Translations under genes and position numbers: made by a program
Shown here: in pieces, positions 1-64,000 of the stretch
How positions within the stretch are numbered: position 1 is the first letter of the stretch
Layout: each line of letters opens with the position of its first letter
Assembly: GCA_902761145.1 (NCBI GenBank)
Contig: CACWJA010000003.1
Coordinates: 92-64,091 of the forward strand
DNA from: an uncultured bacterium
GTDB taxonomy: Bacteria > Patescibacteriota > Saccharimonadia > Saccharimonadales > Saccharimonadaceae
DNA length: 64,000 nucleotides
Reading direction: 5' to 3'
Notes under the pieces: model-generated
What the model saw: only the letters and a program-made list of their open reading frames with translations
Told to the model about the DNA's origin: nothing
Database searches by the model: none

Positions 1-481
1 CTCTTTGGTGTGGCATTCCTTCCACTTCTGCTAGGATCAAAAGGATTTTCTCATTATCTGCTCAGTTAACGCTGTCAGTTTTTATGCCGAACTGTCGTAA
101 GTACTACAATTCAGCATAAAAATTATCTAATTTCGCAACCCCTTTAATAACTCTGGCCGTTAAACCGTATGGTTATCTTAAGGTTTAGACTATTCCAATT
201 TCGCTCGCCACTACTTTCGGAATCATTGGTTATTCTCTTTTCCTCGGCCTACTAAGATGATTCAGTTCGGTCGGTTCCCGTCCTCTACCCTATGTGTTCA
301 GGTAGCGACAATACGACATGACTCGTATTAGGTTTCCCCATTCAGCAATCCCCGGATCATTTCTCGTTGTCAGATCCCCGAGGCTTATCGCAGACTTCTA
401 CGGCCTTCATCGGTATTGATTGTCAAGGCATCCACTATCAGTGGATTGTCAAGGCATCCACTATCAGTGCCCTTAATTACC
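1..481 (-). rRNA. rrl: 23S rRNA, 5' end (partial; gene runs off the left edge of the window)
   Basis: Reverse complement reads GGTAATTAAGGGCACTGATAGTGGATGCCTTGACAATC..CCGATGAAGGCCGTAGAAGTCTGCGATAAGCCTCGGGG..GCTGAATGGGGAAACC..GAACTGAATCATCTTAGTAGGCCGAGGAAAAGAGAA..AGTAGTGGCGAGCGAA. These are the conserved domain-I motifs of bacterial 23S rRNA. No long ORF. Confidence 0.9.
418..469. repeat. Perfect tandem duplication, 2 x 26 bp (GATTGTCAAGGCATCCACTATCAGTG), inside the 5' terminus of the 23S gene
   Basis: 418..443 and 444..469 are identical. The unit carries the conserved GGATGCCTTG 23S 5' motif (minus strand). Confidence 0.95.
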
Positions 482-678
482 TTTTTATGCATTGACTTAA
501 CTAGTAATCGAAGTTTGATTACTTGCCGTCAATTAAAATCTTTTCATCGTTAATCTCAAATTGTTAAAACGGATAGTCCTTAAGAATTAACTCGAAGTGC
601 TATCGGCGACCTCAATTTATTCCTCGCTTCCTTTCTTTTTGTAGAGGTCGTAAATAACGACTTGCTTAAACTTCCTCC

Positions 679-707
679 ATTATATCGCACATTTCGCCCC
701 ATGTCAA
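679..707 (-). promoter_or_regulatory. Consensus sigma-70-type promoter upstream of the 23S rRNA
   Basis: Minus strand reads TTGACA (707..702), 17-nt spacer, TATAAT (684..679), about 190 nt upstream of the 23S 5' end. Confidence 0.6.
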
Positions 708-899
708 CACTTTTTTACACTTTTTTGGACATTTTTCGCGAAAAAGTAGCCCTTAGCCCTCTACTATGCAGCAATAGGGTCGGACTACTTCTATATTAGA
801 TATCAAATTTCCCCCTTCTATACCAGATCCAGCTCTAATGTAATTATCTCAATATCTAATCACAAACACTTCCGCTTGTAAACTATAAAACCTTGCGAC

Positions 900-2882
900 T
901 CACTTAACTAAGCAACGTACAGGATATCCTATTGGTCTGTTACTTGCATAGGCTGGATTAAGATTATATTCACTAATGAACAAGTTATACGAAGTTCCAA
1001 TACCACCCACTGTACTGGTATGATATTCACCAGTACTACCGACCCAACTAAGTGTGGTCTGAGAACCATAGGTAATATATCCAGACCGAACCAACCATAA
1101 AGAAGCAATACGAATTTTGTTAAATCCATCCACATCGTAACCAATGCCTGTGGGTTCATTCATTATGCTCTCAGCCATTAAGAGAGCATTCCATTCGCGA
1201 CTAGAAGCAGTATTAGCACTATCTCGCCCAATAGGCAATCTCCATCCAGCTGGACAAATAGAATCTGGGGCGTTGTCATATTGCTCTGTCATACTCGAAG
1301 TATCATTGCTTACTACTGCAGCAGACCAGTTATAGTAATTACCAGCATGATTATGAGCACTACAGTCCGGGTGGGTTTCCTGACAAGCTGCTAGTGACAA
1401 ATATTGCATATCGTCATCTATAGTACCAGAGCTATAAATATATAATTCACCAGGATCAGCAGAACTAGGAATATTTCTACTAACTTCCCATTCATCCACT
1501 TCTCCGCCAGTAAATTGTATAGTGCTATTAACTGGCGTCCAGCTAGCAGATATATTGGTATTCTCTGGAGTTAATGTTGTCTGGCTGTTTAGATCTAAAT
1601 CTAGATTCTGTGTCATCCAAATATTACCATCGGCTAGTCTCGCTACATAATATTCCTTATCATCACGGCTATCTACGGCGATCACCTCATCACCTATGCT
1701 GAGAGTGCTTCCCCAGGTGGCTACATCTTGCATATATAGTACGTCTTCTTCCCATTGTGCATAGAGAGTCACGTTTGCGGATTCCCCCGCTATAGCTGCA
1801 TACTCGGCTTCGTCTGAGTAGGTGTCACCTGCTCCTTCTGCATCTGTGTCCCAGCTGGTGAAATGGTAGCCTTCTTTAGTATATGTGTTTTCTGGGAGGG
1901 TGATAGTGGTACCTGCTGGGATGATGATGTTATCCATATCTTCTCCTCCGTCATTACCATTGCCATTGAAGGATAGGGTGGTGATGTAATTTGGTGTTGC
2001 CGAGTAGTTTATACTGCTACCTTCATAGATGCCTTTGGGCGTGTCTGGAGTAATGTAGAAGCCATAGTAGATGGTAGTAGTATCATTCTCTTCTGTTTCT
2101 GAATAGTCGTCTATGGACTTAAGTATAGTAGGATTAGATTGGTCTGTAGATAGTGTTGTGTATACTTCACTGTTTTGGTCTTGTGGTTGTTCTAGTGATA
2201 GACCCCAGGTGTTATCTGTGAGAGTAGTAACAGGACTCCATCCCTTACCTACACCTTCTTCATTTGGTTCTATTGGTTCTGGTAGGGTTGCCATTGGGAT
2301 CTTGTTGGAAGAGTCTGTAGTAGATACTATGTCTGTACTATCTGTGTATGCAGTGAGAGTGTAGCCTGCTTGGGTAGTTTCTTCTACAGTTAGCCCTACT
2401 GGAAGGACTGCAAAGACTGGTTCGTCGCCTACTTCTATGGTGAGTTCTTCACTATCTACGTCTAGAGTGAGGGAGGAGGATTCGTTTCCTTCTGTTGCGT
2501 TGGTATTGCTTTTGCCACTTTTTGCTAATAGTATGGCTAGTGTACCTACTGAGGCTAGGAGAGCTAGAGCAGATAGGCTAGCAGTGATACGTTTTTTGGA
2601 GGTGAATACTGTTTTACATTGGTTTATTATATGGACTAGTTTAGTGACTTTACCTTGTTTTATATGTTTCTTATATAGTATTGCTACTATTAGTGACGAT
2701 AATAGCAAGAATAGTGCTGAGCCTATGATAGTAGCTTCTGTACCGCCTATACCATGAGTGAATAGACCCGTGTCTGGAGTAGAGATGTCTGTAGTGGTAG
2801 TGATACTATCAGTAGGGTCTACTGGTGTAAAACTACCTGGTTCTACTATATTAATCTTGATATTAGTGGTAGTAGTAGCCAT
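900..2882 (-). CDS. Membrane-anchored surface protein. It has an N-terminal TM anchor, one Listeria-Bacteroides (Flg_new-type) repeat and a C-terminal Fibrobacter-succinogenes-major-paralogous (FISUMP, TIGR02145-like) domain.
   Basis: 660-aa ORF with AGGAGG 7 nt upstream of the ATG. Repeat: FNGNG..TLPENTYTKEGYHFTSWDT..VTLYAQWEE. FISUMP motifs: DGNIWMTQNL, NYYNWSAA, CPAGWRLP..REWNALL, YPVRCLVK at the C-terminus. Confidence 0.75.
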   Translation of the reverse strand: MATTTTNIKINIVEPGSFTPVDPTDSITTTTDISTPDTGLFTHGIGGTEATIIGSALFLLLSSLIVAILYKKHIKQGKVTKLVHIINQCKTVFTSKKRITASLSALALLASVGTLAILLAKSGKSNTNATEGNESSSLTLDVDSEELTIEVGDEPVFAVLPVGLTVEETTQAGYTLTAYTDSTDIVSTTDSSNKIPMATLPEPIEPNEEGVGKGWSPVTTLTDNTWGLSLEQPQDQNSEVYTTLSTDQSNPTILKSIDDYSETEENDTTTIYYGFYITPDTPKGIYEGSSINYSATPNYITTLSFNGNGNDGGEDMDNIIIPAGTTITLPENTYTKEGYHFTSWDTDAEGAGDTYSDEAEYAAIAGESANVTLYAQWEEDVLYMQDVATWGSTLSIGDEVIAVDSRDDKEYYVARLADGNIWMTQNLDLDLNSQTTLTPENTNISASWTPVNSTIQFTGGEVDEWEVSRNIPSSADPGELYIYSSGTIDDDMQYLSLAACQETHPDCSAHNHAGNYYNWSAAVVSNDTSSMTEQYDNAPDSICPAGWRLPIGRDSANTASSREWNALLMAESIMNEPTGIGYDVDGFNKIRIASLWLVRSGYITYGSQTTLSWVGSTGEYHTSTVGGIGTSYNLFISEYNLNPAYASNRPIGYPVRCLVK

Positions 2883-3299
2883 ATTGTATTGCCTCCTAGT
2901 TATATGGTTAGATTGATTATTATATAAACGATATATAGATGAATATTGTTGTTCTATTTATAATTCGTTGCATCGAGGAACATTAAGCACAAACTTGGCT
3001 TTAGCGAGTTTGTGCGCCGGAGGGGCGAAGTGATGTGATAATATATCTACTTATCACATCACGTAGCTTCCGAGATGTAATGAATTATAAATATCACTTA
3101 TATATGGTCTCTATATATACTTATGTTTATATTGTACCCCCCCGATGGAAAGTCAAGGGGGTTTGCGGCTAGATATTGTTATTAATGCAATAATAATTCT
3201 ATGGTAAGACAACTAAAATAATACTTTTGGGACCGTACCTGAAAAAACGTGGAAGGTAGAGAGCGAAGCTCGCCTGTACGAACACTGTAGGAGTCGAGG

Positions 3300-3323
3300 A
3301 TATAAAAAGCTAGCTTTTTATAT
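3300..3323. terminator. Perfect 24-bp palindrome (ATATAAAAAGCT/AGCTTTTTATAT) overlapping the stop codon of 3318..4268; terminator-like hairpin
   Basis: 12-bp perfect stem with A/T runs, at the 3' end of a minus-strand gene. Confidence 0.4.
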
Positions 3324-4268
3324 CGAGTTCGCCTCTTTATCCTTGGATTTCCGCACCTTTTTTATTATTATAGTAACAAACCATACCAACAGTAGCGCTA
3401 TCAAGAATATCACTATAAATAGCAGCCAGAGTGGGCATATTACTATTATTTTTTCATTTACAGAGGTTTCACCAAATATAGTCACTGTTTGCTTTGCCCG
3501 GAATATTCCTACCACTGGCACATCTTCCCAGGTATTGAAAAAATATCTAGTAGTATCTGGTAGCACCAGTTTATCATTATCTTCACTTTCTTCATTAGTA
3601 TATATTTCTTCGTCCGAAAAAAGCGGCCACACTTGCAACACACTCTTAGCGTCTGTGTGTACATTACCAGTGTTTTTTACCCCCGCGCTTGCCACAAAAG
3701 GCGCACTCATCACGAATGTTGGCATATTATTTTCAAATACCTCGCCATATTCACGCGTCTGCCCTGCTACATCCGCCACCACCACCGACGCTACCGCACT
3801 AATGCCAGATATTTGTACACCATTATTATTTGCGCTATCAAAGCTAGTTACGTCTTGTGCCACTATTGCCGCATATTGTCCTCCAGCAGGCACATCCTTT
3901 GGTACCTTTACAGTGAAGCCAATTTCCATATTATCATTTGGTTTTAATGTGCCCTCAGTTTTATCCAAAGTAATCCAATCCACTATCTGCGTATATGTAC
4001 CCACTTTGTCAAATACCGGATCATAATCATCATTTGCCACGCTATATGGCGCTACATATAATTGAAACTTCAAATCATTCTCCGACATAGCCGGATTAGA
4101 CACTATCACGCTAGATCTATAAGTCTCCCCTGGTTTCAAAGAAATTCGTTGCGACGTCGGACCAAAAGTCAAGCTACTCTCTGTACCTTCCGCATGCACA
4201 TTACTTATGCATAGCGTAGCTACTACACTACATATTACTGTGCAAACAATTATTCTAATCCACTTCAT
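3318..4268 (-). CDS. Cell-surface protein resembling the DUF916/DUF3324 partner proteins of WxL loci (signal peptide, Ig-like body, C-terminal TM plus basic tail)
   Basis: Start moved to the ATG at 4268 (MKWIRIIVCTV.. signal peptide, GGAGG upstream); the longer track ORF would overlap the upstream gene. Body motif: VDWITLDKTEGTLKPNDNMEIGFTVKVPKDVPAGGQYAAIV. C-terminal LFIVIFLIALLLVWFV TM followed by KKVRKSKDK. Confidence 0.55.
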   Translation of the reverse strand: MKWIRIIVCTVICSVVATLCISNVHAEGTESSLTFGPTSQRISLKPGETYRSSVIVSNPAMSENDLKFQLYVAPYSVANDDYDPVFDKVGTYTQIVDWITLDKTEGTLKPNDNMEIGFTVKVPKDVPAGGQYAAIVAQDVTSFDSANNNGVQISGISAVASVVVADVAGQTREYGEVFENNMPTFVMSAPFVASAGVKNTGNVHTDAKSVLQVWPLFSDEEIYTNEESEDNDKLVLPDTTRYFFNTWEDVPVVGIFRAKQTVTIFGETSVNEKIIVICPLWLLFIVIFLIALLLVWFVTIIIKKVRKSKDKEANSI

Positions 4269-4281
4269 ATTCCTCCTCTCA

Positions 4282-4851
4282 TTATTCCGATAATACCATA
4301 TCTTGTTCGTCCACGCTACACGTAAAACCATTTTTCTCGTAATATTCCTGCACTTCGTCGGCACCACTCTGAGTCATGATGCTATCCAGCATCACTAGCG
4401 GTGCCATCTCGTCAGTAAATTTCCCCCCTTCTATGGATATTACCATTTTGCCTATATTATCTACATTCGTTACAGTATTGATTATCAATTTCTTAGGAAT
4501 ATCATATCCCCCCATATAATCATTATACGCCGCACCTAGTTTAGTCGTAAAGATACTCGTAGATTCTTCGTTAGAGAATCTCTTACTTACCACAAAATTC
4601 ACACGATAAATCTTATCATCTAAGAATATCACTCTAGCCTCGTAGTCTACATTTTTATCGTCGCCAAGCAGCACGTATTTTCCCACACCTGTCCCATTGC
4701 ACACCAAATACTTACTCACTGTATCATTTGTCATATCCTCTTTGACAAAATTAAACCTATACACTAAAAACCCCACCAATCCTAGTATTACCGCCACGGC
4801 CAGCACCATCAGCACTCTTTGCCACCATTTTTTTTCTCTCTTATCGCTCAT
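4282..4851 (-). CDS. Membrane-anchored hypothetical protein (weak resemblance to DUF1307/YehR-like lipoprotein fold)
   Basis: 189-aa ORF with an N-terminal TM (VLMVLAVAVILGLVGFLV). Packed 14 nt upstream of 3318..4268. Confidence 0.55.
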   Translation of the reverse strand: MSDKREKKWWQRVLMVLAVAVILGLVGFLVYRFNFVKEDMTNDTVSKYLVCNGTGVGKYVLLGDDKNVDYEARVIFLDDKIYRVNFVVSKRFSNEESTSIFTTKLGAAYNDYMGGYDIPKKLIINTVTNVDNIGKMVISIEGGKFTDEMAPLVMLDSIMTQSGADEVQEYYEKNGFTCSVDEQDMVLSE

Positions 4852-4937
4852 CTTTCAATATATTATATCATCACACATAATTGCAACACACAAAATACCG
4901 CCAACCATCTGGCGGTATTTCCAAAGCTATATTATTA

Positions 4938-5552
4938 TCACAAAGGAGCAGACAATATATACTTCACATAACCAGTGTAAGTATCAGCTTTTTGCACAGG
5001 AGAAACCCATACCTGGTACGTAGGGAAAAGCGCACCCCCACTCACACCATCAGCACTCGAAGCTATAGTGGTAGAAGTTTCTGGTATAGGCATATAGCCA
5101 CTGTACTCAGGCAACGCGCCGGCGCCAACAACTCTAATGGCCCAGTTAGATGTATTGCCACTAGTAGCAGTACCAGTAGGTATATCTGTGCCATCAGAGC
5201 TAGCTTTAAGTACCGTCTGAGCAGTAGAGCTGCCCACACCAGCTACGCCCTGAGCAGTCACCTTCCACCCGCCAGCGTCATTACAACTGAAGATCAGACT
5301 ACTATAACTGCCCTCCCAAGACTGACCATCTCCTCCAATCAAAGTACCAGGCGTCACTGTCTTACTAGCAGTACCGTTCGGACCACCAGGCTCCTGTGGA
5401 GTTACATCGGACCTCATATTGCACACAGTATTTACCGTCACCTGTATCTGATCTACTACGGCTTCGCCATATGTCTCGGCAAACACCCCGGCCACCGGCA
5501 TAGCTGCTACTGCCAATGAGGCCGCTCCAGCTACTATCATTCTTTTCTTCAT
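4938..5552 (-). CDS. Secreted WxL-like domain protein
   Basis: AAGGAG SD; signal peptide MKKRMIVAGAASLAVAAMPVAGVFA. Motifs GGWKVTAQG and the C-terminal DTYTGYVKYILSAPL resemble the two WxL motifs (W replaced by Y in the second). Sits next to a DUF916-like gene, as in WxL loci. Confidence 0.5.
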   Translation of the reverse strand: MKKRMIVAGAASLAVAAMPVAGVFAETYGEAVVDQIQVTVNTVCNMRSDVTPQEPGGPNGTASKTVTPGTLIGGDGQSWEGSYSSLIFSCNDAGGWKVTAQGVAGVGSSTAQTVLKASSDGTDIPTGTATSGNTSNWAIRVVGAGALPEYSGYMPIPETSTTIASSADGVSGGALFPTYQVWVSPVQKADTYTGYVKYILSAPL

Positions 5553-5713
5553 GTATTTCTCCTTCTGCTCCTATGAAGATTAAACTATTTATATTTACAT
5601 TAAATTATAACCTTTAACATTTCTAATGTTAACATAAGCTTCATCCAAAAGTCAAGCATTTTCGCAAAATCATTTTCCCAACACTATAGTCAATTACGAA
5701 CAATCATTCGATA

Positions 5714-6451
5714 TTATCGCGATCCCTCTACACCTACACTAGGCTCATTTGGACAATTAGCGAGCACACTATTTATCACATCCTTCTCAGCCTCTGTCAC
5801 CCACAACCCATATTTAAATTTTACCGATACCTGTCTTGCCACATACTGACATCTAAACTTCTTATTTGGCGGCAACCAAGTCGCCGCATCGCCATCAGAT
5901 TTCTTTCCATTTGCCGCCGCATCTACCGCCAGCAAATTTAGCGGATCAGTAGCTATATCGTATCGCACTTTAGTATCCATATATTGTGCGCCCTTCTGCC
6001 AGGCATCGCTCAGTGCCACCACATGGTCTATTTGTATACCTTTGGATATTTCTTCGCGCTTGTCAAACTTTTTGTGTTCCCCAGTGTACGGATCATCATA
6101 TTCTCCAGCCACCACGTTACATCCATCCAGTACGGCACTGTATCCAAACTCTCTTTTTAGTATTCTCTGGCGCAAATTACACCCATCCACCGTTGGCCAG
6201 CTACTATAAAACTCATCTCTGCTATATCCAGTCTTCGGAGCTCTACCTTTTACTTCTAACTTTTCCAATATGTCAACAGCCAACGGCACATTTGGGTCCG
6301 CCACAGTTACCGCTTCTGCAGCATATTCTAAGCCATCATCCTCCGCCTTCGTAACTACGGTTTCATAGCTCGCTGGATTTATTACCAGCCACACGATCAC
6401 ACCACCCAAAGCAAATAGTACACATACTAGCCTTCTAATCCTTAGCTTCAT
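5714..6451 (-). CDS. Secreted or membrane-anchored DUF1524/HNH-type nuclease
   Basis: N-terminal TM/signal (VCVLFALGGVIVWLVI). Motifs IQIDHVVALSDAWQKGA and DPLNLLAVDAAANGKKSDGDAATWLPPN are typical of the GmrSD-C/DUF1524 His-Me finger family. Confidence 0.7.
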   Translation of the reverse strand: MKLRIRRLVCVLFALGGVIVWLVINPASYETVVTKAEDDGLEYAAEAVTVADPNVPLAVDILEKLEVKGRAPKTGYSRDEFYSSWPTVDGCNLRQRILKREFGYSAVLDGCNVVAGEYDDPYTGEHKKFDKREEISKGIQIDHVVALSDAWQKGAQYMDTKVRYDIATDPLNLLAVDAAANGKKSDGDAATWLPPNKKFRCQYVARQVSVKFKYGLWVTEAEKDVINSVLANCPNEPSVGVEGSR

Positions 6452-6507
6452 ATCTCATATTATAACATTGCGATCGCCCCTTACTTAGAACAATCCCCAC
6501 GCACAAA

Positions 6508-6533
6508 ACAAGCCAGACATATGTCTGGCTTGT
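6508..6533 (-). terminator. Intrinsic terminator-like palindrome downstream of 6566..7855
   Basis: ACAAGCCAGACATATGTCTGGCTTGT is a perfect hairpin, followed on the minus strand by TTTG. Confidence 0.55.
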
Positions 6534-6565
6534 TCCAAGTTCCCGCCCTAGGTAAAGCGGTCTAC

Positions 6566-7855
6566 TTACATTAACTTTTTACGACTAGCAATATAGTATC
6601 CTAATGCAGTCACTACCGATCCAGCGCCTACAGCACCTGTTACTATCGTACCAGGACCAGTTTTCACTATCACGGAAGGAGTCTCAGTAGGAGTATCCGG
6701 CTTCGCCGGTTCATCTGGAGTTACCGGTTCATCTGGAGTTACCGGTTCATCTGGAGTTACTGGAGTATCACAAGTCTTATTCACCATTACAGATGCATCA
6801 TCCTTAGCTACCACAGCACCACTCACAGTAGAGTTAGCCCAGTTTACCAATTGATTTTTACCACAAACCATAGTCTTATCCACCACCTTACCGGCAAAAA
6901 CTACTATAGCATTTCCCTTGCTTTCGTAATCACCAATATTTACACCAGTAGTAGTAATGTCATTGCTCGATAACTTCACGCCATCTTTATGGTTGTAGTT
7001 ATAAACATAAGTAGAATCAGCAACATACTCTACGTTGGTTGGCAATATATCGCGAATCATCACATCAGTCACCTTATCGGCAAGTAAGTTCTGATATTCA
7101 ATACGATATTCTATCTCGTCACCAACTTTTGCTTCTACCACTTCGCTCCAATCTTTAGTACCCTTAATGCGTACTTGCTTGGTAAGCTTAGCAGATACAG
7201 AAGCGTGAACTTTTACCTGAATAGTGGCTTCACCATCATATTGATAACATCCAGGGATTTTACCATCTAATTGAGTGTAACCAACTAAAGCCCCCGAAGT
7301 AATTACTTCGTCAGGAAGAGACACAGCGCCCATTTCACTATTGGTATATTTAGCAGAACCCTTTACATATTCTATGTAAAAATTGTCATCGGATTTCAAA
7401 ACTACCTCATCCCAATATCTATTAGGAGTAGCATTAGATGAATCTATATACCCAATAATAGTATGAGATTTTGATACCGTAGTAGGAAGCGAAAAAGTAG
7501 TTTTTACATTTTCCGCAACAGCATCTGTGCCCTTAGGGCTATTATTATGAACATACAGACGAATCGTATATGTTTCACCGTCTTTTACGTTTATTTCATT
7601 GGCATTCCATACTTTACCAGTATCGGAGCTAAGCTTAGCGCCAACGAAATTCTTTTCATCACCTATCGCACCATCAGAGATAGAGTTAAAGGTGATAGTA
7701 TCGCCGAGTTTACCGGCATTTATTTCTGCTATAGTATAGCTAGGACGACCATTTGCAGAATCACCCCATGCAGTCACTATGGCAGGAGTCAGCGTAGCAG
7801 CAGCAACTATAGCTGCAGCAGATACGCCAAGCAGAGATTTGTAAATTGTTTTCAT
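6566..7855 (-). CDS. Surface protein with a DUF11 (conserved repeat) domain, a (VTPDEP)3 linker and a C-terminal sortase-type sorting signal
   Basis: Signal peptide. VGDEIEYRIEYQNLLADKVTDVMIRDILPTNVEYVADS matches the DUF11/TIGR01451 pattern. C-terminus: IVKTGPG, hydrophobic stretch, then SRKKLM. Confidence 0.7.
   Translation of the reverse strand: MKTIYKSLLGVSAAAIVAAATLTPAIVTAWGDSANGRPSYTIAEINAGKLGDTITFNSISDGAIGDEKNFVGAKLSSDTGKVWNANEINVKDGETYTIRLYVHNNSPKGTDAVAENVKTTFSLPTTVSKSHTIIGYIDSSNATPNRYWDEVVLKSDDNFYIEYVKGSAKYTNSEMGAVSLPDEVITSGALVGYTQLDGKIPGCYQYDGEATIQVKVHASVSAKLTKQVRIKGTKDWSEVVEAKVGDEIEYRIEYQNLLADKVTDVMIRDILPTNVEYVADSTYVYNYNHKDGVKLSSNDITTTGVNIGDYESKGNAIVVFAGKVVDKTMVCGKNQLVNWANSTVSGAVVAKDDASVMVNKTCDTPVTPDEPVTPDEPVTPDEPAKPDTPTETPSVIVKTGPGTIVTGAVGAGSVVTALGYYIASRKKLM
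6706..6759. repeat. 3 x 18-bp perfect tandem repeat (CCGGTTCATCTGGAGTTA) encoding (VTPDEP)3
   Basis: Identical units at 6706, 6724 and 6742. Confidence 0.95.
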
Positions 7856-8127
7856 AATTATCCTTTCTTCAAATCAATAAACAATTAAATTTTCTAGTTC
7901 AAAAGCAATCTTTTCATCAATTTTTGAGTCGGAATTCACTTCTAATTCAAAAATCTTACTGATTTCTTTTGTCGGACTTTTCTTTGCGAAAAAGTCCAGT
8001 AAATTGCTAGTCGAATTGTTAATTTTCGTCTACGCAACCGAATCATCTCAGTCTCAAATGCATCTTGGCAGTCGCCCAGCAGCAAAAGCTGCTGGGCATT
8101 AAAGTACCTAGGGTATTACCCTAATCT

Positions 8128-9960
8128 CTAGATACCAGATCCATCCCAATACTGGTTTCCAGAGTCACCGGAAAGTTCCGGCTCCTTCGCCTTTTGTGGC
8201 GAAGGTTTATTGGCGTCGTCGGCACCATTATTGTCTACAGCGGCGCCGCCGCCATCATATGAAGGATTGCTGTCATCGTTGCCAGTTTTCTGGTCATCGT
8301 TAATAACAGTCAAATCTTCTATGGCCTTTTCATATTCGATCGGTGTCAAATGATCCGAGTTCGAATCATTATCCTTGGCCGAATACTGAGCCCCTTCACC
8401 ATTATTGGTGTCAGGACCAGGCCCGGGGTCATCATTTTTACCCGAATTATCCGACAGAGACGGGTCCTTATTATAAGGGTTCGTCGGATTCGTCGGGCTA
8501 GGCGGATTTGTCGGACTGGGCGGATTAGAAGGTTCAGGCGAACCAGTGCCGGACGGTACAGTCGTACTTTCCGGCTCACCAGGCGGATTAGACGGTGTAG
8601 GTGGAGTCTTCTTTACGATATTAGGAATATCTTCCTTACCGTAAAACTCCGGTCTCTTATCATGGATATTAAATCCAATGACAAACCCTACCGGGTTTTT
8701 AGACTCTAATTGGTCCTTGGTAACGTAAGCAAGTATCAGTGCATCTTTCTTATACTGATAGCTTGCCTTTATACCGGCACGATCATTATTCGCCGCCGAC
8801 GAATTCAGAGGCCAATTTTCCACCGTTTGTCTTGCCTGTACGCCTTGGTCAATTAACCTTTCCAGGAAAGTGCACAACGTAGCTGCATACCTTCTGTACT
8901 CGGTAGAAACATAGATAGTCGATCGATCCCCATTACGGTACTCACACCAATAGGAGACGCCATTACTATCATTTTTCTTGACCATTCCGTCCAGCCATCC
9001 ATTGAAGTTGCCAATCCTAGTATCTCCGATCTTTTTATCACGTATGGCATTTGCCACCGTAACTCCGTAGACCGGATTCCGTAAAATCTCAACCTCAACT
9101 TCGTTAAACATTTCGCTAGACTTTTTAGACTTAAACCCATAGGTTAAAGCATCCGATATTCCCGTCCGCGATGTTCTTTTTGCATCATGCGGTGACAATG
9201 ATGATGTCAATAACTCTTCCGAGACGCCCTTATACTTCTCTACAGTCAACTGTTCAAGCTGTCCAGCCGTCAGTTTAACCGTTAGATTGTTTATGGCCTC
9301 AGTATGCGCCTGTTCACCATTACCGCCTGAATTACTAACTGCCGAAGCCTTTGGTAATCCTGCAATCTGCGCCCCGTTAACAGGTATCACTACCAAACTA
9401 ACGATTGTTAAGATCGCAAGGATAATAGCGACTACTCGCCAAACGCCTGCATGAGTACGACCATAAAGGCGCGTTGCTGTTACAAAAGCTGCAATACCCA
9501 CCACAAATGCAAACAACATCCATGGTGTAACAAAGAAGATCCAGGAAAGAACCCTGGCCTCCCACCACAATGCCATCACATGGACAGCAGATTGTGCCGC
9601 CAAAATAATAGCCGTAGCAAGAACCGCGAACCAAAACAGTTCGCTAAATCTTCTCACTCTATGCAGGAACCACATAGTGGCCCATAGCAACAGCAAGATA
9701 GTCGCCACAAAGAACACCAATCCCCACCACGGGGACTCAGTTGTCCTTGGCAAATAGTGGGCAAAGCCCGCAATAGCACCGATAATCAATGCCCTGGCGA
9801 AATTGCCAAAAGTATGCTTTTCGGTGAAGCTTCTTAGCCGCAAACACGGCCTACCGCCAATACCAGTAGCAGACACAATCCCGCCACCCGCAAACAGGCA
9901 GCCAAGTATGTCTGCGCCGATAAAGGCTAACATTCCAAAAACAATAATTTGCCATAACAT
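8128..9960 (-). CDS. Polytopic membrane protein with a large soluble domain and a Pro/Asn/Asp-rich low-complexity tail; function unknown
   Basis: Several N-terminal TM helices; PSNPPSPTNPPSPTNPTNP tract. Start set to the ATG at 9960 (AGGAGG 12 nt upstream); the track start at 10005 is a GTG with no SD. Confidence 0.6.
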   Translation of the reverse strand: MLWQIIVFGMLAFIGADILGCLFAGGGIVSATGIGGRPCLRLRSFTEKHTFGNFARALIIGAIAGFAHYLPRTTESPWWGLVFFVATILLLLWATMWFLHRVRRFSELFWFAVLATAIILAAQSAVHVMALWWEARVLSWIFFVTPWMLFAFVVGIAAFVTATRLYGRTHAGVWRVVAIILAILTIVSLVVIPVNGAQIAGLPKASAVSNSGGNGEQAHTEAINNLTVKLTAGQLEQLTVEKYKGVSEELLTSSLSPHDAKRTSRTGISDALTYGFKSKKSSEMFNEVEVEILRNPVYGVTVANAIRDKKIGDTRIGNFNGWLDGMVKKNDSNGVSYWCEYRNGDRSTIYVSTEYRRYAATLCTFLERLIDQGVQARQTVENWPLNSSAANNDRAGIKASYQYKKDALILAYVTKDQLESKNPVGFVIGFNIHDKRPEFYGKEDIPNIVKKTPPTPSNPPGEPESTTVPSGTGSPEPSNPPSPTNPPSPTNPTNPYNKDPSLSDNSGKNDDPGPGPDTNNGEGAQYSAKDNDSNSDHLTPIEYEKAIEDLTVINDDQKTGNDDSNPSYDGGGAAVDNNGADDANKPSPQKAKEPELSGDSGNQYWDGSGI

Positions 9961-10121
9961 AATATATCGCCACCTCCTGTGACTTATATTACCGAGGCTG
10001 GCCACCTCGAGGGTTTATCATACGAATGTGGGATGGATCTCAGCTTTGAAAGCTGAGATGATTCGATTGTTAATGACCTTCGTCATCCTAACACCTTAAG
10101 TATTAGTCCTAGACTGCTTCC

Positions 10122-10150
10122 ATTGTATCACACTTTTGCTATTTTGTCAA
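10122..10150 (-). promoter_or_regulatory. Near-consensus promoter for 8128..9960
   Basis: Minus strand reads TTGACA (10150..10145), 17 nt, TGaTACAAT (-10 at 10127..10122). This predicts a structured leader of about 150 nt. Confidence 0.55.
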
Positions 10151-10233
10151 TATATATAGCACTATTTTGTGCTTACGTCTATATTATATTATAGTTCTTA
10201 TGTTTTGTAAAAATATATTACTCACAACATAGC

Positions 10234-10260
10234 AAAATGCCCGGGCCGAAGCCCGGGCAT
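10234..10260 (-). terminator. Rho-independent terminator of 10272..10697
   Basis: GC-rich hairpin ATGCCCGGGC-CGAA-GCCCGGGCAT, followed on the minus strand by a T-run. Confidence 0.7.
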
Positions 10261-10271
10261 GCGTCGTGGAA

Positions 10272-10697
10272 TTACCCCCTCCTGGGGTGGGTTTTAAAAT
10301 ACTGCTTCATCTCCTCACGAGTGAGAAGGACCAGCTTTTTCTTTCTTCTTCCGTCAGCGTCGATGCCATCGTCAACTTCTCTTGCGAGAGCAGCCTTTAC
10401 CTTAAAGGTGGGGTCTGCCAGCATTTCGGCGTCCTCTTTGTCTTCGAGGAACTCATCGTCAGCCGCACCATAGCGGTACACCTTTACGACACTGGCGTTC
10501 TGAAGGTCAATGTATTCCCTAAGCTTCTCCTCAACCTCCTCTACGGTCGTAGCGCCTCTGGCGAAAAAAAACGCCTTTGCCAACTCTTCGAGGTTAGAAG
10601 TGTTAATTCGAGTGGATCTGCTAGGGTCTCTGTTGTCTCTTCTGCTAACCGTCTCTTCCGGCACATCTGTACCGAGAAGAAAATCCTTTAATGCCAT
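10272..10697 (-). CDS. Hypothetical acidic cytoplasmic protein (141 aa)
   Basis: Start set to the ATG at 10697 (MALKDFLLG..) with GAAGGAGG upstream. The longer track ORF adds an unlikely Cys/Met-rich extension. Confidence 0.55.
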   Translation of the reverse strand: MALKDFLLGTDVPEETVSRRDNRDPSRSTRINTSNLEELAKAFFFARGATTVEEVEEKLREYIDLQNASVVKVYRYGAADDEFLEDKEDAEMLADPTFKVKAALAREVDDGIDADGRRKKKLVLLTREEMKQYFKTHPRRG

Positions 10698-10825
10698 AAT
10701 CGTACCTCCTTCAGGATGGAAATATATGAATGTAGACTCTAGAATGTTAATGTCCCACGACAACATCATTATAGCACACATACACATTTTTGTCAATACT
10801 TATAACACATATTCTTATTTTACTC

Positions 10826-10854
10826 TTGATTTTTTATTTCCCAACATATATAAT
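10826..10854 (+). promoter_or_regulatory. Promoter of the tRNA-His/tRNA-Gly pair
   Basis: TTGATT (10826..10831), 17 nt, TATAAT (10849..10854), 8 nt before the tRNA-His G-1. Confidence 0.55.
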
Positions 10855-10862
10855 ATAAATAT

Positions 10863-10940
10863 GGTGGGATTAGCTCAGATGGTTAGAGCGTCTGATTGTG
10901 GTCCAGAAGGTCGTCGGTTCAATCCCGATATCCCACCCCA
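10863..10940 (+). tRNA. tRNA-His (anticodon GTG), CCA encoded
   Basis: Cloverleaf folds by hand. Anticodon loop TTGTGGT. Shows the His-specific extra G-1 opposite C73. T-loop TTCAATC. Confidence 0.85.
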
Positions 10941-10953
10941 TATTTAACAACTT

Positions 10954-11028
10954 GCGAGTGTAGTACAGCGGTTAGTATGCAAGTTTTCCAAACTTGAGAT
11001 GAGGTTTCGACTACCTCCACTCGCACCA
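10954..11028 (+). tRNA. tRNA-Gly (anticodon TCC), CCA encoded
   Basis: Acceptor GCGAGTG/CACTCGC; anticodon stem CAAGT/ACTTG with loop TTTCCAA; T-arm GAGGT-TTCGACT-ACCTC. Confidence 0.9.
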
Positions 11029-11070
11029 AGGAAAAATAAAAGCGAGAGTTTACTCTCGTATTTTGTTTTT

Positions 11071-11115
11071 ACTTGAAGTGAGGCCGAGGTAGTTTATCTA
11101 CCTCCACTCGCGCCA
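11071..11115 (+). other. Degenerate second copy of the tRNA-Gly 3' half (minihelix-like), sitting between two terminator hairpins
   Basis: ACTTGAAGTGAGGCCGAGGTAGTTTATCTACCTCCACTCGCGCCA compared with ACTTGAGATGAGGTTTCGACTACCTCCACTCGCACCA in the tRNA. Hairpins at 11043..11058 and 11126..11150. Confidence 0.7.
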
Positions 11116-11247
11116 ACACACAAAGAAATAGGCCAAAGGCTTATTTTTTTATTTCCATCCTCCTCAATGCATGTTCGATATATGATATAATAGCAACAGA
11201 GCATAAACACTATCAGCCTCATACTAAATAACAATTAAAGGGAAACC

Positions 11248-13548
11248 ATGGAAGATTATGAAAATCAAGCAAATTCGGGTAGCCACAGCGATGGATGGGA
11301 AAGTCTAAGCAACACCGCCGGAAACTTCGACAAAACTCAAGCAGCCCAAGCCATAAACGAAAAACTCAAGGAAATCGGATCTCAAAAGCCAAAATCCTAC
11401 GAAATGGAAAGTACGGTTTTTTTCTCCGAAGACAAAGTTTCCATAGATAGCGACTCATGGGGTGACTTTTACGAAGCAGCCTGGGACGACGGCGGAGAAA
11501 AAGATGCCCAATACGAGCAAAAAGTCAAAAACGCAATAGAAGAATGGAATTCTGCATCACAAGAAGAACGTATTGCGTACCTACAAACTGGCACTTTGCC
11601 AAACAGCATAAGCAAAGATACTATCAGCCTGCTTACTAGTGCTCGAATTATCAATTTCAAAGAGCCTAGTCGCACCGTAGCCCCACCACCACGACCGCCA
11701 GTCCCGCCACGGCCGCCAGTTCCGCCAATACCACCACAACCACCAATAGATACCGATACCGGCGACAGAAAAACTGACACCACAGATGATCCCAAAAGAG
11801 ACGACACAACGCCAACACCAGAAGACAAACCAACGCCATTCTGGAAACGTATTTTTGGGCCACGCAGAAAAACCCGTCACACAGAAAACCCTATACCGCG
11901 ACCAAAAGACACTTCAGAAGACGAGCCAACAATTCCGCAAGAAAAACCAACACCGCAACCAGAAGACCCTCCCACAGAAAATCCGAGTAATCATCCTCAA
12001 AAAGCCCCAGAAGAAGTTCCTACAAACCCATCAGAAACCACTCCAACTCCCCCTCAACCCGAAAAACCAGAGACGGAATCAAACCTAGAACAACCAATAA
12101 TGTATGAAATAATCAAAGACATAAAAGAAGAAGAACTACCACCAGAAGAAAGAGAAGAAATCAGAAAAATCTCCGGCGCAAAACTTGGCAACCTAAAAAA
12201 AGCCTTAGCAACCGGCGCCTTAATTACACTAGTAGCACTTGCGTTCATGAAACCGCCAGTTGAAATCACAGACAAAAACCACGCTAGCGTAGAAACAACT
12301 TCTCAAGAAGTAGTTACCATAACGAACGAAGTTCCAGAAAGAATAGAAGAGGTCGAGGTAACACCAGACGATGACCCAGAACTTTATCGACAATTGTCCA
12401 TTCAAAAGCTACTTGAAAACACAACACTCGGCGGAAAAATGCCTGTGGGTGAAAGTACAGACTATTGGGAATCACCAGATCATGAATTTGGTGGAGCCGA
12501 CAATCATGGCATAATTGACAATGAAGGGATTCGTCCCGCAGGCGAATACACTGTAGAACGCCTAGTAATATTAGATGCCAAAACCGGAGAATACCTTGGT
12601 AATTTCTATTCAGGCAATGGCGACTCCGGCACATTGGCAGATTTTGTAGAAAAAGTACAATCTGAAAATCCAGACCGAGAGATCACAGTGCATGTATGTT
12701 TTGATGATCCAGCCGCTGGATGGTCTGGCAATATTATCAATGGAGACGTTCCAATAATCGGAATAGGCCGTATCACGCAAAAGAAAGTAACACCAGGGCA
12801 CATTGAAACAACCACCATAACGGAAAATCACTCAGCTACCGGCGAAACAGACAATCTAGACAAAAACGGCACAATAGAGATTATAAACGACGACGGGACT
12901 AGCTCGTCTATAAACATAAGACATGAAGACGGGTCACTCTATCAACCAGGCGAAACAGTACTAGATTCTAACGGCAAATTGCATACTATACGCAATATAG
13001 AAGTTACCGAAAACGGAAAAAATGTACGCATTATATGGGAAAACGTATTGTGGGATGCGGCAATGTTGGCAATTGCGGGCTCCGGCCCAGCTGCTGCTGG
13101 TACCGGTATTTATATAGCCACACGACGACGCAACGGCGAGAGCGATACCAATGAAGAACAAGAAACACCTCCCGATGAAGAGCAGTCTACTACCCCAGAA
13201 CGTAGAATAGAAATAAGACGAGAAATGATGGAGTTAAATGCAGGCCAGCTGATTAACCTAGTCGACTTCTTTACGGAAACGTCTGGAGATAAAGCTGCAG
13301 AAATAGCCGCACAACTCGCCGAACGTGCTGGCACGAAGGTAGCAGAAGACAATCCTGCTGATAACCCAGAAGACCAAGGCATATTTGGAGCAATGACAGC
13401 CCCAGAAAAAACCGTAGCCAAAGCTCTGCTAACAAAACGTGACGAAGCTACACTCAGACACTTAAGCGAACTATTAGGGATCGAGCTAGAAGATTATGTC
13501 GCCCGCATACTAAATGAATCCCAAAATAATATCGAAACGGAGGAATAA
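11248..13548 (+). CDS. Hypothetical 766-aa protein with a Pro-rich region and two predicted TM segments
   Basis: Long ORF containing PPPRPPVPPRPPVPPIPPQPP, then an acidic/Pro-rich tract. TMs at GALITLVALAFM and AAMLAIAGSGPAAAGTGIYIA. Confidence 0.6.
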   Translation: MEDYENQANSGSHSDGWESLSNTAGNFDKTQAAQAINEKLKEIGSQKPKSYEMESTVFFSEDKVSIDSDSWGDFYEAAWDDGGEKDAQYEQKVKNAIEEWNSASQEERIAYLQTGTLPNSISKDTISLLTSARIINFKEPSRTVAPPPRPPVPPRPPVPPIPPQPPIDTDTGDRKTDTTDDPKRDDTTPTPEDKPTPFWKRIFGPRRKTRHTENPIPRPKDTSEDEPTIPQEKPTPQPEDPPTENPSNHPQKAPEEVPTNPSETTPTPPQPEKPETESNLEQPIMYEIIKDIKEEELPPEEREEIRKISGAKLGNLKKALATGALITLVALAFMKPPVEITDKNHASVETTSQEVVTITNEVPERIEEVEVTPDDDPELYRQLSIQKLLENTTLGGKMPVGESTDYWESPDHEFGGADNHGIIDNEGIRPAGEYTVERLVILDAKTGEYLGNFYSGNGDSGTLADFVEKVQSENPDREITVHVCFDDPAAGWSGNIINGDVPIIGIGRITQKKVTPGHIETTTITENHSATGETDNLDKNGTIEIINDDGTSSSINIRHEDGSLYQPGETVLDSNGKLHTIRNIEVTENGKNVRIIWENVLWDAAMLAIAGSGPAAAGTGIYIATRRRNGESDTNEEQETPPDEEQSTTPERRIEIRREMMELNAGQLINLVDFFTETSGDKAAEIAAQLAERAGTKVAEDNPADNPEDQGIFGAMTAPEKTVAKALLTKRDEATLRHLSELLGIELEDYVARILNESQNNIETEE

Positions 13549-13797
13549 ATGCAAGATTTTCAAAAAAACCAACAAGTACAGTTATCCGATGGTAAATATT
13601 ATCTTTACATCAATACTATAACTATGGATGGTCACAATTATCACTTCTTATCGCCCAAAGATGAAGATTCATTTATAATAGGCGAAATAGTACATGACAA
13701 CGACAAAAAACTCTTCAAAATAATACAAGATAGAGAAACTATCGCGAGAATACAAAACTATTATTTGTCGCACCCAGATGCTCTACTCATCGACTAA
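13549..13797 (+). CDS. Small hypothetical protein (82 aa; weak DUF1292-like pattern)
   Basis: The ATG directly follows the upstream TAA stop codon, with GGAGGA 5 nt upstream; probably translationally coupled. Confidence 0.5.
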   Translation: MQDFQKNQQVQLSDGKYYLYINTITMDGHNYHFLSPKDEDSFIIGEIVHDNDKKLFKIIQDRETIARIQNYYLSHPDALLID

Positions 13798-14066
13798 TCA
13801 ACAATCAATTATCTTTTTTACACATACATCATACTTCCACAAATACAGTGCTCACCAATCCTAGAGACGCTGTGGTGCCGCCTGTGCCGACAATCCCAAC
13901 TGCGCAACAAAAAAATTTCAAAAATGGGGAGAAAGGTCTGACAAAAAATATAGCAAGGGAGCCGCAAAACTAGTAGAAATAGTCGTTGATACTATAAATC
14001 TAGAAAACAAATCGAGGAAATAAATACTCTTCCTATCAGAATTCTATTTATCTCCGCCATCCACCT

Positions 14067-15077
14067 CTAATTATTACTCTCCCCAATATCAATATATTCG
14101 CTTATTTTACCTTCCTCTTTCAGCCCGTCAAACCTTTTACTAAACTCCTTAAACGGTACTTTAATTGATGCAAAATCCACCTCAGAATCTGTCTTCTTGA
14201 CTAGCTTCACAAAATAATATCCATCACCATTCGCCGATACGAATTTTCCACTACTCTGATCAGGTTCCAATTTCATAGCCTCCGCCGCTCTACCACCATC
14301 AATATTCTTATCGTCTACTAGCCCACCAGTCTCTTCGTATACTATCTCATCACCCAATTGTTCTACTACATTGTGATAATCATTACCATTCTCGGCTAAC
14401 ATTTTCTCCACTTGCCCAGACACCTTATTCGCCTTTTCATCTATGGCCATTTCAACTTTTTCCTTCACTAAAGTCAAGTACAGCATTCTCTCGTATTCAT
14501 CTTTACTAAGCCCAAAATTATCCCGAATTATCTTTAGAAATCCTTCTTCGCTTCTATCTACTTCGCCAATTTTTAAATGTCGGTCAAATTCAGTGTTCAC
14601 CTCATCTTGAGTCACTGATATATTTAACCCCTTAGCTAATTTCAAAGCATATGTGTACTTTTCCGCTTCAGTAAGTGCAGCCCGCTTATATTCAGTCTTC
14701 AACTCCTCAAACGATTCTTCATCAAATTGGCTCCCAGATTGACGCTCTATAGAAATCATACTACTACGGTAAAACATCAAATAATCAGAAAACCTCACGC
14801 CTTCACCATCCACAGAAGCTACAGACAGCGGCACTACTTTAGTCACATTAAACAGCAAGTCATCCGTCATTCCTATCCTATACAAAGCCAACCATACGCC
14901 AGTTACCACCATAGTAGATACCACTAACGCTATCAAAATTGTATTTATCACCACACGATGGCGTGTCCATTGTAATGGATATTTGAATTTACGTCCGGCT
15001 GCTAATACTTCTTCGCGTCGAGCCTCAATCTTTTCTTCTTCCGTCTTTTTTGTTTCTTTCTTTGAAAACAACTTCAT
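14067..15077 (-). CDS. Membrane-anchored SurA-N/PpiD-like chaperone-domain protein
   Basis: N-terminal TM (INTILIALVVSTMVVTGVWLAL), followed by an all-helical region typical of SurA N-terminal-domain proteins. Start at the ATG 15077 (MKLFSKK); alternative 15104. Confidence 0.45.
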   Translation of the reverse strand: MKLFSKKETKKTEEEKIEARREEVLAAGRKFKYPLQWTRHRVVINTILIALVVSTMVVTGVWLALYRIGMTDDLLFNVTKVVPLSVASVDGEGVRFSDYLMFYRSSMISIERQSGSQFDEESFEELKTEYKRAALTEAEKYTYALKLAKGLNISVTQDEVNTEFDRHLKIGEVDRSEEGFLKIIRDNFGLSKDEYERMLYLTLVKEKVEMAIDEKANKVSGQVEKMLAENGNDYHNVVEQLGDEIVYEETGGLVDDKNIDGGRAAEAMKLEPDQSSGKFVSANGDGYYFVKLVKKTDSEVDFASIKVPFKEFSKRFDGLKEEGKISEYIDIGESNN

Positions 15078-15109
15078 GTTATAATTATAACATATACACG
15101 TCAAAACAT

Positions 15110-15185
15110 GGCTCCGTAGCTCAATGGATAGAGCAATTCCGTCCTAAGGAAAAGGTTGTGCGTTCGACTCGCACCGGAGTCACCA
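15110..15185 (+). tRNA. tRNA-Arg (anticodon CCT), CCA encoded
   Basis: Acceptor GGCTCCG/CGGAGTC; D-arm GCTC-AATGGATA-GAGC; anticodon loop GTCCTAA; T-arm GTGCG-TTCGACT-CGCAC. Confidence 0.8.
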
Positions 15186-15233
15186 AGTATGAAAAGAAGT
15201 CCCTTTGGACTTATTTTCATACTTAAGATAATA

Positions 15234-15367
15234 TCCGATGCGGGGAGAACGCTAGTTCGCCTGCTGTAGGAGATGAGGTCAAATCTAGAATTTATTCTAG
15301 ATTTACCGAAACGACGCCCAACAGAAAGACTTCGCGCAGCGAAGACTTACTCGCACCGGAGTCACCA
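15234..15367 (+). ncRNA. Candidate structured element closed by a tRNA-Arg-derived acceptor/T-stem minihelix and ending in ..ACCA (unclassified)
   Basis: TCCGATGCG (15234..15242) pairs with CGCACCGGA (15352..15360). Internal hairpins at 15247..15258, 15261..15266/15319..15324, 15281..15304 and 15330..15344. Homologous to 40553..40684. Confidence 0.5.
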
Positions 15368-15512
15368 AGTATATAAAAGAGCCCCTTGGGGGCTGTATTT
15401 AATTCAAGATAGTATTCAGTAAGAGGAGAGCATTAACGCCAGAATCATCAAATATAGAATACAACCTTAGCACGGATTTATCATATTATCCAACATATGT
15501 TATACTATTCTT

Positions 15513-15893
15513 ATGGCTATTGCTGAAATGTTTCTCTGGTGGTATGCTCACGGATGGCTCATCTTTATCAAACATCTCCGTTCTATCCTTGCCAACATTA
15601 CAGACTTTTTTTCCATGAGCTCGCTCATTCGTACCCTCTTCAAACCATACCGCCAAATTTCCGCCAACTCGGCAACAAATTCCGCTTCATTAGACCTTAA
15701 ATTTCATATGTTTTTAGATAGACTAGTCTCACGCGCCGTTGGCTTTGTTTCTCGCCTTATCTTATTAATAGCTGGTACCGCCATCATCGTAATAGGTGGC
15801 ATCTTTAGTATCATACTTATTGTTCTATGGCCATTTATCCCAATACTGCCCATACTAGGTATCATCTTAACTATAACCGGATTCACGCTATGA
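15513..15893 (+). CDS. Small integral membrane protein (126 aa), translationally coupled to the downstream Clp-like ATPase
   Basis: Leaderless-type start (TATACT-N6-ATG). C-terminal TM helices. Its stop overlaps the next ATG (ATGA at 15890..15893). Confidence 0.6.
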   Translation: MAIAEMFLWWYAHGWLIFIKHLRSILANITDFFSMSSLIRTLFKPYRQISANSATNSASLDLKFHMFLDRLVSRAVGFVSRLILLIAGTAIIVIGGIFSIILIVLWPFIPILPILGIILTITGFTL

Positions 15894-18274
15894 AAGATTC
15901 TTTTGATCCGCACAATCCTCGCGTCAAAAAAGCTCGCCAAAAACATCTCCTCAATACTCCACCATTTCTTGCACTTTTACTATTACTCTTTATTGCCCTA
16001 CTCACAGGAGGCATTGCCTTATTATATTTTAAACATTCAATTGGCTGGACACTAATAGGCTTTTCTGTCTTACCTACCATGTTAATATTCTGGATTAAAA
16101 CTGCTCTTACTGATATCCCCATCAAAAAAACGGATAATTTTACCGACATACTCTCAGAAAATCTTTTACTCTTGCTTTCTAGCAGCACTTCTGCTACAGA
16201 TTTTGCGCAAATTTTGCCAAAAACTCCTAGTGGAGCATTCATAATGGCGCGTTTTGGCTTGCCAGTACCATTCTTCACCAATATCTCCAATCTCCTTCCA
16301 TCCACCACTGAACCCATCTATCAAACCGCGCGCACTATCCGTGAGACTACCCAATCCGAAGAAATCACAGGTGCTGTCTTAGCCGTAGCTATTATTGCCA
16401 CTATTCCTAACCATGAAACACTTTTAAACCAACTCCAGCTCACCATGGACGATCTGCACCAAGGCATAATCTGGTTTAATTATCTCAACGGCATGGTTAA
16501 AGACGCCCATAAACCAGTCCGCACCGGAGGTATCGCACGAGACTTTGCATTCGGATATACTCCTACACTACAAAAATTCGCCATCAACCTATCAGAACGT
16601 TACGCTGGCTCACACACTAAGTTGCAACAAGCAGACCATACAAAAATCATCGATCAAATAATAGAAACCTTCACGCGTGGCGGCCGACAAAACGTTGCTC
16701 TTATTGGTGCTTATGGGAGCGGACGTTCTACTATCGTTAATTCTCTCGCAGAGCTTCTCATGGATGCTGACAGTCATATACCTGCCTCCCTCAAATACCG
16801 CCAAATCTATTCCCTCGACGCTCCAAGCCTTATCTCTTCCACTAGCACCGAAAGCGAATTAGAGTACACAATGATCAATATTTTCAACGAAATTTACTCA
16901 GCCAAAAACATCATCCTTTGTCTAGACAATGCCCACCTTTTCTTCGAACAAGGCCCAGGTTCAGTAGATATTGCCAATATCCTACTCCCAGTATTAGAAT
17001 CTGGCAATGTTCGCACCATCCTCATCATGGACGACCAAAAATTTCTTGAAATCTCAGCCAAAAATCCCGCACTAGCTAATGCACTCAATAAAATAGTAGT
17101 TACTCCTAGCGACCGCAACGAGACCCTTAAAATCCTTATGGATCAAGCGCCTCTACTAGAATACCAAAAAAATGTCATTTACACCTATCGTGCTCTCACC
17201 GAAGCCTATCGTCTTAGTGAACAATATATTCACGACATAGAAATGCCCGGCAAGGCCAAGCTTCTATTAGAATCTGCTGCCAGCTATGCGGAAGGCGGGC
17301 TAGTCACTGCTACATCGGTACAAACCGCAGTAGAAAAATCTTACGGCGTCAAAGTCAAAGTCGCCTCCGATACCGAAGATCGTACCAAGCTACTCAATCT
17401 AGAATCTCTTATCCACGAACACATGATAGATCAATCCGAAGCCGTCTCAGCCGTAGCTAACGCCCTGCGCCGTGCTGCCGCAGGCGTCAAACACGCTGGC
17501 CGTCCTATCGGCACTTTTCTGTTCTTAGGCCCCACCGGAGTAGGTAAAACCGAGCTAGCCAAGACCCTCTCCGAAGTCTACTTCAACGGCGAAGACAACA
17601 TCATCCGTCTAGACATGAATGAATTCGTCACGGCAGCCGATGTATCGCGTCTTATTCGTGATGGCGCCGAGGACAGCCTTAGTCTCACTGCTCAAGTTTC
17701 CAAGCAACCTTTTTCAGTAGTACTTTTAGACGAAATTGAAAAAGCCCACTCATCCGTACTTACCACTCTATTACAAGTACTGGACGAAGGTATTCTCCGC
17801 GACGAAAAGAATCGCGAAATTAGCTTTCGAGACTGTATCATCATAGCCACTTCCAATGCTGGTGCCACCGAAATCCGCGATCGCATCACTGCCGGCGCAC
17901 ACATCGACGACTTCAAAGAAGAGTTCATCGACCATCTCATCTCAAGCGGCGAATTCAAGCCCGAATTCCTCAACCGCTTCGATGAAATCTGCATTTTTAA
18001 ACCCCTCTCCAAAGAAGACCTCCTTCAAATCTTAGATCTTATTGTTACCTCTACCAATAAAACTCTCGAACCCCAAAAAATTTCCGTCACTGTCACCGCT
18101 AAGGCAAAACAACTTCTCATCGACAAAGGCTACGACCCCAAAATGGGCGCTCGCCCCATGCGCCGTATGGTTCAAAAAACTGTCGAAAACATCGTCGCCG
18201 CCGCCATTCTCTCTGGCCATGCTACTCCCGGCTCCACCCTTACTATCACTCCAAATGAAATTACCATTTCGTAG
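15890..18274 (+). CDS. Membrane-anchored two-ring Clp/Hsp100-like AAA+ ATPase (degenerate D1, canonical D2)
   Basis: Start at the ATG 15890 (MKDSFDPHN). Two N-terminal TMs. D2: FLFLGPTGVGKTELAK, VVLLDEIEKAH, ATSNAG, GARPMRR. D1: GAYGSGRST and ILCLDNAH replace the Walker A and B consensus. Confidence 0.75.
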   Translation: MKDSFDPHNPRVKKARQKHLLNTPPFLALLLLLFIALLTGGIALLYFKHSIGWTLIGFSVLPTMLIFWIKTALTDIPIKKTDNFTDILSENLLLLLSSSTSATDFAQILPKTPSGAFIMARFGLPVPFFTNISNLLPSTTEPIYQTARTIRETTQSEEITGAVLAVAIIATIPNHETLLNQLQLTMDDLHQGIIWFNYLNGMVKDAHKPVRTGGIARDFAFGYTPTLQKFAINLSERYAGSHTKLQQADHTKIIDQIIETFTRGGRQNVALIGAYGSGRSTIVNSLAELLMDADSHIPASLKYRQIYSLDAPSLISSTSTESELEYTMINIFNEIYSAKNIILCLDNAHLFFEQGPGSVDIANILLPVLESGNVRTILIMDDQKFLEISAKNPALANALNKIVVTPSDRNETLKILMDQAPLLEYQKNVIYTYRALTEAYRLSEQYIHDIEMPGKAKLLLESAASYAEGGLVTATSVQTAVEKSYGVKVKVASDTEDRTKLLNLESLIHEHMIDQSEAVSAVANALRRAAAGVKHAGRPIGTFLFLGPTGVGKTELAKTLSEVYFNGEDNIIRLDMNEFVTAADVSRLIRDGAEDSLSLTAQVSKQPFSVVLLDEIEKAHSSVLTTLLQVLDEGILRDEKNREISFRDCIIIATSNAGATEIRDRITAGAHIDDFKEEFIDHLISSGEFKPEFLNRFDEICIFKPLSKEDLLQILDLIVTSTNKTLEPQKISVTVTAKAKQLLIDKGYDPKMGARPMRRMVQKTVENIVAAAILSGHATPGSTLTITPNEITIS

Positions 18275-18324
18275 CTTCCAAAATACGACGAATTATGCAA
18301 TACGACCATTTTTTATTATAACTA

Positions 18325-18353
18325 TTGACAGAACATTAGCAGTGTGATATAAT
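18325..18353 (+). promoter_or_regulatory. Consensus promoter of 18495..19175
   Basis: TTGACA (18325..18330), 17 nt, TGaTATAAT (-10 at 18348..18353). Confidence 0.6.
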
Positions 18354-18400
18354 ACATATTATACCCTCATTACAAAGGGCAAGCTCTTTAATATATGCTT

Positions 18401-18468
18401 ATTTGAAGTTTTGCAACTCACATTGTCTACTTTTCACCAGCAGTCAACGTGAGTTGCAAAACTCAAAT
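18401..18468 (+). promoter_or_regulatory. Long imperfect inverted repeat (about 23-bp stem, 19-nt loop) in the 5' leader of 18495..19175
   Basis: ATTTGAAGTTTTGCAACTCACATTG (18401..18425) against CAACGTGAGTTGCAAAACTCAAAT (18445..18468). Ends 10 nt before the AAGGAGG SD. Confidence 0.6.
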
Positions 18469-18494
18469 ATTTCTTATAAGGAGGTCCTTCAACT

Positions 18495-19175
18495 ATGAAG
18501 ACCAAGAAGTCCATTATCGCCATCGTATCTGTTATTCTGTCAATCATTATCGCCACCACCGCGGTCACCGCAGCAGTACTCTACGCTTCCCAGGCTAGAG
18601 TATCATTCTTTACCGGTCATGTAGAGAACCTCGGCACGGCGGAAGACTCTCACCTCGCTATCAAATACGGCGGTGAATCTCTCGGCTCAGAAGTCGACAT
18701 CTCACCCAGCGGCGCAGTAGTATTCCCCATCCTCAGCAATGTAAAGTACACAACCACCTACGGCAAGCCTAGCACCTGGATAAGCAGCGAAGACAAATCG
18801 CCCTTACAGGCACCAAAGTTCATCGTGACATCCGAGGGCGGCAAGTCGCATAATGTCAACTTCCGCATCGTGGCACACGGTTCAGACCCATCACGTGCCG
18901 CTCTACGATTCGGCGTTGACATCATGTACTACGCCGACGACATAGGCCAAAAGGTAGTGCGCAGCGGCATCACCGAACTCAGTCAGACAGCCACCGGCGA
19001 GACTATCTCGTCCGACCCACTGCCACTTGGCGACGGCAACATCGCCGAAGACGAAGAGATAACAATTTATATCTCCGTCTGGGTAGACAAAGACGCTCTC
19101 AACAAAGTCGGCGTATATCCCAATGATGAAATTTCTCTAGAGGCGATCTTCACTTCTGGCGAAGTAACCTCCTAA
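18495..19175 (+). CDS. Secreted or membrane-anchored hypothetical protein (226 aa)
   Basis: AAGGAGG SD. N-terminal signal/anchor IIAIVSVILSIIIATTAVTAAVL. Followed by a strong terminator. Confidence 0.6.
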   Translation: MKTKKSIIAIVSVILSIIIATTAVTAAVLYASQARVSFFTGHVENLGTAEDSHLAIKYGGESLGSEVDISPSGAVVFPILSNVKYTTTYGKPSTWISSEDKSPLQAPKFIVTSEGGKSHNVNFRIVAHGSDPSRAALRFGVDIMYYADDIGQKVVRSGITELSQTATGETISSDPLPLGDGNIAEDEEITIYISVWVDKDALNKVGVYPNDEISLEAIFTSGEVTS

Positions 19176-19202
19176 CACACAGCAGCTTCGCGCTGCACCC
19201 CA

Positions 19203-19227
19203 GGGGCCATCACGGCCCCGTTTTTTT
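19203..19227 (+). terminator. Rho-independent terminator
   Basis: GGGGCC-ATCAC-GGCCCC followed by G and T7. Confidence 0.85.
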
Positions 19228-19398
19228 ATATCAATTTCTCCCATTGTAGCCATCTCAATCATACCTTATGAAATCACCCCATATTATCCCATCCCTCTCC
19301 CTACAGCCCCATAAAAACAAATAGACACGCAACCCCTGCACTGAAATAGGCTGAAACTTACGCCTCAAGTTTGGAACTTAAAGTGCTTTTCTTTACAA

Positions 19399-22320
19399 CT
19401 ACGGTACAGTTACTATCCACGGATCTGTAGCTATGCCAGTACCACTAGCAGCCGTCGTTCCAGGTTTTAATGAAATGGCCGGGCGCACCCCGTAACCGGT
19501 GCCGACGTTGATGTAGTAGAGGTTACCATCCAAGCTCAGGCGGAACTCGTACGCGCTGCCGCTCGAAAACCGGGCGTACGGCGAGAGCAACCAGAAGTTA
19601 CCGCCAGAATGCAGGTAAGAATTGGCATTGTACGTCGTTGGATTACCAGAAGACCGCCCAGAACCAGCCAAAGCCGCCTCGTCAGCGGTTAAAAGCGCCG
19701 CTGGAACCTTCAGTTCATTCGACAAACCAGAGCTATTAGCAACATAACGATATATATCAACGTCACCACGAGTACAGGTGAGCGTCGGGCCAACCGAGTC
19801 ATTCACATAATTACGGTTTCTGGCGCCAAAATAGACCGTACCACTCACACTCGTATAAATAGTAGATTGAATTTGTTCCAAAGTTGTTCCAGTAGTAGAA
19901 CCATAGTATGAACGATCATTGCAATATCCCGCACTTGGCTCCAATATGCTAGTATACGCCGCTAAATTATTTGGATACCAAGTATCTTCAATGTATGTCT
20001 TGATGGTAGACCGGGCATTATTTATTGTCGGGTTAGATCCGCTGCCAAACACTACATCCGGAGACACACCATTTGTGTTAGAATTGGTTGTATAGTTACT
20101 ATTATACGTATATCCAACGTACACAATGCTATTATAAGGACTATTAAACGCACTCGTAGTTACCTGAGCATTTCCTTGAGCATTCGCACAAGTAGACCCA
20201 GTCCAGGTGCCGTTGTAAACCATCTTTACGCCACCACTGCCTGTGGTACGGACTATGCGCCAACAGGTGTCGTTGCCGAGTTTCACATAGTTGGGGTAAG
20301 TAGTAGCTTTGCCATCAGAACCGTAGGTGCCTTGGTCTACCTCTGGCTCTAGTACACCGCGGTAATAGTAGATTTTGTTGGCATTGGAAGCATCACTGAC
20401 CTCCCCAAATCCACTAGAGTTGTATTCGTAAACACCAGAGTTAGACGTATCTGCTGTGTAGTCTGTGGTGGTAGGAGCGGTGATGGTTTCTTGTAACTGT
20501 GCCAAGGTTTGGGTGCCTTTACTCATCGCCGCCACTGTTTCATAAAGCGTAGGCGGCAATTTCCACTGAGCATATAGTGTTACGCTATCAGACCCTATTC
20601 CGGCCTGGTATTCTGCCTGATCTACATATGCCTCACCTGGATCTTGCTCGGTAGGTGTAGCCACTGTATTCCAGCCATTAAAGATATAGCCTTCCTTAGT
20701 AAAAGTATTTTGTGGTAAGGCTTCTGTCTGCCCTGCTTCTATGGTAATGGACTCCATTGTGCCACTATCCGCACCATTGCCATCAAAGGTGATTACTGTA
20801 GTATAAGCCCAGATAGCATAGAGGGTAATAGCATCATCTGCATTTAGATTTATATTGTTCATGATGTCTTGTTCGTCCATATAGGTAGCTTCTGTAGCGT
20901 TCTGGTCTGCACTCCAGCCTTTGAAGATATAGTTTTCTGCTGTGGATAGAATTGGGATTCTATAAACACCTGAGTATATTGTATTGGTCTTATTGTCAGT
21001 GATTTTACCATCTACGTAGGTAGGGATGAATGTCATTATGTTTTCTGTTGCTACGGCAGTGTCACTATATGTTAAGCCATTACTATTAAATATAACTGCA
21101 GCAGGAGCTCCCCACACTGCATAGAGGATCTGAGTGTTTTCCACTGTTTGGTCTATACCAAAGTCATCATCTGGTTGGAATACCCTGGCGTCATTAGGAC
21201 AAGTTTGATAGCCTGTGGTTTGGTTTTCTGTGGGTTGCATCGTGCACCAGCCAGTAAAGACGTAGCCTGCATGGGTAAAGCTTCCTGTAGACGTATCCGT
21301 GGTGCCTATGGCGGGGACTTTAGGACTAAGTGGTACTGTTATGGCGTCTCCGCTTTGAGTGGTACCGGCTTGGGCGCTGGGCATGTTGGTGACTTCGGCA
21401 TCTGTTGAGGCTTGGACTGGCTTATTGGCGTCGTAGGATACACTATATGGTACTGGATTACCTACTGCAGTGATGATATAAGACTGATTGTTGTAGGTAG
21501 TAGAGTAAGAACCAGCATAGGGTGTATAGTCTATCCTAGCTGCAAAGTCTATAGTGTATTCGTCTTCTAGTAATGTGCCATCATTAATATTGGTGTCTTC
21601 TTGGTTGGGAGAATCTGTAGTAACAATAGTATCCCCATTTACTGGAGCTGGGTAGTAGTTAATGGGAGAAGTAGCAGTAATGTCTTCATTGGTATTAGGA
21701 TCTAGAGTAGTGGTGGTGGTAGTGTTAGGGGTAGAGTTGTAGTGACTAGGTGCATAGCCCCAGGTGTTATTTAGGTCTATACCTTCTACTGTATTATCTA
21801 TGTAGTCTTCTGATGATACTGGTTGAGATAGAGAGCTAATAGCGCATTTATTTGAGGTAGGTGTATTTTCGCATTTCTCGTTATTACTAATGAGTTTGTC
21901 TGCAGATGATGATGCTGGATTAGAAGCTTTAATACCTAGTGTATAACCAGTGATGTTATTAGTGGCTACATGTATTACTGCAGTGCTGGCTTTCGTATCA
22001 TCATCTGCAGTACTGGCAAAAGTACCATTACTAGATGTAGGAGTAAGGTCTAGAGATAAGCTAGTAGTAGATAGCGAGATAGACAAAGTGGTATCACTAG
22101 CTATGGAAGTACCAGTGATAGCATTGGTATTATCATCGTCAGTGAAGATGGGAGGGCACAAGAAGATGGTAGATATAGCTAGTAGTATTATACATATACT
22201 ACATAATGCTACTTTGTCATAGCCAATAGAAGAAATAGAAGAATGAAAAGATGAAGTATTATTAGATTTTTTATTAAATTTCTTATTAAAAATAGTTACT
22301 CTGTCTAGAATATGTTGCAT
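19399..22320 (-). CDS. Large surface protein with an N-terminal anchor, a WxL-like module, at least three Listeria-Bacteroides (Flg_new) repeats, and a C-terminal domain ending in a ..GVRPAISL motif
   Basis: Repeats: GYVFTGWCT..LYAVWG, YIFKGWSAD..LYAIWAY, FDGNGADSG..FTKEGYIFNGWNT..VTLYAQWK. C-terminus: FWLLSPYA..GYGVRPAISLKPG. Start at the ATG 22320 (AAAGGA SD); alternative ATG at 22410. Confidence 0.7.
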   Translation of the reverse strand: MQHILDRVTIFNKKFNKKSNNTSSFHSSISSIGYDKVALCSICIILLAISTIFLCPPIFTDDDNTNAITGTSIASDTTLSISLSTTSLSLDLTPTSSNGTFASTADDDTKASTAVIHVATNNITGYTLGIKASNPASSSADKLISNNEKCENTPTSNKCAISSLSQPVSSEDYIDNTVEGIDLNNTWGYAPSHYNSTPNTTTTTTLDPNTNEDITATSPINYYPAPVNGDTIVTTDSPNQEDTNINDGTLLEDEYTIDFAARIDYTPYAGSYSTTYNNQSYIITAVGNPVPYSVSYDANKPVQASTDAEVTNMPSAQAGTTQSGDAITVPLSPKVPAIGTTDTSTGSFTHAGYVFTGWCTMQPTENQTTGYQTCPNDARVFQPDDDFGIDQTVENTQILYAVWGAPAAVIFNSNGLTYSDTAVATENIMTFIPTYVDGKITDNKTNTIYSGVYRIPILSTAENYIFKGWSADQNATEATYMDEQDIMNNINLNADDAITLYAIWAYTTVITFDGNGADSGTMESITIEAGQTEALPQNTFTKEGYIFNGWNTVATPTEQDPGEAYVDQAEYQAGIGSDSVTLYAQWKLPPTLYETVAAMSKGTQTLAQLQETITAPTTTDYTADTSNSGVYEYNSSGFGEVSDASNANKIYYYRGVLEPEVDQGTYGSDGKATTYPNYVKLGNDTCWRIVRTTGSGGVKMVYNGTWTGSTCANAQGNAQVTTSAFNSPYNSIVYVGYTYNSNYTTNSNTNGVSPDVVFGSGSNPTINNARSTIKTYIEDTWYPNNLAAYTSILEPSAGYCNDRSYYGSTTGTTLEQIQSTIYTSVSGTVYFGARNRNYVNDSVGPTLTCTRGDVDIYRYVANSSGLSNELKVPAALLTADEAALAGSGRSSGNPTTYNANSYLHSGGNFWLLSPYARFSSGSAYEFRLSLDGNLYYINVGTGYGVRPAISLKPGTTAASGTGIATDPWIVTVP

Positions 22321-22479
22321 ATATGATCCTTTTATAATACTTATGATAACGTAGATAGACAGAAAAAGCAATATCATTCTAAAAAATACTAATAATAACG
22401 GTATAATCATAATTATTTAGACAATCACCAACCATCATACTACATATCTTCCAAAATACGGCAAAATATACAGTAAGAC

Positions 22480-25404
22480 TTATAAAATCTTCTTCAAATA
22501 TTTCCCTGTCGGGGTCTTAGCATTTCGCGCCAAATCTTCCGGCGTACCTTCTGCACAAACTGTACCACCTTTTAGTCCACCCTCTGGTCCCATGTCTATC
22601 ACCCAATCGGCACTCTTTATTACATCCAAATTATGCTCTATGATAATCATCGAATTACCGCCATCTACCAATCGCCCCAATATCTTAAGCAATCGCTTTA
22701 CATCATCCGTATGTAATCCCGTAGTGGGCTCATCTAATATATATAAAGTCTTGCCAGTAGACCGTCTAGCCAATTCTGTAGCTAACTTTATTCGCTGCGC
22801 CTCACCGCCACTAAACGTCGTCGCTGGTTGCCCAAGCCGTATATAGCCCAACCCCACTTCCTGGATGGTTCGTAGCTTTGGCGCTATACTTGGAATATTT
22901 GCGAAAAACTCCACCGCCTCATCTATAGTCATATCTAACACTTGAGAAATGTCTTTACCCTTATATTTTATCTCTAGTGCTTCACGATTGTACCGCCGTC
23001 CATGGCATGCAGGACATTTCACATACACATCAGGCAAAAAATGCATTTCTATCTTGTTTACACCATCACCCTGACAATGCTCACATCGGCCGCCCTTTAC
23101 ATTAAAGCTAAATCTCCCTGCCTTGTACCCTCGCACTTCCGCCTCCGGCTGAGCCGCAAAAAGCTCCCGTATCGCCGTAAAAACTCCAGTATAAGTAGCT
23201 GGGTTACTCCTAGGTGTCCTACCAATCGGGCTTTGATCTATCACTATTATTTTATTAATATTCTCTATGCCGTCTATCCTCTCATGCGTACCACTAACAG
23301 TCTGCGCCCTATGCAATCTAGCCAAAAGTTCATTTGCTAGTATATTATTTACTAACGTAGATTTACCACTACCACTCACCCCACTTACTACTGTCATTAC
23401 TCCTAAAGGAAATCTTACATCTATATTTTTTAGATTGTTCTCACGAGCTCCTATTACTACCAACTCTTTACCTTTCTTAGCCTTGCGCCGCTTCTTAGGC
23501 ACCGGTATTTTCATTTTGCCAGACAAATATTTCCCAGTAATGGAATCAGGATTTTCCATTACCTCCGCTGGCGTACCAGCTGCCACCAACTGTCCACCAC
23601 GCGCCCCCGCTCCAGGTCCTATATCTACAATATAGTCAGATTGTCGCATGGTATCTTCATCATGTTCTACCACCAACACTGTATTCTTAAGATCTCTTAG
23701 ATGCTTTAGCGTAGATATTAGCTTATCATTATCCCGCTGATGCAAGCCTATAGATGGCTCATCTAGTACATATAGCACACCTTGCAGCCCCGAGCCTATC
23801 TGTGTAGCCAATCGTATCCGTTGTGCCTCGCCACCGCTAAGCGTATTAGCTGCCCTGCCTAGCTCTAAATATCCCAATCCTACATCTTGCATAAATTTCA
23901 CTCTTTCACGTATCTCCTTCAATATCGGCCCAGCTATCATATTCTCTGCTTCCGTAAAGCCCAAATCCTGGTTCAACACCTCTAGCGTAGCATCTACGTC
24001 TAAATTGCACACATCCATAATATTAAGGTCATGCACTGTCACCGCCAAAACTGCAGGTTTCAATCTAGACCCATGACAAGTCTGACATTCTCTCACCCGC
24101 ATAAACCTCTCAATATCATGTTTAGTAAATTCACTAGTCTTAGGATCATTATATCGTCGTTCCAACGTAGGAATCACACCTTCATATGTAGTCTGATATA
24201 CTGTACCGTCCGCAAATCTCCCACTACCAGTTATTTTCATCTCATATTTTTCATCACCAGTACCATACATTATCATTTGTCGGACTTCTTCTGATAATTC
24301 TCCTATCGGTGTATATACATTAAATCCATGCTTTACGCCCACTGCCATTAACCGTTTCAACCACCAAGATTCCTGCCCTACCCTATTAAATGGTCGTATC
24401 CCGCCCTCCGCTATAGTGAGGTTATTATTAAATACTAATCCTGGATCTATTTCCATCCGCGTTCCTAGCCCCGTGCATGTAGGGCATGCCCCCTCTGGAG
24501 CATTAAAACTAAACAGCCGCGGCGTTAGTTCTGGTATTAGCTCGTCAGGATGATCTGGACATGCATATCTCTGCGAATAGGTGAATATTTCCGCATCTAT
24601 AGTACTTATCTTATTCTCTCCTACCGCAGTAGTCCTATCGTTGATCTTAAGCACTTGTATTATCCCCTGCCCCATGTCTAGCGCTTGTTCTATAGAAGCA
24701 CTAATTCTCGATCTCATCTCTGGATTCAGCACAAATCTATCCACCACTATTTCTATATTATGCCGTTCATTCTTATTAAGATCCGGAAATTCATCTAATG
24801 CATATATTATGCCATCTACTCTCACTCGCGAAAAACCTTTTGCCGAATATTGCTCCGAAATATGCAAAAACTCACCTTTTTTCGACGAGACTATAGGCGC
24901 GAGTAACATGCACTTAGCTCCAAGTGGCAATTTCATCACTTCATTCACAATATCATCCACGGTCCTACGACTTACTTTTTTGTGACATATCGGGCAATGC
25001 GGCACCCCAACTCTCGCGAACAACAACCTCAAGTAATCATATACTTCCGTCACAGTTGCCACCGTAGAACGTGGATTTCGCGATGTGGATTTCTGGTCTA
25101 TAGATATAGCAGGAGACAATCCTGTAATAGAGTCTACCTCAGGCTTATCCATTATGCCAAGAAACATCCTAGCATAGCTAGACAGACTTTCTACATATCT
25201 TCGTTGACCTTCGGCGTATATAGTATCAAAAGCCAAAGAAGACTTTCCACTGCCAGACAACCCTGTAATTATCACGAGTTTGTCTCGTGGAATATCCACA
25301 TTTATATTTTTTAAATTATTTTGTCGTGCTCCGCGTATCCGTATTACATTCTCATCACCAAAAACCTCCCCCTTCACCTGCCTTTCCTTTTTACTACTGT
25401 CCAT
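22480..25404 (-). CDS. uvrA: Excinuclease ABC subunit A
   Basis: 974 aa. [37 protein letters not shown], two ABC modules (LSGGEAQR twice), zinc-finger CxxC pairs. Confidence 0.95.
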
Positions 25405-25442
25405 CCCTCAAGTATTCCTTACACAAAAAAATAATACCAATG

Positions 25443-25517
25443 TGGTGAGCCCGGCTGGAATCGAACCAGCATTGTATCCTTAGAGGGGATATGTCCTATC
25501 CGTTGAACGACGAGCCC
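25443..25517 (-). tRNA. tRNA-Arg (anticodon TCT), CCA encoded; unusual C at position 33
   Basis: Minus strand: GGGCTCG-TC-GTTC-AACGGATA-GGAC-A-TATCC-CCTCTAA-GGATA-CAAT-GCTGG-TTCGATT-CCAGC-CGGGCTC-A-CCA. Confidence 0.7.
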
Positions 25518-25537
25518 GCCGCACTATATATTATACC

Positions 25538-26287
25538 TTATTTTTCTGGTTTTCGCAATTTATAGTAAATAGATGGAGCAAATCTTACCGGCGCCAATAC
25601 CTGCTGTGCACGATTTTCCATTTTTATCAAATTCTTTGTACCAAACACTCTCTTTAATCCCTTACTACGGAAGTTTGACACAGATAACACCTTCTCTCGT
25701 TTGAACCCTACCCTATCAAATATATCTTCTACATACCTAGGATGGTAATTATAAAATCCATCCTTAGCAATGTCCTTATAATTTGCTACCTGCCTATTGA
25801 ATGGGTTTACTCTGCTGCGCCCAGTGACATACCGAGCCATCTTTGGCAAAGTACGTTTATTTGCCACTTCCACTACAGCCACGCCTCCAGGCTTTAGCAC
25901 TCTATATAACTCACTAATAGCCTTATTCATATCTTCCAAATGATGCGTTACTCTTACCATTATTAGTCCATCAAGTTCATTATCGCTAAACGGCAAAGTA
26001 TATATATCACCCGCCTTAGTTTCAATCTTATCGCCAAATATTTCCTTCGCCTGAGCCAACTCAGACTTAGAATAATCAAAAATATACACCTTACGCGCAC
26101 GCTTTATATATTCATTGGCTAGTCTTCCATAGCCACCACCAATATCGGCGAACTTCTCCATCCGTTTCGGAAGCAACTTCCGTATAGCCATACGGTCTGC
26201 TTGGTCCTCGTATTCACGATCCGCATCCTCCCAAAAAATCTTTTTATAGTCGTAACCATTATAGTCAGAAATAACTTTTTCACTCAT
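25538..26287 (-). CDS. Class I SAM-dependent methyltransferase
   Basis: FADIGGGYGRLANEY (motif I), ..IFDYS.., LKPGGVAVVEV. Confidence 0.75.
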   Translation of the reverse strand: MSEKVISDYNGYDYKKIFWEDADREYEDQADRMAIRKLLPKRMEKFADIGGGYGRLANEYIKRARKVYIFDYSKSELAQAKEIFGDKIETKAGDIYTLPFSDNELDGLIMVRVTHHLEDMNKAISELYRVLKPGGVAVVEVANKRTLPKMARYVTGRSRVNPFNRQVANYKDIAKDGFYNYHPRYVEDIFDRVGFKREKVLSVSNFRSKGLKRVFGTKNLIKMENRAQQVLAPVRFAPSIYYKLRKPEK

Positions 26288-26294
26288 ATGCTTA

Positions 26295-27917
26295 TTATAT
26301 CACACGTGATACTTCTGCCAAAGTAGTTTCACCTCTCAACACCGCAAGCACACCCTTTTGTTCCAGAGTCAACATGCCATGCTTACGAGCAGTTTCCTCT
26401 ATTATATCGGTGTTAATATCTGATACATCACCACGAATAAACGCCTGTATATCGTTACTAACCACTAGTTGTTCCATTATTACGGTTCTCCCACTATAGC
26501 CAAAAGGGCTCTCTTCCGTCGAAACCGGATCATATAGTAGCGGTGCATCCATATCAAAATCGGATAATATATCCATATTTACCCCATTCAGCACCTTATA
26601 AATATACCCACGCTCAGCTTCTGTAGCAGGACGCGGTTTTTTTGAACTAGCCAATTTACGCACTAATCTCTGAGCCACAATTAATCGTATCGAACTTGCA
26701 AATATTGGATTCACGCCAATCAAATCAATCATACGAGAAAACGCTGCCGCCGTAGAGTTAGCATGAAAGCTGGATAATACTAAATGCCCAGTAATCGATG
26801 CCTGAATGGCCGTCTTAGCCGTATCGGCATCCCGAATCTCGCCTACCATTACTACATCTGGGTCTAACCTCAATACAGATCTCAGCCCTTCTGCAAAAGA
26901 ATCCCCAGTATTAGTATTAATAGGGATTTGCGAAATCCCAGTAATGCCATATTCTATTGGATCCTCCAAAGTTATTATCTTCCTATCAGTCGTATTTAAC
27001 GCATTTAGCATCGAGTACAATGTAGTAGATTTACCAGACCCAGTTGGCCCCACCATCAGTACCAGCCCTCTAGGGTGTGATATTATCTCATTGATTGCAG
27101 CCCGTTCACTATTAGACAAGCCTAACAAATCCAAGTTCAATAAACTTTCGTCAAAATTAAATAGCCTAAGTACTGCATCTTGGCCATACATCGTAGGTAT
27201 AGTTTCTACACGGATATTCAACATATGAGTTGCCCCATCTCTGTGTATCTCTTTTTGCATATGTCCAGATTGCGGCTTATTGGACGCAGTAGAAACATCA
27301 GCTCTAGACGACAACTCCCCCATAAATACCCTATACCTATCTCTACTTATAATGGCCACAGGGTGCAGCAACCCATCCACACGCATCCGTATGCGTATCT
27401 CGTCACGCAGATTTTCAATATGAATATCAGATGCGCCTAATTTATCCGCTTGATCTACCAGAAAATCAAAGACTTTTTCAGTAGACACCGTATCCAAAGT
27501 CTTCGACACACTTGATATAGTCTCAGAATCCCCCTCTCCGGCAATCTTTATATCATCATATTCTATTACCTTCGGTGGATCATATCTTAACATAAATACT
27601 TTATACGCAGAATTTGATATCAAGAAAAAGTCTATCCGCTCACCTTTGTCAGTATATTCTTGTTGCATCCTGTCTATCACGGTACGCGGAGTCTGGCTAG
27701 TCACCAAAAACTGATAATGGTCTTCTCCACCACCACCCTGCAAAGGTATTACATAATTTTGGTGCATTTCCTGTATCGACAAAAGATTTGGAGTAAGCGG
27801 CAATTCATTTTCGAAACCACGCGTGTCTAGATACGGTATTCTCAATATCCTTGCCCTATCAGCAGTAGCCCGCTCTTCGTTATCGCGTCGTTTTTGCTGT
27901 ATTTCGCTCTCATCCAT
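26295..27917 (-). CDS. GspE/PilB-family secretion ATPase (second copy, outside the main pilus locus)
   Basis: MVGPTGSGKSTTLYS Walker A, VVMVGEIRD, VLSSFHANS. N-terminal T2SSE_N-like region. Start set to the ATG 27917 (TGGTATAAT-N6-ATG, leaderless); the track start at 27935 is a TTG inside that -10 box. Confidence 0.8.
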   Translation of the reverse strand: MDESEIQQKRRDNEERATADRARILRIPYLDTRGFENELPLTPNLLSIQEMHQNYVIPLQGGGGEDHYQFLVTSQTPRTVIDRMQQEYTDKGERIDFFLISNSAYKVFMLRYDPPKVIEYDDIKIAGEGDSETISSVSKTLDTVSTEKVFDFLVDQADKLGASDIHIENLRDEIRIRMRVDGLLHPVAIISRDRYRVFMGELSSRADVSTASNKPQSGHMQKEIHRDGATHMLNIRVETIPTMYGQDAVLRLFNFDESLLNLDLLGLSNSERAAINEIISHPRGLVLMVGPTGSGKSTTLYSMLNALNTTDRKIITLEDPIEYGITGISQIPINTNTGDSFAEGLRSVLRLDPDVVMVGEIRDADTAKTAIQASITGHLVLSSFHANSTAAAFSRMIDLIGVNPIFASSIRLIVAQRLVRKLASSKKPRPATEAERGYIYKVLNGVNMDILSDFDMDAPLLYDPVSTEESPFGYSGRTVIMEQLVVSNDIQAFIRGDVSDINTDIIEETARKHGMLTLEQKGVLAVLRGETTLAEVSRVI

Positions 27918-27980
27918 ATTATGATTATACCACAAGCCTTTTAGTCATCATTAAAAAACTCCCATACAATTGTACGGGAG

Positions 27981-28085
27981 CTAGCGACCATTCTTCAAAC
28001 GAGGATGCTTGCGTTTATCGCTATGTTTGTGGTTGTTGTTACGATTTTGTTTCGATACCACTTTCATTTTAAATTTTCTTGCCAT
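27981..28085 (-). CDS. Candidate small, highly basic protein (34 aa; MARKFKMKVVSKQNRNNNHKHSDKRKHPRLKNGR)
   Basis: Not in the ORF track because it is under 60 aa. The ATG at 28085 lies 6 nt after an extended -10 (TGGTATAAT, 28100..28092 on the minus strand), the same architecture as neighbouring leaderless genes. Confidence 0.4.
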   Translation of the reverse strand: MARKFKMKVVSKQNRNNNHKHSDKRKHPRLKNGR

Positions 28086-28148
28086 ACTTATATTATACCA
28101 CATTTTTTAATACTTGCTACCAGCTCTCTACTGAGATATAATAAGATT

Positions 28149-29036
28149 ATGGCTAAAAAGTCCCACACCTATAAACAACGCAGGTTCATTTCATTCCCCA
28201 CCGTCATTACTATACCCATCATTGTTCTCACCATTATCAGCACTTTCCTTTTTATCCGCAACATAGAAACCTACGATTATATCGTAGAAACAAACGCATT
28301 CTTTGCCCCATTTGAATTTTACGATAACCGCAAAATTGTCGGCGTAGATATAGATATCATTCATCAAGTGGCTAACAAACTCAACGCCAAAATAGACATC
28401 AGAAATGTTGACTTTGACCTCATTATCGACAACGTTGCCGACGGGGTCATTGCTGATGCCGGTGCCGCAGGCCTTACCATTACACCCGCTCGTGCCGAAA
28501 AGGTTGATTTCAGCATTCCCTACTACACATCCGCCCAATATATTATATTCGGTCAGAACTCTATTCCTTCCGTCCGCAACGATCACGTTACATGGGAATC
28601 CTTAGCAAGCAAAGTACTGGGTTCACAAATGGGTAGCACTGGCTACCTATTCGCAGCCAACGAAATCGAAAACGGCTCTTTGCAGCATACCAACACCACA
28701 ATCAAAGGCTTAGATTCCCACCAGCTTGCCGCCGACGCCATCAATGCACATATCATAGATTATGCCATAGCTGACAAATTAGCAGCTGAATATATCGTCA
28801 ATAAAAACCCCAGTCTCGCCACTCTCCCCCTTTACTATCAAGGCTCCACACCAGACGACGATTATCCAGTTGAAGAATCCTACGCAATCGCGGTCAATAA
28901 ACATTGCCCAGAATTACTCACCGCCTTCAATGAAGTTCTCACTGAAATGCTACAGCCAAACGCAGACGGTGTCACAGAAATAGATCAACTCGTTCTAAAA
29001 TACCTCAACCTAAACGAATCTATAACAAATCAATGA
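28149..29036 (+). CDS. Polar amino-acid ABC transporter substrate-binding protein (SBP_bac_3 type), membrane-anchored
   Basis: Start at the ATG 28149 (TATAAT-N6-ATG). TM anchor, then FAPFEFYDNRKIVGVDIDIIHQVANKL..GLTITPARAEKVDFSIPYY. Confidence 0.8.
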   Translation: MAKKSHTYKQRRFISFPTVITIPIIVLTIISTFLFIRNIETYDYIVETNAFFAPFEFYDNRKIVGVDIDIIHQVANKLNAKIDIRNVDFDLIIDNVADGVIADAGAAGLTITPARAEKVDFSIPYYTSAQYIIFGQNSIPSVRNDHVTWESLASKVLGSQMGSTGYLFAANEIENGSLQHTNTTIKGLDSHQLAADAINAHIIDYAIADKLAAEYIVNKNPSLATLPLYYQGSTPDDDYPVEESYAIAVNKHCPELLTAFNEVLTEMLQPNADGVTEIDQLVLKYLNLNESITNQ

Positions 29037-29085
29037 AAGGAACATCAATGACACATAGCCACACTTACCATAGGAGTAATTCATA

Positions 29086-29793
29086 ATGGATAATTTCATA
29101 AACAAATTAGTCGAACTTTTTACTACACCTAGATATATCGAATCCTTACTGCACGGTTTTCTGCTTACCATGCAAATTGCATTCTTTGCGATTATTATTG
29201 GCCTCATCCTCGGAACTATCATTGCACTTGTAGATACCGCCAAGCGCTCCAAATGGATGATAATACCAAAGTTTGTCTGTAAAACCTACACTACTATCAT
29301 CCGTGGCACGCCTATGGCCCTCCAGCTATTCATAATGTTTTTTGTGATATTCGCCATTCGCGGTTTTCCACAAATCATCACCGCCATATTAGCTTTCGGT
29401 TTTAATTCCGCAGCTTACGTAGCAGAAGTCATTAGAAGCGGCATCCAATCAGTAGATATCGGCCAAACTGAAGCAGGCCTAGCATTGGGATTATCTAGAT
29501 TAACAATCTTTCGTTATATTGTTGCCCCACAAGCCATCAGAAATATCATTCCAGCCCTAGGCAACGAAATAATAACCGTCATCAAAGAAACAGCGATCGT
29601 CAGCATGGTAGGAATGTACGATCTCAATATGGCCGCCAAAGATATCGGCTCAGGTCAAAACATGGCTAGCTATATCGTGCCAATGTTCGTCGCAGCATTA
29701 TTCTACCTCATAGTTATATACTTCATTACTTTTATCATTAAACGCATCGAAAAACACCTGAAAAAAAGTGATCTAAAGACATCGGAGGCCTAA
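29086..29793 (+). CDS. Polar amino-acid ABC transporter permease
   Basis: EAA-loop motif QTEAGLALGLSRLTIFRYIVAPQAIRNIIPALGNE. TAGGAG SD. Confidence 0.85.
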   Translation: MDNFINKLVELFTTPRYIESLLHGFLLTMQIAFFAIIIGLILGTIIALVDTAKRSKWMIIPKFVCKTYTTIIRGTPMALQLFIMFFVIFAIRGFPQIITAILAFGFNSAAYVAEVIRSGIQSVDIGQTEAGLALGLSRLTIFRYIVAPQAIRNIIPALGNEIITVIKETAIVSMVGMYDLNMAAKDIGSGQNMASYIVPMFVAALFYLIVIYFITFIIKRIEKHLKKSDLKTSEA

Positions 29794-30519
29794 ATGGATA
29801 ATATTATCACTATCAAAAATCTCAAAAAGCATTACGGAAACAACGAAGTCTTACGTGGCATAAATTTCTCACTAGTCAAAAACGAAAATGTCGTAATCTT
29901 AGGCCCCAGCGGTTCTGGCAAATCTACTTTCTTGCGCTGCATCAATCATATAGAAGAACCTACCTCGGGTGAAATATATTTCAATAGCACCCTCATTACT
30001 AACAAAAATATCCAGAAAATACGCCAAGACATCGGCATGGTTTTTCAACATTTCAATCTAATAAACAATCTTACCGTCATGGACAATCTCATCTTAGCTC
30101 CTACCAAATTAAAAATAATGGAACGTGAAGCAGCAGAGAAAAAAGCACACTCTTTGCTCCGCCATATTGGCTTATCGTCCAAAGCATATTCATATCCATC
30201 TAGCCTTTCAGGTGGCCAAAAACAGCGTATTGCTATTATCCGCTCTATGATGCTTAGCCCAAAAGTTTTATTATTTGATGAACCCACCTCTGCGCTAGAT
30301 CCCGAATCAATTGGTGATGTATTATCCCTTATTCGTGAAGTAGCCAATGCTGGTATGACCACTATGATAGTTACGCATGAAATGAATTTTGCTAAAGAGA
30401 TAGCCTCAAGAATAATCTTTATCGACAAAGGTAAAATCATCGAAGAAGGTACACCTACAGAATTCTTCACCCATCCACAAACCCCACGAGTTAGAGAATT
30501 CTTGCAAAAAGTCTTGTAA
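29794..30519 (+). CDS. Polar amino-acid ABC transporter ATP-binding protein (GlnQ-like)
   Basis: [34 protein letters not shown]. The ATG abuts the upstream stop. Confidence 0.9.
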   Translation: MDNIITIKNLKKHYGNNEVLRGINFSLVKNENVVILGPSGSGKSTFLRCINHIEEPTSGEIYFNSTLITNKNIQKIRQDIGMVFQHFNLINNLTVMDNLILAPTKLKIMEREAAEKKAHSLLRHIGLSSKAYSYPSSLSGGQKQRIAIIRSMMLSPKVLLFDEPTSALDPESIGDVLSLIREVANAGMTTMIVTHEMNFAKEIASRIIFIDKGKIIEEGTPTEFFTHPQTPRVREFLQKVL

Positions 30520-30566
30520 AAAAGCGCCGCCATCAGCAACGCTTTTTACTATTCTGCTATTTCACG

Positions 30567-31082
30567 CTATCTAGTATACTTCTCGTTTAAATCGCTATAA
30601 TCATATAGCTCATTAGCATTAAACCACAGATCGATCTCTTTCTTGGCCTCTTCAGCATTGCTCGAGGCATGCACCAAATTTGGTACCCCAGTACCCTTCG
30701 CATCCGAATATCCAAAACTCATATGTGAAAAATCTCCACGTATAGTGCCCATCTCTGCAGATTTTGGCTCAGTTGGGCCTACTATCTTACGCACCAGAGG
30801 TATTGCTTCCACGCCTTCAAGTATCATTGCTACTACCGGTCCAGTCATCATATACTCTACATTGTAGCGAAACACTTGTTCGCCACGCCTCGTAATCATT
30901 TGCCCTATTCCTTCGTAGTGCTCACGATACAAATGTTCATCCGGCATTACCATCTTCATGCCAACGATTTTCAAGCCCACACGCTCAAACCTTTGGATAA
31001 TCTCACCTATTATACCACGCTGCACAGCATCTGGTTTTAATACCACCAAACTTCTCTGAATAAAATCTTGTGATTTTGCCAT
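30567..31082 (-). CDS. ndk: Nucleoside diphosphate kinase
   Basis: LVVLKPDAVQRGIIGEIIQRFERVGLKIVGMKM, TIRGDF, NLVHASS (active-site His). Confidence 0.85.
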   Translation of the reverse strand: MAKSQDFIQRSLVVLKPDAVQRGIIGEIIQRFERVGLKIVGMKMVMPDEHLYREHYEGIGQMITRRGEQVFRYNVEYMMTGPVVAMILEGVEAIPLVRKIVGPTEPKSAEMGTIRGDFSHMSFGYSDAKGTGVPNLVHASSNAEEAKKEIDLWFNANELYDYSDLNEKYTR

Positions 31083-31119
31083 ATATTCTCCTTTTTTTCA
31101 TTATAGCATATTTTACATC

Positions 31120-34100
31120 CTACAGTATTATTTCAACTCCACCGGTAATAGTTCTCTCCCCTGCATCACGTGCACCACCATCACCAAATTCTATATAATG
31201 ATCGCCAAATCCAGATTCAGGCACAACAACTCTCATCTCCTGTATGTTCGCTATATCAATCGCCTCCGTCGTTGCCAACCTTTCCGACAAGCCTTCAGCA
31301 TCCATACTTACCCCGCAACTATTCAAGCTAGTACTCGGTATTACTATAGATATAGGTACCTCCGGGAACTGTCGCTTTAATTCTCTCGCTTTCTTAAGTA
31401 CAGTTTCTACATGGTTCATCATGATATCACTATTTCCAGTTCCATACACTCGGTCCATCACAAAACTCATCCGCCTATGATCATCTTCGCCAGTCTGCAC
31501 AAAAGTAGGCACAAAGTATACTATTTCATCCGTAATACTGTCATTACGGCTTATGTCATTATTAGAATATAGATAAAATTTGTATCCCTCGCCAAATGTT
31601 AAATTCGTATCATTATTTATGCCCCTAGTTTTACAACTCAGACACGCCCGCATATTTTCAATAATCACAGGCATACTGGTCGTGCATGTACTAGAAATCA
31701 TAGCCCCTCTTTCTGATCCATAAATAATTTTTTCCATCTCACGTATTTTATCTACAACACCTGAAGGAGCACTACTATGCATAGATTTTTCCATCTTAAC
31801 GAAGTTCTGTACTATCTTATTATAAATATTATCAAGTTCAGCCATTCTACTACGTATAGCCCCAATATATTCATCTATTGCCGCTTTCTCCTCGTCATTC
31901 AATTTGTCTTTTTGCTTTACCACTAAATTGTCCAAGAAATCCAAATCCGCACTAATCGCCAATACTCCCGACTGTGGCCTAAACTCCTCACCCAACCTAC
32001 CAAAAATCTGCACAATCTCACTAGGCGGCATCAACATACTCTGCAATTCATTTATTTTTCGGGGGACTTCATCGCGTTCCATTCCTGCCATTATATTGAA
32101 CGGTTCTTTTATACCATTTAATCCCTTTTGGAAATAAACATTTATGTTTTTGGCCGTCACCTCAATATCGTTGTCACTCAAGATTCTGATAAGCACATCT
32201 GCAATTTCTTCTTCACCTTGCCCATACACCACCTCCTTACCATTTAGACGTTGATATAATATAGCTGCCACTTTACCCACATCCTTTACTGAGTACCTTC
32301 CAAGCAATTCTACTCTCGCCTTGTCCATCTTATCGGGGTACAAATCTGGATCCATCAATTCCTGTACACTGCCAAAGATACCCTGCAACTTCAAATCAAT
32401 AGTTTGAACGCTTCCAAACCTTCGCTCCACAACTTCCCCCTGCAGAGCCCTCCTAAATTCTTCCAACCTATCTGCCGACTGTATCCCAGTATTCTCTGCA
32501 TTCACTGGATTATTGGCCCTACTCCCATCCAGCGCCTCTTGTACATGAAAAGCCGAGGCTACATTAAGATAATCCCCCGGCGCAACCTCCTCTCCACTCC
32601 GCATTCTATCCCACATTCTGCTTTCACTAAGCTGCAAAGCCAAATAATACCCAATCAGATCTTTTCTAGCCTCAGAAGCATCATTCAAATTTCCAAGGTA
32701 CAGCGCCATGTCCTCTATCACTCTAGCATTATCCCTGCTCAACTCCGCTGGAACCGTTCCAGACAAAAACCCAAATTTCTCCTGGAAAAGTTCCGATATC
32801 TCGCCGAATATAGTCTTCCGCACAATATCTATGCCTTCTCTGCGCTTATCAGCTGATAATTCTTGCAAATTAAACGGTAACAAAGCATTATGCAACTGAT
32901 TTTTTAAAGTCTCCATATCTACGGATTCATAAGATATGGTCGAATATCCAACTCCTACCCCATCACTGTGGTCTTCATAGTTTCTAAGCAAAGCCAATTT
33001 AGCACGATACAATGGATATATTTCAGTTACAAATGTTTGAAAATCCTTTTTATCTGGAATATTAGCAAAAAGATTCACAAATTCCAAATACAACTCTGGA
33101 CTAGCTTGCAGTATTTCTGTAGATATTGCATAGAAATTCGTCTTTTCCTGATTGGTCCAATGATTTTTGGCCATCTTTTGTTCTATAGCTCTCGTGAATA
33201 TTCTCCCATCTTCACCAGCAGATTCTATATTTCCTATAAAGCTAAGTAAAGCCTCTATCTGCGTGAGTGGTCCTGCACCACCATTTTCAGCCATATATCT
33301 ATAAAGCACCCGAAGACCAACTCCAACCTCAGCACCTTCCTCACCGTTTATATATTCATCATAAATACCCCGCAACTGGCCTAACGCCACATTCTTCACA
33401 TCACTCCCAGCAAAAGCCTCTTTTATCCATAAATCATCTTCCAGAGCATCGCCCCAGTCGTTAGCATCCATCTTAATAAATCTTGTCAATATTGCAATTA
33501 TGTTCTTCTCATCTATTTTTTCACTTTTAGATATCTTATTCCTCGAAATTCCCATCACAAACTGCGTCTCGACATCGCCTAAATCTATACTTTTTATCAT
33601 CTCCTCATCCATTCTCGAAAAAAACGCATAATCACCACTGTCCAAAATCGCCTGCCACAACTCTCGCCTAGCCCCAGAATCTGTACAATATTCGTAAAAT
33701 TCTTCTTTAGATATTTTTTCCAAACCGGCTAAACAATATTTGCTATAAGCATCAATAAAAACTCTAGCCACTCCGCCAAAATCAGCTTCAGGTATATTTC
33801 GTATATTTTTGGCAAGATAGTCAAATTTTTGGCACTCAAAACATTTCCGCCACAATTCCGGCTTCGGCGTCCCGCTAGGCGTAAAATATTTATCCACTAC
33901 TGATTCTGGCAATTCATTTAATCTAATTGTAGGATCTATTATCGCAGATATCTCTTGCAAATCATATATTTTGCGTTTTTCCTCCTCATCCAAAAAGCAT
34001 TCCAAACTAACCCTAGGGTACATATCATACGATTCATCGGAAATATAATTATAAAGCTCGTTAAACAGCCTCTGCCTAGGGTTACCATTTTTGTCAAAAT

Positions 34101-35439
34101 ATTTTGTTTTTTCTTTCTCATGAAAAAAATGAACAAATAAAGATAATCTATCTTCTTCTGTAAATTCACCATTTGCCAATTTTGCTATTACGTTAAATTT
34201 CTGACAGTTAGGATAATTCTGAAATACTTCTCTTGCTTGCATATCCTCCAAAATCTCACGATTCTGTGCCAGCATCAAGAACATCATTGGTAATTTATCA
34301 TGCTTAGACACATAAAGAGAGCGTTCTAAACCTTTCTCCATATTATCCATTATGGCAGCCTGAAATTCCGGAGTCTTCAACGCTTCTAAAAACACTTCAC
34401 TCCTAAAAAGCTCTATTGATTTCTCAGGGCTGTACTCATATAAACTTTTAGCAAACATTCTCATCACCGAGGCATTACTAAAATCAAACTTCTCCTGTAA
34501 TATCTCAGCTTTATCTTTATAATCTGTATCATGATAATGATGCCCTAGTGCCTGCCACTTCAAATCTTCGAAATTTGCCAATTCATTTTCACCTGTTCTT
34601 TGCGAAATATCATACCAATATTTTGCATCATCATCACCTTCATCTTTCTCCGGCATTACTACCCCAGCTTGTAACATAGCATCAATCTCACCCATACGAA
34701 ATTTCGTAGGGCTGTCTAAAGCGGACTCATACACTTGTCGTATATCCTCACTATCAAGAATCTGATTATCCAACAAAAAATTAACGAACCTACCCCCACT
34801 TTCCCTATTCCTATTTAATTCACTTTTTGCTGCCACGTCAGCTATACTCACTCCTGCCCTCTTCAACGCCTTCAAAACATTCAGCTCTCCTTCATCGCAT
34901 TGTCCTTCCAATATATTTGGCGAATGATATAACGAATTAGTAAAATCCTTTCCGTCTATCAAATCCTCGCGAAACTTTTTCTCACCTTCTGGATTGCCCA
35001 CCATAGACTCGTAGAACATACCTAGCACAGATAGTGACACCCTATACTGTTGATCTTCGACCATTTCATTATAATATTCAGGATCATCAAGCACTATTTC
35101 TACCGGCATTCCTGCTTCGCAAAGCTCATATACTTTGCATTCACCCAACTTCGCCATCCTATCTACTATCTCTTTATCACTCCAATATTCGCCGGCATTA
35201 ACTTTCCTCAATAATTCTTCCCATTCTTCCCATCCTTCATCATCAATATCGCTAAGAGACAAATTTTCAAAATATTCCAGCTTTTCTACCAATTCTTTTC
35301 TAGCCTGATCATTCTCCCCGCTTAATTCTCCCATCTTGTTTTGCAAAGCCGCTACAGACTCCCACCCGGTAATATCCCCTGGCGCCTCATCCACACCATT
35401 CTCACTATTCATCGTCGTTGTCAATTCTTCTTCACTCAT
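31120..35439 (-). CDS. 1439-aa hypothetical cytoplasmic protein with no domain I can recognise
   Basis: Uninterrupted 4.3-kb ORF. Acidic, largely helical by composition, no TM or signal peptide. The last ~270 aa differ in composition from the helical body and contain CLSC. Confidence 0.7.
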   Translation of the reverse strand: MSEEELTTTMNSENGVDEAPGDITGWESVAALQNKMGELSGENDQARKELVEKLEYFENLSLSDIDDEGWEEWEELLRKVNAGEYWSDKEIVDRMAKLGECKVYELCEAGMPVEIVLDDPEYYNEMVEDQQYRVSLSVLGMFYESMVGNPEGEKKFREDLIDGKDFTNSLYHSPNILEGQCDEGELNVLKALKRAGVSIADVAAKSELNRNRESGGRFVNFLLDNQILDSEDIRQVYESALDSPTKFRMGEIDAMLQAGVVMPEKDEGDDDAKYWYDISQRTGENELANFEDLKWQALGHHYHDTDYKDKAEILQEKFDFSNASVMRMFAKSLYEYSPEKSIELFRSEVFLEALKTPEFQAAIMDNMEKGLERSLYVSKHDKLPMMFLMLAQNREILEDMQAREVFQNYPNCQKFNVIAKLANGEFTEEDRLSLFVHFFHEKEKTKYFDKNGNPRQRLFNELYNYISDESYDMYPRVSLECFLDEEEKRKIYDLQEISAIIDPTIRLNELPESVVDKYFTPSGTPKPELWRKCFECQKFDYLAKNIRNIPEADFGGVARVFIDAYSKYCLAGLEKISKEEFYEYCTDSGARRELWQAILDSGDYAFFSRMDEEMIKSIDLGDVETQFVMGISRNKISKSEKIDEKNIIAILTRFIKMDANDWGDALEDDLWIKEAFAGSDVKNVALGQLRGIYDEYINGEEGAEVGVGLRVLYRYMAENGGAGPLTQIEALLSFIGNIESAGEDGRIFTRAIEQKMAKNHWTNQEKTNFYAISTEILQASPELYLEFVNLFANIPDKKDFQTFVTEIYPLYRAKLALLRNYEDHSDGVGVGYSTISYESVDMETLKNQLHNALLPFNLQELSADKRREGIDIVRKTIFGEISELFQEKFGFLSGTVPAELSRDNARVIEDMALYLGNLNDASEARKDLIGYYLALQLSESRMWDRMRSGEEVAPGDYLNVASAFHVQEALDGSRANNPVNAENTGIQSADRLEEFRRALQGEVVERRFGSVQTIDLKLQGIFGSVQELMDPDLYPDKMDKARVELLGRYSVKDVGKVAAILYQRLNGKEVVYGQGEEEIADVLIRILSDNDIEVTAKNINVYFQKGLNGIKEPFNIMAGMERDEVPRKINELQSMLMPPSEIVQIFGRLGEEFRPQSGVLAISADLDFLDNLVVKQKDKLNDEEKAAIDEYIGAIRSRMAELDNIYNKIVQNFVKMEKSMHSSAPSGVVDKIREMEKIIYGSERGAMISSTCTTSMPVIIENMRACLSCKTRGINNDTNLTFGEGYKFYLYSNNDISRNDSITDEIVYFVPTFVQTGEDDHRRMSFVMDRVYGTGNSDIMMNHVETVLKKARELKRQFPEVPISIVIPSTSLNSCGVSMDAEGLSERLATTEAIDIANIQEMRVVVPESGFGDHYIEFGDGGARDAGERTITGGVEIIL

Positions 35440-35494
35440 CTACCTATAGTTTATCACACTAACCACAAGAACTACAATTTGTTATAATAATACT

Positions 35495-36433
35495 ATGTAT
35501 ATTTCTGATCTTATCGAAGATTTTCTCGAACACCTAGAAATCGAGTCTGGCCGCAGCAAAAAAACCATCGACAATTATCGCCTATATCTAGAACGATTTC
35601 TCGAAATCTCACAAGAAATTCTGAACAAAGACGATATTAAGCCTACCGACATAGATAAAGAGTTGCTCCGCAAATATCGACTACGCCTCAATCGCTACGG
35701 TTCCGAAAACGGCACCGAAGACCTCAAGGTTATCACGCAAACATACCATCTCATCGCCCTGCGCGGCTTCCTCAAATATCTCACTCGTCGCGATATCAAG
35801 TCCCTCGATCCTTCCCTCGTAGACCTCCCACACGTCATTCGCAAACAAGTTACATTCCTGCATTACGACGAAGTCGAAGATATGCTAGAGCAAATCGATA
35901 CTTCCACCGAATCCGGCCTCAGAGATCGTGCCATTATCGAACTATTATATTCTGGCGGCCTACGCGTATCAGAGCTCATCAATCTAGACCGTGGCTCCAT
36001 CAACCTAGAGCGCCGCGAATTCATGGTGCGTGGCAAAGGTAGCAAAGATCGCCCTATTTTTATCAGCCAATCCGCAGCAGACAGAGTACAAGATTACCTC
36101 GATGCCCGCACCGATTCTCTCCCCGCACTTTTCCTCAATAACTCCCGCAACACCCAAACCATTGATACTTCTGGCAACTATCGCCGTATCACCGCCCGTA
36201 GCGTAGAGCGCATAATAGAAAAATACGCCCGTCTCGCTGGCATCACCAAACACGTCTCGCCACATACGCTAAGGCATTCTTTTGCTACAGACCTTCTTAT
36301 GAACGGAGCCGATCTCCGTGCTGTCCAATCCATGCTTGGCCATGCTGATATATCCACCACGCAAATCTACACCCACGTCACCGACGCCCACCTCAAGGAA
36401 ATACATGACAAATTCCATTCGGAAACAAAATAA
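35495..36433 (+). CDS. XerC/XerD-family tyrosine recombinase
   Basis: N-terminal SAM-like domain (FLEHLEIESGRSKKTIDNYRLYL). Catalytic motifs GLRVSEL, HTLRHSFATDLL, LGHADISTTQIYTHV. Leaderless-type start (TATAAT-N6-ATG). Confidence 0.85.
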   Translation: MYISDLIEDFLEHLEIESGRSKKTIDNYRLYLERFLEISQEILNKDDIKPTDIDKELLRKYRLRLNRYGSENGTEDLKVITQTYHLIALRGFLKYLTRRDIKSLDPSLVDLPHVIRKQVTFLHYDEVEDMLEQIDTSTESGLRDRAIIELLYSGGLRVSELINLDRGSINLERREFMVRGKGSKDRPIFISQSAADRVQDYLDARTDSLPALFLNNSRNTQTIDTSGNYRRITARSVERIIEKYARLAGITKHVSPHTLRHSFATDLLMNGADLRAVQSMLGHADISTTQIYTHVTDAHLKEIHDKFHSETK

Positions 36434-36454
36434 TCCGATATATTATCTATATCA

Positions 36455-37168
36455 TCACTCTAATGAAGGGTCGCTCAATCGTACCAGAGTATATATTGTA
36501 GATGATGCCGATTCACCACTCCCATACCAGCACGTACGAATATAAAAATCATAATATTTCGAACTGCCATCGTCACCTTCTACAGTAATAATATATATCC
36601 CCTCCGCACTGTTCAAATTATTATAGCCACTTTCTGATACTAACTTTTTTTCTTCGTTAGCGCCATTTTTATACACCAACCGTGGGTACGTAGATGCAGC
36701 GCTTAATTTATTTCCAGTCGCTAAAACATCATCAGCTCCCATACCAAGTTTACGTGTATTTATGACAAATCCATATTTTTTTGCCTCACCATTATGTTCA
36801 TCGTATAGGCTAGAACACTCCCCTGGGTTAAAATTCAGTATATCATCATCATCCGTTAACTCCACGCCGCTCACTACATCTACGTTTCCACCATCACTAC
36901 GTCCGGTAACCTTTTGCCAAAGCTTAGTATACAATCCTCCCGTCTCGCCACTAATTTTTTCAGCAATATACGATGAATGGATAAATCTCAGAGCCTCAGC
37001 CTGTGTATCTACTTCCTCTCTCGCCAACGTAGCCTCAAGTGACAATTGCGCGCTACTTGCACCGCCATTCATCACAGCAAGTACCGCCACGGCCACCATC
37101 GAAAATATCCCTACTGCCAGGATAACTTCTATTAATGTATCCCCTCTTCTATTCTTTGCACGAAACAT
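36455..37168 (-). CDS. Type IV minor pilin/pseudopilin
   Basis: Prepilin-type N-terminus MFRAKNRRG/DTLIEVILAVGIFSMVAVAVLAV. Confidence 0.7.
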   Translation of the reverse strand: MFRAKNRRGDTLIEVILAVGIFSMVAVAVLAVMNGGASSAQLSLEATLAREEVDTQAEALRFIHSSYIAEKISGETGGLYTKLWQKVTGRSDGGNVDVVSGVELTDDDDILNFNPGECSSLYDEHNGEAKKYGFVINTRKLGMGADDVLATGNKLSAASTYPRLVYKNGANEEKKLVSESGYNNLNSAEGIYIITVEGDDGSSKYYDFYIRTCWYGSGESASSTIYTLVRLSDPSLE

Positions 37169-37187
37169 TGTATATTATCTCCCACTG

Positions 37188-38327
37188 TTATTTACAGTTA
37201 TGTGCCTCAAAGTTATTCTCACAAGTGGCAACCTCTTTTTTTATCTCTTTAGCCATCAATGCATATATTCTCTGACTGCCAGTGTCTTCCTTTTCTAGTC
37301 TTACTTCCACTCTGCGATATAAGTCATTAGCTCTCCCAGTAGAGTCTATCACCACCTGCATATCCAGCCTCATCCTACTATCTTCGCCCCCAGATTCTTC
37401 ACTTTCCACAGTACAGTTATCAACATCACATAACTCCATTTTTACATCTATATTTCGATACGAGTCCGCCCCACCAATCTTAGACCACATTAGCATAAAA
37501 GTATCATCATTTCGAGCCCCGTCAACAGGGTCCGGTAATACTATAACCGCCGAGCACTGCGGCTCAGACCCGCCATCACATTTTACTTTAATTGGAGCAT
37601 TTTGTACTGTCTTATCATTCGATTTCAAAAACGCATCTTTATTTATGATGTCGCCGCTCTCACCACTAGTAGGCTCCAAAAACACCGTACCGCGATTCGT
37701 TGTTTCCCCCTTAGTCATATCAAAACTATCCATAGTGAAAGTATAGCCCCCAGTTTGTAATAATCCCACCTCTAAAGTAGGTAGATCCTCCACGTCCCCC
37801 ACTGTTTCCCCCTCTACTCCCCAGCTCATCTTCACTGCCTTTACATCACTCGCTTGTTTTCCGTCAGCTAACTTTACTTTTACAACTCTCGTAGGATTTT
37901 CATTGTTAAGAGAGCTTAGATAATCATAACTACCTAAATCTATCTTGGTGCAAGTATACGCTTGATCCATATCATTCCCGGAACCCTCTTGTATTTTTAT
38001 CCCAGATCCATCTTCACTATCTACCCTCCCTAAATTCGCCGCAAAAGAGTTACATTCGCCATCACCCAAATGCGTACTCTCACAATCTGATCTATTACTT
38101 TTCACACAATTCTTATAGTTATAATACGCCAGCCTTGCATCCTCTACCCCAGCCACTGCAGCATCATAAGCAGATTGAGACAAATCATCATTAGATGTCC
38201 TGCTGATCTCAGCTATCATTATTGCCGCAAAACTAGTAGCTATTATTACTAACACCAAAGTAGCTATAGCTACCATGTAAAAAGATGCTGCCCCCTGTTT
38301 AAATCTTCTATCCCTTTGTTGCTTCAT
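37188..38327 (-). CDS. PilX-like pilus minor component (N-terminal hydrophobic helix, no canonical G/F cleavage motif)
   Basis: KQGAASFYMVAIATLVLVIIATSFAAIMIAEI. ATGA overlap with the upstream minor pilin gene. Confidence 0.55.
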   Translation of the reverse strand: MKQQRDRRFKQGAASFYMVAIATLVLVIIATSFAAIMIAEISRTSNDDLSQSAYDAAVAGVEDARLAYYNYKNCVKSNRSDCESTHLGDGECNSFAANLGRVDSEDGSGIKIQEGSGNDMDQAYTCTKIDLGSYDYLSSLNNENPTRVVKVKLADGKQASDVKAVKMSWGVEGETVGDVEDLPTLEVGLLQTGGYTFTMDSFDMTKGETTNRGTVFLEPTSGESGDIINKDAFLKSNDKTVQNAPIKVKCDGGSEPQCSAVIVLPDPVDGARNDDTFMLMWSKIGGADSYRNIDVKMELCDVDNCTVESEESGGEDSRMRLDMQVVIDSTGRANDLYRRVEVRLEKEDTGSQRIYALMAKEIKKEVATCENNFEAHNCK

Positions 38328-39127
38328 TTCTTCATCCCTCCTGCCTGCGCGGCAAAATTAAATTTATTTATAGCACAATAATTAAAATTACTATTATCCC
38401 CCTCTGGCGGAGTACAGTAATCCCCTTCAGCCATTATATTCACGCCGCCACCACGTGTCCCCAGCACAAAAGATATCGAATAAAACATCGTCTTTATAGC
38501 ATCACTCTCAGCTGGCTTCGGTACATATAGATCATATATGGCCAGTCTACTATCACTAGGTATTAACTCCTCATATTCCGTCACACCAAAATTAATATCA
38601 TCACCAGGATGTTCTTTTACCATTTTCTTATATTTATTACATATCTGCCTATCTTCATCCTTGATTTTGGCTAACCAATACCCTTCCCCAACGTCATCGT
38701 TAATTTTTACACCAATTTCATGGTCACCCCCATCCAGATAGCCCGTTCTCCATAGATAGCTATATTTCCCAGTACAAAACCCGCCATATAGCGGTACATC
38801 ATATTGCACCGAAGGTACTGGTATTCTACTAGTATTACGCCCATCATGATTATTCTTCTGCACAAAATACATACAACTAGGATCGTCAACGTTTTCCCCT
38901 GCGCATCCAGCATCCAACTTCACTGGCGACCCCTGCACCACAGTCCGCATATCATCTACTAGGTCCATCCCTACGTCGTTTATTTTATTAAGCGTCAGCC
39001 CCCTCTGATACGCTAGCACAGTATTATTAATTATCAGTACCGCTGTAAGCGATAATATACCAATAAACACTAGCGACAAAGATAGCTCCACCAGTGTAAA
39101 TCCCTTTTTGTTCACCGCACCTTTCAT
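38324..39127 (-). CDS. Type IV minor pilin
   Basis: MKGAVNKKG/FTLVELSLSLVFIGILSL prepilin motif. Confidence 0.75.
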   Translation of the reverse strand: MKGAVNKKGFTLVELSLSLVFIGILSLTAVLIINNTVLAYQRGLTLNKINDVGMDLVDDMRTVVQGSPVKLDAGCAGENVDDPSCMYFVQKNNHDGRNTSRIPVPSVQYDVPLYGGFCTGKYSYLWRTGYLDGGDHEIGVKINDDVGEGYWLAKIKDEDRQICNKYKKMVKEHPGDDINFGVTEYEELIPSDSRLAIYDLYVPKPAESDAIKTMFYSISFVLGTRGGGVNIMAEGDYCTPPEGDNSNFNYCAINKFNFAAQAGGMKK

Positions 39128-39158
39128 ATCGTATATTATACCACAACCACTTTATTTA

Positions 39159-39896
39159 TTATTTGCATCCATTGCTTGCATCATCATCCGGCACCAGCAC
39201 CACCCCAGATACATTCCTAGCATTTGCCACTACTCTTACATCTTTACGAGGCCCATCGCCACCAACAGTTTCACCGTCAGGATTTACGCACAAATCAATC
39301 GCCTTTTCCTCAAATTCACCCTCAACTATCTCTTCTCCAAGCTTCCACCCACTTTCAACATGCTTATCTGTCACATAAGTATACACAGTACCAGTCTCTG
39401 GATGTCGTATTATCATAATCGCACCCTTAAATAAATCAAAACTGCCGTCATTTTTAAACTGTATCTTCGACCCCCACTTTGGTATATAAGACTCCGTTAG
39501 TCCAGCATCCACCAATCCGACACTTATATCCTCACGCTTCCCCACATGCGACCCAGCGGTAATAATTCGCCCCAAAGCCCCACCACCTACTCCTCCCCCC
39601 GTATCCTTGCCTATCACACTATAAGAAATCACTTTGTCATCATCGCCATTGTTGCCAAAAGTAATTATCCGCCCGTATATTACATCGTCACTACTACCAG
39701 CACCCTCACTCTGCACATTCAGTACCTGCGAATAATTATTCCTCAAAAAATCCGCAAAGCTCTGCACTGCATCATTATATCTCTGCTGATATATAGAATT
39801 CTGAGTCCCAGCCACTATGCCCACAAATATAAGCGAAGTTATCGCTAAGAAAAGCGATACTTCTACCAAGGTAAACCCACGCCTATGACTTATCAT
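39159..39896 (-). CDS. Type IV minor pilin
   Basis: Start at the ATG 39896: MISHRRG/FTLVEVSLFLAITSLIFVGIVAG. The longer track ORF would overlap the upstream gene. Confidence 0.75.
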   Translation of the reverse strand: MISHRRGFTLVEVSLFLAITSLIFVGIVAGTQNSIYQQRYNDAVQSFADFLRNNYSQVLNVQSEGAGSSDDVIYGRIITFGNNGDDDKVISYSVIGKDTGGGVGGGALGRIITAGSHVGKREDISVGLVDAGLTESYIPKWGSKIQFKNDGSFDLFKGAIMIIRHPETGTVYTYVTDKHVESGWKLGEEIVEGEFEEKAIDLCVNPDGETVGGDGPRKDVRVVANARNVSGVVLVPDDDASNGCK

Positions 39897-39928
39897 GTCT
39901 CCATTATAACATAAGCATTCTTTTTTTG

Positions 39929-40354
39929 TTAGTGAGTCAGGAATAAATACATCATCCATTTTTCAAAATTCGAATACTCTTTCCGTACTGTCTCGCTAGG
40001 AGTAATTTTATGCTTTCCTTTGGCCTCATCAGAATTTTCCGGCAGCACCACCATATGTTCTCCAGGCCACTGCTTATCCAAATATTTACGCGCCATTATT
40101 TCCTGATACTCACTTGTAGACTGATATTCATTCTCCAACTCCGCCGCCTCTACCTCAGTTTTTACCAACTCCAAATCCTTTTGCTCGGTCATTAGTCTTT
40201 CTGACAGCTCCCAGTTTCTAGACATTGCCACTATAGACTGATATGTCCACACTAGGCACATGATAATAGCCAGCATCAATACGATATTCTCTATCGTAAA
40301 AAAATCATGCTTCATCCTAAATTTCGTTCGCCGTACACTGTCTTTCACGCTCAT
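39929..40354 (-). CDS. FtsB/DivIC-like septum-formation-initiator family protein
   Basis: TM (IVLMLAIIMCLVWTY), then a coiled coil (LMTEQKDLELVKTEVEAAELENE), then EYQEIMARKYLDKQWPGEHMVVLPE, which matches the family C-terminal motif. Start uncertain (40354 or 40372). Confidence 0.55.
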   Translation of the reverse strand: MSVKDSVRRTKFRMKHDFFTIENIVLMLAIIMCLVWTYQSIVAMSRNWELSERLMTEQKDLELVKTEVEAAELENEYQSTSEYQEIMARKYLDKQWPGEHMVVLPENSDEAKGKHKITPSETVRKEYSNFEKWMMYLFLTH

Positions 40355-40409
40355 GCATATATTATAATACATCGCCCACACAACATCTAGTGCCAAAATC
40401 CCAATAGTA

Positions 40410-40418
40410 TGATATAAT
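40410..40418 (+). promoter_or_regulatory. Extended -10 promoter element (TGaTATAAT) for tRNA-Ile
   Basis: TGATATAAT lies 11 nt upstream of the tRNA 5' end. Confidence 0.45.
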
Positions 40419-40429
40419 GTATTCACCAA

Positions 40430-40506
40430 GGGGGTATAGCTCAGTTGGTCAGAGCATGCGTCTTATACACGCAGTGTCCTTGGTTCGAGTCCAAGTACCC
40501 CCACCA
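40430..40506 (+). tRNA. tRNA-Ile (anticodon TAT, reads AUA), CCA encoded
   Basis: Acceptor GGGGGTA/TACCCCC; anticodon stem TGCGT/ACGCA with loop CTTATAC; T-arm CTTGG-TTCGAGT-CCAAG. Confidence 0.85.
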
Positions 40507-40552
40507 TCGCAATGGAAATGAGGCTGTAAGCCTTATTTTTGTTGCGATAATT

Positions 40553-40684
40553 GGGCACTTGGATAAGAACAAGGTTCGCCCAGCGTAGGAGGCGAATATG
40601 AATCTAAAATTTATTCTAGATTCATTGAGGCGACGCCCGCTGGATTGCTTGCCTATGGCAAGCAAAGTCCAAGTACCCCCACCA
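40553..40684 (+). ncRNA. Candidate structured element closed by a tRNA-Ile-derived acceptor/T-stem minihelix and ending in ..ACCA (same family as 15234..15367)
   Basis: GGGCACTTGG (40553..40562) pairs with CCAAGTACCC (40669..40678). Hairpins at 40567..40577, 40580..40585/40638..40643, 40598..40625 and 40645..40665. 56-bp direct repeat at 40488..40543 and 40666..40721. Confidence 0.5.
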
Positions 40685-40771
40685 TCGCAATGGAAATGAG
40701 GCTGTAAGCCTTATTTTTGTTTTCCAGCGCCAAATGCCTCACCAATAATAAAAATCACCCACTGGTTTGTC

Positions 40772-41578
40772 CTACACTATGCTCGTCAATACATCCGCCA
40801 GCGTCGTAACGATCACCCACGCTGCCACCATAAAAGGCCCCAAATATATACGCCTCTTGCCTGTTTTCTTTAGCACTGGCACAATCGCTATGCAGGCCAG
40901 TACATTTGTTAAACATAACGTTACTAACCCTAGCCATGGGCTCATCATTGTTAGCCCCACAGCAACACCAAGTAGCCAATCACCATCCCCTACCCATCGC
41001 CCCCTAGATGCTGCATACAACACAAAGTATAGCCCCCCAAGCACTGCCACAGCACCTACCGGCCCCCAAATATTCCGATCAATCGAGAAAGGAACTTCGC
41101 CAATCAACATCCACTCTTTTAAAACTAGCACGATCACACCACACACTATAGCAATGATTAACCCCACCACTGGCAATTCTCCATATAGCCCATCATATAT
41201 TGCGAGCCCTCCTAGTATCACCGCCAGCACTATTGTAGCCAAAAACACCCCCCATTTTAGTGGCATAGCTATGGCTATATTTATAGTAGACGCCAGCATC
41301 GCGAACGCACATCCCATTCCTAGCTCACTTATTAGCTCTGCTAAGCCTATCTTTTTTCCACATTTGCGACATCTACCCCCAAGCATCAACCATGATAATA
41401 CCGGTATATTATCATACCATTTTAACTGATACCCACATTTCATACATACAGATCTCGCACCGAGATTCTTTTTTTTCTTCGTACTAGTTCTTAAATGCAT
41501 CCGTCTCGCCTGACAACATAAGAAAGACCCCATACAGCTGCCCACCACAAACATCGTTATCCACCACATTACATTCAT
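40772..41578 (-). CDS. pilD: Prepilin peptidase (A24 family)
   Basis: N-terminal Cys motifs CCQARR..CMKCGYQLKWYDNIPVLSWLMLGGRCRKCGKKIG, then a polytopic membrane domain. Confidence 0.85.
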   Translation of the reverse strand: MNVMWWITMFVVGSCMGSFLCCQARRMHLRTSTKKKKNLGARSVCMKCGYQLKWYDNIPVLSWLMLGGRCRKCGKKIGLAELISELGMGCAFAMLASTINIAIAMPLKWGVFLATIVLAVILGGLAIYDGLYGELPVVGLIIAIVCGVIVLVLKEWMLIGEVPFSIDRNIWGPVGAVAVLGGLYFVLYAASRGRWVGDGDWLLGVAVGLTMMSPWLGLVTLCLTNVLACIAIVPVLKKTGKRRIYLGPFMVAAWVIVTTLADVLTSIV

Positions 41579-41646
41579 ATACCGATTGTATCATACACTT
41601 GATTTCTCACACCAATGCTTTATAATATAACCATAAGGAGATTATT

Positions 41647-42234
41647 ATGCCTCACCACAAACATGGCTTTACTATTATAGAAGTATCATTAGTACTCGCT
41701 ATTGCTGGACTTATTCTTGTCATGGCTTTTATCACCCTTCCCGCCCTCCAGCGCCAGACCAGAGACAGCAAGCGCAAAGAAGACACCATGACATTCCTCC
41801 AAGCCCTCAAAAAATACCAGCAGAACAATCGTGGTAATTTACCTGCTTATTCTGACAATGAGAGCATATTAGACAGTTATTCAATATTACATCTAAGTGA
41901 GTATTCAGACGGCTATAGTACATGGGAAAATAACGATTATGACGAAACGCAAAACCGCTGGGTTGCTTTTTATAACCAATATCTCGGCAATGATTTCACC
42001 AACCCAGATGGCATTAAATACTCTTTTTTGATACAAAAAAACCCCGACGACGCCTGGTGGCCATATGAAGACATAGTAGCCTACGATGTTTCCGATTTTG
42101 AAAACCGGTATGCAGATTTTTACATCTTCCTCAAAGCTACTTGCCAGAACGGCGAACCAGCAGGAAGCAACAACTCTCGTAATTTAGCCATAGTTACCAT
42201 TCTAGAGTCTGGCACCTACTGCGCCAACCTATAG
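41647..42234 (+). CDS. Type IV pilin
   Basis: MPHHKHG/FTIIEVSLVLAIAGLILVMAFITLPALQRQTRDSKRK. AAGGAG SD. Confidence 0.8.
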   Translation: MPHHKHGFTIIEVSLVLAIAGLILVMAFITLPALQRQTRDSKRKEDTMTFLQALKKYQQNNRGNLPAYSDNESILDSYSILHLSEYSDGYSTWENNDYDETQNRWVAFYNQYLGNDFTNPDGIKYSFLIQKNPDDAWWPYEDIVAYDVSDFENRYADFYIFLKATCQNGEPAGSNNSRNLAIVTILESGTYCANL

Positions 42235-42417
42235 CACAGTTTATACTGACCTATCTATCATTTCGTAGACTCTACACGTCATTCTCTATATCACACGATA
42301 ATTTATCCCAAAAAGCTATTGCTTTTTCAGAAAAAACTGATATCATAAAATCATAAAACACATTATATGGTTATGGCTACCGTATAATGCAAAATAATAA
42401 ATAAAGAAAGGACGAAC

Positions 42418-42948
42418 ATGTCTAACAAAAAACTATCAACCACTAAAAAAGGCTTCACCATCATCGAAGTCGTGCTCGTGCTAGCTATTGCCGGCCTTAT
42501 CTTCTTGATGGTATTCGTGGCCCTGCCAGCCCTCCAACGTAACCAACGCGACACCCAACGCCGCCAAGATTACGCTGATGCAGCAGCAGCTATAATCGGC
42601 TACGCCTCCAATAACGGTGGGAAACTACCAACACTCACCAATAGCACCGCATATCCTCAATTTGCAGCAAATAAAATCATAAACACTACTGGCAAGGACC
42701 CATCGAACGTCAACTATTCATTGATAGTCTGTTCCGGTACAGCGGCTGGTCCTAAAGGAACCTGTTCGGTTAACGGTGCAGCAGCAGCGAGCAACACAAA
42801 TATCACTGCGCCTGGTTCTGGACAAGTTTATGTCGTAGTCAAAGGAAAATGCGATAATGGCGTACTCAAAGTAGGTACCTCCGATAAAGAATTTGCAGTG
42901 TATGGCTACATGGAAGGCGCAACGTATTGCAATAACTACAACATATAA
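42418..42948 (+). CDS. Type IV pilin (probable major pilin)
   Basis: MSNKKLSTTKKG/FTIIEVVLVLAIAGLIFLMVFVALPALQRNQRDTQRR. Two C-terminal Cys pairs. A strong terminator follows. Confidence 0.8.
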   Translation: MSNKKLSTTKKGFTIIEVVLVLAIAGLIFLMVFVALPALQRNQRDTQRRQDYADAAAAIIGYASNNGGKLPTLTNSTAYPQFAANKIINTTGKDPSNVNYSLIVCSGTAAGPKGTCSVNGAAAASNTNITAPGSGQVYVVVKGKCDNGVLKVGTSDKEFAVYGYMEGATYCNNYNI

Positions 42949-42963
42949 GCTTTGGTTTATACC

Positions 42964-42994
42964 AAAAATCCACCAGTTCAACTGGTGGATTTTT
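42964..42994 (+). terminator. Rho-independent terminator after the pilin gene
   Basis: AAAAATCCACCAGT-TCAA-CTGGTGGATTTTT. Confidence 0.85.
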
Positions 42995-43270
42995 CAAGCA
43001 AACAAAACTATCCACTTTCGGCATAAAGAATTAAAACGTAATCTATAGTCTACCAATTGCTTTATTATTCCTTATCTCCATAAATGTTTGCATCTAAAAC
43101 ACCCAGCACTCCTAGCCCATTTCCCTTTAGCTAATTCTACGCATTTCCTTCATCCCTGGAGCGTGTTCTTCTACAATATCCACACGATGGCTTCTACGGC
43201 ACATGCATAGTATACTCAAAAAATCATTTCATATTGATCAACTAGCCAGTACGATGCAAATAGTTGTCTA

Positions 43271-44476
43271 TTAACCGCCCACGTTACTCACTAACGAATA
43301 TATCGGTAGCAGCGTACCCGCTATCACTACACCAATGAGCCCTGCCATTATCACCATCAGTATAGGCTCTACCATAGTGGAAATATTATTAATCTGTGTA
43401 TCCAGCTCATTCTCGTATACCTGTGCAGCCTTACCAAGCATCTCATCTATTTTACCAGACTCCTCACCTATAGATGCCATCTGTGGCACTAGTGGTAGCA
43501 TATATTCTCGGTCCTTTAGCGCTCCAGACAGTGCCTTACCGCCCTTGATAGGCTCTAGTACTTTACGATATTCCTCCTCTACTACCACATTATTGGTAGC
43601 GTCTATCGCTATAGCCACCGAGTCTAGCATTGGCACCCCAGTCGCCAGCATCATTTCTGCCGTCCGCGCAAATCTAGACACGTACAGCTTACGAAACAGC
43701 CCACCAAATATCGGCACATGTATTTTTATGCTATCCATTACCTTGCGCCCCACTGGAGTTCTCTTCACTGCATAGACACATCCACCCACTACACCCACTA
43801 GTATTATTAATACCAGCCACCAAAAGTTTCCAAAAAAATCTGACACATCCACCAATACCTGCGTAATCCCTGGCACAGTTTCCCCCATATCATCATATAG
43901 TTGCCTCACCTGTGGCACCACCGACGTCATCATAAAAGCAAGTACACCTAGTACCACTACTAATATTATCCCTGGATACACCATCGCTCCACGAATCTTC
44001 GATAGCATCGCTGCATCCTTCTCTTCCTGCTCCGCCAGTCTCTTGAGTGCCAAATCAAGCGTACCAGATGCCTCACCCGCCTTTATCAGTGCCAAATACA
44101 CACCGTTGAATACCTCCGGATGCAAAGCAAATGATTCATGTAAACTCTTACCAGATTCCACATTTATCAATATTTCCTCAGTAATTTTTTTCATGCCACG
44201 CCCTTGCGTTTGCTCTATCACGGTACGAAGCGACGTCGCTAGCGGCAACCCAGCACCGATCAATGTGGCAAGTTGCCTTGTAAATGTAATCCTATCTTTA
44301 TTTGTTACGCGATCAGTGCTTCCTAAAAGCCCAGTGCCCTCTTCAGTCAAAGATTGAGGGATGTATCCCTGCTCTATCAACAGATGCCCAGCTGTGCGTT
44401 CATCCTCAGCCTGAATATCACCCTTTACCACCTTGCCGGTAGACTTATCTTTAGCACGATATTTAAACCGCCGCAT
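43271..44476 (-). CDS. pilC: Type IV pilus platform protein (GspF/PilC family)
   Basis: 401 aa with two T2SSF repeats (FTRQLATLIGAGLPL.., FARTAEMMLATGVPML..) and three TM regions. Confidence 0.85.
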   Translation of the reverse strand: MRRFKYRAKDKSTGKVVKGDIQAEDERTAGHLLIEQGYIPQSLTEEGTGLLGSTDRVTNKDRITFTRQLATLIGAGLPLATSLRTVIEQTQGRGMKKITEEILINVESGKSLHESFALHPEVFNGVYLALIKAGEASGTLDLALKRLAEQEEKDAAMLSKIRGAMVYPGIILVVVLGVLAFMMTSVVPQVRQLYDDMGETVPGITQVLVDVSDFFGNFWWLVLIILVGVVGGCVYAVKRTPVGRKVMDSIKIHVPIFGGLFRKLYVSRFARTAEMMLATGVPMLDSVAIAIDATNNVVVEEEYRKVLEPIKGGKALSGALKDREYMLPLVPQMASIGEESGKIDEMLGKAAQVYENELDTQINNISTMVEPILMVIMAGLIGVVIAGTLLPIYSLVSNVGG

Positions 44477-45555
44477 TAGCCCCTCACTAGCCTATTTAGC
44501 TCATTTATGTCCACAGCATATTCACGCGCTGAATCATATGATATCACGCCAGTTTGTATCAGCTTCACCAATGTACGATCCATCGTCTGCATCCCTTGCT
44601 CGGCGCCAGTCTGTATAGCCGTATCTATCTGATGCGTTTTGCCATCACGGATCAAATTCCGTATCGCCGAATTTGCCACCATTATCTCAGCCGCCACTAC
44701 ACGCCCACCCCCAATAGCCGGAACCAACCTTTGTGAACATATTGCCATCAATATATTGGATAGCTGTGATCTTATCTGCGGCTGCTGATGTGCCGGAAAT
44801 ACATCTATCATACGATCTATACTCTGCGCCGCAGAATTCGTATGCAACGTAGCAAAAACCAAATGCCCAGTCTCAGCAATAGTGATAGCAGCCTGTATAG
44901 TCTCCAGATCTCGCATCTCGCCAATTAGTACTACATCGGGATCTTCACGCAATACAGACCTCAACGCCGCCGCAAAACTAAAAGTATCGTAATGCACCTC
45001 ACGCTGAGCTATCACGCTACGCTCGGATTTATGAGTGAATTCTATCGGATCCTCTATAGTAATAATATGCGTAGATTTCTCGTGATTAATCTTATGCACT
45101 AGTGCAGCCAAAGTAGTAGATTTACCTGACCCAGTTGGCCCAGTCACCAGTACTAGCCCACGAGGATAATCCGCAAAAGTTTCTACAATAGCCGGCATGC
45201 CTAGCTCGTCAATAGTCTTTATTTGATTAGGAATCAAGCGAAAAGCAGCAGCCAACTTGCCTTTTTCATGAAAAGCATTTACACGAAATCTAGCAATATC
45301 ACCAAAAGCAAACGAGTAATCAAATTCCTTGTCTTTCAGTAAAATCTTTTGTTGATCATCATCCAACGTCGTAAAAATCAGGTTTTTCAGGGCTTCCTCT
45401 GTAAGTGCAGGTATCCCCGCTATCGGCAATAATACGCCATCTACGCGTAGTATTGGTGGCAAGCCATACTGCAGATGCAAATCCGAAGCATTCCGCTTTA
45501 CACACTCTTCAAGAAGACTTTCAATCTTCAGTACACTCTGCCCACTACTTTCCAT
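44476..45555 (-). CDS. pilT: Twitching-motility retraction ATPase
   Basis: 359 aa. ASDLHL, LVLVTGPTGSGKSTTLAAL, DVVLIGEMRD, LVFATLHTNSAAQSIDR. Confidence 0.85.
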   Translation of the reverse strand: MESSGQSVLKIESLLEECVKRNASDLHLQYGLPPILRVDGVLLPIAGIPALTEEALKNLIFTTLDDDQQKILLKDKEFDYSFAFGDIARFRVNAFHEKGKLAAAFRLIPNQIKTIDELGMPAIVETFADYPRGLVLVTGPTGSGKSTTLAALVHKINHEKSTHIITIEDPIEFTHKSERSVIAQREVHYDTFSFAAALRSVLREDPDVVLIGEMRDLETIQAAITIAETGHLVFATLHTNSAAQSIDRMIDVFPAHQQPQIRSQLSNILMAICSQRLVPAIGGGRVVAAEIMVANSAIRNLIRDGKTHQIDTAIQTGAEQGMQTMDRTLVKLIQTGVISYDSAREYAVDINELNRLVRG

Positions 45556-45606
45556 ACCATCAATTATACCATAAACATATTATTTTTTACACATATATTT
45601 GCCATA

Positions 45607-47370
45607 TTACGATAGATCACTCGCAACACGGTTTACCTCCTCTACAGTCGTCATGCCAGATAGTGCTTTCAACATACCATCTTGACGCATAGTAACAGTA
45701 CCCTTAGATCTTGCTAGCCTCATTATTTCAGCAGCAGTAGCATGGTCTACTATCATCTTTTGTATATCCTCGTCCACAATAATAGTCTCGTATAATCCAG
45801 TCCTTCCAGAATATCCCCCAGGGGCCTCTTTACTATCTACACCTCTCGACAGCATATAATACTCTTCATTCCTAACAGGCAATCCAGCATAACCAAGATC
45901 TTCACTCACTTTCGCCACTTCCTCCTTAGCCTGCGGCAAAAGCTCTCCCACTATATCATTTATACCTTTTGTCTCAACCTCAGAAGATTTATACATGTCA
46001 TGCTTATCTGTCACTCTACGCACCAACCTTTGACCTATTACTACATTCAACGTCGATGCTAGCAAAAACGGCTCTATACCCATATCTAGAAGCCTTGGCA
46101 ATATACCAGCAGCAGAATTTGTGTGCAATGTCGAAAATACCAAATGCCCAGTAAGCGCAGCCTGTACTGCCAACGATGCCGTCTCGGAATCACGAATTTC
46201 GCCCACCATCACCACGTCTGGATCTTGCCGGAGAATAGATCTTAGCCCCGAAGCAAAAGTTAGCCCAGCATCCACATTTACTTGTATTTGATTAACCCCA
46301 TCCATCTTATATTCTACTGGGTCCTCAAGCGTTACTATATTAATAGCCTCAGTTTTTATCTGCTGTATTAGTGCATATAATGTAGTAGATTTACCGGATC
46401 CGGTCGGGCCAGATGTAAGTATCATCCCGTTAGGCTTCTTTATTCCATCAAGCACAGCCCTCAATGCTCTACCTGACATACCCATATCTTTTATGTCTAT
46501 ATTAATCCCAGCCTTATCAAGCAAACGAATCACCACCTGCTCACCCCAAGTTACCGGAGATATAGCTATACGCAAATCTATCTCTTGCCCATCCACCTGC
46601 ACAGTAAATTGTCCATCCTGCGGAATACGATGTTCGTCAATCTTCAAATTACTCAAAATTTTTACTCTCGATACCAATGCTGGCGCCACCGTCTTGGGCA
46701 ATTCCATAATTTTACGCAAAACTCCATCTATACGACACCTTATTATCAGCGAATCTTCTAACGGCTCAATATGAATATCAGAAGCCTTTGTCTTAGCTGC
46801 ATAACTCAATATCGTAGTCAGAGCCTTAGATATAGGTGAATCCTGCACAATTGTCTTCGCATCGTCAGACTGAGTCTTTACTTCACTGACTGTAGTTTCT
46901 TTTACCGCTTCGCTCACCCCAGAAAAATCTCCATGGTACTGATCTATCGCTTCGCGAATACCACGCTCAGAAGACATCCATACCCGTATAGGCTGATTTA
47001 CCAAACTAGCCAAATAATCAGTAAACTGCACATTTCCAGCATCCAACATTGCCACATTTAATACGCCATCTCGTTCGCCTATTGGTACAGCCGTCACTCT
47101 CAATGCAGCATCACGAGGAATCTTACCCAATATATCTTGGTCGATATCTATATTCTTAAGCTCTACATAAGGTACGCCAGTTATCACTGCCGTAGCGTGT
47201 GCCACCATGTCGTCACTAATTACCTTTTTCGAAAGCAAATCCGTTATTACTGATCCCCCCTCAGCAGCAATACGCTGTCTCGCATTGTCGACAACGGCAT
47301 AATCCACCAATCCTTCATCTATTAGAAGGTCGATTATTTTACCTTCAAATTCTACAGAAAAATCAGACAT
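45607..47370 (-). CDS. pilB: Type IV pilus assembly ATPase
   Basis: 587 aa. N-terminal T2SSE_N domain, ASDIHIEP, ILTSGPTGSGKSTTLYA, VVMVGEIRD, LVFSTLHTNSAAG. Confidence 0.85.
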   Translation of the reverse strand: MSDFSVEFEGKIIDLLIDEGLVDYAVVDNARQRIAAEGGSVITDLLSKKVISDDMVAHATAVITGVPYVELKNIDIDQDILGKIPRDAALRVTAVPIGERDGVLNVAMLDAGNVQFTDYLASLVNQPIRVWMSSERGIREAIDQYHGDFSGVSEAVKETTVSEVKTQSDDAKTIVQDSPISKALTTILSYAAKTKASDIHIEPLEDSLIIRCRIDGVLRKIMELPKTVAPALVSRVKILSNLKIDEHRIPQDGQFTVQVDGQEIDLRIAISPVTWGEQVVIRLLDKAGINIDIKDMGMSGRALRAVLDGIKKPNGMILTSGPTGSGKSTTLYALIQQIKTEAINIVTLEDPVEYKMDGVNQIQVNVDAGLTFASGLRSILRQDPDVVMVGEIRDSETASLAVQAALTGHLVFSTLHTNSAAGILPRLLDMGIEPFLLASTLNVVIGQRLVRRVTDKHDMYKSSEVETKGINDIVGELLPQAKEEVAKVSEDLGYAGLPVRNEEYYMLSRGVDSKEAPGGYSGRTGLYETIIVDEDIQKMIVDHATAAEIMRLARSKGTVTMRQDGMLKALSGMTTVEEVNRVASDLS

Positions 47371-47678
47371 TATTCCGCCTCTTGTATTTCTTGCGCTGGC
47401 TGCTGGACATTATCAATATACGGATCAGTATTATCCTCTATACATTCCCCAAATTCATCACGCTTATCACAATCACCTACATATACCTGCACAGTTGGAT
47501 TCAATGCACGATAATTAAAAACCTCTGGATCGGGATCGGCCAAGTCTGCATTTACGCCCTCCGCTATGTTTTTTACCGATACACTTTTGATTTCACCCAT
47601 CAACATACTAGTAACAAAAAATCCACCCACCAGCCCCACTATGGCTATTACTATAGTAGTTAATAAATCATTCTTCAT
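47370..47678 (-). CDS. Small single-pass membrane protein inside the pilus operon (102 aa)
   Basis: TM TIVIAIVGLVGGFFVTSML. 1-nt overlaps with both neighbouring genes. Confidence 0.55.
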   Translation of the reverse strand: MKNDLLTTIVIAIVGLVGGFFVTSMLMGEIKSVSVKNIAEGVNADLADPDPEVFNYRALNPTVQVYVGDCDKRDEFGECIEDNTDPYIDNVQQPAQEIQEAE

Positions 47679-48556
47679 TAGTTACCTCCAGCTGTAATTA
47701 TTGTTTCAGATTCAGCAAAAGACACCTTATCCATATAGTACGCAGTAGCCTGCGCCTCAAACGACAACACATTGCCATCTTCCCACTCGATAGTCGCGCT
47801 CCTAATATCAAACTCACGGATAGATCTCTCTATATTATCTAAAGTAGCTTTAGTAATGCCAGCATCAGCTTTTATAGACAAATTCACACCCAAGACATTT
47901 AAACCAGGTAATAGCGCCACTTCCTCATCGCTATTAGACGTACCACCCGGGCTAATCGATTCTGGCTGCCAACCAGATTCCAAGAACAACTTATTAAGAC
48001 TGGCAAGCAATGCTTCTTCGTTTTTAGATGCAGGCAAAGCATCGGGTATCACGCGCAATGCAGAACAGCTCTTCATTAGTTGACTTGCCGCTGCAAACCT
48101 ATCTGTGCCCTCGGCCTCATCATAAATACTCTTCAGCGCGCTATATGTATAATTCTTCCCCGTACCAGGATCTACGCAACCAGATGATGTTTCTTTCGGT
48201 ACAGAATTCAAAGCTTTATTTGCCGCCAAACCTTCTATTATATTGGCCCTAAGCGACCCCTGAATCTTCCCCAGATCCACATCATCAGGATTGCATCGTC
48301 TCAATTCGTCCTCCGAATATATCGTACCATTGGGCGCTTCACATACGCCAATTGTCTTAATCGTATCAGAATACAACGCTATAGATTCCTCCTCCGCGGC
48401 AATTACCTTAGAATTAAATGTAATCTGCTGTACAAAACGTACAGCCAAAGATATAGCCACTCCGAGCACCACTGATGCCCCAGCCACAGTCAACATCACA
48501 TTTTGTTGTGCCTTTGATATCTTAGCACGCTTGCTAATAGCCACTTCCTTTGCCAT
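47678..48556 (-). CDS. PilO-like pilus assembly protein (assigned by position and topology only)
   Basis: N-terminal TM (VMLTVAGASVVLGVAISLAV) followed by a helical segment. Lies between pilN and pilB with overlapping stop/start codons. Confidence 0.4.
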   Translation of the reverse strand: MAKEVAISKRAKISKAQQNVMLTVAGASVVLGVAISLAVRFVQQITFNSKVIAAEEESIALYSDTIKTIGVCEAPNGTIYSEDELRRCNPDDVDLGKIQGSLRANIIEGLAANKALNSVPKETSSGCVDPGTGKNYTYSALKSIYDEAEGTDRFAAASQLMKSCSALRVIPDALPASKNEEALLASLNKLFLESGWQPESISPGGTSNSDEEVALLPGLNVLGVNLSIKADAGITKATLDNIERSIREFDIRSATIEWEDGNVLSFEAQATAYYMDKVSFAESETIITAGGN

Positions 48557-49704
48557 TATTTACCTCCCTTCTTATTAGTTTCCGTAGTACATGCAGCGTC
48601 GTCCTTGTCGCAATCGCGTGCCCTTTCCCCAAACATCGCTTGTACCTGAACATACGAATCAGTCACATTGCGGCGTCCACTAGGCGGTATCATTAATAGA
48701 TGTCTGTTGGAAAAATCATATACTCCAGCATCTAACGTAATAGTCGCAGAAAACCTTAGCACAAGCTCCTCATTATTGTCACGCCCATTAGAAGATTCAG
48801 AAACGTTCATTCCGGTAGATCCTCCTGGTACCAGCATACATGATTTGTTTTCATTCCATTTCGGTGTGGTATCTTGGCTATTTAAAGTACCAACATAGCT
48901 CACACACTGACTATCAAAATGCTCTACATTGGATATTGTTCCATCAATACTCATATATGGTTGACCTTCAACAGGATCTTGCTTATACCATTCTCCGGTC
49001 TGAGGTGTACGCCAGATTTTTTCCACCCTTTGGCCTTCATAAGTATCAAGCATGTCATATTCATAATCTTCACCACCAGAGCATCCTTCCGCATCTACAG
49101 TCCACAAAGCATAGATACCCTTATCAGAATCATTAAACGTCGCACCGTCCTGGCCAGATTCTATCATACAATATGCCGGAATCGTTTTGCCATTCTTGTC
49201 AACATAATCACCATAATCATAATACATAAACTGCATACTCTTCTTAAAAGAATCCAACACATTATAATCAATATATGGCTCTTTTCCAGCGTTAGCCTGC
49301 GCTTCAAAAGACAACGTAGGCTGTTCCTCCTTCAAATCCACATCGAGCTTAGATATAGTAATCGTATCAGCACCAGTCGGGATCAAGGCTGCTAATACGT
49401 TAAAAGTACGCGAAATTACTCTTTTGTTGTCACTGAGCAAATCAATATTATCTACTTGGTTCTTAATGGTCAAAAAATCATCAAGATCACTATATGAACC
49501 CAATTTGTCAGACAATGCACCTAGAGTAGAACCTTTAGCATCCAAAGCAAGTTGTTGACCGCCCATAATCAAGCCAAGTACCACTACTACCACTACGCTA
49601 GCTACCACAGCCAGAATGCAAGCAAAATAAGTCATGTTTCTGATCTTTAAAGCTTTTAGCATTTCCTCTTTTATGTCTGGAACCAAATTTATCTCACGTG
49701 CCAT
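48556..49704 (-). CDS. pilN: PilN-like pilus assembly protein
   Basis: N-terminal EINLVPD (the INLLP signature), then the TM ACILAVVASVVVVVVLGLI. Immediately downstream of pilM. Confidence 0.6.
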   Translation of the reverse strand: MAREINLVPDIKEEMLKALKIRNMTYFACILAVVASVVVVVVLGLIMGGQQLALDAKGSTLGALSDKLGSYSDLDDFLTIKNQVDNIDLLSDNKRVISRTFNVLAALIPTGADTITISKLDVDLKEEQPTLSFEAQANAGKEPYIDYNVLDSFKKSMQFMYYDYGDYVDKNGKTIPAYCMIESGQDGATFNDSDKGIYALWTVDAEGCSGGEDYEYDMLDTYEGQRVEKIWRTPQTGEWYKQDPVEGQPYMSIDGTISNVEHFDSQCVSYVGTLNSQDTTPKWNENKSCMLVPGGSTGMNVSESSNGRDNNEELVLRFSATITLDAGVYDFSNRHLLMIPPSGRRNVTDSYVQVQAMFGERARDCDKDDAACTTETNKKGGK

Positions 49705-50751
49705 TTAATCATTACTCCTTTCAGATAGCCCTATCACTACGGCAAACTCATTTGACACTCCCGCCAAGGCCTGTTGCTGACTCGCGCTCATGCGTACAAA
49801 CTGCCAAGGATCACCACGCATAGTAGACATATTCGTCTTAGTTCCAACATACTCAGGGAATAGTGGTATCATACTGGCATAATTTGACAACACCACACCA
49901 CCAATACTTGCTCCCAAATACTTCGTCTGGAAAAATCTAGCAGATTTAATAAGCTCAGCTGCATACCCTTCCAAATGTGTACTGAGCACGCTAAACACCC
50001 GCCCCTCTGCCTGTGACTGGTCAAGACCATATTTCAAAATAAACTGCCTAGCCTGATCTTCCCGCACACTTAAGCCATTTGCCACCGAGCGCACTAATAC
50101 ATCCATCCCTCCAGGAATAGAGCGTACCAACCGAGGCTTATCTTTATACATAATTACTATATCAGTAGCGCCCTCGCCAAAATCCACTATCATGGTAGCA
50201 TTCATAGATCCAGGGGTATTCAAGGCTCTAGCCATCGCCAAAGGTTCTGGTTCCATTGCTATTATATTAAACCCGACCTTCTCTACCATCTCCATCGTAG
50301 ACTCAGCATATTCCTTCGATACAGAAGAAACTAATATTTCAGTCTTACGTGGATCATTGGGGCTAGGCCCCAGCACCAAATAATCAGCCTTTGCCTCACT
50401 GAGTGGCATCGGGACATATTTATCAAGTTCATATTTAAATGACTTAGCCAATTCTTTTTCTGGTAAACTATCAGTCTCTATGATAGAAGTATAAGATTTA
50501 TTCGCCGGAATACCCATAGCGATATTCTTGGTCTTTATTCCGGCTTGATTTACAGCCTGAACAATAGCCTCGCCCAACCTAGCTCTTCCAGCCTCAGAAG
50601 AATCCTGAGCAAGCTGCGGCGTAATTGCGGTATAAGAGTAATTCTGCAAGCTCCACCCACGCTGACTCCCCCCAGTAAGCCGTACTATCCGCATTGATTT
50701 TGTTCCGATATCTAGCGAGAAGAAATCGCCCACTCCATGTAACAAGCTCAT
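49705..50751 (-). CDS. pilM: Type IV pilus assembly protein PilM (actin-like ATPase fold)
   Basis: FFSLDIGTKSMRIVRL phosphate-1 motif and VDFGEGATDIVI. 348 aa. Confidence 0.75.
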   Translation of the reverse strand: MSLLHGVGDFFSLDIGTKSMRIVRLTGGSQRGWSLQNYSYTAITPQLAQDSSEAGRARLGEAIVQAVNQAGIKTKNIAMGIPANKSYTSIIETDSLPEKELAKSFKYELDKYVPMPLSEAKADYLVLGPSPNDPRKTEILVSSVSKEYAESTMEMVEKVGFNIIAMEPEPLAMARALNTPGSMNATMIVDFGEGATDIVIMYKDKPRLVRSIPGGMDVLVRSVANGLSVREDQARQFILKYGLDQSQAEGRVFSVLSTHLEGYAAELIKSARFFQTKYLGASIGGVVLSNYASMIPLFPEYVGTKTNMSTMRGDPWQFVRMSASQQQALAGVSNEFAVVIGLSERSND

Positions 50752-50772
50752 GTCTATATTATATTCTTATGT

Positions 50773-51348
50773 CTATTTTTTTGCAAGCACCAAATAATAA
50801 AATCTTTCTATATTTCCTTTTTTTCCAGCTAGTTCATTGTCACGTTTTTTTATAATAATAAAACCATTTGCCTTCAGCCACTGCTCAAATTGTTTTATTA
50901 TTTCACGACGAATCCGCTCATTTTTTACTACGCCCCTTGCCATCTGCCCCTCACGCGCTTCGAATTGAGGCTTCAACATCACTAGAAATTCAGTATTCTT
51001 ACGTGATAACCACTTTTTTGCATATCCTATTATCTTCGTTAAGCTAACAAACGACACATCGGCTACAATCACATCTGGCTTACATTCTTCCGAAAGATGA
51101 AATTCAAATATATCCGTTTTTTCATACAATTCTACTCTAGGGTCAAATCTAAGTGGAGCCTCCATCTGCTGAGTACCTTTCTCGACCGCTATTACTTTAC
51201 TAGCCCCATACTCCAAAGCAATTTCCGTAAAACCACCCGTAGACGAACCAATATCAAGTACCGTCTTGTCGCGAAAATCAAAATCAAAGGCGCTTATTGC
51301 GCCTTTGATTTTATAATAACCTCTATTTTTTACGCTCCCTATATGCAT
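50773..51348 (-). CDS. TlyA-like (FtsJ-fold) rRNA 2'-O-methyltransferase lacking the N-terminal S4 domain
   Basis: NRGYYKIKGAISAFDFDFRDKTVLDIGSSTGGFTEIALEYGASKVIAVE matches the TlyA core. Start uncertain (51348 or 51390); either overlaps the efp 3' end. Confidence 0.65.
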   Translation of the reverse strand: MHIGSVKNRGYYKIKGAISAFDFDFRDKTVLDIGSSTGGFTEIALEYGASKVIAVEKGTQQMEAPLRFDPRVELYEKTDIFEFHLSEECKPDVIVADVSFVSLTKIIGYAKKWLSRKNTEFLVMLKPQFEAREGQMARGVVKNERIRREIIKQFEQWLKANGFIIIKKRDNELAGKKGNIERFYYLVLAKK

Positions 51349-51883
51349 ATGTCTCTGTATCCACTGATACGATATCACCTTCTTTAACAAAAGCCGGTAC
51401 CTTTATCACTACTCCAGTTTCTAATGTAGCATCTTTCATCACAGAACTGGTAGTGTCCCCTTTTACGACACTTTCTGTATAAGTCACCGCCAACCATATA
51501 TTCTTTGGGATAACTAAATTAATCGGCGTACCATTATAAAACTGTATTTCCATTTCATCGCCATCCCTCATAAAATCTTTGGCATCGCCAACCATCTCAG
51601 CATCAAGCTCGTATTGTTCAAAAGTTTCTGGGTCCATAAAATAAAATTTCATATCATCACGATAAAGATACTGCACCTTGCGAGTTGTTACTTCCGCTGG
51701 CTCTATTTTTTCTTGACCTTTAAAGGTCTTTGGAAGTAAAGCACCAGTAACCAAATTTTTTACCTTTACGTTTACGATCGATCCGCCCCTTCCCATCACC
51801 TTCTGAGAATATTCCACTACTTTATATGGCTGACCATCCAGAGTAATAAGTGTGTTCTTCTTTAAATCAGTTGGTCCATACAT
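51323..51883 (-). CDS. efp: Translation elongation factor P
   Basis: 186 aa. LITLDGQPYKVVEYSQKVMGRGGSIVNVKVKNLVTG. AGGAGG SD. Confidence 0.9.
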   Translation of the reverse strand: MYGPTDLKKNTLITLDGQPYKVVEYSQKVMGRGGSIVNVKVKNLVTGALLPKTFKGQEKIEPAEVTTRKVQYLYRDDMKFYFMDPETFEQYELDAEMVGDAKDFMRDGDEMEIQFYNGTPINLVIPKNIWLAVTYTESVVKGDTTSSVMKDATLETGVVIKVPAFVKEGDIVSVDTETYAYRERKK

Positions 51884-51894
51884 AATACATCCTC

Positions 51895-52089
51895 CTACTT
51901 AGTCACAAAAGGCAATAACGCTATATGTCTAGCACGTTTTACTGCCACAGCCAATTGACGCTGCTGTTTTGCAGACAAACCAGTCTTAGAAATTGGCTCT
52001 ATTCTGCCATAACCATCAAGATACCTTTGTAATGTCTTTGCATCACGATAGTCAAAATACATATTTGGGTTATTTTTAATTTTTCGCAT
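51895..52089 (-). CDS. rpsR: 30S ribosomal protein S18
   Basis: [48 protein letters not shown]. Confidence 0.9.
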
Positions 52090-52103
52090 ACAACTCCTTT
52101 CTA

Positions 52104-52580
52104 TTAAAACGGAACATCACTGAGGTCAATTTCGCCATCAGGGATATCGTCCGGTATTTCATCCATTGGAACATCCGCACCTGCAGTAGAACCACCAGCT
52201 GCACTAGAAGATCCAAAGCTCCCACTCGAACCACCATTCTCACGAGGACCGTTACTGGTAAAATTAAAATCTTCTACTACGATCTCAACGTGAGATCGCT
52301 TCTGACCGGTATTTTTGTCCTCCCAACTACGTTGGTCCAAACGTCCAGATACCAACACGCCAGTACCCTTCTTAGCATATTGGTTGATCATCTCAGCCAA
52401 CTTGCCCCATGCCGAACAATCTATAAAGGACACATCCTCTTTTTGCTCACCACTCGCATCACGGTATACACGATTTACTGCTACCGAGAAACTACACACA
52501 CTCGCTCCATTCGGAGTACTACGAAGTTCAGGGTCACGAGTAAGATTACCTGTAATAATTGCTTTAGAAAAACCGCGCAT
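52104..52580 (-). CDS. ssb: Single-stranded DNA-binding protein
   Basis: OB-fold N-terminus ([30 protein letters not shown]), Gly/Ser-rich linker, acidic tail ending DLSDVPF. Confidence 0.9.
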
Positions 52581-52594
52581 AATAAAACACCTCC

Positions 52595-52969
52595 TTATTC
52601 TTTACTTTCATCATTTTCTTTTTGCTCATCAGCATTTTTCTGCTGCTCATCGGCCTCTATATCTCTAGGTCCTTCCGTCTCGCGACGTTCGTCTTTGTGT
52701 ACCAACAAGTATCGTAAAACTTCGTCAGTGATATTCATCACAGTAGAAATCTTTGCCGGAGCCTGGGATGGCAATGACACAATATAATAATAATATACCG
52801 CAAAAGTCTGTCCCTTTATAGGATAGGCTAAACGCTTCTTGCCGTCATTTTCCGCCGACTCTATGGTACCACCTGCAGACTCAATAATTTTCTTCACCTT
52901 ATCGAGCGCAGGATCTATATTCATCTCTAAATCAGGATGATATAGCACAGAAAGTTCATATTCCTTCAT
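52595..52969 (-). CDS. rpsF: 30S ribosomal protein S6 (with an acidic C-terminal extension)
   Basis: MKEYELSVLYHPDLE.., LAYPIKGQTFAVYYY. Canonical rpsF-ssb-rpsR order. Confidence 0.85.
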   Translation of the reverse strand: MKEYELSVLYHPDLEMNIDPALDKVKKIIESAGGTIESAENDGKKRLAYPIKGQTFAVYYYYIVSLPSQAPAKISTVMNITDEVLRYLLVHKDERRETEGPRDIEADEQQKNADEQKENDESKE

Positions 52970-53093
52970 TTTTCTCCTTTGGTTAAAGCAAACGCCACTC
53001 CGTGAAGCCCGTTTGCTGAGCTAATATTACCCAAATATAATATCATATTACCTCAAAAATATCAAGACACAAACAGGACAATATCATCATACA

Positions 53094-53642
53094 TCACTTA
53101 AACTCAAAATCCTGAATTATCTCTTCGGCTTGCCCAGCGTAGCGATCTCGACAACTCTGACCAGAATACACCCTTTGTGATTCTTTTGGGCAATAAGACA
53201 TAGCGCGATAATCAGACTTGATGCTTCCATTGTGCCCATTAGAAGTAGAATAAACATAATTCACCTGAAAAGTCTGTTCTAATTCTGGCAAATCAACTAT
53301 AAAATATAGTTGATAAATATCATCTTTTTCGTACTTCTCTTTTTTTACGCTATCAGCACGAATTGTAGCAACTATATTATTAGACCTATCCACATCTTTA
53401 TTGTTTAGCCATGCTATATCGTAAATAGAAAAAAGTATATTATCTAAATCGTTCTTACTTACATTGCCGATCTCTTGTTTATAATTGGATATAACAACAT
53501 TATATGCAAATGTTTTATCACTATTATCGCTCTTAGTAAAAAGACCGGCCAATGTAAATCCAATAGCCATCAAAAGACCGAACTCCAATATAATAGCACC
53601 AAGTGCTATAGGATTTAATTTTCTATATTCAAGTCCTATCAT
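53094..53642 (-). CDS. Membrane-anchored two-Cys paralogue family protein (182 aa)
   Basis: N-terminal TM. Family motif YFIVDLPELEQTFQVNYVY..YCPKESQRVYSGQSCRD. Confidence 0.6.
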   Translation of the reverse strand: MIGLEYRKLNPIALGAIILEFGLLMAIGFTLAGLFTKSDNSDKTFAYNVVISNYKQEIGNVSKNDLDNILFSIYDIAWLNNKDVDRSNNIVATIRADSVKKEKYEKDDIYQLYFIVDLPELEQTFQVNYVYSTSNGHNGSIKSDYRAMSYCPKESQRVYSGQSCRDRYAGQAEEIIQDFEFK

Positions 53643-53643
53643 C

Positions 53644-54129
53644 TCAATTCTCTTTCCTTACAAAAGGCAAGTTTTCTTTACAGTCAAAATCAGGATAAAC
53701 CATCTTATCCTCCGGCAAACAATAAATCAATACTGCATAACCGCCTATGGCATAATCTGGATCCTCACTATAATTAAACTCCACTTTGTAAGATTGCTGA
53801 ATATTCGGAATATCAACTACAAAACTCCCAACATACCAACCATTCTTAGCATCATAAGTATATAAATACGGCTCCGTATTACGAATAATCGCACCAGACT
53901 GTGGTACGCCCTGAGACAAATTCAATTCCACAGTCTTCTTCAAATCTAAAAAAATATTTTCTTTCGTACTATCCGGCACATTATAATAATAATCATTAAA
54001 ATTATCTATCGCCAAATGTTCTGTCTCCTTCACAAGAACCTTCACCAATAAAACCGATATTATTACTAAAAACGCCATAGCCACCATCGTAATACCTATG
54101 TTCCTAACCATTGTATTCTCCCTAATCAT
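53644..54129 (-). CDS. Membrane-anchored two-Cys paralogue family protein (161 aa)
   Basis: N-terminal TM. Motif FVVDIPNIQQSYKVEFNY..IYCLPEDKMVYPDFDCKE. ATGA overlap with the upstream hydrolase gene. Confidence 0.6.
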   Translation of the reverse strand: MIRENTMVRNIGITMVAMAFLVIISVLLVKVLVKETEHLAIDNFNDYYYNVPDSTKENIFLDLKKTVELNLSQGVPQSGAIIRNTEPYLYTYDAKNGWYVGSFVVDIPNIQQSYKVEFNYSEDPDYAIGGYAVLIYCLPEDKMVYPDFDCKENLPFVRKEN

Positions 54130-57100
54130 TTATTTATATACTCCAATAATTTATTGTAATCCAGCTTGCTATCAAGATATGCATACCAAATATCTTCGCC
54201 TGAAACATCTGTATAGTCATAATACGTAGCAGGTAAACTTGGGTACCCAGCCTCTACAGTAGCAATCTTATTACCATCTACGCCCACCACTACGCCAGTA
54301 TGATTGCCCGATGGTGTATGATATGAGGTAGTAGAAAAAACCGCAAAAGGTCTCGGAGTTCTTCCTGTTTCAAATCCAAGTTCCTTCAGGGTATCCACAA
54401 CATCTACACCATCTGGCCAACCCTGTTGGCTAACGTTAGCAAACATTTCAGCGAAGAACGCAGAAAACAAAGTACAATTACTATATCTGCTAGCACAACT
54501 GCTGCTTTGGCAATAGTTACCTTCCGCAGCCACCTTACCATCCCAATTTCCGACGTTATTATTATAATTAGAAGCCAATTTTTCTGCTTGCTCCTGAGTC
54601 AAGCCATCTCCTACGCCACCTTTATAACGCCAAGCACTAGTGGTGGTACCTTCATTGTAATAAGGCGTAACTTGCCCAACCCTCTCGCCAAACGAAGCAC
54701 TAGCAATATTGCCATAAGTACCACCGTAATCGCCAACATATATAGCTACATGCCCAGGCTGAAAATAAACATCGCCAGGCTTCAACTTATCCGTACTCGG
54801 ATCCGACAATTTTTCCCACATATCATCAGTTTCAAAATACGATTCTAAACTAGAATTATCTGTAGTGTCAACTGTTTTTGTATATTTCAAAACAGTAGTC
54901 ACAAATTTACCGCAATCCATGCCGTCATCACCTGGCAACCATGTATCCAATTGCTGTTTATATAAATCCCTCATATTAGCAGCACAAGACGGTGGATAAC
55001 CTTCAGTACTATAATTTTCCCATGATCCACCTGAATTTTTACACTGACCTGTATGCGAATCGTCACCTTGTCCAGCCTGTACCGGCCAAGACATTTTGAC
55101 AGCGGCATCAGCAATCTGAGCGCCACCATTACCATTCACTTGCGCATTACCTTCACATACACCAGATTCCTGCTTTGAACTTACAGTGTTACTTGGTGGA
55201 TTCTCGGGAAAATATCCCATCGGATCGCCTACACCTGGCTCTCCCCCCATCCAGCCATAAAATATCCAAGACCCATGAAGCCCCCCACTATCTTGTACTA
55301 ACACCGTTACGCCACTTTTCCACTGGCTGTAATCATCTATTATATCCACCGAATGGCTCTCATCATTATAGGCATGGTCCACACCCGCACCACATTTTAT
55401 ACAGTCATGTTCCAATATCTGAGTAGGCAAAGTACGATTCCCTCTCATGAGAACATCACGTGCAGCATCCAGGTACTTTGAATCCACATTCATATCGTGA
55501 GAGCCATTTATACGCCCAGCCGTACCACCAGCGAACCATCCACCATTCCCAACGTAATTCCATAGGTTATCCCCACTAGGAGGTTGGTTTCCATTAGCTT
55601 CAGCCAAATTCGCCATTATGGATAGTTCATTTTTAAAGGCAGTCATGTTACTACTATTTTCGCCTATCGCTGCTTCAGCCAAATCCCACAACTGATCATC
55701 AGTCAAATCATCGTACTGATGATATCCACCAGACGACACGCCAGATACAGTACCCCCACTAGACGAAGAAGAAACTGCAGTAGGAGTACCCAAATTCGCA
55801 TATCTATTATAAAATTCCTCAGCATAGTCACCTCGGCTCTTAGCTCCTTGCCATCTATCATGGCCCTTGCTAGAACCAAATCCCCTCACCCCTACATCCT
55901 GCAAAGGATCACCAGGAACTTCCGAAGTTCCATACGCGATCTCCACCAATACTAAGAACAGCTCAGCATAAGACCTTGGGCTACTTTTATCTGCTATTAC
56001 GTCAAAATGATCCACAAAATCCCTAAATTCACTATAAAACCCACGATCACTCGCCTTCTGTCCGTTTATCTCGCCTAGTGTCAAAAAATCCAGTTCCATC
56101 TTCAAAGCGGTATCAATTGCGTCCTGAGGCACATTTTTCTGAGTTAAAACATTTTCAGCACAACTACTACCATCAGGATATTCACTCACCTCGCACCACC
56201 ATCCATAAAACTCCCAATAACTCTTTCCCACTGCAGATGTAATTGCACTCCACAATTCACCTCCATTGTCGCTATTCAACATATACAACCCTCTATAATA
56301 TTCGCCAGACTCACCATTCATAAAAGGATTCAATCCACTTTCTGTATACATATTACCCAATATACCCGCTATCGCTGCAGCGTTATCCGACACGCCTTCT
56401 ATATTGGCCTGTACAAAATAATTCCAAATCTTCTCAGCAATGGTATTTCCAGGCAATAGTCCCGCGGTGCAGTTTTTTGGTATTGTATTTTTTATTAGCT
56501 GAATCCAGGCCTCAAAACCACCAGCTTCAGTTGGATGTCCTCCATCGGCCGAGTAATACTCATCCTTATATACAGTAGTCCAATCTGCCAAATAAATATT
56601 AGAATGCCCCTCAGCAGCCTTCTTTAAAATAGCATTGCTAGAATCATAGTTTTCACCTTCTACCCCCTCTAAAGACCCATCAACAATACCGTGCTTGCTA
56701 TTATAAGTTTCCGACGTAACTAATACCACCTTAGTATTTTCATCTACTAACCCCAAAAATTTGTCCATCATCGCCTGAGTCCAACCTTTATTGTCGCCCA
56801 ATGCAAATACCAAATAAGGCCTCAATTTTCCTTCATTTTTTAATTTTTCAAGAATGCTCAATCCAGAAGGATTACTACTAACATGATCATCAATACCTTC
56901 TTGATCCACACACTTGCCACTAGCTATATAAGTGTCACCATCGCCCAATCCATTCGCATCCTTTATCGGTCCACCATAATCTACACCGGGAAAAGTAGTA
57001 TCTATGAGATCCTTAGCAAGAATAGAGTACGAATCCCCAATCCAGGTTATGTCACTACCAGAAGGAAAAGTGCAAAACGTAGTCCCATTACTATCAGTGC

Positions 57101-57827
57101 AATCATCAGATGGGTCATAAAACATGATATCATTTTGAGCAAACTCTTCCAATCTAGTTTCAGAAAGATTAGACCTACCAGTACCAGAGCTTGTATTAGA
57201 AACGCCCCCAGTAGATGCACTAGAACTAGCGCCAGCACTAAGCCTAAATACCTTATATTGATTATTATTTAAGTAAAAAGGCGTACCTCCAGGCTCCAAG
57301 TCCCATTCATTCGCCAAGTCGCCTACACGACCATACCAAGATTGATAATTTGCGCCAGCCGCCTTGCCGTCACCTAAGTTAATAAATATATGATTCCTGC
57401 CCTGCCCACTGGTGTCTGCAGAAACTAATATATCTCCCGACTTCAAATCAGATTCATTCGTAGTGCTTATTTGTTCCCACTTATCGGACGAGCTCATATA
57501 GTCAACTAGATCTGACTCCTGTGGACTATTACCAGAAGGAAATCCAGTATCTGCTCCAGAATCTATTATTACGGTTTTCACAAAAGACAAACAATTGTCA
57601 TTGTTCAACTCACTATTTACCCTTCCTGTTGCCTGGACAAAGGCATCCGTTGGCTGATTTTTAAATGTGCTACTACTTGTTCCATACGACCAAGCTAGTT
57701 CTTTTGCCTTACTTACAATATCCTGAGCAGTAGTAGCAAAAACGCTATAACTGTAGAAAAAGACTGCCCCCAATACTACAACCATAGCAAAAACAAACGT
57801 CAAACTAAACAAACGTTGTATTTTCAT
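54126..57827 (-). CDS. Giant secreted multi-domain cell-wall hydrolase: NlpC/P60-like, SGNH hydrolase, phage-tail-lysozyme-like, NlpC/P60 and CHAP domains
   Basis: Signal peptide. NDNCLSFV..GRNHIFINLG; ITWIGDSYS/VFALGDNKGW/ADGGHPT (SGNH blocks); AAIAGILGNMYTESGLNPF; MDCGKFV..PGHVAIYVGD; SNCTLFSAFF..GNHTGVVVGV. Start at the ATG 57827 (alternative 57845). Confidence 0.75.
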   Translation of the reverse strand: MKIQRLFSLTFVFAMVVVLGAVFFYSYSVFATTAQDIVSKAKELAWSYGTSSSTFKNQPTDAFVQATGRVNSELNNDNCLSFVKTVIIDSGADTGFPSGNSPQESDLVDYMSSSDKWEQISTTNESDLKSGDILVSADTSGQGRNHIFINLGDGKAAGANYQSWYGRVGDLANEWDLEPGGTPFYLNNNQYKVFRLSAGASSSASTGGVSNTSSGTGRSNLSETRLEEFAQNDIMFYDPSDDCTDSNGTTFCTFPSGSDITWIGDSYSILAKDLIDTTFPGVDYGGPIKDANGLGDGDTYIASGKCVDQEGIDDHVSSNPSGLSILEKLKNEGKLRPYLVFALGDNKGWTQAMMDKFLGLVDENTKVVLVTSETYNSKHGIVDGSLEGVEGENYDSSNAILKKAAEGHSNIYLADWTTVYKDEYYSADGGHPTEAGGFEAWIQLIKNTIPKNCTAGLLPGNTIAEKIWNYFVQANIEGVSDNAAAIAGILGNMYTESGLNPFMNGESGEYYRGLYMLNSDNGGELWSAITSAVGKSYWEFYGWWCEVSEYPDGSSCAENVLTQKNVPQDAIDTALKMELDFLTLGEINGQKASDRGFYSEFRDFVDHFDVIADKSSPRSYAELFLVLVEIAYGTSEVPGDPLQDVGVRGFGSSKGHDRWQGAKSRGDYAEEFYNRYANLGTPTAVSSSSSGGTVSGVSSGGYHQYDDLTDDQLWDLAEAAIGENSSNMTAFKNELSIMANLAEANGNQPPSGDNLWNYVGNGGWFAGGTAGRINGSHDMNVDSKYLDAARDVLMRGNRTLPTQILEHDCIKCGAGVDHAYNDESHSVDIIDDYSQWKSGVTVLVQDSGGLHGSWIFYGWMGGEPGVGDPMGYFPENPPSNTVSSKQESGVCEGNAQVNGNGGAQIADAAVKMSWPVQAGQGDDSHTGQCKNSGGSWENYSTEGYPPSCAANMRDLYKQQLDTWLPGDDGMDCGKFVTTVLKYTKTVDTTDNSSLESYFETDDMWEKLSDPSTDKLKPGDVYFQPGHVAIYVGDYGGTYGNIASASFGERVGQVTPYYNEGTTTSAWRYKGGVGDGLTQEQAEKLASNYNNNVGNWDGKVAAEGNYCQSSSCASRYSNCTLFSAFFAEMFANVSQQGWPDGVDVVDTLKELGFETGRTPRPFAVFSTTSYHTPSGNHTGVVVGVDGNKIATVEAGYPSLPATYYDYTDVSGEDIWYAYLDSKLDYNKLLEYINK

Positions 57828-57834
57828 ATTCCAT

Positions 57835-58647
57835 CTACAACACATTGTCGCTATTTTCTCCAGCTATCTTCCTGCCATCATGCGACCATCTTCGCGAACC
57901 ATCCCAAAAAGACGTTAGGCAAGTATCGTAAGGCTCCATCTTATAATTGTCTGGATTCAAATAAATTGACTCAAGCCACTTTTCAGCATAATCTATTACT
58001 TCTTTCGTCAATTCTTGATCCTTACATGCATCAACATTCACCAAAAGTTTAAACTCACCACCAAATTTACTCTTATCGATATGCACCTTATGTCCATTTG
58101 GCAAAACATAGTTATGGGGTAAATAACGTTCAACCTGAGCCTCAGGAGTTTCCGCTATACACTGCGTGTCAGTATATATAACATCCGTATAATACGGACA
58201 TTGAATTTTAATGTATAGATCTTCTTTCTTCGTCTGTCCCTTCAACCAAGACATCGTTACCTCAAAAGAATATCTTAATTCTTCTATGTCTATCAAAAAA
58301 TGCGCAGTCACTATATTGTTCTTTGTTTCTTCTGAATACGACCCCTCACGAATAACAGCTTGATATAAAGCGTCATTTGGAATTCTTTCGTTCTTGTCTA
58401 TGAGCATACCTATCAAGTCTTGCGTCTCCTTTTTATAAGCATCCGGAGCATTAGATAGCTCCTTAAAATTAGTTATTTCCACACTTTGAGGCTCTACATT
58501 ATAGCTAAAAAATATCACGGCAAGAATAATAGCAGTCACAACCAAAACGATAAACAAGCCAATAGCGATTTTTATCTCAATAGAAGCATTCTTTAAAAAT
58601 GTTTTTATTTTATTATATTCCACACTTATATAATAACATAAAAACAT
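57835..58647 (-). CDS. Membrane-anchored two-Cys paralogue family protein, long form (270 aa)
   Basis: TM IAIGLFIVLVVTAIILAVIFF. Motif HFLIDIEELRYSFEVTMSW..IQCPYYTDVIYTDTQC, plus a C-terminal extension of about 110 aa. Confidence 0.6.
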   Translation of the reverse strand: MFLCYYISVEYNKIKTFLKNASIEIKIAIGLFIVLVVTAIILAVIFFSYNVEPQSVEITNFKELSNAPDAYKKETQDLIGMLIDKNERIPNDALYQAVIREGSYSEETKNNIVTAHFLIDIEELRYSFEVTMSWLKGQTKKEDLYIKIQCPYYTDVIYTDTQCIAETPEAQVERYLPHNYVLPNGHKVHIDKSKFGGEFKLLVNVDACKDQELTKEVIDYAEKWLESIYLNPDNYKMEPYDTCLTSFWDGSRRWSHDGRKIAGENSDNVL

Positions 58648-58715
58648 AAACTATAACAGTCGCGCACCATCAACGCATGTTTCGTCCAAGCCCATTCTAA
58701 ATCTTTTTATAGAAA

Positions 58716-59495
58716 CTACTGTGGAGGATAACTCTGAATAATATCACCCGGACCTGCTACATAATACACAAAAAGATCTGGCGGCACACCAAGAGAGACA
58801 ACCGCTTCTTTCGTCCTCTGGACATATAACTGTTTAGTTTCACTATCGATATCAAAACTATGTGGATATATCATAATCTTCACAGATCCACCAGCCGTAG
58901 AATAACTAGGGCTAAAATAGTTAAAGTCAAAATACGTTATTAAATCTGACACCAACTCACGTCTACCAGCAAGACCAAAATCGTCCTTGCAGTTAAATTC
59001 TGGATATATAATATCTTGTGGTTCTACAAGGCAAAAAATCCTAAATGACTTATAATACTCTATGTACTGATTATTTTTATCATTTGAGTACTCATTGTAA
59101 AACCAATAGGACTGCTCCAGATCTGGAATATCTACAATTGCACTAAGGTAATTTATATTCTGTTCTTCAAAATGCACAGTCTTTACACTATCCTCACGAA
59201 TCATAACATCTACAGATGTCGATACATTCTCGCTAGGTGTATTTTTTAATATGAGCTCAAATAACGTTCTCTCCAATATTTCAATACTACCATAATAACC
59301 ATCCGGTACAACAGAGTCAAAATTTTTAATTGTCGCAACAGGAATACGACTTGGGTTATCATCGGTTATTTCATCTGACTGAGACAACTGCGATATGGAA
59401 ACGCCAAGAAAAGCAATAAATATAACCTGCGCAACAACAAAACCAACAACTAACATATTTGGTTTAAATACAATATTATTTTGTTTATTATTCAT
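58716..59495 (-). CDS. Membrane-anchored two-Cys paralogue family protein, long form (259 aa)
   Basis: TM MLVVGFVVAQVIFIAFLGV. Motif AIVDIPDLEQSYWFYNEY..IFCLVEPQDIIYPEFNCKD, plus a C-terminal extension. Confidence 0.6.
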   Translation of the reverse strand: MNNKQNNIVFKPNMLVVGFVVAQVIFIAFLGVSISQLSQSDEITDDNPSRIPVATIKNFDSVVPDGYYGSIEILERTLFELILKNTPSENVSTSVDVMIREDSVKTVHFEEQNINYLSAIVDIPDLEQSYWFYNEYSNDKNNQYIEYYKSFRIFCLVEPQDIIYPEFNCKDDFGLAGRRELVSDLITYFDFNYFSPSYSTAGGSVKIMIYPHSFDIDSETKQLYVQRTKEAVVSLGVPPDLFVYYVAGPGDIIQSYPPQ

Positions 59496-59497
59496 AA

Positions 59498-62400
59498 CTA
59501 ATTACCTATTATCTCGTTAAGCGATTGGTTCCCTAAGTGCTCTTTGTCTGGAGTAAAATGGTCGCCAGGATAAGCAAGAATACCAACGCCATTAGCAAAA
59601 TACGAAGCCGGTTTAGTCATAACTTTGGCACCATATGCGCAATAAGCTGCCTCTATAGTGAGATATTCACCATCATCAGCAGTACCAACCACCACACCAG
59701 TATGTGACCAAGCACTACTACCAGATCCACCAAAGACGCTAAACGGAGTGGGATCGTTTCCAGTCTGCCAACCAAGTCCAGGCAGACCAGTATCAGCTAT
59801 GTAAGATCCATCACCTATTATTCCAGAAGTAGCACCTTTTTCTGACGCGTCCGTAAATGCCGATACAAACCAATAGCTAAAAGAAACACAGTTAACTTTT
59901 GCACAACTTGAGGGTATCACACCGTCTATAAAGTTAGAAGCCGAAACTCTATCACTATTATAATAATCAGCGACTTTCTGAGCCTGCTCCTTCGTGAGCC
60001 CAGCGCTCGATACAACACTACTAGAATTTGTTCCACTATTATTCTTGCAAACACCACTATTACAAGCCTTCGTACTGCCGCCGCCACCCTTAATCGCCGT
60101 AAAATCGTCCCAGAGCTTAGCTTTAGCCATTTCATCGAGAGAAGCTTCTTGGTTTCCACCAAAGGCGGGATTAGCCTGCATAACCTTATCATTCCCGTCT
60201 ATACTAAATAGACCAATTACGTGCCCAGCAGAGCAGTAATCTCCCCACTGAAACCCAGTATAACAACCTGCACCAGTAAAATGAATCATATAACCGTCTT
60301 GGAGATACTGGCGAAATTTAGTCTTTGTTTCTTCAACACTCGAAGAAGTATCCGTCTTCACCTCAAAGCCATAATACTCTCCAACTTTAGGGTCAAGTAC
60401 ACTTACAGACGTCGAATTGTAATACTCATCGCCTAAAAGATTCGCGATATCAGTCGGGAGAACATCCTGGCCAGCCGCAACCGTAGCCAACATCGCCATA
60501 GACACAGCTCCACAGCCAGCACTCGCCATAGTAGAGCCGCCATACGGCATACTCCCCCACGGCTCATCCGACTGTATATATTCTGGGTACTCCCCCACAT
60601 AAGTAGTACAGCCATCAGACCCACGTAGCCTTTCGATCGCCGCACTGACAAATTTCCATATATCTCCAGGATCTATCTTCTCATTCTCAGGAGTATGCAT
60701 ATGGCCCAATACTCCCTCATATTTTTTAAACTCATCTGGGCTCAACTCATTATTCCCATGTGCCCAGTCCACAGATGATGTTAGCGGGATTCCAGTTTCC
60801 TCATTTATCGCTATCATCACTTTGGCAAGATATTCCCAATCCTCGTCTGAATAATTAAATAAATCATACTCTGGTGTATAGCCCACGTCATGCTCGCTAA
60901 AACCTACAATCTCAAACTGAATTGGCCCTTCCTTATCATATACACCTACAGCCATAGACGGCTGATAAATCGAAAAATGCTGCGATATTGACTTATTTTT
61001 AACGTCTATTGTAAAATGCGCAGGATACATATTATTACTAGGATAAGCCGCAAGCCCAGGCGTAGAACCATCGGTACTATGCAGCAGTATTTTATTCGGC
61101 TTACCACCATCAGTAGTATATGCTCCAATCGGCTGCACCTGAGATTCGCTCAGTTGAACATCCCCAGTCGTTACGTCTTCAATCACTAGCCCTTCCATAG
61201 TCCCAGGAACTATCCACCCATTATCCCACTCTACTCCCGATCTATATGGAACACCAGAGCCACCAGCAGCTACTTCTAGCGCATCCTTGATAGTTTGCAT
61301 GAACATTTCCGCACCTTCAGCGGTAAACTCTATACCACTACTATCCATATATTCGTCTTTGTAGTTCGCTGCTACATCTGCAACATATATATTGTCATGC
61401 TCATTCGCAGTTTTCTTCACAAGCGCATTATTTTCCGTATAATCTGCGCCTCGATATTTTGTCGTAGTGAGTATTACTTTAGTATCATTTCCCACTAGTC
61501 TCAGGAAAGTATTCATGGAATCTTGTGTCCAACCATCGTTCCCGCCCAACGCAAAGACCAAATACTTACGCAACTTCCCCTCACCAACAAGCTTTCTCAC
61601 AATCTCAAGCCCGGACGGATTATTGCTTGTACAGCTAGAACTAATTCCCTTACAACTCTGAATATATGAAGTAGAGTCATTAAAGGATGGCCCATAATCT
61701 ACCCCAGGAAATATTGTTTGAACTAAATGGTTACCATTACTATCGGTAGCAAGAGCAGAATCCGAATCCCCAATCCATGTTATTTCGCTACCAGAAACCT
61801 GACCAGAAGCGCTCAAAGAACCAGTATTACTAGAGCTAGTAGCATTAGAAGAAGCAGAAGTACCCGTGGAAGACGCCCCACATTCCCGCTCCATCTCTGC
61901 GGCCCAATCATCGTCACCTTCCAGCCCCCAACATTCACCAAATTCAGGACTCGGCGAATAGACACTACAGACGCCAGTTCCACCCTCAGCACTATAATCT
62001 ACATCTTCGCGGCACTTAGTGCCATCCCACACACATACAATCTTACCAGCGCCCACACCACTTCCACCTGTAGCGTTACCCATTGCGAACTTTATATGAT
62101 TGCTCCCAGCCAAAGCTTCGTTAATCATATCTTGGTCGCTACTTGTAATAGTATGATCACCACGACAAGACATACCGCCTCCGAATTCGTAACACTGATG
62201 ATCTAGCCAATCAGACAACTTACCACTTGGTACACCATGTTTAGAGATAACTTGATTCATAAACCCTTCTACACCAGCAATGGTATAGTCTTCCCTCTCC
62301 ACTACATACATAAAGTTTTCTCTATCCGTCTGTGAAGCCTCAGTCCACATCCTCGTCCTAAGCTCCGCCAATTTAGGACAATTTCCACCAGTAGAACAAC

Positions 62401-63802
62401 TAAAATCCTTATAGTCGTCATAAGCTTTCTCGGCATCCCTACCACGCGCATCGGGATTACGCTCACGAGGCCTCTCCCATTCGTCCATCCACCATATAGC
62501 TGCTTCAGTAGGAGTAGAAAAATTTTTATCCATATAACTCTTTGTGGTTGTTGGATTAAAATTATCGCCCAATGCATAAGCAACTTCAAACTCAACAAGC
62601 TTTCTAAATTCCGCTGCACCTATTTTTTCCAACAAACAATCGCCGTACGATGAATGATTAGAGTCTACTGCACATCCAGGATGCCATAAAAAGTTATAAC
62701 TATACTCCTTAGTATTCTTAAAATAATTAACATACTCTGGAGCATTTTCATTCACATAATGCAAATAGTTATTCAAACCAGACGTAATCGCAAAGGCTCC
62801 TACACCAGTACGCTGAATAGTCCCATTATAATAAGCATCCCAGCCACCAACCAGCTCGCCACTACCATTAACACCACCATTTCCGCTGCTAGGATAGCCC
62901 TCCCAAGCTACTGGGTTCATACCGCCCTCATTCGCCAAATTCCCTACAACCCCAGCAATCTTTATAGGATCGTTGAAGTAAGTACTCAAAACAGACCAAT
63001 ATACACCCCTAGCTGTGCCGTCATCACTACATAGCGTATTGCCATCAGCTCCCTCAACGCAATCGCTAGGATCATAGAATATGATATCATTCTGCGCAAA
63101 CTCCTCCAACTGCCCTGCAGGTATTTGAGATTTTTGAGCCCCAACAGAAGTACGGTTATTAGACGAACTACTACTACCAGACGAAACATTCCGAAATACT
63201 TTATACTTATTTCCACTATAATAAAACGGTACTCCTCCACCCCACCACTGATCCTCTAATTTCTCAATACGCCCATACCATGCATTTAGATTAGCATCAC
63301 TTACCTTACCATCTCCTATAAATACAAATATATGATCTCTGCCCTGTCCACTAGTATCAGCGGACACCAGTATGTCACCTGGCTTTAAATCCGCCTCATT
63401 CGCAGTATCTATCTGCTCCCATTTACTAGATGAAGTCATATATTCCACAAGATCAGACTCTTGAGGTCCATCTTCATTTGGAAAATCAGTATCAGCCCCA
63501 GAATCCCTAACCACCGTCTTTACAAAAGACAGACAGTCATTGTTGTTAGGTGTATTTACTCTATTAGTAGCCTCGACAAAAGCATCCGTCGGAGCCGACA
63601 AAGATTCACTTTCTTTTCCCTCTGGCCAAGCCAGTTCTTTTGCCTTATCCGCTATTTTTTGTCCCATATCGGCGGCCAACGCTATACGACTCCAAGTTAT
63701 AGCCTCAACCAAAACAAAAAGCGCCGAAAGCAAAATACAGACCCAAGCTAACCCACGTCCACTTTCTCTTAATACTCTTTTATGATAGCTAACGCACTTC
63801 AT
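59498..63802 (-). CDS. Giant secreted multi-domain cell-wall hydrolase: NlpC/P60-like, phage-tail-lysozyme-like, SGNH, amidase_2-like, C39-like peptidase and CHAP domains
   Basis: NNDCLSFV..GRDHIFVFIG; IAGVVGNLANEGGMNPV; EITWIGDSDS/VFALGGNDGW; KILLHSTDG..GVLGHMHTPENEKIDPGD; ASAGCGAVSMAMLA..AGHVIGLF; VNCVSFSYWF..WSHTGVVVGT. The first ~215 aa are paralogous to the other hydrolase. Confidence 0.75.
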   Translation of the reverse strand: MKCVSYHKRVLRESGRGLAWVCILLSALFVLVEAITWSRIALAADMGQKIADKAKELAWPEGKESESLSAPTDAFVEATNRVNTPNNNDCLSFVKTVVRDSGADTDFPNEDGPQESDLVEYMTSSSKWEQIDTANEADLKPGDILVSADTSGQGRDHIFVFIGDGKVSDANLNAWYGRIEKLEDQWWGGGVPFYYSGNKYKVFRNVSSGSSSSSNNRTSVGAQKSQIPAGQLEEFAQNDIIFYDPSDCVEGADGNTLCSDDGTARGVYWSVLSTYFNDPIKIAGVVGNLANEGGMNPVAWEGYPSSGNGGVNGSGELVGGWDAYYNGTIQRTGVGAFAITSGLNNYLHYVNENAPEYVNYFKNTKEYSYNFLWHPGCAVDSNHSSYGDCLLEKIGAAEFRKLVEFEVAYALGDNFNPTTTKSYMDKNFSTPTEAAIWWMDEWERPRERNPDARGRDAEKAYDDYKDFSCSTGGNCPKLAELRTRMWTEASQTDRENFMYVVEREDYTIAGVEGFMNQVISKHGVPSGKLSDWLDHQCYEFGGGMSCRGDHTITSSDQDMINEALAGSNHIKFAMGNATGGSGVGAGKIVCVWDGTKCREDVDYSAEGGTGVCSVYSPSPEFGECWGLEGDDDWAAEMERECGASSTGTSASSNATSSSNTGSLSASGQVSGSEITWIGDSDSALATDSNGNHLVQTIFPGVDYGPSFNDSTSYIQSCKGISSSCTSNNPSGLEIVRKLVGEGKLRKYLVFALGGNDGWTQDSMNTFLRLVGNDTKVILTTTKYRGADYTENNALVKKTANEHDNIYVADVAANYKDEYMDSSGIEFTAEGAEMFMQTIKDALEVAAGGSGVPYRSGVEWDNGWIVPGTMEGLVIEDVTTGDVQLSESQVQPIGAYTTDGGKPNKILLHSTDGSTPGLAAYPSNNMYPAHFTIDVKNKSISQHFSIYQPSMAVGVYDKEGPIQFEIVGFSEHDVGYTPEYDLFNYSDEDWEYLAKVMIAINEETGIPLTSSVDWAHGNNELSPDEFKKYEGVLGHMHTPENEKIDPGDIWKFVSAAIERLRGSDGCTTYVGEYPEYIQSDEPWGSMPYGGSTMASAGCGAVSMAMLATVAAGQDVLPTDIANLLGDEYYNSTSVSVLDPKVGEYYGFEVKTDTSSSVEETKTKFRQYLQDGYMIHFTGAGCYTGFQWGDYCSAGHVIGLFSIDGNDKVMQANPAFGGNQEASLDEMAKAKLWDDFTAIKGGGGSTKACNSGVCKNNSGTNSSSVVSSAGLTKEQAQKVADYYNSDRVSASNFIDGVIPSSCAKVNCVSFSYWFVSAFTDASEKGATSGIIGDGSYIADTGLPGLGWQTGNDPTPFSVFGGSGSSAWSHTGVVVGTADDGEYLTIEAAYCAYGAKVMTKPASYFANGVGILAYPGDHFTPDKEHLGNQSLNEIIGN

Positions 63803-64000
63803 ACTTTATCTCAAAATCCTTCATATTGAATCCCTTCCCCTCCAATAAAGAATTCGCCAATTGCTTATCCTTCTCATCAAATAAAACAGCCTCTAAACAA
63901 AGCAATATATCGCAGCTATCACTACTTCTTACGGCAACATATCTCACCAACTTACCTTTGTCGTCGTAATCGGTATACGTAGCAGGCAGCTGATTCGTAT
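63789..64000 (-). CDS. 3' end of a further minus-strand CDS (partial; continues beyond the window)
   Basis: Hand translation shows this minus-strand frame open from 64000 down to a TAG at 63791..63789 (..YTDYDDKGKLVRYVAVRSSDSCDILLCLEAVLFDEKDKQLANSLLEGKGFNMKDFEIKYEVR*). It overlaps the next ATG by 14 nt. Absent from the track because it has no in-window start. Confidence 0.45.
   Translation of the reverse strand, partial: TNQLPATYTDYDDKGKLVRYVAVRSSDSCDILLCLEAVLFDEKDKQLANSLLEGKGFNMKDFEIKYEVR

Follow-up and report, generated by a model that had tools for sequence, protein, structure and literature searches.

The stretch of DNA analyzed here, called the window, spans 64,000 nucleotides from an uncultured member of the Saccharimonadaceae. 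Its host belongs to a group of ultra-small gut bacteria with genomes of about 1 Mb. An intact tRNA-Arg(CCT) gene in the window is followed on the same strand by a terminator-like hairpin, an AT-rich leader, a non-coding segment predicted to fold into several helices, and a second copy of the tRNA 3' end with a hairpin of its own (Table 1). A sequence-only reading had drawn attention to this arrangement, and its description was confirmed. The 24-nt direct repeat is exact, and the copies are 86% identical onward to 42 nt, into the terminator. Each copy has the terminator-like hairpin assigned to it. A segment we call a', TCCGATGCG (15234-15242), can pair with CGCACCGGA (15352-15360) at eight of nine positions, with one A-C, as read from the sequence; this helix is named P0. 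P1, P2, the P3 palindrome and P4 were also recovered, and the minimum-energy fold reproduces P1-P4 (z = -3.8). This copy extends from 15225 to 15372, and a covariance model (CM) of the family described below matches 15229-15367 with 120 bits. Beyond it lies the probable 5' part of an older second unit. Its local alignment score of 32 compares with 20.7 +/- 3.6 for shuffles (maximum 36), and the decayed second unit is clearer at a related locus (L130) than in the window.

Table 1. Features of the two main copies and their relatives in the window.
Feature	Position	Strand	Remarks
Weak, decayed family member, no tRNA upstream	3243..3371	+	CM 21 bits, E-value 2e-4
Core-less relative after tRNA-Gly(TCC), AGTG-aGGCC-GAGGTAG-tttat-CTACCTCCACTCGCGCCA	11076..11118	+	Terminators before and after
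tRNA-Arg(CCT), intact	15110..15185	+	ARAGORN; Rfam tRNA 58.5 bits; position 58 onward forms repeat copy 1
Direct repeat copy 1, tRNA position 58 to CCA + 5 nt	15167..15190	+	Repeat search; 86% similarity onward to 15208
Terminator-like hairpin 1, 18-bp arms, bidirectional	15185..15224	+	
Short AT-rich leader AAGATAATA	15225..15233	+	-10-box-like; no predicted sigma-70 promoter
a', 5' strand of P0	15234..15242	+	Inverted complement of tRNA 61-69 (T-stem 3' strand and first 4 nt of acceptor 3' strand)
P1 hairpin GAAC-GCTA-GTTC	15247..15258	+	Stem invariant in 34 aligned copies; loop length variable
Long arm (P2, P2b, P3)	15260..15324	+	Both-side changes in 19 of 22 pairs of P2 and P2b-P3
P2	15261-15266 / 15319-15324	+	One C-A mismatch
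Invariant GTAGGAG	15266-15272	+	
P2b, 3 bp, between P2 and P3	15272-15274 / 15310-15312	+	
P3 hairpin	15278-15307	+	Palindrome at 15281-15304
Invariant CGACGCCC	15312-15319	+	
P4 hairpin CTTCGC-GCA-GCGAAG	15330..15344	+	
Direct repeat copy 2, tRNA 58-76 + 5 nt	15349..15372	+	3' strand of P0 at 15352-15360; CCA at 15365-15367
Terminator-like hairpin 2 (15380-15394) and T-rich tail	15380..15403	+	
Probable decayed 5' part of older second unit, AAGATAGTATTCAG..AAATATAGAATA..	15405..15500	+	Local alignment
tRNA-Ile(TAT), intact	40430..40506	+	
Ile unit direct repeat copy 1, 56 nt	40488..40543	+	From tRNA position 58 through terminator T-tract
Second family member (a' 40553-40563, P1-P4, tRNA-Ile 3' copy)	40549..40684	+	CM 113 bits
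Ile unit direct repeat copy 2	40666..40721	+	100% identical to copy 1

The architecture had been said to recur after tRNA-Ile(TAT), and it does, there with a perfect 56-nt repeat. The Ile copy extends from 40544 to 40688 (fold z = -5.2). These are the only two places within the window where the conserved blocks occur. The tRNA-Gly(TCC) gene, which precedes the core-less relative in the window, bears the full unit at L123, L127, L133, L137 and L141.

Both copies belong to a larger family, which we call E (covariance model R1), with at least 42 copies in Candidatus Nanosyncoccus (Saccharibacteria) genomes and rumen metagenomes. Fourteen tRNA species are represented upstream. In 35 of the 42 copies a same-strand tRNA lies 35-55 nt upstream, or 114-224 nt upstream with another unit interposed, and 16 of 17 hits in genomes and 19 of 20 in metagenomes share the architecture. 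The order of the parts is tRNA, terminator, short leader, a', a four-helix core, and a second tRNA copy from position 58. Here a' is the inverted complement of the T-stem and acceptor 3' strand of the neighbouring tRNA. The unit itself is non-coding and about 180 bp long, comprising the tRNA copy from 58 to CCA, the hairpin terminator, the leader, a' and some 110 nt of conserved core (P1, P2-P2b-P3 and P4). Its orientation is fixed, with terminators on either side. Wherever it can be read, the direct repeat starts at tRNA position 58 (+/-1), immediately after TTCG; the tRNA is intact. A tRNA 3' direct repeat thus flanks the insert with an intact tRNA at one end, as in an att pair.

We compared E with described families. 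At the gathering score, Rfam 15 returned only tRNAs and one LSU rRNA fragment in our search and no match to E, including for tmRNA, YrlA, self-cleaving ribozymes and retron msr; at expectation values of up to 10 over 15100-15450, tRNA alone stood above noise. Searches of phage and plasmid collections with blastn found no E match. A 14-base pattern picked out 105 stretches in viral contigs, which we attribute to chance because none has the other conserved blocks. On these searches, E is a family without a match among described RNA or mobile-element families, and the earlier statement that the organization fits no described family holds against Rfam 15.

The fold is conserved across the family. 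In the alignment 93.7% of cells are paired, compared with 73.3% in shuffles and 31-50% in slid controls, and 26 of the 34 pairs have compensatory changes on both sides. P0 occurs in nearly all copies, and its sequence changes with the tRNA type while pairing is kept (7 of 8 pairs with changes on both sides, 89% of cells paired). A P4 hairpin occurs in 37 of 38 copies, its stem varying widely in sequence, and in metagenome copies the sequence of P3 is wholly replaced with pairing retained. P3 loops are often CUUG, CUCG or UUCG, and the spacing in the P1 loop ranges from 3 to 7 nt. Among the blocks that the sequence-only reading had found common to both window copies, GAAC..GTTCGCC, GTAGGAG and CGACGCCC are invariant family-wide and make up the unpaired constant part of E, whereas GATAAT and the sequence of the P3 palindrome are not conserved. 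Its acceptor/T-arm minihelix stood in part: the pairing is present, but P0 usually spans tRNA positions 59-69 only. The full 12-bp minihelix is consequently not formed, and the last 7-11 nt, including CCA, are unpaired.

Several readings of individual helices were discarded. The P3 palindrome was rejected as a protein-binding site, since its sequence is replaced in metagenome copies while pairing is kept, and P1 as a LexA (Cheo) box, CGAAC-N4-GTTCG, because its spacing varies. P1 and P0 together do not mimic a complete T-arm duplex; the fit is limited to GAAC/GTTC and positions 59-69, and the two bases before GAAC are unlike a T-loop. Analogies to bridge RNA, kink-turns and group I guide sequences were unsupported by the invariant loops.

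Strong covariation would suit a host-selected small RNA of about 135 nt, a 'tRNA-trailer RNA' made from its own weak promoter or by terminator read-through and trimmed by tRNA end-processing enzymes. P0 and NCCA would imitate the acceptor/T-arm of the neighbouring tRNA, and the molecule would serve a reader of tRNA 3' ends as decoy, sponge or substrate. The invariant unpaired blocks resemble a protein or tertiary-contact site, the frequent CUUG, CUCG and UUCG loops of P3 fit this explanation, as do the fixed orientation and the bracketing terminators, and the leaders, although variable in sequence, often contain TAAT or TATAAT-like -10 motifs. The core is also conserved far above synonymous sites (77-94% identity vs 18-35% at four-fold sites), which could mean a selected host function and not recent exchange. 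Finally, ten contigs from near-identical strains, each encoding an identical neighbouring protein, all kept E with 0-3 SNPs.

The types of mismatch in the helices argue against this explanation. G-U and A-C occur in 44 and 34 cells of E, respectively, or in 19 and 19 distinct events; tRNAs at the same loci, which served as the control, have 59 and 2. Such parity is not the signature of a selected RNA. It is expected of paired DNA, or of copies that need their fold only while they move. No sigma-70-type promoter was predicted for E, in which we found -10-like leaders only. CCA is missing from about 6 of 34 copies, and at L106, L108 and L110 the 3' tail diverges from the tRNA. Compared by hand at these three loci, a' favors the tRNA copy at L110, favors the distal copy at one position at L106, and is ambiguous at L108. 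Wobble parity, CCA loss and the lack of a predicted promoter argue against an RNA currently selected as a tRNA mimic; the free decay of distal copies, the absence of E at the same tRNA in four congeners, the conflict between E and host phylogenies (both described below) and the lack of an Rfam match add to this. We therefore consider the small-RNA explanation rather unlikely. The structured RNA with a tRNA-like end proposed by the sequence-only reading survives as a real fold with strong covariation, but not as a molecule with the marks of RNA selection.

We found no coding capacity in the unit. The small ORF noted earlier as a third option failed, as no start codon is present in the 16 nt after GTAGGAG in 17 of 36 copies and the others differ in start offset and ORF length; no ORF is conserved in frame within the unit. 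All-against-all clustering of ORFs from 35 loci gave groups that follow tRNA context, as expected from synteny, and one family that spans several tRNA contexts; no evident element partner emerged. Across 225 kb of loci, no E copy has a linked integrase, transposase, HUH enzyme or reverse transcriptase, and no tyrosine recombinase was found among ORFs of at least 90 aa. The only recombinase in the window is a housekeeping-type XerC/D-like protein (35495-36433), which as a phmmer query found no homologue in the loci, and a Pfam scan of 40 window ORFs (38 distinct) identified no transposase, HUH enzyme or reverse transcriptase. With no conserved ORF and no evident linked protein, E must be non-autonomous.

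We favor, at a little less than even confidence, a miniature integrative cassette, non-coding and non-autonomous, as the interpretation of E; its recombination would take place in the tRNA 3' segment, and it would fold in single-stranded form. The sequence-only reading had listed miniature tRNA-targeting elements among its options, and this one is best supported: the position-58 repeat, the intact tRNA, arrays, presence and absence, and exchange all speak for it, but no cognate integrase or full-length element was found and its mechanism is one we infer. A unit would enter by recombination within the tRNA 3' segment, crossing over just 3' of TTCG in the T-loop. The copy carried by the unit would restore the tRNA, and the chromosomal 3' end that it displaces would land behind the core. 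Repeated entries would create arrays in which the newest unit adjoins the tRNA and older, decaying units lie farther out. In the single strand, a' would pair with the tRNA 3' copy as P0 and close a four-way junction, so that the folded strand would yield a duplex bearing the target-site sequence. The blocks GAAC/GTTCGCC, GTAGGAG and CGACGCCC may provide the handle for a recombinase acting in trans. DNA is favored as the folding nucleic acid, and its strand, its kind and the enzyme are likewise what we infer. The reading of a mimicked target duplex holds for P0, and in P1 GAAC/GTTC alone resembles the T-loop. We know of no recombinase mechanism that accounts for an a' matching each new tRNA. 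Also against the cassette, we saw no linked enzyme in 225 kb, no phage or plasmid copy, and no larger parent element.

The lengths of the repeats, about 9 to 62 nt, bear on how units arrive. In most copies the repeat ends 1-3 nt after CCA and the terminators on either side are unrelated; the left-end hairpins, which are these terminators, are not conserved. In two cases, the window Ile copy (56 nt) and L118 (62 nt), a perfect repeat runs across the whole terminator; these repeats suit a target-site or tandem duplication better than an att copy borne by the element. They would be explained by SINE-like spread through an RNA copy and target-primed reverse transcription, with a reverse transcriptase and a nuclease supplied in trans. 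The 3' end of a transcript (leader, a', core, tRNA 3' copy and terminator) would anneal to a tRNA gene, a bottom-strand nick at 57/58 would prime cDNA synthesis, and a second nick after the terminator would leave a duplication from 58 to the terminator end. Both perfect repeats indeed run from 58 to the end of the T-tract, where a primary transcript would end. When methylated (m1A58), position 58 is a classical stop for reverse transcriptase; the presence of this modification in these organisms is an assumption. Equal counts of G-U and A-C would be expected if copies decay neutrally after insertion. Reverse transcriptases are encoded in the genus (N. alces, L157 3109-4269, RVT_1), yet the 21 kb examined at that locus contain no E, and we know of no endonuclease partner. 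Since the more usual repeats are unlike target-site duplications and the resetting of a' would be left unexplained, we regard spread through RNA as doubtful, and markedly more so than a host-selected RNA.

We examined gain and loss of E among related genomes, a comparison that the sequence-only reading had proposed for tRNA 3' ends. The Arg-CCT site carries E in seven species (window, L106, L113, L117, L118, L120 and L130) and is free of it in four congeners (L153, L155, L157 and L159), where the covariance model finds nothing in 107 kb from eight loci. Among the E-free sites L153 is empty, and L155, L157 and L159 hold small inserts of other kinds, likewise flanked by copies of the tRNA 3' end. 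Thr-CGT, Val-TAC and Ser-TGA sites are likewise filled or empty depending on the genome. Units form tandem arrays at L107 and L138, the latter pair flanking a 355-aa ORF, and the window, L130 and L142 have truncated distal copies. At L131 and L142 two unit types stand in opposite order, and the L131 copy is chimeric in P2.

Exchange between hosts was examined with the flanking SurA-like protein. As a query, it returned at least 120 proteins, and the 120 matches listed are all at least 72% identical. Between L118 and L130, host SurA proteins are 87% identical in amino acids and four-fold sites 41% identical, with E at 99% and terminator plus leader at 98%. Between the window and L130 the corresponding values are 96% and 58% for the host, 92% for E and 81% for terminator plus leader. 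On this sequence comparison, the phylogeny of E conflicts with that of the host, which demonstrates horizontal exchange.

Such units might also arise through no dedicated mechanism, either by template switching of replication at terminator hairpins or by homology-facilitated recombination after natural transformation with the tRNA as anchor; covariation would then come from hairpin-templated correction of quasi-palindromes. The arrangement of a segment, its inverted complement and the segment again is the classical signature of two template switches, as in duplication and inverted duplication. Copies of tRNA 3' ends occur in unrelated inserts too (the GGCCG type, the GCTCGTCGRACC type and the 33-nt units of L139), synteny breaks downstream of E units, type IV pilus and competence-type genes lie in the window, and G-U and A-C are equally frequent. 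However, the core measures about 110 nt, contains three unpaired blocks that are invariant, and occurs at 14 tRNAs with 77-99% identity between species whose synonymous sites are saturated; it cannot be the product of repeated accident. Nor can unpaired motifs be conserved through template correction. We judge an origin as a by-product to be very improbable, the least credible of the explanations weighed here.

The integrative-cassette interpretation can be set beside known systems. The known integrative elements that target tRNA genes are islands of kilobase size that encode an integrase and have one or a few targets. E resembles these elements with their tyrosine-integrase att sites, cis-mobilizable elements (CIMEs) and the tRNA-fragment arrays that successive integrations leave, in its repeat starting at the T-loop, the regenerated tRNA, tandem accretion with distal decay, and presence and absence. 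It differs in being only about 180 bp with no gene and no integrase found in cis or nearby, and in having a covarying conserved core and an inverted complement of the target that differs for 14 tRNAs; the integrase families known to us keep one or a few targets.

The nearest analogies for a folded E are the CTX phage attP and integron attC. Like attC and attP(+), E is an imperfect inverted repeat conserved in structure, not sequence, and lacks a bias of G-U over A-C, as expected of DNA. In those systems the stem serves as a duplex recombination site, the enzyme comes from elsewhere and small non-replicative cassettes form arrays, as proposed for E. In contrast to them, the target of E is a tRNA gene and not attI or dif, its 'loop' is a conserved 110-nt four-way junction, single-stranded DNA is a putative participant, and no IntI was found. 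The R-box consensus GTTRRRY/RYYYAAC does not describe E (GAAC..GTTCGCC), in which no dif-like XerC/XerD arms were recognized.

Other small repeats and RNAs share single traits with E. REP/REPIN sequences (mobilized by RAYT, a Y1 HUH enzyme) are also short, long-maintained non-coding hairpin repeats near terminators, and have a GTAG-type head beside a palindrome as GTAGGAG precedes P2b-P3. E, unlike them, is tied strictly to tRNA 3' ends, is flanked by tRNA-derived direct and inverted copies, is estimated at a handful per genome and not hundreds, and has no RAYT gene in the window or loci. In tRNA-like modules (the tmRNA domain, YrlA, mascRNA and viral 3' tRNA-like structures), a helix resembling the acceptor/T-arm with NCCA closes a larger structured domain, as in E. 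The helix of E differs in copying the upstream tRNA, in having no T-loop and in containing only 2-6 acceptor pairs; E also has no Rfam match, can dispense with CCA in some copies and is missing the wobble signature of a selected RNA. IS200/IS605 PATEs and TnpB omega-RNAs share with E a hairpin a few nt before the right end (P4) and insertion just 3' of a short conserved motif (TTCG in E), and an omega-RNA guide consists of a scaffold followed by flank-derived sequence, as E does. Those elements, however, make no direct repeats, whereas E has them and its left-end hairpins vary; they require TnpA or TnpB, neither of which was found in the loci or window, and a guide with exactly the sequence of the resident tRNA gene would be aimed at the host genome itself. 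We rejected a MITE because the a'/tRNA inverted pair differs for each tRNA and repeat lengths vary, with no constant TIRs or fixed target duplication. A retron non-coding RNA was rejected as well; the closing stem is present, but no reverse transcriptase adjoins any copy and the L157 reverse-transcriptase locus has no E.

A stronger version of the cassette interpretation, which we consider unlikely, is that E is a programmable, nucleic-acid-guided mobile cassette with a constant scaffold and an exchangeable a' and tRNA 3' copy. The folded strand would mimic the target duplex and be used by a recombinase encoded elsewhere. Because folded a' and tRNA copy would reconstitute the target duplex, specificity for at least 14 tRNAs would lie in base complementarity and not in protein-DNA recognition, and the other small inserts, the core-less GGCCG type among them, would belong to the system as sister cassettes. 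If the cassette interpretation is true, att logic is contained in a non-coding unit of about 180 bp, these would be the smallest integrative elements described, and the specificity of recombination would reside in the fold of the substrate itself, a property of interest for programmable insertion. If instead the RNA explanation is true, the Candidate Phyla Radiation has a new family of small RNAs matched to tRNAs. Either way, the 42 copies described by R1 form a family absent from Rfam, and E explains recurrent tRNA-fragment repeats that confuse tRNA annotation in metagenome-assembled Saccharibacteria genomes.

Small inserts other than E also carry tRNA 3' copies. These include the core-less GGCCG type, the GCTCGTCGRACC type and tandem 33-nt units in L139, and repeats of 7 and 11 nt were observed among the non-E inserts.

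The tRNA-linked unit, E, has a constant order of parts. The tRNA is followed by a hairpin terminator, an AT-rich leader of 5-15 nt, the arm a', helix P1 (GAAC-loop-GTTC, with an invariant stem) and P2. An invariant GTAGGAG, the 3-bp helix P2b, the P3 hairpin, an invariant CGACGCCC, the P2 return strand and the P4 hairpin come next. After a further 2-5 nt comes a tRNA copy running from position 58 to the CCA, and behind it there is usually another terminator or a T-run. The direct repeat starts immediately 3' of the T-loop TTCG in all readable cases. The closing stem P0, formed by a' and the tRNA copy, had been described as an acceptor/T-arm minihelix. It does contain the T-stem 3' strand, but only the first 2-6 acceptor bases are paired, so 7-11 nt including the CCA remain unpaired. 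Nor is a' a copy of the tRNA 5' strands, as had been proposed. Comparing the sequences identified it as the Watson-Crick complement of the 3' strand, covering tRNA positions 59-69 and in some copies more. The tRNA-Arg(TCG) has U or G at position 50, across from U64; a' has A there.

A single scan of a genome collection with the pattern GTTCGCCNNNNGTAGGAG(9-11 nt)ATCTA returned 17 loci, 16 of them from Saccharibacteria (Candidatus Nanosyncoccus) in ruminant-gut metagenome-assembled genomes. All 16 share this architecture. Leaving P3 free in a metagenome scan added 19 true copies. The covariance-model search suggested by the sequence-only reading was carried out with a model (R1) trained on 34 copies, which detects 42 copies in the collected loci. 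Most of these (35/42) follow a same-strand tRNA at a distance of 35-55 nt, or of 114-224 nt where another small unit intervenes. Fourteen tRNA species carry E: Arg-CCT, Arg-TCG, Ile-TAT, Lys-CTT, Asp-GTC, Tyr-GTA, Leu-GAG, Gly-TCC, Glu-TTC, Glu-CTC, Thr-CGT, Ala-GGC, Ser-TGA and Val-TAC. A third window copy, probably a family member that has decayed or moved, retains P1, UAGGAG, P2b and the P3 hairpin; it is flanked by two surface-protein genes and has no upstream tRNA. Rfam 15 gave no match to E at the gathering score or at expectation values up to 10, and nothing resembling E was found in phage, plasmid and viral-contig collections.

The fold described for the two main window copies was recovered. 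The 24-nt repeat at the Arg locus is exact and extends into the terminator at 86% identity, the listed hairpins are present, and the conserved blocks are confined within the window to these copies. Minimum-energy folds of both contain P0-P4 (z-scores -3.8 and -5.2). In a 34-sequence alignment, standard pairs occupy 93.7% of cells, compared with 73.3% after column shuffles and 31-50% when partners were slid by 1-3 columns. Changes on both sides occur in 26 of 34 pairs (alignment count; RNAalifold), and the four P1 pairs are invariant. Stem sequences of P4 are diverse, and 37 of 38 copies have the hairpin. P3 was ruled out as a sequence-specific palindromic binding site: its sequence is wholly swapped in some metagenome copies, with pairing retained. 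The P3 3' arm of the Ile copy (ATTCTAGATT) matches the Arg-copy variant, unlike other Ile-type copies, and creates an A-C mismatch, a hint that one window copy may have been converted by the other. The TAT anticodon of the tRNA-Ile is genomically encoded (and conserved at L126, L128 and L139), so AUA would be read without lysidine.

E lacks the signature of an RNA under selection. Across the model-aligned copies, G-U and A-C pairs account for 44 versus 34 cells and 19 versus 19 distinct events; the stems of the 59 tRNAs from these loci gave 59 versus 2. A strain-level SNP at 15242, where 9 of 10 strains have A in place of G, likewise yields an A-C. The CCA is gone in about 6 of 34 copies, and the unpaired 3' tail diverges from the tRNA at three loci (L106, L108 and L110). 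No sigma-70 promoter was predicted for E, both terminators are bidirectional, and the small ORF suggested earlier is not conserved across copies. That the fold covaries with no tolerance of wobble pairs suggests either that single-stranded DNA is the relevant form or that folding matters only during movement. Strong conservation and invariant loops would suit a small RNA of the host whose end resembles a tRNA, but we consider this rather unlikely given the equal G-U and A-C counts, CCA loss, tail drift and missing promoter prediction.

The dynamics of E also argue against a host small RNA. Comparison of relatives, as the sequence-only reading had advised, showed that E is variably present at tRNA-Arg(CCT) beside a syntenic SurA-like gene. 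It occurs in the window and at L106, L113, L117, L118, L120 and L130, and is absent from this site in four other congeneric species (SurA 72-77% identical), in which R1 found no match over 107 kb (eight loci). Tandem units occur at L107 and L138, the latter flanking a 355-aa ORF. This ORF had no match in Pfam, PADLOC or PHROGs and is possibly cargo caught in the array. The window, L130 and L142 have truncated distal copies. L131 and L142 carry two unit types in reversed order, and the unit at L131 has a chimeric P2. Horizontal exchange shows in two comparisons. Between L118 and L130, SurA shares 87% amino acid identity and four-fold sites 41%, while E is 99% and terminator plus leader 98% identical; between the window and L130 the values are 96%, 58%, 92% and 81%. 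The history of E thus conflicts with that of its host. Core identity of 77-94% against 18-35% at four-fold sites means constraint, exchange, or both.

The most economical reading, which we favor tentatively at a little under even chances, is that E is a miniature non-autonomous cassette recombining within the tRNA 3' segment. The gene would be restored from the tRNA copy and terminator that the unit brings, leaving the chromosome's displaced 3' end behind the core. Such a cassette explains the T-loop repeat boundary, the terminators, which in most copies are unrelated between the two sides, the arrays in which proximal units are intact and distal ones decayed, the gain and loss of E among congeners, and its horizontal exchange. 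P0 would present a duplex with the target's sequence, as do CTX-phage attP and integron attC sites when folded. We infer this step, the enzyme, and the re-setting of a' for each tRNA. An RNA-mediated, SINE-like copy fits neatly the two perfect repeats (window Ile locus and L118) that reach from position 58 to the terminator end, but leaves the majority repeat pattern unexplained and is quite improbable. Least probable of all is that E is a side effect of template switching or of recombination driven by transformation; this may account for the first origin of direct-plus-inverted tRNA copies but not for invariant unpaired blocks in a conserved 110-nt core. The att logic is already known. As far as Rfam and literature searches show, a non-coding unit of 180 bp that combines a conserved structured core with an arm complementary to its target and fitted to 14 tRNAs has no known precedent; that E is a new recombination substrate programmed by complementarity is unlikely.

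No enzyme could be linked to E: ORFs from 35 loci clustered by tRNA-specific synteny, showed no evident partner for the unit and included no tyrosine recombinase homologue. The window has one XerC/D-like recombinase, distant from both E copies; its remaining genes are housekeeping (SurA-like, ClpB-like ATPase, type IV pilus, ABC transporter, NDK, EF-P). A GmrSD-type defence gene sits amid this stretch. In N. alces (L157), a reverse transcriptase lies behind a 368-aa HTH_3 protein and could belong to a diversity-generating retroelement or serve in defence; no E occurs in the surrounding 21 kb that were examined.

Coordinates of E copies, neighboring features and other small inserts
Feature	Locus	Position	Remark
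tRNA-Arg(CCT)	window	15110-15185	ARAGORN, Rfam
tRNA-Ile(TAT)	window	40430-40506	ARAGORN, Rfam
24-nt repeat	window	15167-15190 / 15349-15372	
56-nt repeat, Ile locus	window	40488-40543 / 40666-40721	perfect
P3, Arg / Ile copy	window	15281-15304 / 40600-40623	
Third E copy	window	3243-3371	weak, decayed; R1, 21 bits
GmrSD C-terminal-domain protein	window	5714-6451(-)	type IV restriction-like
Core-less unit after tRNA-Gly(TCC)	window	~11076-11118	AGTG-aGGCC-GAGGTAG-tttat-CTACCTCCACTCGCGCCA
Terminator, core-less minihelix, second terminator	window	11029-11150	behind tRNA-Gly(TCC)
355-aa ORF	L138	8277-9344(+)	bracketed by E units and tRNA-like 3' copies
Reverse transcriptase region	L157	2037-4269	RVT_1, 386 aa; best PHROGs phrog_1423
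GCTCGTCGRACCTWSCGGTGCG-type insert	E-less tRNA-Arg(CCT) sites		36-45 nt
Short E-like unit	E-less tRNA-Arg(CCT) sites		P2 and P3 missing
GCTCGTCGRACCTWSCGGTGCG-motif short insert	L155	~9855-9899(-)	
GCTCGTCGRACCTWSCGGTGCG-motif short insert	L157	~9836-9899(-)	
GCTCGTCGRACCTWSCGGTGCG-motif short insert	L159	~3300-3400(-)	
tRNA-Thr(CGT) and 33-nt units	L139	13239-13330	two, tandem
tRNA-Val(TAC) and T-arm-like copy	L139	10442-10500	~30-nt loop insert
Long-hairpin insert, ~105 nt	L119	~653-770	
Long-hairpin insert, ~105 nt	L121	~6423-6537	
Long-hairpin insert, ~105 nt	L131	~1560-1677(-)	
Long-hairpin insert, ~105 nt	L142	~3990-4105(-)	

Among the four E-less Arg sites, L153 is empty and the other three contain other small inserts, likewise bounded by tRNA 3'-end copies. 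The GCTCGTCGRACCTWSCGGTGCG inserts abut tRNA-Arg position 58 directly (T-arm without TTCG), and at L157 the direct repeat comprises tRNA 58-76 plus a T-run. Core-less units consist of four acceptor-5' nucleotides, GGCCG, the T-stem 5' strand, a short loop and a tRNA 3' copy. This GGCCG type also follows Arg-CCG (L108), Gly-CCC (L113) and Ala-CGC (L138); it appears to be a sister family likewise adapted to the local tRNA. At L139, each 33-nt unit ends in the last 7 nt of the tRNA-Thr, and the T-stem of the Val T-arm-like copy resembles another species' Val allele, which suggests a foreign origin. The conserved long-hairpin insert (ATTTGAGTTAAAAGCCGGCA...TGCCGGCTTTTAATCTCAAAT) is another small repeat family at E-type sites, where it directly adjoins either the CCA of a Tyr, Leu or Thr tRNA or a distal tRNA copy.

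Follow-up and report, generated by a model that had tools for sequence, protein, structure and literature searches.

A conserved folded element closed by a copy of a tRNA 3' end lies downstream of tRNA-Ile(UAU) and other tRNA genes in Candidatus Saccharibacteria

In the 64,000-nucleotide stretch of Saccharibacteria DNA analyzed here (the window), the gene for tRNA-Ile(UAU) (40430..40506, + strand; ARAGORN, Rfam tRNA model 70.7 bits) is followed by a second copy of its own 3' end, which raises the question of what lies between the two copies. The direct repeat AGTCCAAGTACCCCCACCATCGCAATGGAAATGAGGCTGTAAGCCTTATTTTTGTT, given as 56 bp in a preliminary description, is indeed exact: 40488-40543 is identical to 40666-40721 over 56 nt (100% identity, start-to-start distance 178) and brackets an insert of 122 nt. 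Our analyses show that the feature 3' of tRNA-Ile(UAU) is a real, conserved folded element of approximately 130 bases, which is closed by a copy of the last 19 bases of its tRNA. The reading that we favor, with about an even chance of being correct, is that it represents one paralogue in a clade-specific family of structured elements, derived from tRNAs and linked to tRNA genes, with a build like that of the RtT RNA of E. coli, and that it specifies a separate small + strand RNA whose minihelix-like closing stem borrows tRNA end formation.

All parts of the Ile-site element are given in + strand orientation. Repeat copy 1 (40488..40543) begins in the T-loop and covers tRNA positions 58-76 including the CCA, then the trailer and a first terminator, T1, whose stem lies at 40521-40533 and whose T-run reaches 40543; it was identified by repeat search, stem listing and reading of the sequence. 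It is followed by an extended -10-like GATAAT that is preceded by TGC (40546..40551). This box, which is also present before the copy at 15 kb, is a possible promoter of the element's own, judged by its sequence; TAnnnT hexamers were found 5-9 nt upstream of the closing stem P0 in most copies, in AT-rich sequence, and a two-hexamer promoter scan called no promoter for the element. The P0 5' strand GGGCACTTGGAT (40553..40564) complements repeat copy 2 and copy 1 equally. Within it, GGGCACTTGG (40553-40562) pairs with CCAAGTACCC (40669-40678) at 9 of 10 positions with one C.A, and an extension by AT/GT is possible. The adjoining P1 hairpin GAAC-AAG-GTTC (40567..40577; sequence and family alignment) contains GAAC and GTTCG, both invariant across the family, and its GGTTCG is similar to the 5' half of a T-arm. 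P2 (40580-40585 / 40638-40643, spanning 40580..40643) encloses an internal loop and P3 and was recovered by RNAalifold, by pair counts and by the core model R1 (85.8 bits). The internal loop, which is invariant, consists of GTAGGAG (40585-40591) and GAGGCGACGCC (40627-40637), and the P3 hairpin (40598..40625) has 13-nt arms that were 92% complementary in the repeat search. P4, TTGCTTGCC-TAT-GGCAAGCAA (40645..40665), was identified by folding, with pairing kept and sequence free. In repeat copy 2 (40666..40721), tRNA positions 58-76 (40666-40684) provide the P0 3' strand and an NCCA tail, followed by T2, a terminator with its stem at 40699-40711 and a T-run that reaches 40721. Energy minimization for 40553-40686 gives P0 to P4 at -53.3 kcal/mol, compared with -32.2 +/- 3.7 kcal/mol for shuffled sequences (z = -5.7); both this fold and direct reading bear out the stems P1 to P4 and the 9-of-10 closing stem as they were initially described. 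The neighboring genes encode an FtsB-like ORF, a prepilin peptidase, for which an exact-protein look-up returned no record, a SurA-like protein and a Clp ATPase. ARAGORN and the Rfam tRNA and tmRNA models made no call in the element itself.

Five tRNAs were identified in the window by ARAGORN and Rfam, and related elements follow two of the others. The paralogous locus with tRNA-Arg(CCU) (15110-15185) extends over 15110..15394 on the + strand (R1 match 83.4 bits) and contains T1 (15185-15224), GATAAT (15230-15235), the P0 5' strand (15235-15244), the core (15247-15326), P4 (15327-15349), the copied tRNA positions 58-76 (15349-15367) and T2 (15380-15394); its direct repeat is 15167-15208 / 15349-15390. 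The earlier claim that the Ile insert folds like this copy holds; the two inserts are homologous and align in the common blocks GTTCGCC, GTAGGAG, the P3 hairpin and CGACGCCC. Within the window, the P3 22-mer is found just at the Ile and Arg sites, with 0.00 occurrences expected from shuffles. A minimal form after tRNA-Gly(UCC) (10954-11028) is located at 11077..11116 on the + strand and consists of a bare tRNA-derived minihelix, namely P0 with a 5-nt loop in place of the core and a GCCA end, followed by its own terminator (z = -6.3). An uncertain relative of the core at 3250..3362 (+ strand; R1 24.9 bits, E = 8e-5) is weak, diverged or permuted and lacks an adjoining tRNA, and its fold was no better than those of shuffled sequences.

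Pattern scans detected approximately 38 full copies in Candidatus Saccharibacteria (Nanosyncoccus-like gut MAGs), associated with 11 or more tRNA species: Arg-CCU, Arg-UCG, Ile-UAU, Tyr, Leu-GAG, Gly-UCC, Glu-UUC, Glu-CUC, Thr-CGU, Ala-GGC and Val-UAC. The family core of about 105 nt has constant boundaries, and the unit length is 160-182 nt at 11 tRNAs. The preliminary description had asked whether orthologous loci carry the element or merely random intergenic sequence, whether other tRNAs carry it and whether empty sites exist. In related genomes, the element is found at the orthologous tRNA-Ile and tRNA-Arg loci, the complementarity of P0 is retained in homologues, and individual sites may be empty or occupied by a bare minihelix or short hairpin, a mini-variant or the full element. 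The list of SurA-like homologues reached relatives of at least 72% identity. Tandem arrangements occur as well: in one array (L032) the tRNA-Tyr end is present four times, and the copies are separated by two elements, an insert forming a short hairpin and a gene of 1.3 kb, another locus (L037) has three elements, and a third (L041) has a partial second copy. Because the cores group by tRNA site across genomes and not by genome, these loci are old and have been retained. The invariant unpaired blocks are kept even between genomes whose prepilin peptidases are 55-68% identical. In the literature, we found no relevant account of such an element in Saccharibacteria or of tRNA-linked minihelices.

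Covariation is strong in P2/P3 and in the closing stem P0. In P2, P2b and P3, 93.7% of cells were paired and 21 of 24 pairs had changes on both sides, compared with 0 of 500 shuffles and with 34-47% when the strands were slid against each other; for P0, the corresponding values were 85.4%, 0 of 500 and 29-41%. A P4 hairpin of at least 6 bp was present in 25 of 30 distinct copies with unrelated sequences, and the four-way junction recurs in the minimum-energy folds of the individual copies. We also considered P3 as a conserved palindromic protein-binding site and rejected this, because distant copies have unrelated, covarying P3 sequences.

The closing stem was proposed to track the identity of the neighboring tRNA, and this is confirmed by the family, in which the P0 5' strand and the second copy follow each species' own tRNA. 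Between genomes, up to 6 nt of the tRNA 3' 19-mers are different, whereas a genome's own copy was 0-1 nt off in 4 of 6 cases, and in L009 the P0 5' strand matches the diverged copy. Its derivation by fusion of the acceptor and T-stem 5' strands, which had been suggested for the Ile site, has to be modified: the family as a whole shows a P0 5' strand that is complementary to tRNA positions ~59-70 in slightly varying registers, and hence also to two bases of the T-loop that have no partner in the tRNA. The end of P0 at position 72/73 is not uniform across copies. The repeat usually consists of tRNA positions 58/59-76 alone: of 29 cases, 23 start sharply at position 58/59 and 28 end 0-5 nt past the CCA. 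The Ile-site repeat, which extends 37 nt past the CCA and includes the terminator, is an exception in the family, and the repeat of L016 also takes in trailer sequence. Copies 1 and 2 of a locus mostly carry unrelated trailers and terminators, and unrelated short inserts show the same repeat boundaries. Five loci (L004, L035, L025, L031 and L006) have lost the CCA but kept P0 and the core, indicating that a strict tRNA-like 3' end is not needed; the tRNA-like tail thus seems to mark the origin of these elements or to assist end formation rather than to be the functional center.

None of the known RNA families matched at the Rfam threshold, and models of ribozymes, riboswitches, tmRNA, SRP and RNase P gave nothing. 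The sole meaningful weak match was that of the RtT model to L036, which covered the full length with 15.8 bits compared to a gathering threshold of 45; this model had no match in the window at the gathering threshold and none at E<=10 in the Ile-site copy, the Arg-site copy, L030 or L041. The closest known system is nevertheless RtT RNA with the distal repeats of the tyrT locus of E. coli (rttR; RF00391), known there as early as the late 1970s and usually seen as a local oddity. We know of no accepted function of RtT RNA. Both kinds of unit follow a tRNA gene, share its strand and end in its last 19 nt (58-76, CCA), and in both a 5' strand complementary to the copied end closes a fold of several branches that leaves a tail of 8 nt. 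The predicted fold of the E. coli unit has a 10-bp closing stem, the tail CACCACCA, a GA linker and a GAAC..GGUUC hairpin, with the parts in the same order as in Saccharibacteria. GA and a GAAC..GGTTCG hairpin next to the closing stem are thus shared, as are a GC-rich hairpin with GAA or GCA loop just before the copied end, the period (178 bp in E. coli, 178 and 182 bp for the copies in the window) and a dubious small basic ORF, which is annotated in the E. coli unit. The motif GAGAAS-N3-12-GGTTCG is present in all 4 E. coli RtT units, with 0.01 expected, and in the Saccharibacteria loci it was found in the elements and at one site within a tRNA-Val.

Beyond such short motifs, there is no detectable sequence homology between RtT and the family. 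Common descent is undemonstrated, since an nhmmer profile of the family found no match in the E. coli locus and the R1 core model scored at most 5.7 bits there. The P2-P3 core is new: in the Saccharibacteria elements, the P2-P3 arm is a feature of their own and bears the invariant loop GUAGGAG / CGACGCC. These elements are also separated from the tRNA by a terminator, whereas the E. coli units are reportedly co-transcribed with the tRNA, and they occur as single units at 11 or more tRNA species across genera, in contrast to the tandem array after one tRNA in E. coli.

In the favored reading, the element would be expressed on the tRNA strand as a small RNA of its own, about 130 nt in length, starting from the -10-like box just past the tRNA terminator or by read-through, and ending at the terminator or T-run right after the copied tRNA end. 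Such terminators or T-runs lie directly 3' of the copied end on the + strand, and P3 loops read CUUG, CUCG or UUCG on this strand in about 15 copies compared with a single CAAG, so that strand, ends and existence of the RNA are suggested by sequence features. The RNA would fold into the four-way junction that is supported by covariation. P0, composed of the 5' strand and the copied tRNA positions ~59-72 with an NCCA-type tail, mimics the acceptor/T minihelix of the neighboring tRNA, and this mimicry may provide access to tRNA-type end formation and stabilize the RNA. By analogy, a tRNA-like helix on a non-tRNA body is plausibly used for end processing or stability, as acceptor/T-like helices with NCCA are also found on non-tRNA bodies in the tmRNA domain, viral tRNA-like structures and the MALAT1 mascRNA. 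Unlike in these modules, in the family the whole body replaces the T-loop, the helix is copied from the adjacent tRNA and the CCA is dispensable in old copies. The invariant loop GUAGGAG / GAnnCGACGCC on the P2-P3 arm could form the functional surface and probably binds a protein or RNA common to all paralogues. Duplication or recombination at the 3' ends of tRNAs may have created the family and dispersed it, followed by retention at each tRNA site; the observed co-variation of the copied end and the P0 5' strand with the adjacent tRNA could be caused by homogenization or by selection for a match.

The strongest competing explanation, which we regard as rather unlikely, is that the structure acts at the level of DNA, as a recombination or mobile element that is small and not autonomous. 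A recombinase, transposase or template-switching polymerase with its gene elsewhere would act on the hairpins of the element, formed as cruciforms or in single-stranded DNA, and on the tRNA-end repeat, which would be an att-like mark of insertion at the 3' end of the tRNA. The wobble counts speak for this, as G.U and A.C were equally frequent in the core (17 vs 18) and in P0 (26 vs 24), so that selection appears to favor Watson-Crick pairs on both strands. If a helix were selected in a single RNA strand, G.U would normally exceed A.C. In folds of the whole element, G.U pairs numbered 108 on the minus strand and 63 on the plus strand, and the fold energies were nearly equal (-56.3 kcal/mol for +, -55.3 kcal/mol for -). 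The sharp left edge of the repeat, the arrays at L032, L037 and L041 and the different states of one site are also consistent with a DNA element, as is the single long inverted repeat formed by the P0 5' strand, T1 and copy 1. In addition, P4 has the loop GCGAAGC, a sequence that forms a very stable DNA mini-hairpin. Against this reading, the cores cluster by tRNA site, whereas an active repeat would cluster by genome, and the + strand terminators and invariant unpaired blocks suit an RNA better. The 122-nt insert is too short to encode an integrase, transposase or reverse transcriptase, and none of these adjoins any copy. Scans of viral contigs gave no match to the element, leaving a phage origin unsupported. 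The junction also lacks the inverted core sites of a tyrosine-integrase attR; such an attR was set aside because the P4 stem, and not a T-stem-like core site, is found left of the junction. REP/BIME, ERIC, Correia, PATE and MITEs are likewise short, hairpin-rich, multi-copy and intergenic and keep their pairing regardless of wobble, but they differ from the family with its strict link to tRNA 3' ends, its tRNA-specific repeat and its few, site-clustered copies per genome. P0 acts as an inverted repeat, yet there is no short target-site duplication and no clustering within genomes.

Improbable in our view is a role of the P0 5' strand as a guide, with the 18-19-nt copy templated from the mature tRNA. 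Spread would then be RNA-dependent and sequence-programmable, by synthesis primed or templated by the tRNA 3' end or by guide-directed insertion beside the T-arm. If true, this would account for one core at eleven tRNAs, each with a matching closing stem, and the RtT repeats of E. coli would be relics of this mode of spread. Quite improbable is the idea that the repeat was copied from the 3'-terminal 18-19 nt of the mature tRNA, from the CCA end to position 58, and joined to the core RNA by a reverse transcriptase or template-switching polymerase. The 3'-terminal tRNA segment to position 58 is the primer-binding site of retroviruses, and m1A58 stops reverse transcription. Both repeat edges, the usually unrelated trailers and terminators of the two copies and the unrelated short inserts with the same boundaries would fit such an origin. 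However, CCA is encoded in these tRNA genes and the right edge can thus not distinguish an RNA from a DNA template, the trailers within the repeats at the Ile site, in L016 and in E. coli indicate duplication at the DNA level, and the left boundary is equally explained by the meeting point of P0 and P4. The idea also presumes m1A58, which is not known for these bacteria, and neither ORF lists nor Pfam labels of neighboring genes revealed a reverse transcriptase at any locus, as would be required for a retron.

We consider it very improbable that the elements are decayed remnants of integrase-borne islands or prophages in tRNA genes, of which the attR-proximal end was left. Direct repeats at tRNA att sites and tandem accretion are typical of integrative elements, and the insert is indeed flanked by a direct repeat of the tRNA 3' part, which starts in the T-loop and leaves the tRNA intact, as in att-site duplications by tyrosine integrases. 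What differs is the 122-nt insert lacking an integrase, the closing inverted strand, which is about 105 nt distant and takes the place of core-type inverted sites next to the junction, and the orthology of copies across species. No integrase or recombinase gene was found within or beside the insert at the Ile site or at the other loci examined, nor were integrase pseudogenes. Moreover, precise shared ends are not expected from deletions, and one core of about 105 nt with the same boundaries in 160-182-nt units at 11 tRNAs, with covariation and invariant loops, argues against remnants. Finally, the small basic peptide MNLKFILDSLRRRP... that could start from GGAGG-N5-ATG, similar to the 'protamine-like' tpr ORF annotated within E. 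coli rttR, is hardly tenable: the 33-codon ORF of the Ile-site copy (GGAG-N6-ATG), on which the initial suggestion of a 33-aa product was based, has counterparts of 16 codons in L004 and L035, but these three, all of the Ile type, are the only ones of 35 copies with a start 4-12 nt past GGAG and an ORF of at least 16 aa, the other 32 having no usable start there or at most 3 codons, L006 has ATA and an in-frame TAG upstream, the substitutions in the region are paired changes that keep P3, and the E. coli tpr ORF spans another part of the unit.

The architecture of RtT is found in the very distant, genome-reduced Saccharibacteria, at many tRNA genes and at orthologous sites across genera. The retention in genomes of about 1 Mb argues that tRNA-linked elements of this build have some role, and with about 40 diverse sequences, a covariance model and clear predictions, namely of a discrete RNA, of its ends at P0 and of a partner that binds the GUAGGAG/CGACGCC loop, the RtT question becomes testable. 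The joint variation of tRNA, copy and anti-copy raises the question whether it reflects gene conversion over 19 nt or a functional pairing with the tRNA. In genomes of candidate phyla, loci with the element can mislead predictors of tRNAs, islands and att sites.

As the preliminary description had claimed, the stretch 40488-40543 at the tRNA-Ile(UAU) gene (40430-40506) recurs without mismatch at 40666-40721; the spacing of this 56-nt direct repeat is 178 nt. Its first copy starts at T-loop position 58, takes in CCA and continues through the trailer and terminator. The 122-nt insert between the copies folds at -53.3 kcal/mol, compared with -32.2 ± 3.7 kcal/mol for shuffled sequences, and its minimum fold consists of the closing stem P0 and the inner helices P1-P4, in which all previously proposed helices are present. 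The paralogous insert behind tRNA-Arg(CCU) (15110-15185; repeat at 15167-15208 and 15349-15390) shares the blocks GATAAT, GAAC..GTTCGCC, GTAGGAG, the P3 hairpin and CGACGCCC, and pairing in P0, P2 and P4 is kept despite unlike sequences. A type IV pilus cluster surrounds the tRNA-Ile locus (37188-44476), with several prepilin-like ORFs (GFTLVE/GFTIIE), a prepilin peptidase and a PilC-like protein, and the start of a 23S rRNA gene occupies positions 1-458 on the minus strand. The UAU anticodon, uncommon in bacterial tRNA-Ile, is conserved in the clade (here and in loci L004, L024, L026 and L038). R1, a covariance model of the core, weakly matched 3250-3362 on the plus strand (24.9 bits), a diverged and apparently permuted core relative with no adjoining tRNA; it contains GTAGGAG and a hairpin, GAAC/GTTCGCC lies on the outside, and its fold is no better than shuffles.

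Judged by the proteins encoded nearby, the window belongs to Candidatus Saccharibacteria, close to 'Ca. Nanosyncoccus'. The comparison with related genomes that had been proposed found the element in an orthologue of the tRNA-Ile locus (L004, whose peptidase is 63% identical to that of the window) and in an orthologous tRNA-Arg locus (L006). Pattern scans detected 11 loci in species-representative genomes, every one belonging to Saccharibacteria of the sheep or cattle gut, and 20 true loci plus 2 chance matches in metagenomes (one scan, P3 unconstrained), while no copy was found in viral contigs scanned by pattern. Among the collected loci, R1 identified 38 full copies. Other tRNAs do carry the element: it is preceded by at least 11 tRNA species, among them Arg-CCU, Arg-UCG, Ile-UAU, Tyr, Leu-GAG, Gly-UCC, Glu-UUC, Glu-CUC and Thr-CGU, as well as Ala-GGC and Val-UAC with variant copies (GTTCGAA or GTTCGGA). 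Cores group by tRNA identity across genomes (Arg-CCU, Ile, Gly-UCC, Tyr, Arg-UCG, Thr-CGU), except for the Leu core in L019, which is near Arg-CCU of Nanosyncoccus, and the two copies of the window are 90% and 96% identical to their own orthologues, each nearer than to one another. Judged from these sequence relationships, the elements are old loci kept at each tRNA and not a recently active repeat.

The element can also be absent: L001 and L003 have nothing at the His-Gly(UCC) locus, where L021, L025, L031, L036 and L040 carry a full element. In the window, tRNA-Gly(UCC) and its terminator are followed by a bare minihelix (11077-11116), in which the loop TTTAT is flanked by a 5' arm and by copied tRNA positions 59-72 with GCCA at the end; it has its own terminator (to ~11150) and lacks a core. 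Short minihelix-like forms occur elsewhere behind His, Arg-CCG, Gly-CCC, Ala-CGC and Tyr tRNAs. At the Arg-CCU site, L046 has a short insert, L044 has a mini-variant that keeps P0 and GAAC..GTTCG without P2-P3, and L042, where the tRNA is inverted, has nothing. A further downstream copy of the own 3' end follows 31 of 64 tRNAs in the collected loci, tandem arrays are found in L032, L037 and L041, and in L033 the element persists while the tRNA itself is lost. In L032 (83-1950), the 3' end of tRNA-Tyr recurs four times behind the tRNA, together with two full elements and a short hairpin insert. A gene for a 277-aa HExxH-motif protein sits between the third and the fourth copy, which shows that such an array can contain protein-coding cargo. 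A separate long-hairpin unit of ~75 nt, TTAAAAGCCGGCA ... TGCCGGCTTTTAA enclosing CTTGCTCGCTC..CACTTCGCAAGAAG, recurs in several genomes between tRNA terminator and element (L017 653-770; L019 6423-6540; L029; L041 3985-4060). DNA-level recombination or a mobile element, the main rival explanation, is possible but rather doubtful; no recombinase or reverse transcriptase was seen among the neighbouring genes of any collected copy.

Of 29 cases, 23 begin to match the tRNA at position 58 or 59, and 28 stop matching it 0-5 nt past CCA, the exception being the tRNA-Ile copy of the window, which includes 37 nt of trailer. The repeat as such therefore consists of the last 18-19 nt of the tRNA. An RNA-templated origin of this copy is an attractive minority reading of low probability. 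The P0 5' strand complements tRNA positions ~59-70, two T-loop bases among them, and in many cases extends as far as the acceptor strand's end. Copy 1, which lies inside the tRNA on the other side of the terminator hairpin, is complementary to this strand to the same degree, so that an alternative pairing is possible. The earlier proposal that the closing stem tracks the neighbouring tRNA is borne out: between genomes, the Arg-CCU 3' 19-mers diverge at as many as 6 nt, and copies are 0-1 nt from their own genome's tRNA in 4 of 6 cases. In L009, where the copy has drifted, the P0 5' strand matches the copy, and old copies that have lost CCA (L004, L035, L025, L031, L006) keep P0 and core.

Across 35 distinct cores, 93.7% of cells in P2/P2b/P3 are paired, both sides have changed in 21 of 24 pairs, none of 500 shuffles attains any of these measures, and sliding by 1-3 columns reduces pairing to 34-47%; RNAalifold also returned this structure. 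P0, with its 5' arm set to the 10 nt that stop 2 nt short of GAAC and compared with the best ungapped register after P4, retains its complementarity in homologues (85.4% paired, 29-41% when slid; 9 of 10 pairs doubly changed), a figure somewhat inflated because the register was picked for best pairing (shuffled arms 7.05/10, observed 8.5/10). Of 30 distinct copies, 25 form P4 as a hairpin with 6 bp or more, a four-way junction of P0, P1, P2-P3 and P4 recurs in per-copy folds, and GTTCG, GTAG(G/A)AG and GA..C.ACGCC are invariant unpaired blocks. The heptamer GCGAAGC, an unusually stable DNA mini-hairpin, recurs in the P4 loops of many copies (e.g. L006, L009, L011-L013, L018) and in the E. coli RtT units (L048). 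Since distant copies differ in P3 sequence (e.g. GAAAGAAAGTGC..GCACTTCTCTTTC), P3 is a hairpin and a conserved palindromic site is ruled out. Integrase remnants, to which the repeated tRNA ends might otherwise point, are very unlikely. Hardly any credence is left for a peptide gene: a start codon 4-12 nt past GGAG with an ORF of at least 16 aa occurs only in three Ile-type copies (the tRNA-Ile copy of the window, L004, L035), the other 32 of 35 have no such start or an ORF of at most 3 codons, and the replacements taken as conservative in the 33-aa ORF are paired substitutions in P3.

Evidence on the transcribed strand is divided. Terminators or T-runs immediately after the copied end, P3 loops of the CUUG, CUCG or UUCG type and a TAnnnT hexamer 5-9 nt upstream of P0, read by eye but not called by the promoter scan, favour the plus strand. 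A simple one-strand RNA is harder to square with the balance of G.U and A.C pairs in the core (17 vs 18) and in P0 (26 vs 24), and with whole-element folds, which contain 108 G.U pairs on the minus strand vs 63 on the plus strand.

In E. coli K-12, RtT units with a 178-bp period lie behind tyrT and tyrV; the history of these repeats reportedly runs through Egan and Landy 1978, Rossi et al. 1981, and Bösl and Kersten 1991. Each unit contains, in this order, GGGGAAGGAT (complementary to the copied end), GA, GAA(C/G)CTTCGAC.AAGGTTCG, GC-rich hairpins and AATCCTTCCCCCACCACCA (the last 19 nt of tRNA-Tyr), and adopts a closed multi-branch fold whose closing stem has 10 bp and whose tail has 8 nt. 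In a permissive Rfam scan, L036 matched RtT RNA (RF00391) weakly but over the full length, from the P0 5' strand to CCA exactly (15.8 bits, threshold 45), and four other copies had no match. R1 and an nhmmer profile found nothing in E. coli. The motif GAGAAS-N3-12-GGTTCG is present in 4 of 4 E. coli units (0.01 expected) and matches, in the other loci, elements and one site inside a tRNA-Val (L041 8241-8258), which suggests that P1 may derive from the variable loop and T-arm 5' half of a tRNA. This P1 module, GAGAAS..GGTTCG, resembles the stretch from variable loop to T-loop in that tRNA-Val and in E. coli tRNA-Tyr. The resemblance hints that the whole element might have come from a tRNA copy that was rearranged and received the core at T-loop position 57/58. 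By score, the element is not a member of RF00391. Its body is not alignable with the E. coli units. It is built like, and presumably works like, an RtT unit, a likeness of architecture rather than demonstrated descent. The mode of action of rttR was still described as unknown in a 2024 preprint (10.1101/2024.07.17.603846).

The element first noticed in the sequence is thus real and its structural reading right. The most likely account, with roughly even chances of being correct, is that it represents a tRNA-derived, tRNA-linked family of small RNA genes of the RtT type with a new conserved core.
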